This document shows, piece by piece, positions 1 through 40,154 of a stretch of DNA of 40,154 nt. Position 1 is the stretch's first letter, and each line of letters begins with the position of its first letter. A program made the translations under genes and the position numbers. Below the pieces are notes generated by a model. It did no database searches and was not told the origin of the DNA. It saw only the letters and a list, made by a program, of their open reading frames with translations. The stretch comes from Candidatus Pacearchaeota archaeon (GTDB lineage: Archaea; Nanobdellota; Nanobdellia; Pacearchaeales; GW2011-AR1), in assembly GCA_050124795.1 (NCBI GenBank), contig JASFEO010000011.1, forward strand, positions 1 through 40,154, in the 5' to 3' direction.

Positions 1-109
1 AAGTTTGAAAAGAAAGTATGGCGGAAGCGTTTCAGGAAAAAGTTTGAAGAGTGTGAGAACAGAGATTTATCTGAAGGCGATTGCCCACAATCTAAGCCTT
101 GCGGCTTAG
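1..109 (+). CDS. C-terminal fragment of an IS4/IS5-like DDE transposase (truncated by window start)
   Basis: Frame from nt 2 reads SLKRKYGGSVSGKSLKSVRTEIYLKAIAHNLSLAA*. This parallels the tail of the transposase at 35697-36944 (MIKTKFKDNLRSKSSTAQTNELLCKVLAHNI). Confidence 0.7.
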   Translation, partial: SLKRKYGGSVSGKSLKSVRTEIYLKAIAHNLSLAA

Positions 110-127
110 GAGATTTTCAACCTAACA
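110..127. mobile_element. Putative right terminal inverted repeat of the IS truncated at the window start
   Basis: GAGATTTTCAACCTAAC immediately follows the transposase stop. The partner TIR is outside the window, so this cannot be verified. Confidence 0.35.
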
Positions 128-171
128 TGAATTAACAAAAAATTTTTAAATAATCTTTTTCTATATTTATT

Positions 172-375
172 ATGAAAGAGGCGAGGACAATAATATTTTT
201 ACTGCATTTGGCATTTGGTTTGTATTTTATAAATATTGGTTTTAATTATGTTGCAGTTCCCGAGGTGATTTCAAATTTTGAAGCATGGATAATTTTAATC
301 GGCGGAGTTTTGGTTCTTCTCGGAGGAATTAATTATTTAAGAATTGGGAAAAGAAAACGGGTTTCTAAGGAATAG
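172..375 (+). CDS. Small 2-TM membrane protein
   Basis: 67 aa with two hydrophobic segments and a basic C-tail; TATA-like TTTAAA about 25 nt upstream. Confidence 0.75.
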   Translation: MKEARTIIFLLHLAFGLYFINIGFNYVAVPEVISNFEAWIILIGGVLVLLGGINYLRIGKRKRVSKE

Positions 376-410
376 GGATTTGGTTATTGTGTGTGGGTTG
401 TTTACTTTTT

Positions 411-431
411 ACTTACTAACTTACTAAGTAA
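411..431. promoter_or_regulatory. Tandem ACTTACTA repeats / TTACT-A-AGTAA palindrome, putative operator
   Basis: ACTTACTA at 411-418 and 419-426, palindrome at 421-431, upstream of a TTTAAATA box (~458-465) and the 508 ORF. Confidence 0.4.
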
Positions 432-507
432 CTAAATAAGTTAATAATTAAGAAAAGTTTAAATACTTATTTTTCTTTTGTGAAATTAATAAGAGGTTCG
501 TTATTAA

Positions 508-642
508 ATGAAAAAATATTTGCTCCTTATTGAAGATGAGAAAGTCTGGAAAAAGTTTAAGGATGTTATTGACAAAGATTTGAATACCGAGATAATGAAT
601 CTGATAAAAAAGAAAATTGGCGTGGAGGTGAAGGATGCATAA
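508..642 (+). CDS. Small putative ribbon-helix-helix-like protein (44 aa, not in ORF track)
   Basis: MKKYLLLIEDEKVWKKFKDVIDKDLNTEIMNLIKKKIGVEVKDA*; beta-strand + two-helix pattern; GAGGT upstream; overlaps start of next gene. Confidence 0.55.
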   Translation: MKKYLLLIEDEKVWKKFKDVIDKDLNTEIMNLIKKKIGVEVKDA

Positions 643-2473
643 AAAAGCACAGGTTACTGTTTTCATAATTATTGGAATTGTTCTTGTGAGTTTGGTTGCA
701 GGTTATTTTTTATTTAAGGATAAACTTTTCACCAGCCAGATTCCCGCGAGTATTGAACCTGTTTATACAAAATTTTTGTCATGTTTAGAAGAGGAAGTTA
801 ATGTGGGAATTGATGTCTTGGGAACTCATGCAGGATATATTGATTTGCCTGATTTTGAAACAGGAAGTTCTTATATGCCATTTGGTTCGCAGTTGAATTT
901 TTTGGGAAACCCGATTCCTTATTGGTATTATGTATCCGGAAATAATATTGAAAAAGAGCAGGTGCCGACGAAACTTGAAATGCAAAAGGATTTGGCGGAT
1001 TTTATTGAAGAGAAAGTTCGCGGGTGCGAGTTTGATAGTTTTTATGAGGAGGGTTTTGAAATTTCCCAAGGTGCGCCCAGTGCAAAGGTTACAATAAAAG
1101 GTGGTTCGGTGGAAGTTGACTTGAATATGAATTTAGAAATCAGCAAGAATGAAGACAGCTCAATAATAAAAAATCATAATGTAATAATTAATTCTGAACT
1201 TGGAAATTTATATTCTTCTGCTTTGGAAGTTTATGAAAAAGAGCAGGGTGAATTGTTTTTGGAAGAATATGCAGTTGATACTTTGAGGCTTTATGCTCCT
1301 GTCGACGGTGTTGAATTAACCTGCTCTCCGAAAGTCTGGAATCCTGAAGAAGTCTTTGATGAATTAGGAGAAGCAATTGAAGCAAACACTTTGGCATTAA
1401 AAAATAAGGGGGGAGATTTTTCACTCACAAAAAAAGAGAATGAATATTTTGTTCTTGACCTCGGGGTGGATGAGGACGTCAGGTTTCTTAATTCAAAAAC
1501 CTGGGCGAATGGTTTTGAAGTGGCTCCTGCGGAAGGAAGTATTTTAATTTCAAAGCCCGTCGGCAACCAGGCAGGACTTGGAGTTCTTGGATTTTGCTAT
1601 GTGCCTTATCATTTTGTTTATGATGTTAAGTATCCTGTATTAGTTCAGGTTTCAAAAGGAGATGAAATTTTTCAGTTTCCTCTGGCAGTGGTTTTGGAAA
1701 ATAATAATCCAAGGAGAACATTGGAAGTTGAAATAGAAGAAATTGAAGAAGTTAATTTATGCGAATATAAAAATAATCAGGTTGAAGTTAATATTTATGA
1801 TTCAGGTTTAAATTCTGTTGATGCAGAAATTTCTTATGAGTGTTTTGGCTCAAGTTGTGATATCGGGAGAACTGAGAACGGGAAATTAATTGCAAACTTT
1901 CCTCAATGCGTGAATGGTTATATTCAAACAAGAGCTGAAGGTTATGTTGATTCTAAGTTTTTATTTTCAACTACTGATGAAGGAAGTGTGGATATCATCC
2001 TTGATAGGAATTATTTAATTGATATTGATTTAAGTTTGGATGGAAAGGTTTATGATGATGAAGCAATAATTAGTTTTGCAGGTGATAAGTTTTCCAAGAC
2101 AATTGTTTATCCTGAAACAAGCGAGGTTGAATTAACTGAGGGGCAATATGAAATTGAGGTTTTTATTTACAGGAATTCTTCAATTAAACTTGAAGCAACA
2201 ACTCATGAGCAATGCATTGAAACTGCGCAGGAAGGTCTTGGAGGAATTTTTGGTTTAACTGAAGAGAGATGTTTTGAAATTGAAATTCCGTCGCAGATTA
2301 TTTCAAATGTTTTAGTCGGAGGAGGAAAACAAAATTATTATATTTTAGAAGACGAATTAAAGTCCGGCGCAATTGAAATAAGTTCTGAGAGTTTGCCGAT
2401 GCCAAAAACAATTGAAGATTTGCAGACAAATTATGCTGCATTTGAAAGTAAAGATTTGGGAGTGATGTTTTAA
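635..2473 (+). CDS. Surface protein with class III (prepilin-like) signal peptide, Cys-containing, 612 aa
   Basis: N-terminus MHKKAQ-VTVFIIIGIVLV (KKAQ + hydrophobic helix); GGAGGTGA RBS; acidic extracellular body. Confidence 0.8.
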   Translation: MHKKAQVTVFIIIGIVLVSLVAGYFLFKDKLFTSQIPASIEPVYTKFLSCLEEEVNVGIDVLGTHAGYIDLPDFETGSSYMPFGSQLNFLGNPIPYWYYVSGNNIEKEQVPTKLEMQKDLADFIEEKVRGCEFDSFYEEGFEISQGAPSAKVTIKGGSVEVDLNMNLEISKNEDSSIIKNHNVIINSELGNLYSSALEVYEKEQGELFLEEYAVDTLRLYAPVDGVELTCSPKVWNPEEVFDELGEAIEANTLALKNKGGDFSLTKKENEYFVLDLGVDEDVRFLNSKTWANGFEVAPAEGSILISKPVGNQAGLGVLGFCYVPYHFVYDVKYPVLVQVSKGDEIFQFPLAVVLENNNPRRTLEVEIEEIEEVNLCEYKNNQVEVNIYDSGLNSVDAEISYECFGSSCDIGRTENGKLIANFPQCVNGYIQTRAEGYVDSKFLFSTTDEGSVDIILDRNYLIDIDLSLDGKVYDDEAIISFAGDKFSKTIVYPETSEVELTEGQYEIEVFIYRNSSIKLEATTHEQCIETAQEGLGGIFGLTEERCFEIEIPSQIISNVLVGGGKQNYYILEDELKSGAIEISSESLPMPKTIEDLQTNYAAFESKDLGVMF

Positions 2474-2475
2474 AA

Positions 2476-5400
2476 ATGGAGAAAAGAAAAATAAAAAATA
2501 AAAAAATTAATTTAATTTTTGGAATGTTTTTTTTAATTGGAATTTTGTTTTTGTCTTTAGTTAATGCTTTGAGTTATTCAAGTTCAAATCCAAATTATGG
2601 AGCATTTAATTCTTATGTTTCGAGTTCTGAAATTTCTGAAGCTGAAAGGTGCTCTGCGGGGCAGGATTTTATAATTCAGATTGCGCCGTTTGGCTGCACA
2701 CCTGCAGTTGTCCGAAGTGATTTACTGGAAGAGCAGAATGTTCCTGTATTTTGCCAGTTGGCAGCGACGAAGATAAATCCATTAATTGATGTTGAGGCAA
2801 TTGAGTCAATTTCATTTTCAGGCGAATATCCTAAGTCTGTTTCAGGAATAAGTTTTCATCCTGCAAGAGCTGCGCTTGGAGTCAGAGGGGATTTGAATTC
2901 TCCGCTACTTGAAAATATTGGCTATGTTGTAATTGTGCTGAGAAAAGAAGAGGTTGAGAAAAATATGCCTGAAGAAGTTTCCGGCAATTTGACAGCGAGG
3001 ATAAAGTATGACATAAAGAATGCTTTTGGAATTGGCAAGGCAAGTTTTTATTTGCCTGAGTTGACTGACTCGGATTTTGAAGACAAGAAAAACCAATTTA
3101 GTTTTTGGAATGGCAAGGGCTATATCAGAGCAGATAGTATTGATGAAGATAGTGCTGAAGTTTCAATTTATAATGATTTGCGACGTGTGTCAACTACAAC
3201 TTTGAAGAAGGGGGAAACATCCGGAAAAATAAATCTGCCTGATTTGGATTGTTTAGCAAATTTAAAGTTAAGACTTGATGGGTTAGAGGCGCCTGATACA
3301 AGGGCGAGGTTTGAAATTAACGGAGAAATTGTTGAAGTTACAGAAGGAGAATATTTTTTAGATAACAATTGCCGTGTTACAAAGTTAGATAAAAAAGGAG
3401 TTGTTGAATATGTTAATTTAAGGTGCAAGACTGATGAAGGCACAGAGAGTTTTAGTTTGAGAGTTAGTCCGCGTGTGAAACTTGAATTTGATGGCGCAGA
3501 TTCTGAGGGTTATTTGGTCGGGGATTATTTATATTCATTAGATAATGGAAAGTCTGTTTATCTTGGGTATCTTGGAACAAACAGGGATTCCTGGAATGAA
3601 GAAGATTTGTATGGTTATTTAATTGCGCTTCCAGAGAAAAAAGAAAAATTAGCAAGCAATGAACTTTCTGAAGTTGCGTTAATTGCAAGTGAGTATGAAT
3701 ATCAAAGAATAACCGGGGTGAAAGTAGTTGATTTTATAATTAATGTTTATAAGAATTTTTATGCAGGGACTGTTACTAATTTTTATTTATATCTTAAGGA
3801 CGGACATAGTTTTGCAAGAATGAGTTATGCTGATACTGAGGAGACTAAAATTCTTTTGGACAAGGCTATTTCTATTTCAGGGTTTGCAAGTTTTTATGAT
3901 GCTGAACTTAGTCAGAAAGTAAAACTCCAAAATGAACTGGAAAGATTAAATAATGAAGTTGATAATCTGAAAACTTTACAAAAGAGTAATGTTAATGACC
4001 CGGAGTATCAGGCGGATGTGGCCAGGATGATTTCTGAATCAGAAAGTAAAATTAAAAATATTAAATCTCAAATTAGCAATCTAAAAGATTCTGAAGATAC
4101 TGCAAAAGAAAATTATGAAACTGCAATGGCGGATTATGATAAGATTTTGGAGAATTATCCAAATGAACCTTATGAGGATATAACTGCAGGTGAGGAGGCA
4201 TTGTATAGAAAAATTATTTTGGCATTTAATAGTCAGCAAGGGTTAACTGCTTCAAGATTATGTGAAGATTTTAAAAGTGGTTATCCTAAATCTAAAAAGG
4301 ATTTAAGTTCTTATTGTGATGATAAATTAAAATTAGCAAATGAGGAAATTTCTACTAGTGAAATTGTTTTGAGTAATGTTGTGAAGAGGATTTTTTTTGA
4401 AGGGATTACTGAACCAGAACCTGAGGAATACAGCGCTGAAATAAGAATAACAGGACCTAATAAAAAAGTTCAGAGAATTACTTTGAGAAAAAATAGTATT
4501 ATTTATTTAAGAGGATTTAGAGATGAAGATAAAAATGAGTTTATCCAGCTTGTTGATTTGGATAAGGATAAGGCAAAGATAAAGTTTAATCTTTATGCAG
4601 AAGGTATTGTTGACCAAATCCGAAAAGCAACAGTATCAAGCGATACTAAGACTATTTCTTTAGATTCTCCGACTAGTTTTGGAAGTGATTATGTTTTTAC
4701 ATTACAGAAAGTAAATCTAAAAAATGTTGCAAAGGTTTCAGTGATTCCCAATGTTGATAATGCAGGGACAAGTGCTAATTTTTCTTTTAAGGTTGGAATT
4801 GAGAAAAGAGCAATTCAGCTTTCGCCTGAGCAGACAAAAGAGAAGATTGAAAATTTAGACAAGACAATTAATGACTGGCAGGATAAGTCAGACAAGTTAG
4901 GAAAAGTTGTGAAAGGCCTGAAGGGTGCGTGTCTTGCAACCGGGGCTTATTATGCTATTAAGAATTTTTGGGCAAATACCGGAGGAAAGGGAATCGCAAG
5001 AAAGAGAGTAATGACGGGAACCGGCGGATGGAATGAGAGGTGTTCAGCAATGGTGGGCGCGGGAAAATATTCTACTCTTGAAGAATGCTTGTTTGATAAG
5101 TCTGATGAAATAGATAAGGAAGTTAATCTTAATTATAATGTCATGGCGAAACAAAATGAGGAAATAAAGGCAATCGAGGATTTATGCCCAAAGACTGAGT
5201 TTTTAATTGAGACTCATATTGACACTAATTGCTTTAAGGAAAAGTTTGCTGTGGTTGTAAAAGATCAATTAGAGGAAAATCTCGACGGGGGCAAGGAAAT
5301 TATTGTGGGTACTGAAAAGGTTAAGGTGTCAGAGATTCTTGAAGGAGTTAATGCGGATTCAATTTCAATTGAGGAACTTCGTCGCTTGCAATTAAATTCA

Positions 5401-8400
5401 AGGCTTGGAACTGACATGGCAAATTCCCAGATTGAAAAAGATTTGCAGGAAATTTATGTTAATACAAAAACTGAAGTGGAATTAAAAGATGTTGCAAGCC
5501 AGTTTGGTCAGGCTGCAAGTGATGTTGCTTTTGTTAAAAGAAAAGATTCAAAGGAAGTGAAATATTCAGGTCAGACTTATGGGGATATAAAAAATAATGT
5601 AGCAATTATAACTGGTTCGGCAGGAGGGGATGAATATTCTGCGCCAGTTAATCCTGATGACAACACCCCTGTCCAAACTATTTTAACTTCTGACGGCAAA
5701 AAGTATGTTGCGGTTCTTGAAAAAAGCGGGGACAATTATGCAATTAATAGTCTTTATGATTTTAATGGGAATCCTGTTGAGGATAAGGATTTAATGAAGT
5801 CAATTTATTTTAAAAAATATGATTCTTCTAGTTATGAGAATAAATTTGAGAGTGTTTCCGGGGAAAAAGGTGTTGTTGTGAAATTTTATGAGACAGATCC
5901 TTACAAGGGTTTGCCTGCGCTTGTGCCGTTTGATTTAAAGAATGGGTGGTATGCTGCAACAAAGCAGACTCTTTCTGTATTCGGAGGGATTTCTTCTTAT
6001 GATGAATCAGGAAGGGTTACAAGTATCTGGGTTTGCAATGTTGGTGAAAATGGAATTGCAGAATTTAAGTCTGGTGTTGGCGACGACATTTGCAGGCAGG
6101 TTAATCTTGGGGCAGGGCAGCCAATAAATAAATTTCCTGGTTTGAGTGATAGCGATGCTATTACATTTGTCAAGTGCGCAGTTGATGCAATTGAGGATGC
6201 TTCAAATTATAAGTCAGGTTCAGATGTTAGCATTAGGACGCAATGCGGAGGTTCAATTAGTGTTAAGGTTGGGAGTCCTGCTGTTGATGTGCCTGAGATA
6301 CAGTGCACTGATTATATGCCCCCAAGTGAGTGCAAGATTTTATTTAATGTTTGCGACCCTGTGATTTGTCCGTCGTCAAGGTGCAATCTTGGCGGAAATT
6401 ATTATGTTAAGGATGTCATCCAGTCCGGAATTATCGGAAGCATTGCATTGTGTTTGCCAAATTATAGGCAAGGGATTTATGTTCCTGTTTGTTTAACAGG
6501 AATCAAGGCGGGAATTGACGGGTATTTGTCAGTTGTAAAAGCGCATCGGGATTGTTTGCAGGAGAGTTTTGACACAGGAGCAACTGTTGGAATTTGTGAT
6601 GAGATTTACTCAATTAATTTGTGCGAATTTTTCTGGAGGCAGGGTTTGCCATTAGCGAAATTAGTTTTACCAAAGTTAATTGAATATGCATTTGGGCAAA
6701 ATGTTCACGGAGGCGGGGAATACTTAGGAGTTGCTGATGCATGGAGCAATGCAGAAAGTTCAATAAATTATTTTACTCAGTATTATGCACTGAATTCTTT
6801 TGAGGCATTCAAGGCAAGGACTGCTGAGGAAGTTGGAGGAGAAGTATGCAAGAATTTTGCATCAGGAGTTTATCCGGACGGGGGAAGTTTATTGGATTCT
6901 TTGACAGAGCCTGACTCCCCTGTGCAATATCATGGATGGTTTAGCGAAATAGAATTCACAACAGCGACTGTGCCCGCGATTTCCCAGTATAAAGTGTTCT
7001 ATCATATTTATGCAGGTGAAGACCAGGGAGCATATTACCAGGTTTATCTAACAGAGGGAGAGGAGAGCTCGTTTTACCAGGACACTTCATATAGAAGAGT
7101 TGTTGACTCAGGTTATATTAAGAAAGGGGGTTATGCAGATGAGACAAAGGATTTCACAGCACCTGCAGGTTATAAGAAACTTTGCATAAGGGTTAATAAT
7201 GAGGGGGAGTGCGGCTTCAAGCAGATGTCAACTTCTTATGCAATTAATTATGTTGAGGATAAGTATTTAGAAGAACAGGCAAGTCAGACAGATATTAAGA
7301 CAGAGTCAGAGTGCATTTCAGGAACAGCGAGTGCATATAGTTTGGTTAATCCGAATTTACAGGAGGGAGTTAATGAGGTTGTTGATCCCGCGATTTACAA
7401 TAGAGGAATAATAAGAATTTGTTCAACTGATAATCCTGGCAAGGGAACTGATGAGTCAAGATGGAGTCAGGTTGGTTATTGTGATAACGAAAAAATAAAA
7501 TGCTGGATTGACAGAGAGAGCGTTCAGAATGTTATTGAGGATTTGGATATTGAAAATAATACTTTAAGCACTTTGGCAAATAATTCATTGTCTATTTTAG
7601 TTAATGACGGAGAATGTTATGGAAGAGATTATGTTGAAGGAAAGATAAAGGAAAAGGAAACTTTGATGAGTCAAGGAAAATATCTTGAGGCAATAGAACT
7701 TGTGAATAGCATAATTGATAAGGTCTGCTGGAATGACCAGAGGATAAAACTTTTGTTTAATCGGGGGGATGCATATTCTAAATTTGTTGATTTGCCAATG
7801 ATTGAGATTGAGGAAACTGCTCCTGAAAAAATTGAGATTGAGAAAGAGACTGAGACTCCTCCTGAAACTACAGATTTAGTTTGCGGGAAAAAGCCATGCG
7901 GGACTGCGAGTGCAACTGGCGGGAGTACAAGTGTTACACAGACGCAATATATTATGGGAGGAGATGAATGTTTAAGTTATACTGCAAATGAGGTCATAAA
8001 GATTGCAAATAAGGTTCGTGATGAAAAGTTGGCAAGCAAAGATTATTTGTCTGATAAGGTTATACAAAAAGAAATTGGTGTTTCAAGTTTTGGTTGCTTT
8101 GTTGCAATGGTTGCGCGTCAGGAAGGATGTTTAGCACATTGCAAATATAAGGAAGGAGAGAGTGATCCTCTTTATTGCAAAGATGGAAGTGACAAGAGTT
8201 TAGTTATTGTTGGGGACCTTGATAAAAACAAAGTTCCGCATGCATTTGGAATTATGCAATTAAATGATATACATGGAGAGCATTATGCATTTACTGATAA
8301 TGTTGATTATGCTTCAAATTATTTGATTAGATTATATAAAGAAAATGCAAAGACTTACAATTGTAGGGGAGTAAATTATGATGGTTGGGAAGCAGCATTA

Positions 8401-8715
8401 AGAGGTTATAATGGTTGGCCACCAAGTGGTTGTAGTGGAGATCCCGATTATGTCGAGAATGTTGTAGGGAGAAAAAATGAAATAATTAATTTGGTTCCTG
8501 AGTGCGAGGTTGATAGTGAGACTTTGTGTGAGAATTATTGTGAAGAGGAATCTGAAGGCAATACATTTTATTCTTATACAGGTTTTACAAAATCACAATG
8601 TGATGAAAAAGAAGCGGACCAGAATTATTATGCTTATTCAGAAAATTTGAATTGCTGTTGTTATTTTGAAAAAGGTTTGGTTGCTGAATCAGCGAGTGAT
8701 GTAAATAATCAGTAA
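2476..8715 (+). CDS. Giant secreted/surface protein (2079 aa) with coiled coils, Cys-rich regions and a C-terminal lytic transglycosylase/lysozyme-like domain
   Basis: N-terminal signal peptide; coiled coil at about aa 480-550; SLT-type motifs AMVARQE(1883)G, G(1925)IMQL, DNVDYASNYL, AALRGY(1978)NG, YVENV. Confidence 0.8.
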   Translation: MEKRKIKNKKINLIFGMFFLIGILFLSLVNALSYSSSNPNYGAFNSYVSSSEISEAERCSAGQDFIIQIAPFGCTPAVVRSDLLEEQNVPVFCQLAATKINPLIDVEAIESISFSGEYPKSVSGISFHPARAALGVRGDLNSPLLENIGYVVIVLRKEEVEKNMPEEVSGNLTARIKYDIKNAFGIGKASFYLPELTDSDFEDKKNQFSFWNGKGYIRADSIDEDSAEVSIYNDLRRVSTTTLKKGETSGKINLPDLDCLANLKLRLDGLEAPDTRARFEINGEIVEVTEGEYFLDNNCRVTKLDKKGVVEYVNLRCKTDEGTESFSLRVSPRVKLEFDGADSEGYLVGDYLYSLDNGKSVYLGYLGTNRDSWNEEDLYGYLIALPEKKEKLASNELSEVALIASEYEYQRITGVKVVDFIINVYKNFYAGTVTNFYLYLKDGHSFARMSYADTEETKILLDKAISISGFASFYDAELSQKVKLQNELERLNNEVDNLKTLQKSNVNDPEYQADVARMISESESKIKNIKSQISNLKDSEDTAKENYETAMADYDKILENYPNEPYEDITAGEEALYRKIILAFNSQQGLTASRLCEDFKSGYPKSKKDLSSYCDDKLKLANEEISTSEIVLSNVVKRIFFEGITEPEPEEYSAEIRITGPNKKVQRITLRKNSIIYLRGFRDEDKNEFIQLVDLDKDKAKIKFNLYAEGIVDQIRKATVSSDTKTISLDSPTSFGSDYVFTLQKVNLKNVAKVSVIPNVDNAGTSANFSFKVGIEKRAIQLSPEQTKEKIENLDKTINDWQDKSDKLGKVVKGLKGACLATGAYYAIKNFWANTGGKGIARKRVMTGTGGWNERCSAMVGAGKYSTLEECLFDKSDEIDKEVNLNYNVMAKQNEEIKAIEDLCPKTEFLIETHIDTNCFKEKFAVVVKDQLEENLDGGKEIIVGTEKVKVSEILEGVNADSISIEELRRLQLNSRLGTDMANSQIEKDLQEIYVNTKTEVELKDVASQFGQAASDVAFVKRKDSKEVKYSGQTYGDIKNNVAIITGSAGGDEYSAPVNPDDNTPVQTILTSDGKKYVAVLEKSGDNYAINSLYDFNGNPVEDKDLMKSIYFKKYDSSSYENKFESVSGEKGVVVKFYETDPYKGLPALVPFDLKNGWYAATKQTLSVFGGISSYDESGRVTSIWVCNVGENGIAEFKSGVGDDICRQVNLGAGQPINKFPGLSDSDAITFVKCAVDAIEDASNYKSGSDVSIRTQCGGSISVKVGSPAVDVPEIQCTDYMPPSECKILFNVCDPVICPSSRCNLGGNYYVKDVIQSGIIGSIALCLPNYRQGIYVPVCLTGIKAGIDGYLSVVKAHRDCLQESFDTGATVGICDEIYSINLCEFFWRQGLPLAKLVLPKLIEYAFGQNVHGGGEYLGVADAWSNAESSINYFTQYYALNSFEAFKARTAEEVGGEVCKNFASGVYPDGGSLLDSLTEPDSPVQYHGWFSEIEFTTATVPAISQYKVFYHIYAGEDQGAYYQVYLTEGEESSFYQDTSYRRVVDSGYIKKGGYADETKDFTAPAGYKKLCIRVNNEGECGFKQMSTSYAINYVEDKYLEEQASQTDIKTESECISGTASAYSLVNPNLQEGVNEVVDPAIYNRGIIRICSTDNPGKGTDESRWSQVGYCDNEKIKCWIDRESVQNVIEDLDIENNTLSTLANNSLSILVNDGECYGRDYVEGKIKEKETLMSQGKYLEAIELVNSIIDKVCWNDQRIKLLFNRGDAYSKFVDLPMIEIEETAPEKIEIEKETETPPETTDLVCGKKPCGTASATGGSTSVTQTQYIMGGDECLSYTANEVIKIANKVRDEKLASKDYLSDKVIQKEIGVSSFGCFVAMVARQEGCLAHCKYKEGESDPLYCKDGSDKSLVIVGDLDKNKVPHAFGIMQLNDIHGEHYAFTDNVDYASNYLIRLYKENAKTYNCRGVNYDGWEAALRGYNGWPPSGCSGDPDYVENVVGRKNEIINLVPECEVDSETLCENYCEEESEGNTFYSYTGFTKSQCDEKEADQNYYAYSENLNCCCYFEKGLVAESASDVNNQ

Positions 8716-9528
8716 TTATTTTCCGTTAATATCGCTGACTTCAATTGCGTTTATATTGAATCCAACTTGTTTAAGTGCACCTACTGTCTCTTTTCTTTTC
8801 TTTGCCTTTAAACTTAAAACAGCCTGTCTTATTACTTCCTCTGAATAATATTTTGGCCTGTAGATTCTATCTTCATGGATGAATTCAATTTCCCCTGTTT
8901 TTTTATCAGTCCTCTTGTGAGTTCCTTCAACTGGTGTTAAGTAAAAATCATAAAATCCCTCTTTATATCTGTCTTCTTTTATTGCAAGCCAAGGAGTATT
9001 TTCTGATAAGTAGATTACTTCAAAATTAGCTTGGTGATTTTGTTCTGTTTCACAAAGTATCCCTAAACCCCCTTTTCTATCAACAACTGTTAAGGGCATG
9101 TTAATCTCTTTTTTATGTCTTGGATCAATTTTAACTTTATCTATCATTTTTCCATTTTTATCTTTTGCGCTGTCAAAAAAGTATAATCCCTTTTCCTTGG
9201 GGATCACACTCGCAGTTCCAGTTATTCCCCCATTCTTATCTACATTAAATAGTGTGTCTCCATAAGAATTATTATATTTGAATAATGCATTTCCCATATG
9301 AGGAACTTTGAGATGGTAATAAGCATCTCCGAAAATTTCAACAGGGTGGGCATGATATCTTGCTACATTTTGATTAAATTTACCTAGTCTTGCATTAGAA
9401 TTTATCGGCACTCCATCTGGTCCACGCAAATTTGGTCTTGTTGCACAACCAAAAGGAGTAACTGCTAAGGTCGCTAATACTCCTAATGTTAAAAAATCTC
9501 TTCTTGAATATTTTTTTGTCATGTTCAT
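8716..9528 (-). CDS. Putative Tat-exported lipoprotein
   Basis: SRRDFL twin-arginine motif, hydrophobic core, lipobox-like PFGC; start likely ATG 9528 or 9522. Confidence 0.7.
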   Translation of the reverse strand: MNMTKKYSRRDFLTLGVLATLAVTPFGCATRPNLRGPDGVPINSNARLGKFNQNVARYHAHPVEIFGDAYYHLKVPHMGNALFKYNNSYGDTLFNVDKNGGITGTASVIPKEKGLYFFDSAKDKNGKMIDKVKIDPRHKKEINMPLTVVDRKGGLGILCETEQNHQANFEVIYLSENTPWLAIKEDRYKEGFYDFYLTPVEGTHKRTDKKTGEIEFIHEDRIYRPKYYSEEVIRQAVLSLKAKKRKETVGALKQVGFNINAIEVSDINGK

Positions 9529-9662
9529 TTTCAAAATTTTTTAGTTTATAAACTTTTCTGTTTTGTAATCATTTTGTAATTAAGACAAATTTGTTAAAAA
9601 TGGCTATAATAAATGGGACAGGCAGCGAAAGATTTATTAAGTGGATTAATTTTACTTTATTT

Positions 9663-10376
9663 ATGAATCTCAAAAAAGAGGTTATTAATTCGCAAAAAGA
9701 TTTGAAAATAATTTTTATCACTAATGATTCAATTAATGTTAAGGCGAAATTCGGACCATCTAAGGAAACTTATCTCCCATTGCAACTTGATGAGAGATTA
9801 GCATTCTTGATTGGTGCGATAATCGGAGATGGCCATTTGAAAAGGAGTAAGTATCAAATTAGTATTGAGATATCGAATAAGAAAATTCTTGAGAATATAA
9901 AGAAGATTTGTTTTGAATTATTCAACAGGGAGTTTAATATTTTACTTGTTAAAAAACGAGAAGGGAAAGCTCAATCTTACCACATTTGTATTGATAGCAA
10001 GGCAATTTATAATTTATTAAATAAAGTTTATGAGATTCCAATTGGTAAAAAAAGCCATATTGTAAGAGTCCCAAGATATGTTTTCGATTCAAATCTTTCT
10101 ATCAAATCTGCATTTCTAATCGGGATAATGGTCACAGACGGGGGCAAGAGAAGAGGGATTATTGGAATTTCAACTGCGAGTAAAGAACTAAGAAAAGGAT
10201 TAATTTTTTTGCTTGAAGGAATAGGCATCAAATTGTTTAAGGATGAATGGGTTAATAAAAAGTATAGCAAAAAATATTATGGAATAACTTTTAAACCTAA
10301 ATATCTTAAGAGCCTCATGCGGAGATGCCGGAGCGGTCAAACGGGCCAGATTTTATTAGACAAATTTGTTGTTTGA
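9663..10376 (+). CDS. Double-motif LAGLIDADG homing-endonuclease-like protein
   Basis: Motifs LAFLIGAIIGDGHL and SAFLIGIMVTDGG. Start uncertain (9591 TTG, 9600 or 9663 ATG). The 3' end overlaps tRNA-Leu. Confidence 0.85.
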   Translation: MNLKKEVINSQKDLKIIFITNDSINVKAKFGPSKETYLPLQLDERLAFLIGAIIGDGHLKRSKYQISIEISNKKILENIKKICFELFNREFNILLVKKREGKAQSYHICIDSKAIYNLLNKVYEIPIGKKSHIVRVPRYVFDSNLSIKSAFLIGIMVTDGGKRRGIIGISTASKELRKGLIFLLEGIGIKLFKDEWVNKKYSKKYYGITFKPKYLKSLMRRCRSGQTGQILLDKFVV

Positions 10377-10440
10377 TAAGAGGCTAAGCTTAGGACCTGG
10401 TAGCTTAGTGCTTACTTAGGTTCGAATCCTAATCTCCGCA
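10319..10440 (+). tRNA. tRNA-Leu(TAG) with 38-nt intron at non-canonical position 30/31 (10350-10387)
   Basis: Acceptor GCGGAGA/TCTCCGC-A, T arm TTAGG-TTCGAAT-CCTAA, long variable arm. BHB-like motif GGCC/GGCT with bulges AG^A and AA^G; splicing gives the anticodon arm CCAGG-CT-TAG-GA-CCTGG. Confidence 0.9.
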
Positions 10441-10540
10441 TATTTAATTTTGATGAGAACCTGGTTCGATGAGTGGTCTCGTGGTAGAAGCATAATCCCA
10501 GTTGCTTCGTGCGGGTGCAGGAACAGTTCTAGTCTCCGCA
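10441..10540. repeat. tRNA-3'-associated structured mini-element, copy 1
   Basis: Core CGTGGTAGAAGCA(10480-92)...TGCTTCGTGCG(10503-13) shared with 15287-15324; ends in TTCTAGTCTCCGCA, resembling the tRNA-Leu end TCCTAATCTCCGCA. Confidence 0.6.
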
Positions 10541-10581
10541 TTATATAAATTATATTTTGTGTATAAAAACTTTTAGAATTA

Positions 10582-11514
10582 TTAATTATTTTTCTTTCTA
10601 TTCTCTGCTTCTTTTTGTTTTATTTTTTCTTCTAAGTTAAGTCTTTCAATTAATTCTTTGTATCTGTTCCTGATTGTGACTTCTGTTATTCCTGCAATAT
10701 CTGCAACTTCTCTTTGTGTTTTTTTCTCATCATTAATTAGCGCAGCGACGTAAAGCGCAGCAGCTGCAATTCCTGCCGGTCCTCGTCCGGAAGTTAATTC
10801 AGCGTCGTCAGCATCTTTAAGAACTTTTAATGCGTCGTTTTGAGTTTTAGGTGAGAGTTTTAATACTGAAGAGAAACGAGAGACATAATCTTTGGGTGAG
10901 GATTGTTTTATTTTTATCCCTCCAAGTTTTCTGATTATAAATCTGTAAGTTCTTCCAATTTCTTTACGTTCCACGTCAGAGGCAGTCGCCATTTCATCTA
11001 AGGTTCTTGGGATATTGTATGAACGGCATGCGGCATATAAACAAGATGCGATTACTGATTCCATGCTTCGACCTCGAACTAAACCTCTTTGCAAAACATA
11101 ATTATAAATTCTGGATGCTTCATCACGAACAACATTTGGCAAGTTTAAATATGAAGCAATAACTCTTAATTCTGCCATTGCCAATCTTAAATTTCTTTCA
11201 ATAGAAGTTGAAACTCGCTCCTGCCATTTTTTTAATCTAAGAAATTTTCTTGTTTGCCCCGGGTCAAGTTTATAGATATCTGAAATTTCTCCGACATTTG
11301 TAGTTAAACCTTTGTCGAATTTTTGCATTGAAATTGGTGCGCCGCCCCTTCCTTTTTTGTCATTTTTGTCAAACTTTCCAGATAAGTCAATCCCTGTATC
11401 AACCATTTTTTCTTCAACGACAAGTCCGCAGTCATTGCAAATTACTTCTCCTAAATGAGGGTCGTAAGTTAAATTAATACTTCCGCATTCTGAACATTTT
11501 TTTACAAAAGCCAT
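10582..11514 (-). CDS. tfb: Transcription initiation factor IIB
   Basis: N-terminal Zn ribbon CSEC...CNDC, two cyclin repeats (GRSMES, GRGPAG), C-terminal TQREVA...TEVTIRNRYKEL HTH. Confidence 0.97.
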   Translation of the reverse strand: MAFVKKCSECGSINLTYDPHLGEVICNDCGLVVEEKMVDTGIDLSGKFDKNDKKGRGGAPISMQKFDKGLTTNVGEISDIYKLDPGQTRKFLRLKKWQERVSTSIERNLRLAMAELRVIASYLNLPNVVRDEASRIYNYVLQRGLVRGRSMESVIASCLYAACRSYNIPRTLDEMATASDVERKEIGRTYRFIIRKLGGIKIKQSSPKDYVSRFSSVLKLSPKTQNDALKVLKDADDAELTSGRGPAGIAAAALYVAALINDEKKTQREVADIAGITEVTIRNRYKELIERLNLEEKIKQKEAENRKKNN

Positions 11515-11621
11515 TTTTAGATTAGTTTTGATTTTTGGGAATCGTAAGGTTTATAAATGAATTGAAGAAATTTTGTTTTATAAATGTTTTGTTTTTTATG
11601 ATTATTAGAAAATGGTAAAAA

Positions 11622-11879
11622 TCATTCGGTTAAACTTTCTTTGGGAACAACAATCGTATTGCTTTCTTTGAATTCTCCGCCCCGGGGTTTTATTAACACA
11701 CTTTTTTCATCACTCCCCAACAAATAAATTTCTAAACCTTTTCCGGGCACAATTAGGTTTTTATGAAAAAATCCACTCACAGCATTCCCTTCATATGGTT
11801 TTACTGTAACAGTCCTTTCATTTGGGAACATCCCATCTTCTACTTTAATGTTTTTTAGATAACCAATTTTATAATCCAT
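11622..11879 (-). CDS. Hypothetical protein (85 aa, beta-rich)
   Basis: Clean ORF with TTTAAA upstream; no recognisable motif. Confidence 0.65.
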   Translation of the reverse strand: MDYKIGYLKNIKVEDGMFPNERTVTVKPYEGNAVSGFFHKNLIVPGKGLEIYLLGSDEKSVLIKPRGGEFKESNTIVVPKESLTE

Positions 11880-11929
11880 ATTAATTCTTATTAAAAATAC
11901 TTTTTAAATATTTATATTTTAGAAAATAT

Positions 11930-12298
11930 TTACTCAATCAAAATACCGTTGACAACGCCTTCCTGGCCTGGGCGGTTTGTTACTTTGACTTTTCCAAGTT
12001 CTGTTTCAATTATTGTTCCTTTTGTGATTATGTTTTGTCGTGCTAAGAATTTATCTGAAGGTGTTTCAAGAACATTTTTTATTTCAACTTTTTTCTTTTT
12101 GTCTTTTACTTTTACATTAACAAATTTTGCTCTGAGTAACACCGGCTTTGTTTTGCCGCCTCTTCCTCTTTTTATTTTTCTTTTATCTTCATCAGCTTTT
12201 TTAACAGTTCGTTTTTGTCCTATTCCTTCGTAGGATTTTTTCTTTCTTGCTTTAGTATATTTTCCGCCTGAAATTTTTCTTCCTTTTCTGGTTGCCAT
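11930..12298 (-). CDS. rps8e: 30S ribosomal protein S8e
   Basis: GRKISGG, RGRGG, RQNIITKGTIIETELG...VTNRPGQEGVVNGIL; true start MATRK at 12298. Confidence 0.95.
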   Translation of the reverse strand: MATRKGRKISGGKYTKARKKKSYEGIGQKRTVKKADEDKRKIKRGRGGKTKPVLLRAKFVNVKVKDKKKKVEIKNVLETPSDKFLARQNIITKGTIIETELGKVKVTNRPGQEGVVNGILIE

Positions 12299-12404
12299 AA
12301 AATAAATGAAAGATTTTAGTTTAAATAGTTTTTTGTTTAGGGAAAATTCACGCAATGTAAATTTTTTAAGAAAAGTTTAAAAACAAGATTTTGCAAATCA
12401 GATT

Positions 12405-12656
12405 ATGGCAAATGGAATTGAAAGACCTCTTGACCTTTTGAACAACTCGAAGGGAAAAGAAGTTCTTGTGCATTTGAAAGGCGATAAGCAGTTCGTCGGG
12501 ACATTGCTTGCATTTGATATCCATATCAATTTGGTATTGGATAACACAAAAGAAATGCAGGACAATGAGATAAAAAGAAATTTGGGTTTGAGTTTTCTTC
12601 GAGGAGACACAATTATTTTTATTTCTCCAGCATCAACTGCTTTGAAAAAAGAGTAA
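12405..12656 (+). CDS. Sm-like archaeal protein (LSm/SmAP)
   Basis: RPLDLL...V.LK....GTL.AFD.H.NLVL...LRGD Sm1/Sm2 motifs. Confidence 0.95.
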   Translation: MANGIERPLDLLNNSKGKEVLVHLKGDKQFVGTLLAFDIHINLVLDNTKEMQDNEIKRNLGLSFLRGDTIIFISPASTALKKE

Positions 12657-12782
12657 TTGCGTTACCTTGAATTAATTTCGCTAAAGGTTATTACGGATTC
12701 TCAGGATTAGTTGATTGTAGTTGGTACTAAATATATTTTGCATTGTAATTAATTTTATAAATAGTTAATTGATTGAATCTTT

Positions 12783-13004
12783 ATGGTTGAATATAAAAAA
12801 TTAGTTTTTGAATTTTCTCCTGAGGCTGTAACTAGATTAGATGAGATTGTAATGGATTTGGCTAAAAAAAATAGAGCAGAACTTGTTAGAGATTCAATAA
12901 GATTTATGGAATATGCTTATAAAATGGTTCATGAGGGATATAGCCTAGAATTTCATAAAGAAGGAGAAGAACAGGTAGTAATTTCTCCTTTGGAAAAAAT
13001 CTAA
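12783..13004 (+). CDS. Ribbon-helix-helix (CopG-like) DNA-binding protein
   Basis: KKLVFEFSPEAVTRLDEI...NRAELVRDSI pattern. Confidence 0.75.
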   Translation: MVEYKKLVFEFSPEAVTRLDEIVMDLAKKNRAELVRDSIRFMEYAYKMVHEGYSLEFHKEGEEQVVISPLEKI

Positions 13005-13052
13005 TTAATTTCTTACTAAGTTTTAATCTGGTTAACTTTCCAAACAATCTTC

Positions 13053-13916
13053 TCAATAAATTTCAGTCTCTTCAATCACTTTCTTCTTTTTCTTTTTTAT
13101 TTTTTCTGCTTCATCTAAAAAATTTTCTTCACTAATAATGCTCTCCCCTGTTTTTTCTTCAAGTTCCCGTCGTGCATTTCCTGCAACTTCTCCTCCCTGA
13201 ATGGCAGCAATTTGGTTTTCATTAAATCCTTTTGCGTCTTTTGTTTTTGCAATCTTTGTTGTTGAGGCTTCACCTAACATTGTAAAAATTAATTCCAAGT
13301 CATCCATATGGTCTCTTAAATTTTCATTTTTTAGTTTTTTGAATTCCTTGTATTCTGAAACTGTTTTTCCAAATGCTGCCTTACTGATTTCATTTGTTAG
13401 AATTGCAGATTCAACATCTTCTTTTACACCTCTGGTTTTCCATTCATCTGTTAGTTCCTGCCTTATTGCAATCCCTCTTAATCTTTTTTCAATCCAATCT
13501 TTTGAATAACCTTTTTTTTCATAAAGTTCTTTCATTCGCTCTTGCGCAAGTTCAGGGTTTTCAATTTCTTTAATTCTTTCATAACCAACTTTCGCAAGCC
13601 ATCTTTTGAATAGTTCTGCTTTTTTCGAGGGAATTGACTGAATAATCCTGAAAATTCCTTCAGTGTCAGCAATATCTGTGTCTCTTAATTTTTCGTCTTC
13701 TGCTAAAAGTTTCAACTGTCCGATGAAAGCGGACACTTCAAAACCTTCCTCAATTAGTTTTTGCTTTAAATCAGACCAGTATTTTCTCGGTCTTGGGCTC
13801 TCTGTTAGGGCACTAACAATATCAACTACAGAAAAAAACCATTTTTCATTAACAAATTTTCTTCTTATTATTTTTCCATTAAAAATTGCTATGTGAGTTT
13901 CTTCTGAAGATTCCAT
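13053..13916 (-). CDS. Bro-N domain / phage antirepressor-like protein
   Basis: IRR...WFFSVVDIV.AL...PRKYWSDLK, RIIQSIPSKKAE.FKRWLA, ELTDEW, NLRDHM..LELIF.MLGE. Confidence 0.85.
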   Translation of the reverse strand: MESSEETHIAIFNGKIIRRKFVNEKWFFSVVDIVSALTESPRPRKYWSDLKQKLIEEGFEVSAFIGQLKLLAEDEKLRDTDIADTEGIFRIIQSIPSKKAELFKRWLAKVGYERIKEIENPELAQERMKELYEKKGYSKDWIEKRLRGIAIRQELTDEWKTRGVKEDVESAILTNEISKAAFGKTVSEYKEFKKLKNENLRDHMDDLELIFTMLGEASTTKIAKTKDAKGFNENQIAAIQGGEVAGNARRELEEKTGESIISEENFLDEAEKIKKKKKKVIEETEIY

Positions 13917-14028
13917 TATAATTAATAAGATTGCATTTACTTAAATAATTTATTAGTTATCTGAAAAGAGTAATTTGATAAAATAACTCTTCCAAATGAT
14001 TTTTAAGTACTAATGCACTTATGTTTTT

Positions 14029-14934
14029 ATGACAGAAAAAATAAAAATAACTTTTTTAGGAACTAGTGCGCAAATTCCGACTCGACAGAGAAATCATACT
14101 GCGATTTTATTAAGTTATAAAGAAGAAAATATTTTAATTGATTGTGGTGAAGGAACGCAGAGGCAGTTTAGAATTGCAAAGTTGAATCCTTGCAAAGTTA
14201 CGAGAATATTAATTACTCATCGTCATGGAGATCATGTTTTTGGTTTGCCAGGACTTATCTCAACTTTTGAACATTCAGGATATAATAAAGCTCTTTATAT
14301 TTATGGACCTCGCGGAATAAAAAAGTTTTTAGAACATTTTCTAGCTTTGAAATTTACAAAGAGAAATTTTGAAATAAAGATTGAAGAAGTTCCTAGTGGC
14401 AAGTTTTTTGAAAATGAAGAATTTGTTTTATCGAGTGAATCGATGGAACACGGAATTCCAACTAATGCCTACAGTTTTACGATAAAAGAAAAATTAAGAA
14501 TTGATAAAAAGAAATTGGAAAAAGCGAAATTGCCGTCGGGGCCTATTTTAAAGAATTTGAAAGAAGGAAAGGACATAACTTTTGGAGGAAAGAAATACAA
14601 GGCAAAGGATTTTTTGTTCTCTGAAAGTGGAAAGAAGATTTCTTTTGTTCTTGATACAATGGATAATAAAAAAATTGTTTCATTTGTTAAGAATTCTGAT
14701 TTATTAATTAGTGAAGCGAGTTTTTCAGATGACTTGAAAGATTTAGCAAAAGAGCATTTACACCTTACGGCGAAACAAGCTGGGGAAATAGCAAAAAAGT
14801 CAAAATCAAAAAACTTGATTTTAACTCATGTTTCTCAGCGTTATGAAAAAGATTTGAAAGGGTTGTTGGAAGAAGCAAAGAAAGAATTTAAGGAAACAAA
14901 GATTGCGCGGGATTTTGATGAAGTTGTTCTGTAA
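14029..14934 (+). CDS. rnz: Ribonuclease Z
   Basis: FLGTSA..PT..RN, DCGEGTQ, THRHGDH, GP exosite, HLT, LTHVSQRY. Confidence 0.97.
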   Translation: MTEKIKITFLGTSAQIPTRQRNHTAILLSYKEENILIDCGEGTQRQFRIAKLNPCKVTRILITHRHGDHVFGLPGLISTFEHSGYNKALYIYGPRGIKKFLEHFLALKFTKRNFEIKIEEVPSGKFFENEEFVLSSESMEHGIPTNAYSFTIKEKLRIDKKKLEKAKLPSGPILKNLKEGKDITFGGKKYKAKDFLFSESGKKISFVLDTMDNKKIVSFVKNSDLLISEASFSDDLKDLAKEHLHLTAKQAGEIAKKSKSKNLILTHVSQRYEKDLKGLLEEAKKEFKETKIARDFDEVVL

Positions 14935-14976
14935 AAATAGAAACCTTTTAAATCTCTAATTATTCTTTTAATTTAT

Positions 14977-15098
14977 GGCTCGGTAGCTCAGCCTGGATAG
15001 AGCGACTGCCTTCTATTCGAAGCGAAGGTTTTGTCTTCGGACTTAACTAGCGCCAAGGAGTCAGCAGTAGGTCGCAGGTTCGAATCCTGTCCGGGCCA
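14977..15098 (+). tRNA. tRNA-Arg(TCT) with 47-nt canonical 37/38 intron (15016-15062)
   Basis: GGCTCGG/CCGGGCC-A acceptor; anticodon stem ACTGC/GCAGT; CTTC/GGAG central helix with bulges TA^T and TC^A. Confidence 0.9.
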
Positions 15099-15139
15099 TA
15101 TGAATAATTTTAAATACATCATTTTTTTGTTTTAATAAT

Positions 15140-15212
15140 GCGGGGGTGGCACAGCGGCTACTGCAATCGGTTGCAGCCCGGTTTTTCGCGGGTTCGAGTC
15201 CCGTCCTCCGCT
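15140..15212 (+). tRNA. tRNA-Cys(GCA)
   Basis: GCGGGGG/CCTCCGC-U73; ATCGG-TT-GCA-GC-CCGGT; GCGGG-TTCGAGT-CCCGT. Confidence 0.92.
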
Positions 15213-15347
15213 TTTTATAGAATTGGAAATTCTATAGTGGGCTTGCTAAACTCAGGAACGATTTTTCTTTTGAGTCCGAGCAATTACGTGGTAGAAACAA
15301 TGGCCTCACAAAATGTTTCGTGCGTGATTGGGAGTATGCCCTCTGCT
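15213..15347. repeat. tRNA-3'-associated structured mini-element, copy 2
   Basis: Core CGTGGTAGAAACA(15287-99)...TGTTTCGTGCG(15314-24); ends GAGTATGCCCTCTGCT, resembling the tRNA-Cys end GAGTCCCGTCCTCCGCT; extra hairpin TATAGAATT-GGA-AATTCTATA at 15216-15236. Confidence 0.6.
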
Positions 15348-15403
15348 TCATGCTGTCGTAGAAAAACAATAATCTTTTTATAGGGTGAATTATAGTTTGT
15401 AAA

Positions 15404-16861
15404 ATGGAAAAGAAAAAATTTTCAATTGAAGAACTTGCGAAATTCTGCAAGCAAAAAGGATTTGTATTCAGGAGTTCTGATATTTACGGAGGATATGCAG
15501 GGTTTTGGGATTTTGGTCCTTTGGGGGTAGAATTGTTTTCTAATATCCGGCGAGCATGGTGGGATTATTTTGTTCATAAAAGAGAGAACATGGTTGGAAT
15601 GGAAGCGAGCATTATTTCTCATCCAAAAACATGGAAAGCTTCAGGGCATATTACTGGTTTTAAGGATTTAGCAGTTGTCTGCAAGAATTGCAAGAAGTCA
15701 ACTAAGCTAGAAGTTAATGAATTTGGAAAAGTTAAATGTGATTGTGGGGGGGAATATGAGAAGACCGGGGAGTTTAACCTTTTGTTTAAGACAAATGTTG
15801 GTGCGCTTGACAAGAGTGATGCATATTTACGAGGAGAAACTGCACAAGGAATGTTTATGGATTTTAAATTAATCCAACAAACATCGCGAATGAAACTTCC
15901 TTTTGGAATTGCGCAAATTGGGAGATGTTTCAGAAATGAAATTTCTCCGAGGGATTTTTTCTTTAGAAGCAGAGAATTTCATATTGGGGAGTTTGAATTT
16001 TTTATTCATCCTGAAGAAATGAAATGTGAAATTCTTACTGATAAACAATTGGATGTAAAAGTAAAACTTCTTGATGCAGAAACTCAGGAAAAGAAAAAAG
16101 AAACATTGAGAGATACTACAATAGGGGAGATGTTAAAAGAAAAAAGATTTGAAGAATGGCATGCTTATTGGCTTGCTGAACAGGTTTTGTGGTTTAAGAG
16201 TTTAGGTTTAGAAGAAATAAAAATTCGTGAACACATGGATACTGAGAGAAGTTTTTATTCTTCTGCAACTTTTGATATTGATTACGAATATCCTTTTGGT
16301 TCTCAGGAAGTTGCAGGTAATGCTAATCGTGGGCAATATGATTTAACTCAGCATGAAAAGGAGAGTAAGGTTAAAATGGAAATGTTCGATGACAAGACTA
16401 AAAAAAATGTAAAGCCCAAAGTTATTGAGCCGACGTTTGGAATGGAAAGAGTTTTTTTAGCGATTTTAACAAAGGCATATAATTATGATGAGAAAAGGGG
16501 GAATATTGTTTTGAAGGTTCCTGCAAGACTTGCACCAGTTAAGGCTGCGATTTTTCCATTAGTAAAAGGTGAAGAGTATGAAAAAATTTCTCGAGAATTA
16601 ATTGAAACAATTGGAAGTGAATTTAATGTCTCATTCGATAAATCAGGTTCAATTGGCCGGCGTTATGCCCGCAATGATGAAATCGGAACGCCCTATTGCA
16701 TAACTATCGACGGAGATTCAATAAGAAATAAAGATGTTACAATTCGCGATCGCGATACAACAAAACAAATTCGTGTTAAAATAAATGAATTAAAAGAAAC
16801 TTTAAGAAAATTAATTAATAGTGAAATAAGTTTTGCTGATGCGGGAAAAACAATCAACTAA
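15404..16861 (+). CDS. glyS: Glycine--tRNA ligase (alpha2, archaeal/eukaryote type)
   Basis: IYGG..GFWDFGPLG, WKASGH, LRGETAQG, FRNEISPR, VIEPTFG.ER, GSIGRRYAR.DEIGTP. Confidence 0.97.
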   Translation: MEKKKFSIEELAKFCKQKGFVFRSSDIYGGYAGFWDFGPLGVELFSNIRRAWWDYFVHKRENMVGMEASIISHPKTWKASGHITGFKDLAVVCKNCKKSTKLEVNEFGKVKCDCGGEYEKTGEFNLLFKTNVGALDKSDAYLRGETAQGMFMDFKLIQQTSRMKLPFGIAQIGRCFRNEISPRDFFFRSREFHIGEFEFFIHPEEMKCEILTDKQLDVKVKLLDAETQEKKKETLRDTTIGEMLKEKRFEEWHAYWLAEQVLWFKSLGLEEIKIREHMDTERSFYSSATFDIDYEYPFGSQEVAGNANRGQYDLTQHEKESKVKMEMFDDKTKKNVKPKVIEPTFGMERVFLAILTKAYNYDEKRGNIVLKVPARLAPVKAAIFPLVKGEEYEKISRELIETIGSEFNVSFDKSGSIGRRYARNDEIGTPYCITIDGDSIRNKDVTIRDRDTTKQIRVKINELKETLRKLINSEISFADAGKTIN

Positions 16862-16989
16862 TTTGTCGACGATAAAAATATTTTTGTAAATTTTATTTTG
16901 ATTAAAATCATTTTTGCCGAAGAGGATTAATAAAAAGTTTTTTAAATAATGTTTTCTTAATATTAATAATTAAATTGAGGTGACAAATA

Positions 16990-17190
16990 ATGGCAAGACC
17001 TAAAACACCAAAGCAACTTGAGATTAGCATCCGGTCTCTTAAGAAAAAGATTTCTATGATGGAGGCGCAGAAGAAGAGAGCAATGGCCGCAGCAAAAAAG
17101 AAAAAGGCTAAGAAGAAGCCTGCAAAGAAAAAAGCTGTGAAGAGAAAAGTTGCGAGGAAAAAACCTGCAAAGAAAAAAAAGAGAAGGTAA
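16990..17190 (+). CDS. Small Lys/Ala-rich basic protein, histone H1-tail-like (paralog 1)
   Basis: GAGGTGA RBS 16977-83; N-terminal coiled coil + KKPAKKK-type tail. Confidence 0.75.
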   Translation: MARPKTPKQLEISIRSLKKKISMMEAQKKRAMAAAKKKKAKKKPAKKKAVKRKVARKKPAKKKKRR

Positions 17191-17291
17191 ATAATATTTT
17201 TTTTATTTTATTTTTTATTTTACATATTTTACCGAATGATTTTTAAATAACTTTTTCTTGATATATTTAATTAAACTGAGGTGATTAGCTA

Positions 17292-17531
17292 ATGGCAAAG
17301 ACTATGACTCCAAAGCAGATTGATTTGAAGGTCAGAAAGCTTAAAAAAGAAATTACTGCCTTAGAGAAACTTAAACGAGAAGTTAGAAAAGTTTCTAAGA
17401 TAAGCAGGTCTGTTAAGAGAATCGAGCGACCGAAGAGAAAAAAGAAAAAATCTGCTAAGAAGGGGCCGGTTAAGAAAAAGGTTGTAAAGAAAAAACCTGC
17501 AAGAAAGGCTGTGCGTAAAAAGAAGAAATAA
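17292..17531 (+). CDS. Small Lys-rich basic protein, histone H1-tail-like (paralog 2)
   Basis: GAGGTGA RBS 17278-84; TPKQ..L.VR.LKK.I shared with paralog 1. Confidence 0.75.
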   Translation: MAKTMTPKQIDLKVRKLKKEITALEKLKREVRKVSKISRSVKRIERPKRKKKKSAKKGPVKKKVVKKKPARKAVRKKKK

Positions 17532-17588
17532 TTTCTTCTTATTTTTTATTTTAGTAATTTATTTAAACTAATTCTTTTTTATTTTTTT

Positions 17589-17946
17589 ATGGATGATTGT
17601 ATTTTTTGCAAGATTGCGGAGGGGGAGATTCCTTGTTATAAAATTTATGAAGATGGGGAATTTTTGGCTTTTTCTGATGCTCATCCCGCCGCAGAAGGCC
17701 ATACACTGGTGATTCCTAAAAAACATTTTGAAAATATTTTTGAATTGCCGGAAAATCTTGTTGGAAAAATTAATATTGTTTCCAAGAAAGTCGCTGAATT
17801 GTTAAAAGAAAAATTTGAGATTAATGACGTTAATATATTAAATGCTTCAGGAAAGGCAGCGCAGCAAAGTGTTTTTCATATTCATTATCATGTTTGTTCC
17901 AAGAAGAGAAGATGATGGGTTGGATTTATGGTTTCATGGAAAATAA
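17589..17946 (+). CDS. HIT family hydrolase with an apparent +1 frameshift near 17892-17896
   Basis: DCIFCKI, GHTLVIPKKH, QSVFHIHYHV. The expected tail VPRREDDGLDLWFHGK* is in another frame ending at 17946; as written, the ORF stops at 17915. Confidence 0.85.
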
Positions 17947-18336
17947 ATTTTCTTGTTTAGTTTTGTAATCAATAAAAGTATAAATTAAAATTGAAAAAAA
18001 TATTCCAAGTGAGTCTGTTATGATATCATTAAAACTTGCAAATCTGTTTGATATGAAAATTTGGTGGGCTTCATCGAGGATTGCATAGATTATTGAAAAG
18101 ATAAATGTTATTATTGTATATTTTAATTTTATTTTTTTGTTTCCTTTAATTGTTGTAAGTATAAAAAATGCGAGAAGAAAAAAAACAATGAAATGATATG
18201 TTGTTGGAATTATATTAATGGTTGTTACTTTTGGTTTGTCTGAAAAAGATAGGGATGAAAAATAAAAAATTTCAGTTATAATTGAGATTAAGAAAATTAT
18301 TGAAAGAGTTTTATTTTTTTCTAAAATTTTTATCAT
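17926..18336 (-). CDS. VanZ-like membrane protein
   Basis: HF..FF.L, YAILDEAHQIFI.NR.AS..D...D..G signature; start at 18336 (the 18429 start lies within a tRNA). Confidence 0.85.
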   Translation of the reverse strand: MIKILEKNKTLSIIFLISIITEIFYFSSLSFSDKPKVTTINIIPTTYHFIVFFLLAFFILTTIKGNKKIKLKYTIITFIFSIIYAILDEAHQIFISNRFASFNDIITDSLGIFFSILIYTFIDYKTKQENLFSMKP

Positions 18337-18390
18337 GTCCTGAAAAGAAAATTTATTTTTATAAGGATTGTTGTTCTGGAAAATTTTAAA

Positions 18391-18463
18391 TGACTCTGGA
18401 GGGATTCTAACCCTCGACCTCGGCCTCATGAGAGCCGCGCTCTGACGGCTGAGCTACAGAGTC
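18391..18463 (-). tRNA. tRNA with CAT anticodon (elongator Met or Ile2), atypical
   Basis: GACTCTG/CAGAGTC-A; GCTC/GAGC D stem; CGGCT-CT-CAT-GA-GGCCG; GAGGG-TTAGAAT-CCCTC. Confidence 0.85.
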
Positions 18464-18514
18464 GAAATTAGTAAAAAGCGAATGTTTAAAAGTTTTGAGG
18501 TCATGAATTAATTA

Positions 18515-18724
18515 ATGGCTTTAGAGGATTTTGTAGTCGGGTCTGCTGAAGAGGTGATAAAAAATTTGACAAAAATTCTTGCTGCGTTTGGCGGAGTTTT
18601 GTTTTTGTATCTTGTTTTTCAGATTGTTAATTTTTTTATTAACAGAAAAAAGTTGAGCAAGATTAAAGAGATAGAAATAAAACTTAATGAGGTTTTGAAA
18701 ATTTTAAAGAAGAAAAAGAAATAA
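18515..18724 (+). CDS. Small single-TM protein
   Basis: Hydrophobic helix followed by a basic coiled-coil tail. Confidence 0.7.
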   Translation: MALEDFVVGSAEEVIKNLTKILAAFGGVLFLYLVFQIVNFFINRKKLSKIKEIEIKLNEVLKILKKKKK

Positions 18725-18931
18725 TTATTCTATATCTATTTTTGGTTTTTCAAGTCTTTGTTGTTTTTTGAGTCTTACTAAATATCCTGCCATTTGGTTT
18801 CTGATTTTTTTACTTGGCATTGTATTTTTTAGGATTTTTTTATTTTCTTCAAAGTTTTCAGTAAATTCAACACCCTCGCTAATTAAATTAGCTGCGGAAT
18901 TTTTGATTGTTTTTGATTTTATCTTTCCCAT
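18725..18931 (-). CDS. rps17e: 30S ribosomal protein S17e
   Basis: MGKIK.K.IK, F...FEENK, SKKIRNQMAGY. Confidence 0.95.
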   Translation of the reverse strand: MGKIKSKTIKNSAANLISEGVEFTENFEENKKILKNTMPSKKIRNQMAGYLVRLKKQQRLEKPKIDIE

Positions 18932-18956
18932 GTAAATTGAAGAGAATAATTAGTTT

Positions 18957-19922
18957 TTAAAGCTTTTCTATTGAACTTAAGTCCCTAACCGCATCAATTA
19001 AGTTCTCGATTTTTTTTAAAGGTCCGCCTAAACTCAAAATTACATATTGTAAATTCATTTCATTTGCTTTTTTAGCTGCTTTTATTATGTCTGCTTCTGC
19101 AATTCTTTTTTTGTTAAATGCAATTAGGAGTTTTTCTTTGTTGTCTTGTTTTATTCTTAATACTAAATCATTTTTATTAAAACTTTCAATATCTAAAATC
19201 TCAATTGATTTATTATTTAGGAATTCTTTTACCTTGATAAAAAACTGCTCGTTTTTCTTTGCTTCAGTTTTCTTTTTTGCAAGTTTCTTCTTTACAGGCT
19301 TCTTTTTTTCTTTTTCTTGTTTTTCATGAGAAGTTTTTTCTTTATCGAAAATATTTAATTCATCTTCTTTTGAAATTTCTTTTTGAGATTCTGTTTTAAT
19401 TTCTGTTTCTTTTTGTTCTTCAATATTTTGTTTTATTTCATTAATCATTGAATTTGGGATTTGTGTTTGAGTTTTTTCTTTTTCTTCAACTTTATTTTCT
19501 TCCTGAAACTCGCTTTCAGGAATTTTAAAAAATCTCCAGAAAATTTTATTGTTTTTTTGAAAGCCAATTGCAAAATCTTTTATTTCTCTAAGTGCAACTC
19601 TTATTGCAGGATGCTGTTTTGAATCTTCTAAGAATCTTTTTTCTTTTAATAACATGTATGCGTCTTTTTCACGGCTCTTTAAATGATGAGAATATTTTTC
19701 CAGTTGAGGTTCCTGTCCGGGTATAAAATAAATTGGCGAACTGCCGACTCTTAAATTGCTGATTTTTATTTTTCGATCACTAATTAATTCTGACAAGAAT
19801 GCTGAAGCAAATAAAATGCTTAGTCCTGTTTCATTTGCAATGTGCACAGGCAGGCTTGGACCACGTCTACGAAGTGTTTGCATTATCTTCTCTTTTAATT
19901 GTGTTGTGTCCTGACTGGGCAT
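18957..19922 (-). CDS. Hypothetical protein with N-terminal winged-HTH-like region and charged linker
   Basis: KIMQ.LR.RGPSLP..IA......LFASA.LSEL; Glu/Lys-rich middle region. Confidence 0.75.
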   Translation of the reverse strand: MPSQDTTQLKEKIMQTLRRRGPSLPVHIANETGLSILFASAFLSELISDRKIKISNLRVGSSPIYFIPGQEPQLEKYSHHLKSREKDAYMLLKEKRFLEDSKQHPAIRVALREIKDFAIGFQKNNKIFWRFFKIPESEFQEENKVEEKEKTQTQIPNSMINEIKQNIEEQKETEIKTESQKEISKEDELNIFDKEKTSHEKQEKEKKKPVKKKLAKKKTEAKKNEQFFIKVKEFLNNKSIEILDIESFNKNDLVLRIKQDNKEKLLIAFNKKRIAEADIIKAAKKANEMNLQYVILSLGGPLKKIENLIDAVRDLSSIEKL

Positions 19923-19956
19923 AAATGGAGAAGAAAAAAAGAAGTTATAAATATTT

Positions 19957-20475
19957 TTATGGCTTTACCCATTTAACTTCATAGTAAGTTATGTCGCCTT
20001 CTTCATCAACTATTGCTAAGAGAAGATTCTTTTTTGTTGAATGAGCAACTCTGTTTTTGGAAGAAAATTCATGCCAGGTTAATTGTTTTGATTCATGATC
20101 TGTGAAAATAATCCATTTTGCATGTTTTTGTCCGGGTCTTGCGCCTTTGTCGTAGACTCTGAATTCTGCTCCGAATTTTAAAGCGGTTTTTACAACATAA
20201 CCGCGTTCTCTTAAATCTTTGAATACCGGATATTTGATTTGAATTTTTTTATCAATTCTCTTGAACTTTTTTAAGAGTTCTTCAAATGACAAAATTTTTT
20301 TTCTTGATAAAATTTCCATTTTATTTTTACTGACTAAAAATAAAGTTTCTGAAAGCGAGTATTGAATTTTTTCTCCTTTTCTTTCTCCGAATGCTGATTT
20401 TTTATTAAGTGCATGCGCTTCACTAGAATTACTTGAAACAATTTCTCCTGTTAAATAAGATTTTATTTTTTCCAT
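19957..20475 (-). CDS. endA: tRNA-intron endonuclease (short, homotetramer-sized)
   Basis: DLRERGYVVKTALKFGAEFRVY (Tyr), KHA (His), RVAHSTKK (Lys), AIVDEEGDITYY. Confidence 0.95.
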   Translation of the reverse strand: MEKIKSYLTGEIVSSNSSEAHALNKKSAFGERKGEKIQYSLSETLFLVSKNKMEILSRKKILSFEELLKKFKRIDKKIQIKYPVFKDLRERGYVVKTALKFGAEFRVYDKGARPGQKHAKWIIFTDHESKQLTWHEFSSKNRVAHSTKKNLLLAIVDEEGDITYYEVKWVKP

Positions 20476-20557
20476 GTTCTGAATAAGTTAATTAGTTATT
20501 TAAATTTAGTGATTAAAAAATTTATTTGAAAAACAGTAAGATTTAAATATAACACTA

Positions 20558-20588
20558 AGTTATATTTTATATAACTAAATATATAACT
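20558..20588. promoter_or_regulatory. Inverted/direct ATATAACT repeats, putative antitoxin operator
   Basis: AGTTATAT-TTT-ATATAACT (20558-76) plus a third ATATAACT at 20581-88, directly before the antitoxin start. Confidence 0.5.
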
Positions 20589-20595
20589 TTTTAAA

Positions 20596-20802
20596 ATGAA
20601 AACAGTAAGCAGAACAAGAAAAATTGGAGGATCATTAGTAGTGACTATACCAAAAGAGATTGTTAAAGAAAAATGTCTTGGAGAAGGCGAATTAGTTACT
20701 TTTGATGTAAATAAAGTTAAATTTGATGGTTTTGGAGCACTCAAGGGAATTGGGAAATTTACAAGAAAAGAAAGAGAAGAAATGTGGAGAGAAAGAGTAT
20801 GA
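20596..20802 (+). CDS. vapB: AbrB/MazE-type antitoxin (VapB)
   Basis: RKIGGSLVVTIPKEIV...L.EG; ATGA overlap with the PIN gene. Confidence 0.9.
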   Translation: MKTVSRTRKIGGSLVVTIPKEIVKEKCLGEGELVTFDVNKVKFDGFGALKGIGKFTRKEREEMWRERV

Positions 20803-21185
20803 CTAAATATCTTATTGATTCTTCTGCATGGATAGAATATTTAGAAGGAAGTAAAAGCGGAAAAAAGGTTTGGGAGATATTAAAAGAGAGTGAAGAAATT
20901 TATTCTTTGAGTTTAATTATTTCTGAAGTTATTAGTAGTGTGAAGAGAAAAAAAGGAGATTTTAACCTGGCATTTAGGGCAATTATATCTAATTCAAAGA
21001 TATTAGAAGTAAATCCAGAAATTGCAAGAGATGCAGGATTATTTCATGCTGATATGAAAAAGAAAATAAAAAATTTTGGATTAAATGATGCTATTATTTT
21101 AGAAGCTGCAAAAAAACTTAAAGCTAAGATTATAACAAGTGACAGCCATTTTAAGGGAATGAAAAATGTAGTTTATCTTGGATAA
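20799..21185 (+). CDS. vapC: PIN-domain toxin (VapC)
   Basis: LIDSSAWIEY, E, L.DA.I..AA, ITSD.HF; true start at 20799. Confidence 0.92.
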   Translation: MTKYLIDSSAWIEYLEGSKSGKKVWEILKESEEIYSLSLIISEVISSVKRKKGDFNLAFRAIISNSKILEVNPEIARDAGLFHADMKKKIKNFGLNDAIILEAAKKLKAKIITSDSHFKGMKNVVYLG

Positions 21186-21232
21186 GTCTTAGGATAATCA
21201 GCAATTAATTCTTTTATAAAAAGTTTATAAAT

Positions 21233-21246
21233 ACGAAATATTTCGT
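21233..21246. promoter_or_regulatory. Palindromic operator ACGAAATATTTCGT (copy 1)
   Basis: Perfect 14-bp palindrome between a TTTATAAA box and the HTH_10 gene; repeated at 21941-21953. Confidence 0.65.
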
Positions 21247-21253
21247 GTTTTGT

Positions 21254-21937
21254 ATGTGGGCAATGAAAGTTAAAGTCAGAGAAAAGTGGAATCCATATAA
21301 TTATAGATGTAAAAAGTTCGGTGTGAAAATATATTTTTATAGTTTGAATAATTATAAGAAAAATGGAGGAGTTTATGTTCTTGGTTCTGGGATTGTTCAG
21401 GGGGAGGAGAAAAACAAGAAGTCGTTTTTTGCAAGTTTAAGAAAGGATAAGAAAGTTGTGAAGGTTGAATGCAATGGAGATTTTTTTATTGGGACTTACA
21501 GAGAAACTGAAATGACCGCCAAAGAGAGAGGTTTGGAACTGGCATACAGCCCTTCAATAATTCATTTGAAGCCAGTTATTTTTTATGAAGATGGATGGGA
21601 GGAATGGGAATTTGCTTCTTTTGAAAGAAGTATTTTTGAGAATATTTTGTCCAGCAAAAGAATTACCAGCGGAGATATAGAATTTAAGTTATCTTATTTT
21701 AAGGATAAAAAAATAAAGAACATAATGCCTTTGAATATTGCTCCTGAATTAACTAAAAAACAAATGGATACTTTTGCACTCGCTGTAAAAGAAGGTTATT
21801 ATGATTCCCCGCGAAAAACAGATTTGGTAAATTTATCTAAGAAGGCAGGTTCTTCCATTTCTAATTATCAGGTTCATTTAAGAAAAGCTGAGAAAAAGAT
21901 TATCCCCTTTGTCTTTGGAAATAACCTCTGCAAGTGA
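21254..21937 (+). CDS. Transcription regulator with C-terminal HTH_10 (bacterio-opsin activator-type) domain
   Basis: LTKKQ...F.LAV..GYYD.PRK..L..L...G.S.S....HLRKAEKK; start 21254 or 21263. Confidence 0.88.
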   Translation: MWAMKVKVREKWNPYNYRCKKFGVKIYFYSLNNYKKNGGVYVLGSGIVQGEEKNKKSFFASLRKDKKVVKVECNGDFFIGTYRETEMTAKERGLELAYSPSIIHLKPVIFYEDGWEEWEFASFERSIFENILSSKRITSGDIEFKLSYFKDKKIKNIMPLNIAPELTKKQMDTFALAVKEGYYDSPRKTDLVNLSKKAGSSISNYQVHLRKAEKKIIPFVFGNNLCK

Positions 21938-21940
21938 TAC

Positions 21941-21953
21941 ACGAAATATTTCG
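21941..21953. promoter_or_regulatory. Palindromic operator ACGAAATATTTCG (copy 2)
   Basis: Same core as 21233-46, located upstream of a TATA-like tract before the 21991 ORF. Confidence 0.6.
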
Positions 21954-21990
21954 CATATAAAAATATATAGTTAATTATTTCTTGAAAATT

Positions 21991-22305
21991 ATGAAGAGAA
22001 AAGAATTTAGGATAATTGAAAAAAATTACTTAGCAATGTTTTCTACTTTAGATTGGGGAGAAGGTTTTAGTAGGGATGATTGGTTAGAGATTCTTATTTT
22101 AAATAACAAATTATATAATAGTCTTGATCAAAAATATTGCTCTGCAGGATATTCTCATACTCGGAGAGGGAAAAAGATTGCAAAAAAAAGAAAACAGCTT
22201 AATTTAGAATATTACATGATTAAATCCCGTTTGGATGAGATGAAAAGGTCTTCTTTGGAAAAAGACGATTTTTTTATAGAGCATAGGCACGTTAATAGAA
22301 TTTAG
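21991..22305 (+). CDS. Hypothetical protein
   Basis: ORF of about 104 aa, no recognised motif. Confidence 0.55.
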   Translation: MKRKEFRIIEKNYLAMFSTLDWGEGFSRDDWLEILILNNKLYNSLDQKYCSAGYSHTRRGKKIAKKRKQLNLEYYMIKSRLDEMKRSSLEKDDFFIEHRHVNRI

Positions 22306-23362
22306 TGATTAAGTCTTTAATAAATAGTTTGTAATGAGGTTGTTCAAGAATCTGAATGAATTCATAATTATGTATATAGTTTTCAAATTTGGAGAAGAAT
22401 TTTTCTTCAAATTCTTTTAATTCTTTTGTGTCTTTAATTAAAACCGCTCCTAATAAATTCCAGTTTGAATTTGTTTTTATTACCCCTGTGCATTTTGGAT
22501 GTGTTGCCAGATGTTTTACTATTTCATTAATTTTCTCTCTATTAAATATTTGAAATGCAAAAAGATATGCATTGTAACCTAATAAAAATGGGTTTATGTT
22601 GATAAAGAAGTTTTCAATTATTTTGTTTTTTATTAAATTATTAATTCTATATTTAACTGCATCAGGAGAGATTTTAATTTTTGATGCAATATCTATTAAG
22701 GGTATTCTTGTATTTCCTGAGAGAGCATTTAAAATTTCTAAATCTTTTTTGTCAAAAGAAATTTTTCTATTTTTGTCTGTTAAACTAAATGTTTTTTGAA
22801 ATGATGTATCTAATTTTTTTGTATATTTGTTTAAGTTTAATTCAGGAGCAAGGTATTTTGTTGGAAGAAAATTCCATTCTTCAACAGGAATTATATCCAT
22901 ACTTACTATTCCCTTGAATTTACTTATTTGTGTGATTAGTTTATCAAAATGTTTTGAATCTTTTGCATAAACTCTTATAAAAAAATCCCAGTGAGATGAG
23001 GCAAGAACCAGTATTTGGTTTACAAAATTTATTTTTTTTAATTGTTCTATGAATTTTTCTTTTTGCAAAAGAGTCATTTTTGTTTTTATTCCAATTGAAA
23101 AAAATTCCAAACCGAGCCTGTGCATTGCTATGAATGTTGATGAGCCATTTGTAAGACCTATCTTTTCATAATTTTTCATTCGGTTGATTATGCTGTTTTT
23201 TGATAGGTTGGTTATTTTGGATAAGATCGGGAGAGTTGTTCTTGCGTTTTCTAATAGGGTTTGTATGATTAGGCGGTCTTTTTTGTCTAGTTTTATTTCT
23301 TTAGAAGTTTTTGGGATTTTTACTATCCAACCTTCTTCTTTTGTTTCTTGTTTTTTTGTCAT
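22292..23362 (-). CDS. Tandem (double) Lrp/AsnC-family transcription regulator
   Basis: Two LDKKD..I...L..N.R......A/S......S......R...L units, each followed by a RAM-like domain. Confidence 0.9.
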   Translation of the reverse strand: MTKKQETKEEGWIVKIPKTSKEIKLDKKDRLIIQTLLENARTTLPILSKITNLSKNSIINRMKNYEKIGLTNGSSTFIAMHRLGLEFFSIGIKTKMTLLQKEKFIEQLKKINFVNQILVLASSHWDFFIRVYAKDSKHFDKLITQISKFKGIVSMDIIPVEEWNFLPTKYLAPELNLNKYTKKLDTSFQKTFSLTDKNRKISFDKKDLEILNALSGNTRIPLIDIASKIKISPDAVKYRINNLIKNKIIENFFININPFLLGYNAYLFAFQIFNREKINEIVKHLATHPKCTGVIKTNSNWNLLGAVLIKDTKELKEFEEKFFSKFENYIHNYEFIQILEQPHYKLFIKDLITKFY

Positions 23363-23461
23363 ATTGGCATAAAGTCTTAGGATGTTTATAATGTTTTAGG
23401 TTTTGTGTTGTATTTGGATAAATGGTATTAAGTATTTTGGGTGCTTAGAATGATTATGAGG

Positions 23462-23908
23462 ATGCAAGATAGGAAGTGGAAGTATGTAGAAAGGAATATT
23501 AGTGGGTCTGGTCCTGTTGGAGCTGGGTTTGGAGTTTTGTCTGAAGATGTTGAGGTAGTTAGAGATTATGATTCTAAGAATATAAGTGGTAGTTCTGCTT
23601 TTGGGGCGGGGTTTGGAGTTTTGCTAGAAGAGGTTGAGGTAATTAGGCATTATGATTCTAAGAATGTTAGTGGTAGTTCTGCTTTTGGTGCAGGTTTTGG
23701 GGTTTTGTCGGAGGAAGTAGAATTAATTAGAAGTGATAACCCTAGAAATGTAAGTGGAAGTTCTGCTGCGACTTTTGGTTTTACGGTTTTGCTTGAAGAT
23801 GTTTATACTATCAGTAAATCTGAGTTATATTCTGGGTTTCGAGAAGATGCAAAAACAGGTGAGAAAAGTAAACTTGCTTTGGATCTTGAAGATGAAAAAG
23901 GATTATAG
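23462..23908 (+). CDS. Tandem-repeat peptide (4 x 28 aa), candidate multi-core RiPP precursor
   Basis: Repeats [RK]N[IV]SGSS..GAGFGVL.E[ED]VE..R at 23492, 23576, 23660 and 23744; overlaps the rSAM start; start uncertain (23441-23462). Confidence 0.75.
   Translation: MQDRKWKYVERNISGSGPVGAGFGVLSEDVEVVRDYDSKNISGSSAFGAGFGVLLEEVEVIRHYDSKNVSGSSAFGAGFGVLSEEVELIRSDNPRNVSGSSAATFGFTVLLEDVYTISKSELYSGFREDAKTGEKSKLALDLEDEKGL
23492..23827 (+). repeat. Four 84-bp coding tandem repeats
   Basis: Units keep the amino acids while differing at synonymous positions (e.g. gctgggtttgga / gcggggtttgga / gcaggttttggg). Confidence 0.85.
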
Positions 23909-25043
23909 AGAACTTTTGGAATTTCAGACTAGTGTTTTGGATTCTCTTGGAAATGGTGTTGATTCGAAAGTTTTAGCAAAAAGGACTAGGGATTTTTTGG
24001 AGGATTTTTATAAGTCTGATTCTAAAGTTCCTCAGGGTTCTGATTTCGGGTTGACGGTAAATCGCGAATGTAATCTTAGGTGTAAGCATTGTTATTATGA
24101 GGATACTCATGTGTCTGGCGAGGGGCAAAATTATGATTTGAGTGCTGAAGATATTTCTGGTGTGGTAGGGCAAGCTGTTGAGAATGGGTTTTCTCTTGTT
24201 TCTGTTATGGGTAAAGAGCCTTTATTATCTCCTGAGAAAACTAAGGTTGTTTTGGATACGGCGAAGAGGTATGGTGCGAAATCTCAGCTTTTGACGAATG
24301 GAATTTTGCTTCCAGAAAATATTTCTTGGCTGGAAAAATGTAAACCTTATTTTACAAGTATTAGTTTTGATGGATATGGGAGTGATCATGATTTTGTTAG
24401 TAGGGGTGAGGGGAATTATGAAAGGGCGAAGAGGGGGTTAGAGGTCGCTAAAGAAAATGGAATTGAAAATCTTATTGCTAGTTTTGTTGCGATGCCCCAT
24501 AATATAAATTCTTTAGATAAAATGCTTTTTGATGTTGTAGACTCTGGTGCAGATTATGCGAGTATTGGTTTTTATTTTCCGTCAAGTTTTGAGGATAAGA
24601 GTTTGTATATTAATTCAAAACAATTTTATGAGGTCTTGAAAAAGCTTGAAAATGTTCCGGAGTCTCTTAAGACAATTTCTGTTCATCTTGAGGGGAATCT
24701 TCATCCAAAATTAATTAGTAGGATTTATATGGAAGGATTTTTCAAAAATAAGGATATTGCGGTTGTTTCTGATTTTTCGCCTATGCTGGCTGTTGTGTTA
24801 AATGATAAGCCTCGGACAGTGGTTCAAACCAATATTCTTCCTATTGAATATTTTGGGATGATGCGGATGGAGGGTAATGGTGATGTTACTGATTGTCTTG
24901 GAGAGGTCTCTATTGGGAATGTAAAAGAAAAGGGTTTGATGGAACTTTATGATTTGTCGAAGAATATGTGGGCTGGGCACACGGAGAGGTTTTTTGAGAA
25001 ATTAAGAGGTGCTTTTCAAGATGCTAAAAAAGGCGAGGCTTAG
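23892..25043 (+). CDS. Radical SAM enzyme with truncated Twitch/SPASM-like C-terminus
   Basis: CNLRCKHC, GKEPLL (GGEP variant), TNG.LL, ISFDG...HD...RG.G, and GDV..C...IGNV....L.E tail. Confidence 0.92.
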   Translation: MKKDYRELLEFQTSVLDSLGNGVDSKVLAKRTRDFLEDFYKSDSKVPQGSDFGLTVNRECNLRCKHCYYEDTHVSGEGQNYDLSAEDISGVVGQAVENGFSLVSVMGKEPLLSPEKTKVVLDTAKRYGAKSQLLTNGILLPENISWLEKCKPYFTSISFDGYGSDHDFVSRGEGNYERAKRGLEVAKENGIENLIASFVAMPHNINSLDKMLFDVVDSGADYASIGFYFPSSFEDKSLYINSKQFYEVLKKLENVPESLKTISVHLEGNLHPKLISRIYMEGFFKNKDIAVVSDFSPMLAVVLNDKPRTVVQTNILPIEYFGMMRMEGNGDVTDCLGEVSIGNVKEKGLMELYDLSKNMWAGHTERFFEKLRGAFQDAKKGEA

Positions 25044-25476
25044 TGATGTTGAGGAAATTAGTTTATTCATAAGAAATGTGATTTCTTCTGCGAATTATAA
25101 AAATTATTCTTCTTCGCAAATTGAATTTTGGTTGAGCCAGAATACTTCAGAAAAGGTGAGGGAATTTTTGAAGAAGGGGAATTCTTGTTTTCTTCTTGAG
25201 GATTTTGGGGTTTGTGCGTGGAATAAGGTGATTTCTAGGATAACTGGGTTTTATGTTTCTCCGGAATTTCAGAGAAAAGGATTTGGAACTCAGTTGATGA
25301 GTAAGGTTTGTGATGAATTGGAAACTGAGAATTCTAAGTTAGTTGTTCAAGCTGCTCTTGGGACGGAAGGGTTTTATGAAAAAAATGGGTTTGAGGGTTT
25401 TGGTTTGGATGAGATAAGGTCTGGGGATATTATTTTTCCTTATAGGAAGATGGTTAAAGAATTGTTTTTACATTAA
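25021..25476 (+). CDS. GNAT N-acetyltransferase
   Basis: FYVSPEFQRKGFGTQL acetyl-CoA motif, A...GFYEKNGF; overlaps the rSAM stop. Confidence 0.92.
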   Translation: MLKKARLSDVEEISLFIRNVISSANYKNYSSSQIEFWLSQNTSEKVREFLKKGNSCFLLEDFGVCAWNKVISRITGFYVSPEFQRKGFGTQLMSKVCDELETENSKLVVQAALGTEGFYEKNGFEGFGLDEIRSGDIIFPYRKMVKELFLH

Positions 25477-26204
25477 ATCAAAACAACTCCAACTAAGATT
25501 ATCCCAAGAATTAAAAATCCTATTTGAATTAATTTTTTCTTTAAGTCTTTTTCTTTGTGAAGTTCAGGGAATAAATCTGAAATTGCAATATAGATAAATC
25601 CTCCTGCTGCAATTGCTATTATATATGGAGTTAGGTTTTGCACATTTGATAAAGCAAAATATCCAATTAATGCGCCGAGGATTGCAGTTGTTGCTGAAAG
25701 GAAATTGTAAAATAATGCTTTTGTTTTGCTGAATCCTCCGTGAACTAATACTGCAAAGTCGCCGATTTCCTGGGGGATTTCGTGAAAGATTATTGCAATG
25801 CTAACTGCAATTCCTGAAGGGATGCTAATTAAAAATCCTGAAGCAATGATTATTCCGTCGAGAAAGTTGTGAATTGCGTCGCCAATTAAGTTTAAGTAAA
25901 CATAAGGGTGAAGACAGCCTTCGCAGGTTCCACTATGGTCGTGGTGCCAGTGAATTAATGATTCCAGGACAAAGAAAAATAAAATTCCAATAATTATAAA
26001 ATAATAATTCTGCAGTTCTTCAAAACTTTCAGGAATTAAATCAAAGAACACGGTTGCGAGCATTGTTCCTGCTGCAAATGCCACGAGTATCATTAAGAAT
26101 TTTTGAAAAAACTTTTTGCGGTTTATAAGAAATAAAATTCCTGTGAAGGAAATTAAACTTACAATTATTACTGAATATAAAGTGTAAAGCAATTCCTCTT
26201 TCAT
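25473..26204 (-). CDS. ZIP-family zinc transporter
   Basis: AFAAG.ML, HWHHDH, GDAIHNFLDG, HEIPQEIGDF, GGFIYIA.SDL.PEL. Confidence 0.93.
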   Translation of the reverse strand: MKEELLYTLYSVIIVSLISFTGILFLINRKKFFQKFLMILVAFAAGTMLATVFFDLIPESFEELQNYYFIIIGILFFFVLESLIHWHHDHSGTCEGCLHPYVYLNLIGDAIHNFLDGIIIASGFLISIPSGIAVSIAIIFHEIPQEIGDFAVLVHGGFSKTKALFYNFLSATTAILGALIGYFALSNVQNLTPYIIAIAAGGFIYIAISDLFPELHKEKDLKKKLIQIGFLILGIILVGVVLI

Positions 26205-26254
26205 GGATTAATAAAAATGCATAGTTATTTAAAGATTTTGAAATTTGAAAATTT

Positions 26255-26860
26255 ATGAAAGTTTATTTTGCATCGAGTAATAAATCCAAGATAGAAAGAA
26301 TGAAGAAGATTTTTTCTATTGTTAATCCTGAAATAGTTGTTAAGAGAGTTCCTGAATTAGTTGATGTTGAAGAGAATGGGAGAAATGTTTTGGAAAATTC
26401 TTTGCAGAAAGTTTTGCCTTACAAAGATAAATATAATTGTCCGGTAATTTCAGGAGATACTGCAATATTTTTTGGAGGTGAAGATTTTGATCCTACGCAT
26501 ATAAAGAGGATTTGTCTGAATGGAGAAGATGAATCAAAACTTACCCAGAAAGAAATTGCTGAGAAGTTTAAAAATTTTTATGTTAGTCTTGCGAAAAAAT
26601 ATGGAGGAAGAAAAGATTTTTATTTTGAGGATGGCTGGTCTGTTTTGTTTCCTGATGGAGAGATTAAGCAAATTAGGTATAAAAGAGAATATGTTTTGAC
26701 TGATAAACTTCAGGGTGAATTGAATGTTTATTTCCCATTGAGGTCGTTTTATCTTGTGAAGGTAACTGGGAAAAATGTTTTTGAACAGACGGAAGAAGAT
26801 TGGTTAGAAGAGTTTAAGCCTCAGATTGAGGGTTTTGGGAAGTTATTTGAAAAATTTTAA
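26255..26860 (+). CDS. Ham1/ITPase-like non-canonical purine NTP pyrophosphatase
   Basis: YFASSN.SK, VEENG....EN...K, PVISGDT. Confidence 0.7.
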   Translation: MKVYFASSNKSKIERMKKIFSIVNPEIVVKRVPELVDVEENGRNVLENSLQKVLPYKDKYNCPVISGDTAIFFGGEDFDPTHIKRICLNGEDESKLTQKEIAEKFKNFYVSLAKKYGGRKDFYFEDGWSVLFPDGEIKQIRYKREYVLTDKLQGELNVYFPLRSFYLVKVTGKNVFEQTEEDWLEEFKPQIEGFGKLFEKF

Positions 26861-26884
26861 ATAAGGAGTTTATTTAATTTTAAT

Positions 26885-29542
26885 ATGGCAGAATATGATT
26901 TTAAAAAAATAGAAAAAAAATGGCAGAAAAAGTGGGAAGGGGAAAAAATTTTTGAAGCAGAAGTTGATAAAAAGAAAAAAAAGTTTTTTGTGAGTTTTCC
27001 TTATCCTTATGTTAATTTGTCCCCGCATATCGGTCACACTTATACGTCGACAAGAGTTGAGGCTTTTGCCAGATATAAAAGATTGCGCGGATTTAATGTT
27101 TTGTTTTCTCAAGGTTGGCATGCAACCGGGAGTCCTATTGTTGCGGCTGCGAATAGGGTAAAAGAAGGAGAGGAAAAGCAAATTGGGTTATTAAAGAAAG
27201 AAGGTTTTTCTGATAAAGAGATTAAAAAGTTTGAAAAGCCTGAACATTGGATAGAAGTTTTTGGGAAAAGATGGAAGGATGGTTTTAAGGAACTGGGTTT
27301 TAGTATTGACTGGAGAAGAAATTTTATTACAACTTCTTTGAATCCTTATTATGACAAATTTATTCAATGGCAATTTTTAAAATTAAAACAAGGGGGCTAT
27401 GTTGAAAAAGGAAGCCATCCTGTTGTGTGGGATCCTAAGACAAATATGCCTGTTGGGGATCATGACAGGGTTAAAGGTGAAGGAGAGACCCCCCAGGAAT
27501 TTTGTTTATTTAGATTTAAACTTGATGATGGAAAATTTTTGGTGAGCGCAACACTTAGACCAGATACTTTGTTCGGGATTACAAATGTTTATGTTAATCC
27601 TGATTTAGAATATATCGAGGTAATGGTGGATGATGAGATTTGGTTTGTCTCAAAAGAGGCAATTTCAAAATTAGAAAATCAGGATTTTAATGTAAAAGTT
27701 TTGGGTGAGAAAAAAGGTCTTGAATTTATTGGGAAAAAAGTTGAAACTATTGTGGGAAATAATGTTCCTGTTTTACCTGCAACTTTTGTCGACCCTAATT
27801 ACGGAACAGGAATTGTTCATTCAGTTCCTTCTGAATCTGCAGATGACTTAATTGCTCTGAGAGATTTGCAAAAAGATGATAAAACTCTTGGGGGATATAA
27901 TCTTGATAAAGATGAAATTAAATCTATTGAACCAATTGCAATTTTTGATAATCCTGAGATAAAAGGATTTTCTTCGAAGTTTTTTCTGGAAAAATATAAT
28001 ATAAAATCTCAAAATGAAAAAGAGAAGTTAGCGAAGATTAGGGAAGAATTATATAAGTTTAGTTTTAATAAATCCAAATTTAATTCTAAATATAAAAAAG
28101 GTTTTTCAAAGAATCTTGAAGGAGTTAGGGTTAGTGAAGGACAGGAAATTGTGAAAGAGGATTTATTAAAACAAAAAAAGATTAATCTTTTTTATGAGTT
28201 GACTGGCGAAGTTGTTTCAAGAAGTCTTACTCCATGTTTAGTTAAACTTGTGAAAGACCAGTGGTTTATTAAATATGGAGATAAAAAGTGGAAAGAAAAA
28301 GTTCATAAATTAATCAGCAATATGAAGTTTTATCCAGAAGTTGTGAGAAGCCAGTTTGAATATGTTATTGATTGGTTAAAAGATTGGGCGTGCACAAGGG
28401 AATATGGTCTTGGAACGAGGCTGCCATTTGATGAAAAGTGGCTGATTGAATCTTTGTCTGATTCTACAATTTATATGGCGTATTATACAATTTCTCATTT
28501 GATTAAAGACTTAAAGCCGGAAGAATTAAGTGAAGAATTTTTTGATTATATTTTTCTTGGAAAAGGCAAGGGCAAAAAAGAATGGAAAAAGTTCAGGGAA
28601 TCTTTTGGATATTGGTATCCTCATGACTTTAGAAATTCAGGAAAGGATTTGGTTCAGAATCATCTTACTTTTTTCTTGTTTAATCATGTTGCGATTTTTT
28701 CTGAAAAATCTTGGCCAAAGTCAATAGGTGTTAATGGTTGGGTTAAGGTTGACGGGCAAAAAATGAGCAAAAGTCTTGGGAATATTATTCCTGTTAGCGG
28801 GATGGTTGAGAGGTTTGGAGCAGATGCTTCACGTTTTACTGTTCTTAATGGGGGGGAAGGATTGGATGACCCGAATTGGGATTCTAATTTTGCAGAATCT
28901 TTAAATGGAAAATTTGATTCATTGTTTGATCTTGTTAATTATTATAAAAAAGGAAGAAAAGAGAAAAACGGCGTCGATAAATGGATGGAATCCATGACTC
29001 ATAAAATCATCAAAGAAGTTACTTCTTCTATGGATGAAACTTTGTTTAGATCTGCTGCGCAGAAAATCTTTTTTGACTTTGGAAGTGTAATTAGAAAATA
29101 TTTACTAAAAACAAATAATCATCCAAATAAAGAAGTTTATGATTTTGCGTTTAAATCTTTTATTCTTATGCTTCATCCAATCTGCCCCCACATAACTGAG
29201 GAACTTTGGGAAAAATTAGGAAATAAAAAATTAATTAGTTTAAGTGAATGGCCAAAAGTTGATGAAGCAAAAATTGATGAGAGTTTAGAAAAAGCTGAAG
29301 AAGCAATTGAGAAGTTGATACAAGATATTAATCATGTTGTAAAATTAGTTGAAGGCAAAACAAAAGTTTATGTTTATGTTCTGCCTAATGAAAAAGAAAA
29401 CTTTGTTAATAATTTAGATGAAATAAAAAAGAGGACAAGTTTGGAAATTGAGATTTTTGCAGTAAATGATAAAGATAAATATGATCCGGAAAACAAATCA
29501 AAGAAAGTTAAGCCTGGTCGACCGGGGATTTATCTAGAATGA
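26885..29542 (+). CDS. leuS: Leucine--tRNA ligase (archaeal type)
   Basis: FPYPY.N..PHIGH, ATLRPDT, GTGIV.SVPS, ESLSDSTIY, SGKDL..NHL, KMSKS. Confidence 0.97.
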   Translation: MAEYDFKKIEKKWQKKWEGEKIFEAEVDKKKKKFFVSFPYPYVNLSPHIGHTYTSTRVEAFARYKRLRGFNVLFSQGWHATGSPIVAAANRVKEGEEKQIGLLKKEGFSDKEIKKFEKPEHWIEVFGKRWKDGFKELGFSIDWRRNFITTSLNPYYDKFIQWQFLKLKQGGYVEKGSHPVVWDPKTNMPVGDHDRVKGEGETPQEFCLFRFKLDDGKFLVSATLRPDTLFGITNVYVNPDLEYIEVMVDDEIWFVSKEAISKLENQDFNVKVLGEKKGLEFIGKKVETIVGNNVPVLPATFVDPNYGTGIVHSVPSESADDLIALRDLQKDDKTLGGYNLDKDEIKSIEPIAIFDNPEIKGFSSKFFLEKYNIKSQNEKEKLAKIREELYKFSFNKSKFNSKYKKGFSKNLEGVRVSEGQEIVKEDLLKQKKINLFYELTGEVVSRSLTPCLVKLVKDQWFIKYGDKKWKEKVHKLISNMKFYPEVVRSQFEYVIDWLKDWACTREYGLGTRLPFDEKWLIESLSDSTIYMAYYTISHLIKDLKPEELSEEFFDYIFLGKGKGKKEWKKFRESFGYWYPHDFRNSGKDLVQNHLTFFLFNHVAIFSEKSWPKSIGVNGWVKVDGQKMSKSLGNIIPVSGMVERFGADASRFTVLNGGEGLDDPNWDSNFAESLNGKFDSLFDLVNYYKKGRKEKNGVDKWMESMTHKIIKEVTSSMDETLFRSAAQKIFFDFGSVIRKYLLKTNNHPNKEVYDFAFKSFILMLHPICPHITEELWEKLGNKKLISLSEWPKVDEAKIDESLEKAEEAIEKLIQDINHVVKLVEGKTKVYVYVLPNEKENFVNNLDEIKKRTSLEIEIFAVNDKDKYDPENKSKKVKPGRPGIYLE

Positions 29543-30108
29543 TAAGCAATGTTGTGGTTGTTCATGGTTATAACGAAAATGAGAAAGAGAAAATTGCTAA
29601 AGGTTTTTCCCCGCAACATAAGAGAAACTGGTTGCCTTGGATTAAGGAAAAGTTAGAAGCAAATGGGATTAAGTGTAAAATTCCTTTAATGCCAAATAAT
29701 GTTTCTTATGAAAAGTGGAAAAAGATTTTTGAGGAAAATAAAATTGATGAGGATTTTGTTTTAATTGGGCATTCTGCGGGTGGAGCTTTCTTGGTTAGGT
29801 GGTTAAGTGAGACAAATAAAAAGATAAGAAAATTAATTTTAGTTGCTCCTGCAAGAAGACTCCTTGGTATGAAGGAAAAGTATCTTAAATTTTACACTTT
29901 TAAAAATAATCCAAAAATAAAAGAAAATATCAAAGAAGTTTGTATCTTTGTTTCTGATAATGAATCTGCCGGGATAAAAGAGAGTGTTAGTTTATATGAA
30001 AAAGATTTTAAAGTTAAAGCAATAGAATTAAAAAATAAGGAGCATTTCACAGAGAGTGGCATGGGAACAAAAGAATTTCCTGAACTTCTCAACGAAGTTT
30101 TAGAATAG
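29539..30108 (+). CDS. RBBP9/YdeN-like alpha/beta hydrolase
   Basis: VHG, W.PW, GHSAGG nucleophile elbow, SDN, HF. Confidence 0.88.
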   Translation: MISNVVVVHGYNENEKEKIAKGFSPQHKRNWLPWIKEKLEANGIKCKIPLMPNNVSYEKWKKIFEENKIDEDFVLIGHSAGGAFLVRWLSETNKKIRKLILVAPARRLLGMKEKYLKFYTFKNNPKIKENIKEVCIFVSDNESAGIKESVSLYEKDFKVKAIELKNKEHFTESGMGTKEFPELLNEVLE

Positions 30109-30142
30109 TTAGATTTAAAAAAAATATTTTCTTGTTTTTTAG

Positions 30143-31213
30143 ATGATTGATGAAAAAGAGGGTGAGAGAAAAACTTTGTTTGGAAATAAGTTGTTTTTTA
30201 TTTTGCCTGCAATTATTATTGTTGGTGCTTTGCTAATTTTAATTTTTTATTTTTCAGGTTCTGGCGAGATAGATAAATTTTTTTCATGCGGCGACGGGAC
30301 TCCTTCTGGAAGTTGTTCAGATAATAAACCTTATTTTTGTGATAAGGGGGAATTGGTTGAGAAAGCTGGTTTTTGCAGCTGCCAGAATTCTATGGTCCCC
30401 GAGGGTGATTCATGCGTTTCAGAATATGCAATAGGTCCAAGGGAGATAACATTGAAATATGTTCTTGGTGGCCGGGAAAAAGAGATTGATTTTATTTTAC
30501 ATAAAGGAATGGCTGATTATATCTCAGGTCTTCCGAGAACTATTAATTCTAATGGGGGCGGGCAACCAACACGGCAGGATTTTAAATTAAAGGATATAAA
30601 TGAACCCGAACAAAGAGAATTTCTTTTGCCTTTAGTCATTGAAATTCAAAATACTGCAAAAGATAAAATAGATCAGGTGAGAATCGCAACAAGTCTTGTT
30701 CAGGAAATTCCTTTTGGCGCGTCTTCTAAAACTATCTCGGTCGGAGGCCCTGAAATTGGGTACGCGCGATATCCTTATGAGGTTCTTTATGATAACAAAG
30801 GAGTATGCGGAGAGAAGTCAGAACTTTTGGCATTTTTGTTAAAGGAGCTTGGTTTTGAAACTGTTATATTTTATTATCGTATTGAGAATCATGAGGCTGT
30901 TGGTGTAAGGTGCCCTTTGCAGTATAGCATGAACCGTGGGGGATATTGTTTTATTGAAACTTCTGCTCCGAGTATAATCAGCAATTTTAGGTTGGAGTAC
31001 ATCGGGGGTCTTGAGCTTTTTTCAACACCAGAGATAATTTCTATTTCTAAAGGAGATTCACTCGGGGGGGGTTTGGGAGAATATAAAGATGCGCAGGAAT
31101 TTTCAAGAATTGAAATAAAGATTGAAGAGGCCGGGGAAATTGGTTTTTTTGAAAATTTGAAATTTAAAAAAATTAAAGAAAAATATGGTCTGGCTGATGA
31201 ATATAATATCTGA
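30143..31213 (+). CDS. Membrane-anchored transglutaminase-like cysteine protease domain protein
   Basis: N-terminal TM, Cys-rich segment, RYPYEVL...GVCGEKS.L, NHEAVG, FIET. Confidence 0.8.
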   Translation: MIDEKEGERKTLFGNKLFFILPAIIIVGALLILIFYFSGSGEIDKFFSCGDGTPSGSCSDNKPYFCDKGELVEKAGFCSCQNSMVPEGDSCVSEYAIGPREITLKYVLGGREKEIDFILHKGMADYISGLPRTINSNGGGQPTRQDFKLKDINEPEQREFLLPLVIEIQNTAKDKIDQVRIATSLVQEIPFGASSKTISVGGPEIGYARYPYEVLYDNKGVCGEKSELLAFLLKELGFETVIFYYRIENHEAVGVRCPLQYSMNRGGYCFIETSAPSIISNFRLEYIGGLELFSTPEIISISKGDSLGGGLGEYKDAQEFSRIEIKIEEAGEIGFFENLKFKKIKEKYGLADEYNI

Positions 31214-31215
31214 TC

Positions 31216-31353
31216 TTAATGTTTTTTTATAGTGAAGCCGCATTTAGTGCATTTCCATTTTTCAAAAACATCTTCTTTAAATGAAAATGGAACTAAATAA
31301 CCTTCTTCGCATTCGTAGCACTTTGGGAAAATACAATTTTTATTTTCTTCCAT
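31216..31353 (-). CDS. Small Zn-ribbon protein (45 aa, not in ORF track)
   Basis: MEENKNCIFPKCYECEEGYLVPFSFKEDVFEKWKCTKCGFTIKKH*; two CxxC motifs. Confidence 0.7.
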   Translation of the reverse strand: MEENKNCIFPKCYECEEGYLVPFSFKEDVFEKWKCTKCGFTIKKH

Positions 31354-31445
31354 GATTTAGGTAAAATATTTTTGTTTATAAGTTTTTGGATTTTTTAGAC
31401 TTTGTGTAGAAAGTCCTGAAACAAGATTACTTTTTACACAGTTGT

Positions 31446-31940
31446 TTACATGAAGGGGAATTCCCCTCCGTTATTATTTAGTATGTATCCTAATTCCATG
31501 GCTACATTATCAAATAATATACTCACAGCATCTTTATTATCTGAATACAGTTCATTAAATACAGTTTTATTAGTGTTAACATCATCCGTAAATTCCACCC
31601 CCAAAGACCCAGCTTCTTTTATTAATCCATAAATTTCATTTCTTGTTATATTATAGTTTAAATTATGTGCAAATCTGTTTCTAAGAGTATTCATTTTATT
31701 TAAGAAGACTCCAAAATCTTTTTTTATTAATCCTAAACTTATCGCTAATTCTACTTTTTTTGGGAAGGATATATCAAATAAATCTATTGATTGTGGATTA
31801 TTTAATTTTGTTTGTATAGTCTGGACTAAAGTATATTCAATTATAAGTTGACCAATAATGACCCTTTCTAAGAGAGGGTTTGTTTCACGAAGCCCAAGCA
31901 AATCATCTAATCCAGGTGCCGTTTTATTTTTTTTACTCAT
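31446..31940 (-). CDS. HEPN-like (MtlR-like) protein, putative RNase
   Basis: E..L...I, F..K..LA..LGLI, LRNRFAH (RxxxxH). Confidence 0.7.
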   Translation of the reverse strand: MSKKNKTAPGLDDLLGLRETNPLLERVIIGQLIIEYTLVQTIQTKLNNPQSIDLFDISFPKKVELAISLGLIKKDFGVFLNKMNTLRNRFAHNLNYNITRNEIYGLIKEAGSLGVEFTDDVNTNKTVFNELYSDNKDAVSILFDNVAMELGYILNNNGGEFPFM

Positions 31941-31964
31941 CTTCCTTCACACTCCCAGCAAAAT

Positions 31965-32450
31965 TTATTTCTTCTCCTTCTTAGATTTAGATTCTTCTTT
32001 CGCACAAGAACTACACTCTTCATCGTGGCAAAGAACTTTTCCACATTTCTTACATTTATTTAATTCATCTGTAACTTCCTTGAATTCAATCTCTACACCT
32101 GGACCGTCTTTGTTAGTCTGTGGAAAATTAATAATAATTCCTTTTTTCATTTTCAAAACTTGTAAATACTTCTGAAGCTGAACTTCTTCTTTGATTCCTG
32201 TTGATGTTGATGTAGCTTTAAGTTCAAGGATAATTTTTTCTCCACCATCATTATCTTTCACAATTAAGTCTGGTCTTGAAGTTCCAACAGCAAAGTTCTT
32301 GTAAAATATTGGAAGAACTCTTTGATTTTCATAAGGAATCTTAGCAAGTCTTAATCCAACTTCCATTGCTTTCTCATAGACTTCTTCATTGTATCCACTT
32401 CCAAGAGTTTCAAAAACATCTTCTGCGATTTTTCTTATTTTTTCTATCAT
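31965..32450 (-). CDS. GxxExxY PD-(D/E)XK-like protein with C-terminal Zn finger
   Basis: LGSGYNEEVYEKA, RPDLIV, ILELKA, QL..YL, G.IINF; CKKC...CSSC tail; GGAGG RBS. Confidence 0.88.
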   Translation of the reverse strand: MIEKIRKIAEDVFETLGSGYNEEVYEKAMEVGLRLAKIPYENQRVLPIFYKNFAVGTSRPDLIVKDNDGGEKIILELKATSTSTGIKEEVQLQKYLQVLKMKKGIIINFPQTNKDGPGVEIEFKEVTDELNKCKKCGKVLCHDEECSSCAKEESKSKKEKK

Positions 32451-32495
32451 TGTTTTACCTCCTGTGATTTAGTTAAGTTTGATTTAATTAACTTT

Positions 32496-33638
32496 TTAAG
32501 AGATTGTAATTTTGAAAAGGTTATCTATTCTATCTAAAATCTTAAATAAAATTTCTTTAATATTATTAATAGCATCAAAATCTTTAACAATTTTCCTCAT
32601 TTCTTGATTCAATTCAAATTTAGGAATATCCACTATCTTTAATATTTCTGTTAAAGGGAATACAGATAAATCTGCACTTGAACTATTTTCTTTGAAGATA
32701 GGATGTAAATATAATGATAAAAATTTTAAATATATTCCTTCATCTTCTTCATTTTTTATATTAAGCATTTTTCTTGCATCCTTTTTTATGCACAATAACA
32801 TTGAATTAGTGTTTGTAGCATAATTATCTTTTTTTAAAAACCTAATTTCTCCAGCATTTCCTCTGGTTATCACTTGAAGACAAGATGAATCTTTAATAAA
32901 ATGGAGGTTTTTATTAAATGGGACTATCCCATAAATATCCTCAAAAGAACCAGATAAGACTATAATTTTCTCTTTATTATTTTTTAATCCTTGACTCCTT
33001 TTATATATGCCTTCTTCAGACAAAGAATCATTTCTACTAATATGCTTTAAAATATTTGACAAAGGTATTTTTTCTTTTTCATCTTCTATCAAAAGGTATT
33101 TATTTTGAAGAGAATTTATCCTTGACAATATCTTATAAATGTTGTCTTTTATCTTACTTAAATTTGTATATTTCTCTGCAAGTAAATCTTGTTTATCTTT
33201 ATCAATTAAAGTGAATACTATCTTCTTAGCAGTATCTTGATAAAGTTTTCCTTGAGTACCTTTAGAATAAACATTTTGATAAAAATTGTTTTGCTGTGAA
33301 AATAAAAACCATTGAAGATTTACTTTTCTAAAAAAATCTTTTTTCAATCTCAAAACTCCACATACATCTATTGGAAAAAATTTATAATTTCTATAAAAAA
33401 GCTTTCCAGCATAACCTTCTTTTGTCCAAGTTATTGTTTCTCCATCAAAAAGTTTTCCTTGTTTTCCTAACCATTTCTCTTCAGCATACCAGCTTATACC
33501 CTTACCTAAAGATTTAGAGGTAACTACTGGGATATTCCCTAAATGTTGATAAACCTCTCTTTCAGTAATCCTCTTTCCAGTTTCAACATCAAAGACCTCT
33601 TCTATTTCATAATCTTGGTTATATCCTCTGAATACCAT
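32496..33638 (-). CDS. Restriction-modification specificity (S) subunit
   Basis: Two TRD-like halves separated by helical spacers; G..IT...., GYAG..F, Q..L; directly downstream of the MTase. Confidence 0.8.
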   Translation of the reverse strand: MVFRGYNQDYEIEEVFDVETGKRITEREVYQHLGNIPVVTSKSLGKGISWYAEEKWLGKQGKLFDGETITWTKEGYAGKLFYRNYKFFPIDVCGVLRLKKDFFRKVNLQWFLFSQQNNFYQNVYSKGTQGKLYQDTAKKIVFTLIDKDKQDLLAEKYTNLSKIKDNIYKILSRINSLQNKYLLIEDEKEKIPLSNILKHISRNDSLSEEGIYKRSQGLKNNKEKIIVLSGSFEDIYGIVPFNKNLHFIKDSSCLQVITRGNAGEIRFLKKDNYATNTNSMLLCIKKDARKMLNIKNEEDEGIYLKFLSLYLHPIFKENSSSADLSVFPLTEILKIVDIPKFELNQEMRKIVKDFDAINNIKEILFKILDRIDNLFKITIS

Positions 33639-33639
33639 T

Positions 33640-35700
33640 TTAAATTTTAAAATTTAATAGTTCTTTTTGAATTTTTTTAATTTCGGAATCAAATTCTCTT
33701 TCACTGAGATATTTTGTTTTATAAGGTCTAAGATAATACTCTGGTAATAGAGTACAAAATTTATCTGAATCTATTTTTTTGATTATTATAAAATCACCTT
33801 TTCTTTTTTCTTGATTTATTCCTTTTTCATCTATCCATTTAGTTTTATTAGTTTCTGAATCTTGAAAATTCATCCATCTTTCTTCTAAAATTCCTGTCAT
33901 TTCTTCCCCATTCATGCTTACCCATCCTGAGATTTCATCATGCATCCACCCATTTCTATTATTTCTTAACCTTGTGGGAAATCTTTTATCAGAATTAGCT
34001 AAACCATCATTATCTATTATGTACATCCAGATTGGTTTTGTTTGTATTTTAGTTATTTTATCGCTTCTTTTAGTCATAAATAATGCATAGGTTTTCTCTT
34101 TTGTATATGGTGCAAAAGCAAATTTTGGCATAGAGATAATTGCATCAATATCACATTGCTCTAATAATCTTCTCCTTAACATTTCAAAACTTGGGTTTTC
34201 AAGAACTCCATCAGGAAGAATTATACAACATTTCCCCCCAACCTTCAATAAAGAAATTACTCTAACTAAGAAAGCTATTTCTTTTCTGTTTGAAGTAACA
34301 GAATCTGTCTCTGCTTTTATAGTCCCATTTCCATATGGGGGATTTGTAATTATATAGTCAAATTTTTTAATTCCAAAATCTGTTTTTAAAGAATCCTTAT
34401 ATTTTATATTAGTATGCCCATCACCCACTAAGAACATATTAAGTTTAGTTCTTAGAATATTATCATTTTGATTATCATGACCATAAAAACATTCTTTTGA
34501 TAAAAACTTTTCTGCGGATTTATTATAGGTATCAGTTCTCTCATAATTTTTCTTTAAAACCTTAAACCCTTCTGTTAAGAATCCTCCAGTTCCACAGGCA
34601 GGGTCTAAAATTGTAAATTTTTTATTGTCATCAAAATATTTTTCTTTTTCTAATAAAAGTTTAACAAATATCTGGGCATAATGTCTTCTTGTAAAGTATT
34701 GCCCAAACTCTTTTTTTTCTTTACTTGAAGCGAACATCTCATAAACAGAACCAAATAAATCAAAACCACTATTGTGTAAATTTCCCATAGAAGAAAGAAT
34801 ATCATAAATCCTTCTAACATCAATTTTATCAACAGGAGAGGGTTTACCTTCATTACTTGTTATAAAAAATATTACTTTACTTAATAGTTCTTTAAATCCA
34901 TAAAAATCAGTATCTTTTATTAATCTTTTAGAATACTGAACAAGATTTCCAACTAACTTCGTATCGTTCTTATCATTACAATTATCCCAATAAAGTTCAT
35001 TTGCATCTATTTTTCCTTCAATTTTTTCTTTATCTTCGTAAAATTTTAATGAGATAAAGCCAATAGTAAAATCAATTTTTTCTTGGTCATTTTTAAAACT
35101 TATATCTCTATAAATCGTTGCTAATTCCCATAATTTTTTGTTAAAAACAGCCTCAGAAATTGCAGATAAAGAATCTACATTAGTCTCAATATTTTGTAAA
35201 GAAGAATTTTTTTTAAGTTTAGCTTTGATTAACCTTAATATATCTATATTCTGAAATTCCCTTATAATGTTTTTATTTAATGATATTTCTTTACCTGTAG
35301 CTTGATTATAAAATTTTGAAGTTTTACAATTTGTTACAATAAAATATGGTAAATTGAGTTTGGCACTTTTTTCCTTTCCCTGTTTTATGGCATCTTTCCA
35401 GTCTCTATCATCAACTGTGCAATTATCTTTTACTTCTGCATAAGCGACTAAATTTGTTATATACTGGTCTTCATTATTCCCTTCAAAATCAAATTCAGAA
35501 ATCAATAAATCTGGTCTTTTTGAGCCAGTATATTTTTCAAAAGAAGTATCTATCACAATTTGCCTTGGGTTTATACTTAATTGTTTTACTAAAACCTCGT
35601 CTATTAGCCTATATACACTTAAAGCTTCTCGCTTTTTTTTCTTAACCATTTTTGAATAATATTCAAAAGAATCTTTGGTATTTAAACTTGCCGATTTCAT
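33640..35700 (-). CDS. Fused endonuclease-N6 adenine methyltransferase (Type IIB/BcgI-like or HsdM-like)
   Basis: N-terminal RPD...AEVK nuclease motif; FGQYFT, ILDPACGTGGFL, NPPY. Confidence 0.88.
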   Translation of the reverse strand: MKSASLNTKDSFEYYSKMVKKKKREALSVYRLIDEVLVKQLSINPRQIVIDTSFEKYTGSKRPDLLISEFDFEGNNEDQYITNLVAYAEVKDNCTVDDRDWKDAIKQGKEKSAKLNLPYFIVTNCKTSKFYNQATGKEISLNKNIIREFQNIDILRLIKAKLKKNSSLQNIETNVDSLSAISEAVFNKKLWELATIYRDISFKNDQEKIDFTIGFISLKFYEDKEKIEGKIDANELYWDNCNDKNDTKLVGNLVQYSKRLIKDTDFYGFKELLSKVIFFITSNEGKPSPVDKIDVRRIYDILSSMGNLHNSGFDLFGSVYEMFASSKEKKEFGQYFTRRHYAQIFVKLLLEKEKYFDDNKKFTILDPACGTGGFLTEGFKVLKKNYERTDTYNKSAEKFLSKECFYGHDNQNDNILRTKLNMFLVGDGHTNIKYKDSLKTDFGIKKFDYIITNPPYGNGTIKAETDSVTSNRKEIAFLVRVISLLKVGGKCCIILPDGVLENPSFEMLRRRLLEQCDIDAIISMPKFAFAPYTKEKTYALFMTKRSDKITKIQTKPIWMYIIDNDGLANSDKRFPTRLRNNRNGWMHDEISGWVSMNGEEMTGILEERWMNFQDSETNKTKWIDEKGINQEKRKGDFIIIKKIDSDKFCTLLPEYYLRPYKTKYLSEREFDSEIKKIQKELLNFKI

Positions 35701-36944
35701 TTCACTTTTTCAATAACAAACTCTCCTTTCAAACCAAGTTCATTTATTTCCTGAATCACAACACAAATATTATGAGCAAGAACTTTACAAAGCAATTCAT
35801 TAGTTTGTGCCGTCGATGATTTACTCCTTAAATTATCTTTAAACTTCGTCTTAATCATATGAAAGCAAGTTTCAATATTACTTCTTTTATGATACCGTTC
35901 TAAAAACTCGTCGTGCTTGTAAATAAAATAATGATACATCTTTTTCCATGCAGAAGAACTTGCCCTTTTTCCTCGGACATTTGATTTAAATGGGATGAAG
36001 GGCAAAGCCCCTACATCCTCTATGAGCTGTAAATTCTCACGAGAAGAATAAGCTCGGTCACAACTCACTTCCTTCACCTCAAAGTTTTTTACAGTCTCTT
36101 TTATTAATGAAGAAAGTTGAGGACTATCATTTGAAAAGCCTTCTGTAATTTTAACAGAAGTAATAATATTTGTTTTAACTCCAGCCATTGCATGACATTT
36201 AATCCAAACCCTTTGTTTCTTTTCCTTGCCCCATTTGTGGTCAAACCACCTTGAAAATCTTGAAGTTGAAAACCCTGTTGAATCAACTGCAAAATCAAAT
36301 TCAACTTCTTTCAATGGCAAAGAACTTAATTTAATCAGATTAAGTAAAATCGGAGTTAGTTCTTTTTTCTGCAAGAAATGCCCAACAGAAGCATAACAAG
36401 GCAGAATTTCAATTAAACCCATTTCTTTTGCTATTTTAACATCAGACATAAATCTTCTTAATGAAAATGTTGAATAAATTTTCATAACAGAATTAAAAAC
36501 CATTTCAGACATTGGGAGTGTTGGTCTTCCAAATCCATATTTTGGTTGCTCAATATAATTTGTCAAATCCTTCAACAACTTCATAAAATAAATTTTTTCG
36601 TTTGTTTGTGACTTATCATAAGCTTTCCATTTTTGTTCATAAGTAATCTTAACACCTTTTCTTTCTGTTAACTTTCCTTCTTCGTCAATTTCTTGTCTAA
36701 TGTAAAACTCAACTGCCCAAATATGTTTACACTTCTTTTTCCTCATAGTGCAATCTGGACAATCACAATAAGGATTATGCCCCTTGAATCTAACTCTGTA
36801 TTCTTTACTTGGATTTGTCTGAGACCCAACTCTCCAAGTATGATGAGCAGTCTTTTCTATCTTAACAGACCTAACTAAGAGTTTCCCTCGCTGTTCTCTA
36901 TCAAGTTTCTTCCAGTTTATTTGTTCTAATTCTTGCCTTGTCAT
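35697..36944 (-). CDS. IS4/IS5-superfamily DDE transposase with N-terminal SWIM zinc finger
   Basis: CDCPD.....KCKH SWIM; AVDSTG, CDRAY, YHKRSNIETCFHMIK (Y-2-R-3-E-6-K). Confidence 0.92.
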   Translation of the reverse strand: MTRQELEQINWKKLDREQRGKLLVRSVKIEKTAHHTWRVGSQTNPSKEYRVRFKGHNPYCDCPDCTMRKKKCKHIWAVEFYIRQEIDEEGKLTERKGVKITYEQKWKAYDKSQTNEKIYFMKLLKDLTNYIEQPKYGFGRPTLPMSEMVFNSVMKIYSTFSLRRFMSDVKIAKEMGLIEILPCYASVGHFLQKKELTPILLNLIKLSSLPLKEVEFDFAVDSTGFSTSRFSRWFDHKWGKEKKQRVWIKCHAMAGVKTNIITSVKITEGFSNDSPQLSSLIKETVKNFEVKEVSCDRAYSSRENLQLIEDVGALPFIPFKSNVRGKRASSSAWKKMYHYFIYKHDEFLERYHKRSNIETCFHMIKTKFKDNLRSKSSTAQTNELLCKVLAHNICVVIQEINELGLKGEFVIEKVK

Positions 36945-36956
36945 TTTTTATATAAT

Positions 36957-36994
36957 TCGGTACCATACATACTTTATATACTTTTCGGTACCAC
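36957..36994. promoter_or_regulatory. Paired TCGGTACCA operator boxes around the transposase TATA box
   Basis: GGTACC at 36959 and 36987 flanking TTTATATA. Confidence 0.65.
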
Positions 36995-37066
36995 CATAAA
37001 TATATTAGAATTCATATATTAAATTCATTCTTATAGAACTAATTTTAGAATTACCAAAAAGTTAAA

Positions 37067-37228
37067 TCACTCTTTTTCAATAACTATCTTACCTTTTTCG
37101 GCTTTGGCTTTGAGTTTTTTCCCTTCCAACTTAGATTCTTTGATAACTTTTTCTGGAAGAGAACTTATGATATATTTGAAATATTCTTTATCGCCTACTT
37201 TTTTGTTTAGATTCTTTACAATCTTCAT
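37067..37228 (-). CDS. Small AbrB-like regulator (53 aa, not in ORF track)
   Basis: MKIVKNLNKKVGDKEYFKYIISSLPEKVIKESKLEGKKLKAKAEKGKIVIEKE*; LP..V....L.G.....GKIVI pattern. Confidence 0.65.
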   Translation of the reverse strand: MKIVKNLNKKVGDKEYFKYIISSLPEKVIKESKLEGKKLKAKAEKGKIVIEKE

Positions 37229-37233
37229 AATAA

Positions 37234-37272
37234 TAGGTACCATAATAAATTATATAAATGTATCGGTACCAT
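37234..37272. promoter_or_regulatory. Paired GGTACCAT operator boxes around the AbrB-like gene TATA box
   Basis: GGTACC at 37236 and 37265 flanking TTATATAAA. Confidence 0.65.
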
Positions 37273-37279
37273 AAAATTA

Positions 37280-37597
37280 ATGGTAAAAGATGAAAGGGAA
37301 GAATATGAAAAGATTAAAGATAACACAGAAACAGGTTTTGAGACAACTACTGATAAAGGGCTTGTTCAGGTAATGGATTTTAAGTTACCTTCGTATTTTT
37401 CCCAAAATGATTTTACTGAGCAAACAAAAAAAATAGAAAGAGCCAAAATTGAGATGAATAGAAGACTGAGAGTTTCTATAGAGAGATTTAACAAACAATC
37501 TTCAGAACAATCAAATAGGATATTTTGGCTTACTATTGCTATGATTTTATTAGGGTTTGCTCAAACATTATTTTTAATCTATTCTATTTTTAAGTAA
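37280..37597 (+). CDS. Hypothetical protein with C-terminal TM helix
   Basis: Coiled coil followed by hydrophobic IFWLTIAMILLGFAQ. Confidence 0.7.
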   Translation: MVKDEREEYEKIKDNTETGFETTTDKGLVQVMDFKLPSYFSQNDFTEQTKKIERAKIEMNRRLRVSIERFNKQSSEQSNRIFWLTIAMILLGFAQTLFLIYSIFK

Positions 37598-37700
37598 TAA
37601 ACCAACCTTACTCTCAATCCAGCTCAGTACGAAAAGTAATTAATATCCGATAACTGTCCGAATAAGAAAAGTATAAATAATCTTTTTAGTTTAGAAAATT

Positions 37701-37835
37701 ATGGAAGAAAATTTTAAATGCCCTGATTGTAAGTCTTCCTTATTCCATGTTGAAATTTTGGGTAACGGAAGGTATTTGTTGAAATGTTACAAGACAAGAG
37801 AATGTGGTTGGAAGATTGAGTTAAAAGAAGAATAA
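37701..37835 (+). CDS. Small Zn-ribbon protein (44 aa, not in ORF track)
   Basis: MEENFKCPDCKSSLFHVEILGNGRYLLKCYKTRECGWKIELKEE*. Confidence 0.65.
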   Translation: MEENFKCPDCKSSLFHVEILGNGRYLLKCYKTRECGWKIELKEE

Positions 37836-37868
37836 AAAAATAAAAAATTATCTTCTCTTAAAACTTGA

Positions 37869-38021
37869 TTACAAGAGCAACCAAGCCAATTGAAGTCCAG
37901 CTCCGACAAGCACAAGCCAACCAGCTCCTGCTATTCCTAAAAGCATACCAACCCCTCCAAGAGCAATTGCAATTGCAGGTGGGCTTTTAGCCACAACTGA
38001 GACCATAGTATTAACAACCAT
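37869..38021 (-). CDS. Small Gly/Ala-rich hydrophobic peptide (50 aa, not in ORF track)
   Basis: MVVNTMVSVVAKSPPAIAIALGGVGMLLGIAGAGWLVLVGAGLQLAWLLL*; GAGGT RBS at 38031-35. Confidence 0.6.
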   Translation of the reverse strand: MVVNTMVSVVAKSPPAIAIALGGVGMLLGIAGAGWLVLVGAGLQLAWLLL

Positions 38022-38115
38022 GTTTAATTTACCTCATTTCAACTGGAACCTTTTGGAAAAGTATTTAAAGAAGTAACTTCTTTAGATTATAATATTGGGT
38101 TATAATCATACTTAT

Positions 38116-38147
38116 CTGAAGATGATAGATTCGTCTATCATCTTCGG
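38116..38147. other. Perfect 12-bp stem with TTCG tetraloop
   Basis: GAAGATGATAGA-TTCG-TCTATCATCTTC (38118-38145). Confidence 0.8.
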
Positions 38148-38244
38148 GGTTCTTTTGTTTTACAATAATTAATTGGTTTATATAATTTTTGCGAGAGCAT
38201 ATTTTACAAAAAATCTATAAATTAGCTTTTATTAAAGATTCATT

Positions 38245-38394
38245 ATGGCAAAAAAAGAAAGTATTTTGGATGAGATATTGAAAGCAGGTTTAATACTCGG
38301 TTCTATATGGCTTGGGGCAGAATTTTTAAAGAGTTTGTCAGAAGATAAAGAAGAAGGAGGGGATTATGGTGCAGGAACGCAACCTCCAGTTTAG
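38245..38394 (+). CDS. Small amphipathic/TM peptide (49 aa, not in ORF track)
   Basis: MAKKESILDEILKAGLILGSIWLGAEFLKSLSEDKEEGGDYGAGTQPPV*; TATA upstream; overlaps next ORF. Confidence 0.5.
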   Translation: MAKKESILDEILKAGLILGSIWLGAEFLKSLSEDKEEGGDYGAGTQPPV

Positions 38395-38599
38395 GTCAAC
38401 AAAAGCATTTATTGGTTTAATACTTTCTATGATTGCAACAGCGATTCCAGTTGTTCTCATAATCTCTATATTCATAACAAATGGATTTGTCCAAGTTATC
38501 TCTGTTTGCGGTTTATTACTTATCTTTGTAATCTTAGTTAATCGTGATTATAAAGAACTAAAATTATTGTGGAGTTCAGGAATTCATATAAGAAGATAA
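38366..38599 (+). CDS. Small 2-TM membrane protein
   Basis: GGAGG RBS; two hydrophobic helices. Confidence 0.65.
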   Translation: MVQERNLQFRSTKAFIGLILSMIATAIPVVLIISIFITNGFVQVISVCGLLLIFVILVNRDYKELKLLWSSGIHIRR

Positions 38600-38866
38600 A
38601 ATATCAATCTTACTCTCAATCCTATCAAGCTGTTCATTTCTCCTTAATCTTCTTCTTACAAATTCAGCAATACTTATCTTCTGTTCTTTTGCCTGTCTCT
38701 CAACTTTATTCATAAGTGAAGTTTCAAGCAATAAATGAAGATGTGAATTTTTCTTTTCAGTAATTGGTTTTTCATATCTCTCATTATCCTTAATTCTTCT
38801 TTCAACCAACTGACCAATTTCTTCCATCTGCACAATTAAATTATCCATTCTTTCTTCAAGTTCCAT
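38576..38866 (-). CDS. Ribbon-helix-helix-like DNA-binding protein
   Basis: HLHLLLETSL...V...AK....SIAEFVR. Confidence 0.65.
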   Translation of the reverse strand: MELEERMDNLIVQMEEIGQLVERRIKDNERYEKPITEKKNSHLHLLLETSLMNKVERQAKEQKISIAEFVRRRLRRNEQLDRIESKIDILSSYMNS

Positions 38867-38924
38867 TGTTTAGAAATGTTTAATAAGAAGAAATGAATTG
38901 TTGTTATGGAGTATATAGATTAAA

Positions 38925-39461
38925 ATGTTTGCAACAACTCCTAAGGAAATTAATGGAAAAATAACTGAATTTTGTAAAGAAATAGATTCTACAACAAAAC
39001 CTATCTTTGTAGAACTATTGCATGTTGAAGATTATATCTGTGGGGAATGTTATGGAAATGTAGATAATCATATTAGAAAACACGGAGGGGATATTCAGTA
39101 TGGGTGGATAATATGGGAACATCCTGATGTTTTACTTGATGCAGAATTTCATGCAGTATGGGTTGATGATAAAGGGGAATATATTGATGTAACTCCAAAA
39201 GTTGATGGTGAAAAAAAGATATTATTTCTCCCAGATAGTAAAAGAGTCTTTACAGGAGAGGAGTTGATTGACAACATCAGAAAACCCCTTGTAGATAATG
39301 ATTATACAAAACTTATAATTAAAACATCCAGGGATGGCTTTGAAATGAAGAATAAAGCATACAAGGAATTTCTCAAACCTAAGAAAAGGAAAATTGGAGT
39401 AAATGAACCTTGTCCTTGTGGAAGTGGTAAGAAGTATAAAAAATGTTGTAGGACTCTTTAA
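38925..39461 (+). CDS. SEC-C motif protein with possible Cys-His-Asp (papain/transglutaminase-like) core
   Basis: EC..NV, GW.IW, AEFHAVW, IDVTP; C-terminal NEPCPCGSGKKYKKCC. Confidence 0.85.
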   Translation: MFATTPKEINGKITEFCKEIDSTTKPIFVELLHVEDYICGECYGNVDNHIRKHGGDIQYGWIIWEHPDVLLDAEFHAVWVDDKGEYIDVTPKVDGEKKILFLPDSKRVFTGEELIDNIRKPLVDNDYTKLIIKTSRDGFEMKNKAYKEFLKPKKRKIGVNEPCPCGSGKKYKKCCRTL

Positions 39462-39636
39462 TTAAACTTTTTACACAGAAGCTACTTTATACACAAAGCC
39501 GATTTTTTGTTGTGTTGAAAACCTCTTGGTATATGAAATTTATTATGGTGAATTCCCTTGCAAAATATTTCGGATTAATTTCTCAGATTTTTCTTGTTTT
39601 AATATATCTAAAATTTTTTGGCCTGGCTGATTCAAC

Positions 39637-39804
39637 TTACTTACTGATTGCATTAACAGGGCAGGATTTAATAGCTTCATCCACGCATGGCAAATCTTTT
39701 TGTTCCTTTACATGTGACTTGCCATCTTTAACTTCAAAAACTTCAGAGCAAATCTGTCCGCAGGTTCCGCAGCCAATACACTTCTCTTTGTCTACTTTTA
39801 CCAT
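39637..39804 (-). CDS. Monocluster ferredoxin (55 aa, not in ORF track)
   Basis: MVKVDKEKCIGCGTCGQICSEVF...CVDEAIKSCPVNAISK*. Confidence 0.92.
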   Translation of the reverse strand: MVKVDKEKCIGCGTCGQICSEVFEVKDGKSHVKEQKDLPCVDEAIKSCPVNAISK

Positions 39805-39854
39805 AAATAAGTTTAAGAAAAAAAGATTTAATAATGTTTTGGAAATTTTTTAAA

Positions 39855-40019
39855 TTATTTTATTGCATCAACAGGGCAGGCTTCAATTGCTTCTTTAACG
39901 CAATCGTCGTCTTTCTGCTCTTTTATTTTTGCTATGCTGTCTTTCATTTCAAAAACTTCAGGGCAAATGTGTTCGCAGGTTCCGCAGCCAATGCATAAAT
40001 CTTCATCTACTTTTACCAT
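39855..40019 (-). CDS. Monocluster ferredoxin (54 aa, not in ORF track)
   Basis: MVKVDEDLCIGCGTCEHICPEVF...CVKEAIEACPVDAIK*. Confidence 0.92.
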   Translation of the reverse strand: MVKVDEDLCIGCGTCEHICPEVFEMKDSIAKIKEQKDDDCVKEAIEACPVDAIK

Positions 40020-40154
40020 TGAGGTTTTAAGAAAAAATGGTTTAAGAATGTTTTGGATAAGTGATTTAGTGTGTTCAGAAGAGACATATGTCGTAAGGAA
40101 CCGAAAATTAGTTCGCAGGTGAAATCCTGCGAAATTGATGAAAAAAGAATTAAT

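Follow-up and report, generated by a model that had tools for sequence, protein, structure and literature searches.

Two tRNA genes in a 40,154-nt stretch of a Candidatus Pacearchaeota archaeon genome (GCA_050124795.1, JASFEO010000011.1:1-40154; hereafter the window) are each followed by a short tail with a similar hairpin and a degenerate copy of the tRNA 3' end. What are these tails, and how did they come to lie there? The sequence-only reading of the window regarded them as tiny non-autonomous elements that target tRNAs by an att-like duplication, or else as a structured trailer RNA able to swap acceptor stems. We find that the two elements are true copies of a family of hairpin-shaped, intron-like inserts in a group of tiny archaea. 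The two loci contain the following features.

10319-10440, + strand: intact tRNA-Leu(UAG) gene with an intron, host of element 1 (from the sequence; ARAGORN -i finds a tRNA at 10318-10441)
10441-10470, + strand: left part of element 1 (short type), consisting of a spacer, GATGAGAA and the generic T-arm-like stretch CCTGGTTCGAT
10471-10523, + strand: core hairpin of element 1, GAG-P1-TGGTA-P2/loop-GTG-P1'-GGAA (model R1, 59 bits, E 3e-13; both window cores are in the R1 seed, and their R1 scores are not independent)
10527-10540, + strand: degenerate direct repeat of the T-stem 3' strand, acceptor 3' strand and discriminator of tRNA-Leu (12 of 14 nt identical to 10427-10440)
15140-15212, + strand: intact tRNA-Cys(GCA) gene, host of element 2 (ARAGORN; RF00005, 49.1 bits)
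15216-15236, + strand: perfect palindromic hairpin of element 2 (long type), TATAGAAT-tggaa-ATTCTATA, directly behind the tRNA
15237-15271, + strand: 5' segment of element 2 (GTGGGC) and the conserved module TTGCTAAACTCAGGAACGATTTTTCTTTT, which has its own hairpin
15272-15277, + strand: copy of the tRNA-Cys T-loop/T-stem junction (GAGTCC) in element 2; the 16 nt before the core match their own tRNA best of 35, with no ties
15278-15334, + strand: core hairpin of element 2 (model R1, 68.3 bits, E 6.6e-16, likewise from a seed member)
15340-15348, + strand: degenerate direct repeat of the acceptor 3' strand, discriminator and next base of tRNA-Cys (8 of 9 nt identical to 15205-15213, a match that counts in the family context only)

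With introns allowed, ARAGORN miscalls the gene at 10319-10440 as tRNA-Pro, and RF00005 misses it at the gathering score. We assigned it to Leu by eye, by comparison with tRNA-Leu(UAA) and tRNA-Leu(CAA).

The core consists of GAG, an 8-bp stem (P1), UGGUA, a stem with a variable loop (P2), GUG, the returning strand P1' and GGAG. The module is 53-83 nt long and has fixed ends, GAG ... GGAG plus 1-4 nt. Its internal loop, UGGUA opposite GUG, is invariant, which suggests a specific partner. Both window copies (10471-10523 and 15278-15334) follow this layout and close with GGA(A/G). The covarying hairpin is shared as the sequence-only reading described it: a compensatory change from G-C to A-T separates the P2 stems of the two copies, GAAGCA/TGCTTC and GAAACA/TGTTTC, and the outer stems differ yet pair, P1 being CAATTACG/CGTGATTG in the Cys copy (8 of 8 positions paired) and TGGTCTCG/CGGGTGCA in the Leu copy (6 of 8). 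Two-sided changes were found in 8 of the 14 P1/P2 pairs among 13 copies of the same genome and in 12 of the 14 among 82 distinct copies from relatives, values reached by none of 500 shuffles. P1 is an inverted repeat, but one that covaries and is not fixed in sequence.

That reading had not recognised the motif as a known RNA family, and Rfam bears this out. The whole window gave three tRNAs and nothing else at the gathering score, and the two element regions, searched at E up to 10, gave chance-level rows alone (E >= 2.6). Judged by eye against consensus features, the core was rejected as a kink-turn, a C/D-box RNA and an integron attC-like site; a BHB within it and a hammerhead-like ribozyme in the short type were rejected on the same basis.

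A covariance model scan, the check that had been set for the family, found 17 copies of the core in the 1.06 Mb genome of this DPANN archaeon. Thirteen are located behind intact tRNA genes and one is the intron of tRNA-Gln(CUG); of the remaining three, two fall within a reverse-transcriptase gene and the third is intergenic. The similarity exceeds chance: the exact 10-mer CGTGGTAGAA recurs at 14 sites of the genome. Of 150 other genera in the family, 28 have the core, with copy-number bursts of 25 and 32 copies among the relatives, and none of 40 genomes from neighbouring families has it. With a loose pattern scan, 2 of 80 loci among the matches listed for genome contigs passed the model, against 0 of 80 among those listed for viral contigs, where two stricter patterns gave no matches at all. 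Comparing two DNA contig sets with the stretch gave only short cross-matches (other organisms and other copies of the core), and neither a bridging contig nor an empty-site joint. A search for RNA runs that cover 10250-15450 found none.

All 13 tRNA-tail copies are co-oriented with their host gene, as are both reverse-transcriptase copies, the copy in an MGMT gene and both RpoP copies. At orthologous tRNA-Cys loci the units are sporadic, being absent at most and differing in type where present. Tandem arrays and truncated or diverged units occur, and another hairpin family forms core-less units of identical layout. Since there are further copies, the stems covary, most copies are found at tRNAs and Rfam has no match, none of the outcomes that would have refuted the sequence-only reading was seen. 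The proposed tiny non-autonomous, tRNA-targeting family is borne out as far as its 17 copies, 13 of them behind tRNAs, are concerned, but the hairpin also occurs in protein genes and intergenic repeats and is thus not tRNA-specific.

In each of the 13 tRNA tails, the core lies inside a degenerate second copy of the stretch from the T-loop to the 3' end of its own tRNA. The part before the core carries tRNA-specific T-stem/T-loop letters, and the part after it is the 3' end of the tRNA; for 10 of the 13 units, the top match of this latter flank among 35 tRNAs is the tRNA directly upstream. Units differ in where the core is inserted, between about tRNA positions 53 and 64. That each element ends in a copy of its own tRNA's 3' end, as had been claimed, is therefore correct for both window elements, but the duplicated piece is the T-loop plus the 3' end, with the hairpin inside it. 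In element 1, TTCTAGTCTCCGCA (10527-10540) differs from the tRNA-Leu sequence TCCTAATCTCCGCA at two positions, both of which keep pairing, and the flank ranks its own tRNA 1 of 35. In element 2, CCTCTGCTT (15340-15348) agrees with the tRNA-Cys sequence CCTCCGCTT at all but one position; the flank ranks its own tRNA only 5 of 35, so that this 9-mer is not significant by itself. The further claim that most changes keep the pairing applies to the two window copies (6 of 7 changes) but not to the family, where 11 changes keep and 10 break it, as counted in the nine units aligned in register; the other four of the 13 (Pro, Glu, Asp and Ile) were misaligned by the ungapped method and left out. The T-loops of the second copies are broken. 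We also considered the tails as real, highly disrupted tRNA genes and rejected this, as they have no D arm or anticodon arm.

The inserts are 100-180 nt long and geneless; the elements themselves, at 100-136 nt, carry no ORF of their own. In short-type units, such as element 1, repeats of 16-23 nt flank the core and begin at T-loop position 59, and the left repeat part is generic rather than tRNA-specific. This left part, GAGAACC..GGTTCGAY, also precedes the core behind tRNA-Arg(TCG) and tRNA-Gly(TCC) of the same genome, and it recurs behind tRNA-Cys of genome G014 and tRNA-Gly of genome G102. The loop CATAATCCCAGT of element 1 is common to the tRNA-Arg(TCG) copy. The repeat of the Arg unit is 22-23 nt long and extends 6 nt beyond the end of the tRNA.

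Long-type units have extra modules in a fixed order: palindrome, 5' segment, module. Modules related to TTGCTAAACTCAGGAACGATTTTTCTTTT are found at the equivalent place in the Leu(UAA), Pro, Ser(GCU), Glu, Asp, Ala and Ile units. In the predicted MFE fold of element 2, GGGC would pair with GCCC of the 3' part; only the Lys and Ser(UGA) units clearly have a closing helix of the 5' segment with the distal 3' copy. Hairpins that pair perfectly and are unique in sequence start 1-6 nt behind 8 of the 13 unit-bearing tRNAs, compared with 4 of the 22 other tRNAs. These four are Lys(CTT), which has a truncated unit, Asp(intron), which has module-like sequence alone, and tRNA-His and tRNA-Phe, behind which no unit remnant was seen. 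Transcription may end at the perfect hairpin that separates the tRNA from the long-type tail and has T-rich sequence behind it.

The setting that ties the core to introns is tRNA-Gln(CUG). Both in this genome (G000) and in G026 the core is the anticodon-loop intron of this tRNA, which ARAGORN and RF00005 find only if it is allowed an intron of 63 nt, made up of the core and 4 further nt. Only here does removal restore the product, as expected of a BHB intron; the window copies follow complete tRNAs. By eye, GGAG of the intron can pair with C32-U35 of the anticodon loop. The candidate BHB drawn in this way has a CUCU/GGAG helix and a canonical 3' bulge; for a 3-nt bulge on the 5' side, CGA of CGAG must pair with the end of P1'. 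We could not draw a BHB motif by eye for the T-loop, MGMT or HerA contexts. One EndA gene (a 176-aa open frame) is found in the window at 19984-20238.

In relatives, the core is also found at two protein genes. In the MGMT gene of one relative (G038), exactly 60 nt, the core plus TT, lie in frame between an Ala and a Ser codon and without any duplication, and 11 of 11 MGMT homologues are uninterrupted through GGFASG. In five genera, a HerA-like ATPase gene has an intact end, followed by a spacer, TGGCATGG, C, the core, T and a repeat of its last 13 codons. Removal of the core and 2 nt restores the frame of this second copy, and the stop codon is kept. Between second and first ends there are 19 synonymous and 4 non-synonymous codon differences, and 20 of the 26 changed bases are at third positions. 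Within one genome, the proximal approximately 27 nt of the two copies are identical.

We did not find an integrase, a Cas1 or a Y1 transposase linked to the core. Tyrosine recombinases (PF00589) are encoded in five of five core-rich and five of five core-less genomes and thus do not track it. The genome, which is 90% complete, has no PF01867 match to Cas1, as a casposon would need. Matches to PF01797 were found in G000, in G118 and, as fragments, in G111, and none in the core-rich G102 or in G026 and G149. The two Y1 transposases of the genome belong to IS200-type elements with end hairpins unlike the core (IS200 at C26). Nor do reverse-transcriptase homologues track the core: 3 of the 9 core-bearing genera have them, as do 16 of the 51 others. 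The features of a MITE or DNA transposon are missing: P1 covaries, the MGMT insertion has no duplication, and repeats elsewhere range from 9 to about 45 nt. Of the marks of an integrative element, the direct repeat of the tRNA 3' part is present, and an associated integrase with one target per family is not.

We suggest, with about an even chance of being right, that the elements are copies of a lineage-specific, selfish, intron-like mobile module, and that the tails are core-interrupted remnants of gene ends beside a restored intact gene. In brief, the module can sit as a simple, exact insertion without target duplication, as in the tRNA-Gln intron and MGMT. If it inserted towards the 3' end of an essential gene (the T-loop/T-stem of a tRNA, or the last 13-14 codons of the HerA-like gene), a compound locus would survive, with an intact gene, a short spacer and a gene-end remnant still bearing the hairpin at an intron-like position. 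Such loci might arise by recombination or repair between hairpin-interrupted and uninterrupted gene ends, as a rescue or a homing that was aborted, either within a polyploid cell or with a related strain as the DNA donor. The resulting direct repeats would permit tandem expansion and loss. The module may have spread from an intron to the dispersed copies or in the reverse direction, and the window tails would be non-functional. It should be noted that no hairpin allele was seen as the sole copy in a T-loop or a HerA-like gene among the loci read, and the interrupted partner is therefore hypothetical. A repair accident does not account for the fixed module order of the long type, and plain decaying remnants should not differ mainly at synonymous positions, as the HerA-like ends do.

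In the att-type alternative, a miniature non-autonomous integrative element, a small circle with the hairpin and a copy of the gene 3' end, would recombine with the chromosomal 3' end by means of a trans-acting enzyme or of host recombination. The intact gene would then contain attL, attR would lie distally, and the hairpin would be a recognition arm by the crossover. An insert bounded by direct repeats of the gene 3' end agrees with this, and tRNA 3' ends are a classical integration site. The Arg repeat running past the tRNA end and the tandem arrays also agree, as do the HerA-like ends, which look by their synonymous differences as if each were in service and whose identical proximal stretch resembles an identity segment. 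However, an element-borne repeat would have to be re-made at every move, given near-identical cores behind at least 13 tRNAs, and the hairpin is not beside the second copy but within it, with T-loop letters to its left. The insertions in MGMT and tRNA-Gln are repeat-free, the tyrosine recombinases are as common in core-less as in core-rich genomes, and the viral contigs hold no true core among the matches listed. We consider an att/integrase mechanism unlikely, because at least 13 different tRNAs are involved and no integrase was found. Transposition of a hairpin cassette, by cut-and-paste or copy-in, is quite improbable. Here the short type (GAGAACC..GGTTCGAY plus core) would be the cassette, and the 16-22 bp from the tRNA T-loop to its end would be duplicated as the target site, in line with the short-type repeats that start at position 59 and the generic left part. 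It is contradicted by long-type units and the HerA-like gene, where the hairpin lies inside the second repeat, by the MGMT insertion, and by the enzymes: no Cas1, Y1 transposases of IS200 type only, and none of these in core-rich G102.

If the tails have a function, they could be alternative 3' exons or structured 3' trailers. Their RNA would fold with or against the tRNA, so that the acceptor strand is swapped, or be spliced to the tRNA body, and it would serve processing or quality control or act as a tag resembling a tRNA. The tails do adjoin their gene in the same orientation in all cases, the internal loop is invariant, changes in the two window copies mostly keep pairing, and the HerA-like second copies retain frame and stop codon. 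Yet units are missing from most orthologous tRNA-Cys loci and vary in type, the core occurs in only 28 of the 150 genera, the second T-loops are broken, pairing is lost about as often as it is kept across the family, and the T-loop, MGMT and HerA contexts offer no BHB to the eye; transcription may also end before the long-type tail. The trailer that swaps acceptor stems, suggested from the window alone, thus found no support, and we regard any such role as very unlikely. A bolder version of the mobile intron-like module sees the loci as working footprints of active archaeal intron mobility. The hairpin intron would enter transcripts or genes at loop-like sites, the internal loop would be the handle of a dedicated enzyme, and interrupted and restored gene ends would both be in service. 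Splicing or recombination between the repeats would now and then bring the distal 3' ends into use, in tRNAs the acceptor strand and in the ATPase the last 13 codons. We think this improbable; if true, archaeal tRNA-type introns could be traced here, for the first time, through each step of being gained, spreading and being lost.

The mobile module that we favour would give a rare view of how intron-like inserts move. How archaeal tRNA introns arrive is still open, according to a 2026 preprint. Here one sequence family has four settings: a tRNA intron that is probably working, protein genes into which it is exactly inserted, dispersed repeats, and what appear to be leftover gene ends. With its lineage-specific bursts and many intermediate states, it offers concrete loci at which the gain, rescue and loss of introns can be tested, and this in genomes that measure just 0.5-1.4 Mb. 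In annotation, the tails could be taken for fragments of tRNAs or for genes of small RNAs, and the core inside the reverse-transcriptase gene alters how the "truncation" of that gene is read.

Bacterial hairpin repeats of the REP/REPIN type are moved by Y1 (RAYT) transposases. Like these, the hairpins described here are short and numerous, are strand-specific, have stems that covary and lie at the borders of genes. Unlike them, the core does not track Y1 transposases, which here are IS200-type with other end hairpins, and it also occurs as an intron and in frame within genes. The loci resemble the partial tRNA duplications (attL/attR) that integrase-borne elements leave, and also the tRNA-disruption model of Sugahara et al. 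(2012, PMC3293823), in having an intact tRNA followed by a displaced 3' part at recombination-prone loci. They differ in that the insert is 100-180 nt and geneless, is found at no fewer than 13 tRNAs, has no linked recombinase and has a second copy interrupted by a hairpin. Also close to our case are the transposed tRNA introns of Thermoproteales, near-identical in many tRNA genes and moved by a mechanism called unknown (Fujishima et al. 2010, as cited in the review PMC4090602). As in that account, an intron-like sequence is found at many tRNA genes of one lineage, and one copy here is a true anticodon-loop intron. In contrast to the introns of that account, most copies here are in gene-end remnants, protein genes or intergenic regions rather than introns of working genes, splicing is putative, and the hairpin has its own conserved fold with an invariant internal loop.

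The tails behind tRNA-Leu(UAG) and tRNA-Cys(GCA) had been proposed, in a sequence-only reading, to share a hairpin motif, and both stretches match that description. The two core hairpins are at these positions:

Window 10471-10523: core hairpin of the tRNA-Leu element
Window 15278-15334: core hairpin of the tRNA-Cys element

In brief, the core reads 5' to 3' GAG, then stem P1 (8 bp), UGGUA, stem P2 closed by a loop that varies, GUG, the strand P1' and GGAG; UGGUA and GUG are invariant, and GGAG is replaced by GGAA in the Leu copy. The compensatory change from G-C to A-T reported for P2 is present between the two window cores. The degenerate duplicates of the tRNA ends are likewise present, with 12 of 14 letters matching behind tRNA-Leu and 8 of 9 behind tRNA-Cys. 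Neither element matched Rfam, at gathering scores or, with the two regions alone, at E values up to 10.

The window is contig C11 of an archaeal genome (G000) that has 1.06 Mb on 38 contigs and 32% G+C and contains the exact 10-mer CGTGGTAGAA at 14 sites. In an alignment of 13 core copies, paired cells amount to 92% and both sides have changed in 8 of 14 pairs; 0 of 500 shuffles attained these values, and slid controls were much lower. A covariance model, R1, was built from this alignment and gave further copies in this genome and in its relatives. The relatives' alignment (89 matches aligned to the model, 82 of them distinct) has both sides changed in 12 of 14 pairs and 98.6% of P1 cells paired, values that are biased towards the model because the alignment was fitted to it. 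A U·G pair predominates at one P1 position, and the core fold is thus assigned to this strand, as RNA or single-stranded DNA.

R1 detected 17 core copies in the genome. In a first draw, 9 of 60 other genera from the family to which G000 belongs had the core; in a larger draw 28 of 150 had it at E 1e-5 or better, with copy numbers highest in G111 (32) and G102 (25). None of 40 genomes from eight neighbouring families gave a match. Completeness of the scanned genomes is 60-95%, so that a core not found in a genome is not necessarily absent from it.

Thirteen of the 17 copies lie on the same strand, 26-175 nt behind an intact tRNA gene: Leu-UAA, Lys-UUU, Pro, Ser-GCU, Glu-CUC, Arg-UCG, Ser-UGA, Gly-UCC, the Leu and Cys genes of the window, Asp, Ala and Ile. 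One copy is the 63-nt intron in the anticodon loop of tRNA-Gln(CUG), the two copies of a DGR-type reverse-transcriptase gene contain one each, and one is intergenic on contig C23. Model matches thus follow tRNAs (13 of 17) or occupy a tRNA intron (1 of 17), the pattern sought for the family. The tRNA genes with 200 nt added make up about 1% of the genome, yet 14 of 17 copies are found there, a concentration far beyond chance. In addition, R1 missed the units of tRNA-Val(UAC), tRNA-Arg(CCU) and tRNA-Lys(CUU), in which the core is diverged or truncated. In the relatives, the core is found behind many tRNAs, inside one MGMT gene and in lineage-specific intergenic composite repeats; in G026 it is again the intron of tRNA-Gln(CUG). 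In an RpoP-like gene of two genera (L037 in G043, L139 in G102) the core starts right after the last sense codons and provides the final codon and the stop.

The letters before the core duplicate the T-stem or T-loop of the upstream tRNA (for example Glu ACCCGAG.TTCGAATC; Ser GCGCAGG; Lys TCGAGGGT; Cys GAGTCC), and those after it duplicate the remaining T-arm and the acceptor 3' strand. The core therefore interrupts a degenerate second copy of the last third of the tRNA, at a point that varies from about position 53 to 64. For the distal flank, the unit's own tRNA was the best match among 35 in 10 of 13 units, the exceptions being Pro (rank 3), Cys (rank 5) and Asp (rank 10). The units, each a core with its flanking tRNA-end copy, are of two types:

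Window 10441-10540: short-type unit, with a generic left part GAGAACC..GGTTCGAY; also behind Arg and Gly
Window 15213-15348: long-type unit; nine others in the genome

Short-type repeats are 16-23 nt long, with their start at position 59 of the T-loop; that of the Arg unit extends 6 nt beyond the tRNA. The long type opens with a perfectly palindromic hairpin whose sequence is unique; next come a short segment like the tRNA 5' acceptor strand and then a conserved module (TTGCTAAACTCAAGAA...). Palindromes stand behind 8 of 13 unit-bearing tRNAs, as against 4 of 22 others. These four include Lys-CUU with its truncated unit and Asp (intron) with a module-like sequence; behind the other two, His and Phe, no unit remnant was seen. 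In most relatives a unit is lacking from the orthologous tRNA-Cys locus. The unit of G014 is of short type and has another interior. In G016 (L055) the locus bears three units in tandem that belong to a different hairpin family and share the layout, each consisting of a T-arm copy, a hairpin and a copy of the tRNA-Cys 3' end, the most distal being the most decayed.

A separate observation concerns the tRNA gene upstream of the short-type unit in the window:

Window 10319-10440: tRNA-Leu(UAG), with an intron of about 38 nt seemingly within the anticodon stem (about 30/31) and not at 37/38; missed by RF00005 at the gathering score and labelled Pro by ARAGORN

The cleanest junctions of the core are those in protein genes. 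The MGMT motif GGFASG is uninterrupted in 11 of 11 homologues compared; in G038 the Ala codon of the motif is separated from the Ser codon by exactly 60 nt (the core plus TT), an in-frame insert that contains no stop codon and has duplicated no target sequence. The reverse-transcriptase insertions are in the following genes (L088 and L089; relatives L091-L101):

G000 contig C2, 797-1668: DGR-type reverse-transcriptase gene
G000 contig C2, 37792-38685: DGR-type reverse-transcriptase gene

Here a core with a (CT)n loop interrupts the (GA)n tract within a surface loop; the frame stays open through one copy, and the other is disrupted by two extra (CT)n letters. In the DGR-type reverse-transcriptase genes of the family, the loop upstream of the KGMPLGNLTSQ motif contains a tract of either (GA)n or (G)n. 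The upstream part is in a different frame at that tract in 6 of 10 homologues compared, and the tract may thus be a slipped-strand on/off switch.

The third protein context is a 440-aa HerA/DUF87-like ATPase:

L402-L406 (G168, G146, G124, G158, G106): ATPase loci with extra gene ends

In these five genera the gene ends normally and is followed, after 14-75 nt, by TGGCATGG, C, the core, T and a repeat of the final 13 codons. The second copy keeps the frame and stops at the same codon, and G106 has two rounds of extra gene end. Taking away the core and one more letter on each side restores the frame, a rule that MGMT also obeys. At its end the spacer carries the beginning of the repeated piece in inverted form. 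First and second copies differ by 19 synonymous (stop to stop counted) and 4 non-synonymous codon changes, and third positions account for 20 of the 26 changed bases. Approximately the first 27 nt are identical within each genome and different between genera.

The simplest account of all these contexts is a selfish, intron-like insertion module. We suggest that core copies persist where they are harmless. Such sites would include those where the splicing enzyme can excise the core, as in tRNA-Gln, where by eye the terminal GGAG is able to pair with C32-U35, followed by a canonical 3' bulge; the tRNA-Glu(CUC) intron has the same ending. Tolerated in-frame inserts (MGMT, the reverse-transcriptase loop, the extreme end of RpoP), intergenic sites and redundant remnants of gene ends would be others. 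The tails are then most simply seen as interrupted versions of a gene end beside the restored intact gene, not as small integrated elements. Their origin may lie in recombination or repair synthesis involving one interrupted and one uninterrupted version; for instance, a break just downstream of the gene might be patched from an interrupted allele. Such patching would explain why a short stretch upstream of the core is copied, why the junction is palindromic and why the sequences are identical near the core. It would also explain the distal synonymous differences, provided that the allele was derived from a related strain. Direct repeats so formed would promote arrays and loss. An allele with the core as sole copy in the T-loop or the ATPase gene was not found in the loci examined, and the proposed mechanism does not account for the fixed order of long-type modules and the invariant internal loop. 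The splicing enzyme gene is in the window:

Window 19984-20238 (minus strand): EndA, the only tRNA splicing endonuclease gene detected in the genome, with a 176-aa open frame of alpha4 size; separated by about 4.6 kb from the tRNA-Cys element

The sequence-only reading had proposed tiny, tRNA-targeting, att-like elements or a structured tRNA-trailer RNA. A family of tRNA-tail elements does exist, but with copies in protein genes and intergenic DNA it is not tRNA-specific, and it is probably not of att type. A mini integrative element would accommodate the direct repeats and the arrays; we regard it as unlikely in view of the 13 or more targets within a single genome, the position of the core inside the second copy and the existence of repeat-free insertions. 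Nor was an integrase link found when five core-rich and five core-less genomes were compared, or a viral carrier of the core among the matches listed for viral contigs, where stricter patterns were also without match. Somewhat less credible is a transposon with long target duplications, which accommodates the short type and that type only: Cas1 gave no match in the genome, which is 90% complete, and Y1 transposases, whose presence is uncorrelated with the core, are part of IS200 elements with other ends.

G000 contig C26, 1630-1992: IS200-type Y1 transposase gene between its own GC-rich end hairpins, unrelated to the core

Most doubtful to us is a functional trailer or alternative 3' exon. It agrees with the pattern of codon differences between the ATPase gene ends and with the earlier claim that changes mostly keep pairing, which holds for the two window copies (6 of 7 changes) but fails family-wide, where pairing is kept in 11 changes and broken in 10 across the nine units aligned in register; the distribution is moreover sporadic and T-loops are broken.

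Mobile intron-like hairpins and tRNA-end scars are of a known kind, and the core family is a variant of these. A search of openly accessible articles, supplements excepted, listed no report of hairpin families associated with duplicated tRNA tails among DPANN archaea. The value of the core family is that the intron state, exact insertions, remnants and arrays are all visible within one family. The closest published parallel is the transposition of tRNA introns on a large scale reported for Thermoproteales, the mechanism of which a review terms unknown (PMC4090602). The next closest is the tRNA-disruption model derived from a recombinase-bearing insertion in Caldiarchaeum (PMC3293823). For Asgard archaea, a 2026 preprint describes the route of intron arrival as still open. 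DPANN lineages with alpha4-type endonucleases bearing an extra loop are reported to have more disrupted tRNA genes (PMC5829648), and the window has one alpha4-sized EndA.

Follow-up and report, generated by a model that had tools for sequence, protein, structure and literature searches.

The window that we analysed is a stretch of 40,154 nucleotides of DNA from a Candidatus Pacearchaeota archaeon. Between positions 31398 and 39500 it contains a putative mobile element of 8,103 nt, in which a transposase gene lies among passenger genes between terminal inverted repeats. The element adjoins a host gene for a small zinc-ribbon protein, and its features are as follows.

31216-31353, minus strand: flanking host gene for a 45-residue zinc-ribbon protein, with its ATG 44 nt away from the tip of the element
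31389-31397: left copy of the target-site duplication, GATTTTTTA, identical to the right copy except at one of the 9 positions
31398-31414, plus strand: terminal inverted repeat (IRR) of the end that is farther from the transposase start, GACTTTGTGTAGAAAGT
31429-31440, minus strand: subterminal TGTGTANAAAGT of the left end, inverted relative to the terminal copy at a spacing of 26 nt
31446-31940, minus strand: 164-residue passenger, weakly HEPN-like (HEPN_RiboL-PSP, E 7.8e-4; HEPN_Cthe2314, E 3.8e-3; sub-threshold)
31965-32450, minus strand: passenger, GxxExxY protein of the PD-(D/E)XK superfamily with a Cys-rich C-terminal tail (PF13366, E 7e-27; TIGR04256, E 8e-25)
32496-33638, minus strand: passenger, HsdS-like specificity subunit of the restriction-modification (R-M) module (PF01420, E 1.6e-12; PADLOC Specificity_I, E 7e-12)
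33640-35700, minus strand: passenger, 686-residue nuclease-methylase fusion (PF02384, E 3e-36; PADLOC MTase_I, 190 bits)
35697-36944, minus strand: 415-residue transposase with a SWIM finger and an IS5/IS903-like DDE domain
36959-37271: divergent promoter region with four copies of GGTACCA, out of seven in the genome
37280-37597, plus strand: 105-residue passenger with a hydrophobic C-terminus; no Pfam family matched
38366-38599, plus strand: 77-residue hydrophobic passenger; no Pfam family matched
38576-38866, minus strand: 96-residue passenger, weakly CopG/ribbon-helix-helix-like (PF12441, E 1.8e-3, sub-threshold)
38925-39461, plus strand: 178-residue passenger with a SEC-C metal-binding motif at its end (PF02810, E 8e-9)
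39466-39477, minus strand: subterminal TGTGTANAAAGT of the right end, a direct repeat of the terminal copy placed 18 nt inward of it
39484-39500, minus strand: terminal inverted repeat (IRL) of the end that lies upstream of the transposase; family consensus GGCTTTGTGTATAAAGT
39501-39509: right copy of the target-site duplication, GATTTTTTG

The 17-nt terminal inverted repeats and the flanking 9-nt duplication of the original prediction were both verified. The reverse complement of 39484-39500 is the family consensus itself and is identical to the left end at 15 of 17 positions; the right end starts GGCTTTGT and the left end GACTTTGT, a single change that gives a GA tip in place of the GG of the family. 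Each end carries two copies of the 12-nt motif TGTGTANAAAGT (at 31403 on the plus strand and at 31429, 39466 and 39484 on the minus strand), and the 1,061,509-nt genome contains no copies besides these four; the reversed motif, used as a control pattern, occurs in it once. The doubling of the motif at each end had not been among the features listed previously. As had been claimed, the transposase sits mid-element, with 4299 nt between it and the left end and 2556 nt between it and the right; inner inverted repeats next to it were not found, the end motifs being present at the two outer ends only.

In order to judge what the repeats are worth, we estimated how often they are expected by chance. 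The degenerate 17-mer (up to three mismatches) matched the window twice, where 0.37 matches were expected, and two matches were also reached in 5 of 100 shuffles. A scan of the 1.06-Mb genome for inverted 17-mers (at least 15 of 17 identical, 8-nt seed, 1-15 kb apart) yielded 15,364, of which 13 were also flanked by a 9-mer repeat matching at 8 or more positions, two of the 13 being a contig-end artefact on C25. With 13 comparable structures in the genome, an inverted repeat and a duplication would bracket a given gene by chance about one time in ten, and taken alone they are weak evidence for a transposon. The deciding evidence is the confinement of TGTGTANAAAGT to both ends, together with the presence of homologous transposases in elements with the same end architecture.

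The transposase is present once in the genome and is the only one in the element. PF01609 (DDE_Tnp_1) matched with an E of 4e-21, and the catalytic residues D221, D296 and E358 and the signature Y351-R354-E358-K365 (Y-2-R-3-E-6-K) are invariant in 26 aligned homologues. The predicted YREK signature therefore stands, whereas the assignment to IS4 does not: the IS5 model NF033579 was by far the best of 11 NCBIfam transposase models, with a score of 126.2 bits that lies below the curated NCBI cut-off of 140. The ISAha3 transposase aligned at 26% identity (E 1e-12) over nearly its full length, with the D/D/E residues aligned, and the predicted structure (pLDDT 77.6) matched the Tn5 and ISCth4 transposases. 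Relative to IS903-type enzymes, the N-terminus has approximately 98 extra residues that include the proposed SWIM finger (C60, C62, C72 and H74), and residues 29-83 are predicted to form three strands followed by helices. The finger is upheld by the CxCxnCxH pattern, which is invariant across the 26 homologues at 45-100% identity, but not by the Pfam threshold (PF04434, 17.9 bits against 19.6); a precomputed PF04434 match was present in 7 among the 120 homologues listed. Judged by its sequence, the enzyme is an IS5/IS903-like transposase with an added N-terminal SWIM finger and not an IS4 transposase.

We counted eight passenger ORFs of at least 75 residues and two doubtful ORFs of 50-58 residues, fewer than the dozen or so (~12) passenger genes first suggested. 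The 686-residue fusion combines an N-terminal PD-(D/E)XK-type motif (D64, E89, K91), nearly invariant in 10 aligned cargo enzymes, with a gamma-class N6-adenine DNA methyltransferase; besides the motif, its nuclease part gave a weak HSDR_N_2 match (E 4.4e-3). The ATG of the fusion overlaps the stop codon of the transposase (ATGA), so that translation of the methylase would be coupled to that of the transposase. The combination of a nuclease-methylase fusion and a specificity subunit encoded separately is reminiscent of type IIB R-M systems (BcgI, BsaXI), as are a sequence match of 54 bits to RM.BsaXI (8w0p) and the position of the D...ExK motif before the methylase domain. Unlike in type IIB systems, the best matches, those in the PDB included, are type I M subunits, and Pfam detected only one target-recognition domain in the specificity subunit. 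The GxxExxY passenger shares 82% identity with one of the passengers of element L026, and PADLOC gave no match to the 164-residue HEPN-like protein. The GGTACCA repeats of the divergent promoter region form a candidate operator. The proposal that the cargo is defensive thus holds for the predicted R-M module, which is the only part of it that we assign confidently to defence.

To place the element in its family, we surveyed 81 loci with homologous transposases, the window included. Complete elements were found at 30 of these loci, 29 of them with perfect 9-nt target duplications; their sizes range from 1,802 to 11,371 nt, and 29, including the window element, measure at least 3 kb. No element was verified at the other 51 loci, in many cases on account of short contigs or diverged ends. 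The end architecture of the window element recurs with perfect 9-nt duplications at L025, L030 and L051, and at L026 save for one terminal-base mismatch. The inverted subterminal TGTGTANAAAGT with a spacing of 26-27 nt is also found in L025, L026, L029 and L030, and the direct copy with 18-nt spacing in L026 and L030. The view that the repeats belong to this transposase is supported by relatives at 63-74% identity, which carry GGCTTTGTGTATAAAGT and the doubled motif several kilobases from the gene and have perfect 9-nt duplications.

The genes inside the element do not behave as a stable syntenic block. In genome G002 the zinc-ribbon orthologue (74% identity over 42 residues) adjoins the orthologue of the 356-residue neighbour, so that the flanking pair is conserved, and no island lies upstream of the zinc-ribbon promoter. 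L024, the nearest relative by transposase, aligns to the window across the transposase ORF only. Pfam annotation shows that cargo differs between relatives in general: a DNA-methylase-like ORF is present in 21 of 31 elements and absent from 10, L039 has the same 4-nt overlap of transposase and methylase, and L035 is the sole cargo-less copy. We found no empty site or second copy, and the single public run with the element gave a source-like contig only. Horizontal spread is indicated by the best non-self identities, which are 69% for LeuRS against 87-88% for the transposase. Homologues also occur in Methanomicrobia, Chloroflexota and Acidobacteriota-labelled MAGs; the class is therefore present in DPANN archaea, as suggested, but is not confined to them. 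Clustering at 50% identity divides the family into 880 clusters (E no higher than 1e-30), and literature searches for such a transposon family returned no description. The family is large, nearly always carries cargo and is apparently undescribed.

The insertion site also follows a pattern. A BRE/TATA-like box, CAAAAAC-TTATAAA (31372-31388, minus strand), precedes the zinc-ribbon gene, and the element is inserted 7 nt upstream of it. Among archaeal elements, 22 of 23 sit 6-8 nt upstream of such a box, scored as a 7-nt run of A/T that starts with T and lies 6-8 nt outside the duplication (background 3.1% per position); as this pattern was defined after the flanks had been seen, its P value is inflated. 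The spacing among the 24 positive flanks is 6 nt in 14, 7 nt in nine and 8 nt in one, and in 11 of the 24 an ATG ORF starts 43-45 nt from the tip. Insertion at this position would spare both the host gene and its promoter in a genome densely packed with genes, and part of the pattern could come from survival bias in compact genomes. The BRE/TATA sequence also resembles the end motif of the transposase.

Overall, the ends, the unique motif, the duplication and the relatives with different cargo support the proposed cargo transposon with a single transposase. It is very probable that 31398-39500 is one non-composite transposon whose family is related to IS903, a member of the IS5 family: it has one transposase, a single outer pair of repeats, no flanking IS and passengers unrelated to transposition. 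It is possible, if on balance unlikely, that mutation of the tip and drift of the duplication have immobilised a genuine family member, leaving a fixed island whose R-M genes are kept by selection or addiction. The tip is GA here, whereas 26 of the 29 other verified elements have GG at both ends, the exceptions, which also carry a GA tip, being L061, L062 and L076; moreover, none of the 30 verified elements but this one has an imperfect duplication, its transposase is single-copy, and its terminal repeats match at 15 of 17 positions, the range elsewhere being 12-17. Against such decay, the transposase ORF is full-length with every invariant residue, and L061 and L062 combine a GA tip on one end with perfect duplications, which suggests that the change may be tolerated. 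The tip and the 1-nt mismatch indicate that this copy is probably older than its relatives and may be immobile.

A domesticated transposase, acting as a defence component of the R-M operon with the repeats as relics or regulatory sites, would fit the overlap with the methylase gene and its recurrence in L039, but is highly improbable, given that 29 relatives have fresh, perfect 9-nt duplications with varied sites and cargo, that 10 of 31 elements are without the methylase-like ORF and that the cargo-less L035 still has a perfect duplication. That the repeats bracket an ordinary island, brought by an integrase or recombination and containing a degenerate IS, can be dismissed almost entirely despite the 13 comparable structures and the five shuffles, because TGTGTANAAAGT occurs nowhere in the genome but at the two ends, homologous elements in other genomes have ends conserved in sequence and architecture, the island and its borders gave no match to an integrase, a tRNA or Rfam, and there are no inner repeats by the transposase.

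The element shares with IS903, IS903B and ISAha3 the DDE_Tnp_1 catalytic domain and ends that start GGCTTTGT; the ends of ISAha3 and IS903B start GGCTTTGTTG, the IS903B end being GGCTTTGTTGAATAAATC. ISAha3 likewise has a 9-nt target duplication (9/9), and IS903 itself generates 9-nt duplications. ISAha3 and IS903/IS903B are members of the IS5 family from enterobacterial and Acinetobacter plasmids, and ISAha3 and IS903B are 41% identical. In contrast to the 8.1 kb and eight passengers of the window element, IS903-type elements measure approximately 1.05 kb and encode one transposase of about 310 residues only, which is without the N-terminal SWIM-containing region. The window element further differs from IS903 in the second subterminal binding-type motif at each end and in the different arrangement of its two ends, and its family in the bias of insertion towards archaeal promoter edges. 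With transporter IS (tIS) and with defence-carrying unit transposons, for example those of the Tn3 or Tn7 families, it shares one set of transposition functions and passengers within a single pair of inverted repeats. Unlike these, it has a single IS5-type DDE protein with no resolvase, TnsB/C/D or target selector, a duplication of 9 nt rather than 5 nt, and archaeal hosts. An enrichment of the cargo in R-M and defence genes, reported for Tn7-like elements (PMC8649781), is a further likeness. Aloposons of Heimdallarchaeia are also archaeal transposons with cargo genes; the accessible text describes tRNA-gene integration, two giant proteins, a ParA-like ATPase and no IS5-type transposase (PMC8813620), and on that description they appear unrelated to the window element.

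We propose that the terminal and subterminal copies of TGTGTANAAAGT are bound by the transposase, probably via its N-terminal SWIM-containing region. The enzyme would then pair the two ends, cleave at the GG tips and insert the element with a 9-nt stagger, presumably by cut-and-paste chemistry. The target would be DNA just upstream of an archaeal promoter, the cue being either the BRE/TATA sequence or DNA bound by TBP/TFB. If the cargo nuclease-methylase has the restriction activity that its motifs predict, the R-M module would be expected to make the element more stable through post-segregational killing and to defend the host, and the transposon would in turn supply the module with mobility. 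A broader reading, which as a whole we judge to be evenly poised, is that these elements form a distinct class of cargo transposons, as yet unnamed, that descends from IS903-like elements. Its three proposed parts are that the SWIM transposase actively reads the architecture of archaeal promoters, either as BRE/TATA sequence or as the complex with TBP/TFB, and inserts 6-8 nt upstream in a fixed register, that a Chloroflexota branch has been retargeted to palindromic repeats, and that carriage of R-M or other defence genes is normal and not exceptional.

Non-composite transposons that move sets of genes are well known in bacteria. To our knowledge they are scarcely documented in archaea, and we know of no account of how defence genes travel between tiny, gene-dense DPANN genomes, nor of promoter-edge 'safe-harbour' targeting by prokaryotic DDE transposons. 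The elements described here represent one such route, in which an IS903-type transposase that has acquired a zinc finger and doubled end sites carries 1-10 kb of exchangeable cargo, mostly R-M. If the register is mechanistic, the family would be a simple natural system in which to study recognition of promoter DNA or of the archaeal pre-initiation complex by a transposase, and the register would explain how a large mobile element is able to spread in genomes that have next to no spare DNA. If the broader reading is true, the family would play a major part in carrying defence genes between DPANN archaea, and also across the divide between archaea and bacteria.

The inverted repeats predicted at the ends of the element, and the 9-mers that flank them, are present in the sequence as originally described. 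The left terminal repeat (31398–31414) reads GACTTTGTGTAGAAAGT and the right one (39484–39500), taken as its reverse complement, reads GGCTTTGTGTATAAAGT, so that the two are identical at 15 of 17 positions; directly outside them lie GATTTTTTA and GATTTTTTG, respectively. The window is the entire contig C11 of a 1.06 Mb genome (38 contigs, estimated 90% complete), and a scan of that whole genome gave 15,364 inverted 17-mers (at least 15/17 identical, 8-nt seed, 1–15 kb apart), 13 of which also had a flanking 9-mer repeat matching at 8/9 positions or better. The window's structure is among these 13, as are two cases supplied by contig C25 (9,587 nt), whose two ends match as reverse complements along 119 nt or more with a single mismatch, in all likelihood as an artefact of assembly. 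An inverted repeat with a duplication is not compelling by itself in a genome of 30% G+C. More specific is the 12-nt word TGTGTANAAAGT, which has two copies at each end (31403 on the plus strand; 31429, 39466 and 39484 on the minus strand) and is absent from the rest of the 1,061,509-nt genome, where the reversed control word was found once.

To place the element among its relatives, we collected homologues of its transposase. Among 8,000 candidates scored, 5,573 proteins matched at E ≤1e-3, the best 120 of them being 64–100% identical and including some named Pacearchaeota transposases; at 50% identity there are 880 clusters with E ≤1e-30, and the family is therefore large. We fetched 80 loci with flanks of up to 10 kb. 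The comparison of ends, 9-bp duplications and cargo proposed in the original prediction bears it out, since the ends recur in relatives and the cargo differs between them. Relatives at 63–74% identity have the same terminal 17-mer and two-motif layout as the window: the end that lies upstream of the transposase has two direct motif copies with a spacing of 18 nt, and the opposite end has two inverted copies with a spacing of 26–27 nt. Complete elements, defined by two G[AG]CTTTG tips, ends at least 12/17 identical and flanks at least 7/9 identical, were found at 30 of 81 loci, the window counted. The 9-nt duplication is perfect in 29 of the 30, the window being the sole imperfect case. No verified element was obtained at 51 loci, in many cases owing to a short contig or to tips that have diverged, and 30/81 is therefore a lower bound; L026 is an additional complete element that a terminal-base change kept out of the census. 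The elements measure between 1,802 and 11,371 nt, and the smallest, L035 (7596–9397; 1,802 nt), is the only one of IS size. This is the one cargo-less copy among the 30 verified and has a perfect 9-nt duplication, indicating that the transposase and the ends are enough for an IS. Chloroflexota-labelled members are of like design with a motif of their own, for example GGCTTTGCTCCAAAAGT with repeated TTGCTCCAAAAG. A single-protein pattern search of viral contigs, which detects close relatives only, gave no match.

The transposase was initially read as a SWIM finger joined to an IS4-type DDE domain. The PF01609 match is clear (E 4e-21), and NF033579, the IS5 equivalog, is by far the best NCBIfam model, with 126 bits over profile positions 26–287 of 289, short of the 140 bits set as its cut-off. 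With 50 bits for the IS4 model, IS5/IS903-like is the better description. For the finger, the SWIM profile match in the window's transposase lies just under threshold, and it is the CxCxnCxH residues that stand: C60, C62, C72 and H74 are invariant in an alignment of 26 homologues (45–100% identity), as are D221, D296, E358, Y351, R354 and K365. An AlphaFold model (mean pLDDT 77.6) places three strands and helices in residues 29–83. In a fold search the catalytic part of this model matched the ISCth4 and Tn5 transposases (E 8e-5 and 5.5e-4, TM 0.30–0.39), and it is predicted to have the DDE transposase fold. Searched directly against solved structures, the transposase sequence gave chance-level matches only (E at least 0.3).

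In annotated plasmids, the best matches are Acinetobacter IS5-family transposases such as ISAha3 (310 aa), residues 7–302 of which align to query residues 99–404 with 26% identity (E 1e-12) and with the three acidic residues aligned. The first ~98 residues of the window's transposase have no counterpart in ISAha3. The ISAha3 transposase is 41% identical to that of IS903B. The end of ISAha3 begins GGCTTTGTTGCA and its duplication is 9 nt, while the IS903B end is GGCTTTGTTGAATAAATC; comparison of these ends indicates that the window's element has its first eight inverted-repeat bases and its 9-nt stagger in common with the IS903 group. At two loci, L051 (9998–10969) and L058 (10001–10957), the transposases begin at a position equivalent to residue ~94 of the window's transposase and are without the SWIM region; their elements (11.4 and 8.6 kb) have perfect duplications and three end motifs rather than two.

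About 12 passenger genes had been estimated; we counted eight that encode 75 aa or more. The features of the element are as follows.
35697–36944, minus strand: transposase, 415 aa
33640–35700, minus strand: methylase protein, 686 aa, ATG overlapping the transposase stop (PF02384, E 3e-36; PADLOC type I MTase, 190 bits)
32496–33638, minus strand: HsdS-like specificity subunit
31965–32450, minus strand: GxxExxY PD-(D/E)XK protein
31446–31940, minus strand: 164-aa protein with sub-threshold HEPN matches
36959–37271: region of ~310 nt with four GGTACCA words, separating the transposase from the right-arm genes
Right of the transposase: two small hydrophobic proteins
Right of the transposase: 96-aa protein, weakly CopG-like
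Right of the transposase: 178-aa protein with a SEC-C motif

N-terminal to its N6-adenine methylase domain, the 686-aa protein carries a D64...E89-x-K91 motif that is nearly invariant across ten cargo enzymes from related elements; one of these enzymes significantly matches the HSDR_N nuclease domain. GGTACCA occurs seven times genome-wide, and four of these copies (36959, 36987, 37236 and 37265) fall in the divergent promoter region, where the cluster may be an operator for a regulator encoded by the element. The G+C content is 27–30% within the element versus 30–36% in the upstream flank. Scans for tRNA genes and Rfam families were empty both within the island and next to it, which rules out a tRNA-integrating island, and profile searches showed no integrase there. 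To the right of the element are tandem genes for ferredoxin-like 4Fe-4S proteins of 54–55 aa (39637–39804 and 39855–40019, minus strand), which sit in a 215-nt direct repeat with segments 79–91% identical.

Restriction-modification and other defence-like functions recur as cargo in varying combinations. A DNA-methylase-like ORF is present in 21 of 31 elements (BLAST against annotated seeds). By Pfam, L025 carries a methylase, an S subunit and a PD-(D/E)XK nuclease; L026 a nuclease-methylase and a GxxExxY gene 82% identical to the window's; L051 a type IIG enzyme, DUF4268 and a UvrD helicase with a Cas4-like nuclease; L040 a Thoeris-type TIR protein; L048 a C5 methylase; and L075 an N4/N6 methylase. 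In L030 (12220–15948), a HerA-like ATPase, NurA and a TOTE-type primase domain (the AEP domain of the 'TOTE conflict system') replace the restriction-modification system. None of the other 30 elements has a homologue of any of the window's four right-arm passengers. The closest relative of the transposase (L024, 262–1507) shows 84% DNA identity, confined to 35700–36947 of the window, which is exactly the transposase ORF; since the similarity ends at the ORF borders, the cargo has been swapped right there.

A zinc-ribbon ORF of 45 aa (31216–31353, minus strand) is found just beyond the left end, with 44 nt separating its ATG from the tip of the element. From tip to ATG on the minus strand, the interval contains the 9-nt duplication, CAAAAAC and TTATAAA, the latter two forming what, from its sequence, is a BRE/TATA-like box at the spacing expected for a leaderless archaeal gene. 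The ORF itself is real, because the related genome G002 has an orthologue (74% identity) in a matching, likewise convergent position, adjoining the orthologue of the 356-aa neighbour. In G002 the zinc-ribbon gene has AAAACTTTTAAAC upstream, another gene's stop 33 nt before the ATG and no island. As the upstream neighbour there is a different gene, G002 provides a soft rather than an exact empty site. The 356-aa flank gene is found in 13 of 41 related genomes, its own included, and among nine loci of this gene that were fetched the zinc-ribbon gene is adjacent in G002 only. The nearest approach to the empty-site allele foreseen in the original prediction is this soft site. In the one public run that contains the stretch, and that may be its source, a single long contig covers the element and none has the 31397–39510 junction, a result that is uninformative.

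The same register relative to a promoter recurs across the archaeal elements. In 22 of 23, a T-led 7-nt A/T run begins 6–8 nt past the duplication, with 13 such runs on one side, 11 on the opposite side and two elements showing both; the background in the same loci is 3.1% per position, and none of the eight bacterial elements has such a run. Of the flanks concerned, 14 have a spacing of 6 nt, nine of 7 nt and one of 8 nt. An outward ATG ORF (at least 40 aa, within 150 nt) follows in 17 of the 24 positive flanks, and 11 of these 17 start 43–45 nt from the tip. A stricter first TATA pattern identified 13 of the 23 archaeal elements and was widened post hoc, after the misses had been viewed, to give 22; since the pattern was tuned on the data, the nominal P of 3e-24 is too small. 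Despite this inflation, the promoter-edge effect is large. Six of the eight bacterial elements occupy the central 9 nt of CCCTCTCC...GGAGAGGG-type palindromes, which suggests that the bacterial branch has a different target; such palindromes are seen in the flanks of the Chloroflexota-labelled loci L056, L061, L062, L066, L076 and L077. L038 and L040 have archaeal-type promoter-edge targets, yet their contigs are labelled as bacterial MAGs (Fusobacteriaceae and Acidiferrales), labels that could reflect mis-binning or cross-domain transfer.

The GA tip, the G/T difference within the repeat and the 8/9 duplication suggest that the window copy is an older insertion. Two Chloroflexota elements combine a GA tip with perfect duplications, so the window copy may still be mobile. 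There is no second copy in its own genome. The host LeuRS shares no more than 69% identity with any other LeuRS, its named matches being from Pacearchaeota, Woesearchaeota and Nanoarchaeia, while relatives of the transposase reach 87–88% identity; this difference points to horizontal spread that outpaces host divergence.

On the suggestion that such elements are possibly undescribed, full-text searches of the literature found no description of a SWIM-bearing IS5/IS903-like cargo transposon, and curated IS lists may hold a catalogued or unnamed member. In the available extracts of a 2026 archaeal IS survey (PMC13343696), SWIM, passenger and IS903 do not occur. Judging by similar extracts, the elements of the Atabeyarchaeia MGE paper (PMC11529989) and of the aloposon paper (PMC8813620) integrate at tRNAs and are unrelated, and the IS-like transposons of one or two genes in the extracts from the Thaumarchaeota MGE paper (PMC6563490) do not match the family. 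Apparently new relative to print is an IS903-group relative that has become a cargo transposon, with a zinc finger added, end sites doubled and insertion at promoter edges.

Overall, the comparisons establish that the DDE enzyme is intact, that the doubled end sites are conserved, that the stagger is 9 nt, that the cargo varies and that insertion keeps a fixed register relative to promoters. The SWIM-containing N-terminus, the one part that IS903-type enzymes are without, would bind the repeated end motif. The chemistry would follow that of IS903, which is mainly cut-and-paste with occasional replicative events. The target would be chosen either via sequence or via TBP/TFB-bound DNA; the CTTTATAAAG-like box resembles the element's own TGTGTATAAAG. 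Insertion at the upstream edge would spare both neighbouring genes and the promoter, which would matter in so dense a genome. Furthermore, the coupling of transposase, methylase and specificity genes in one operon suggests a mutual benefit, in which the restriction-modification module gains mobility and the element gains stabilisation.
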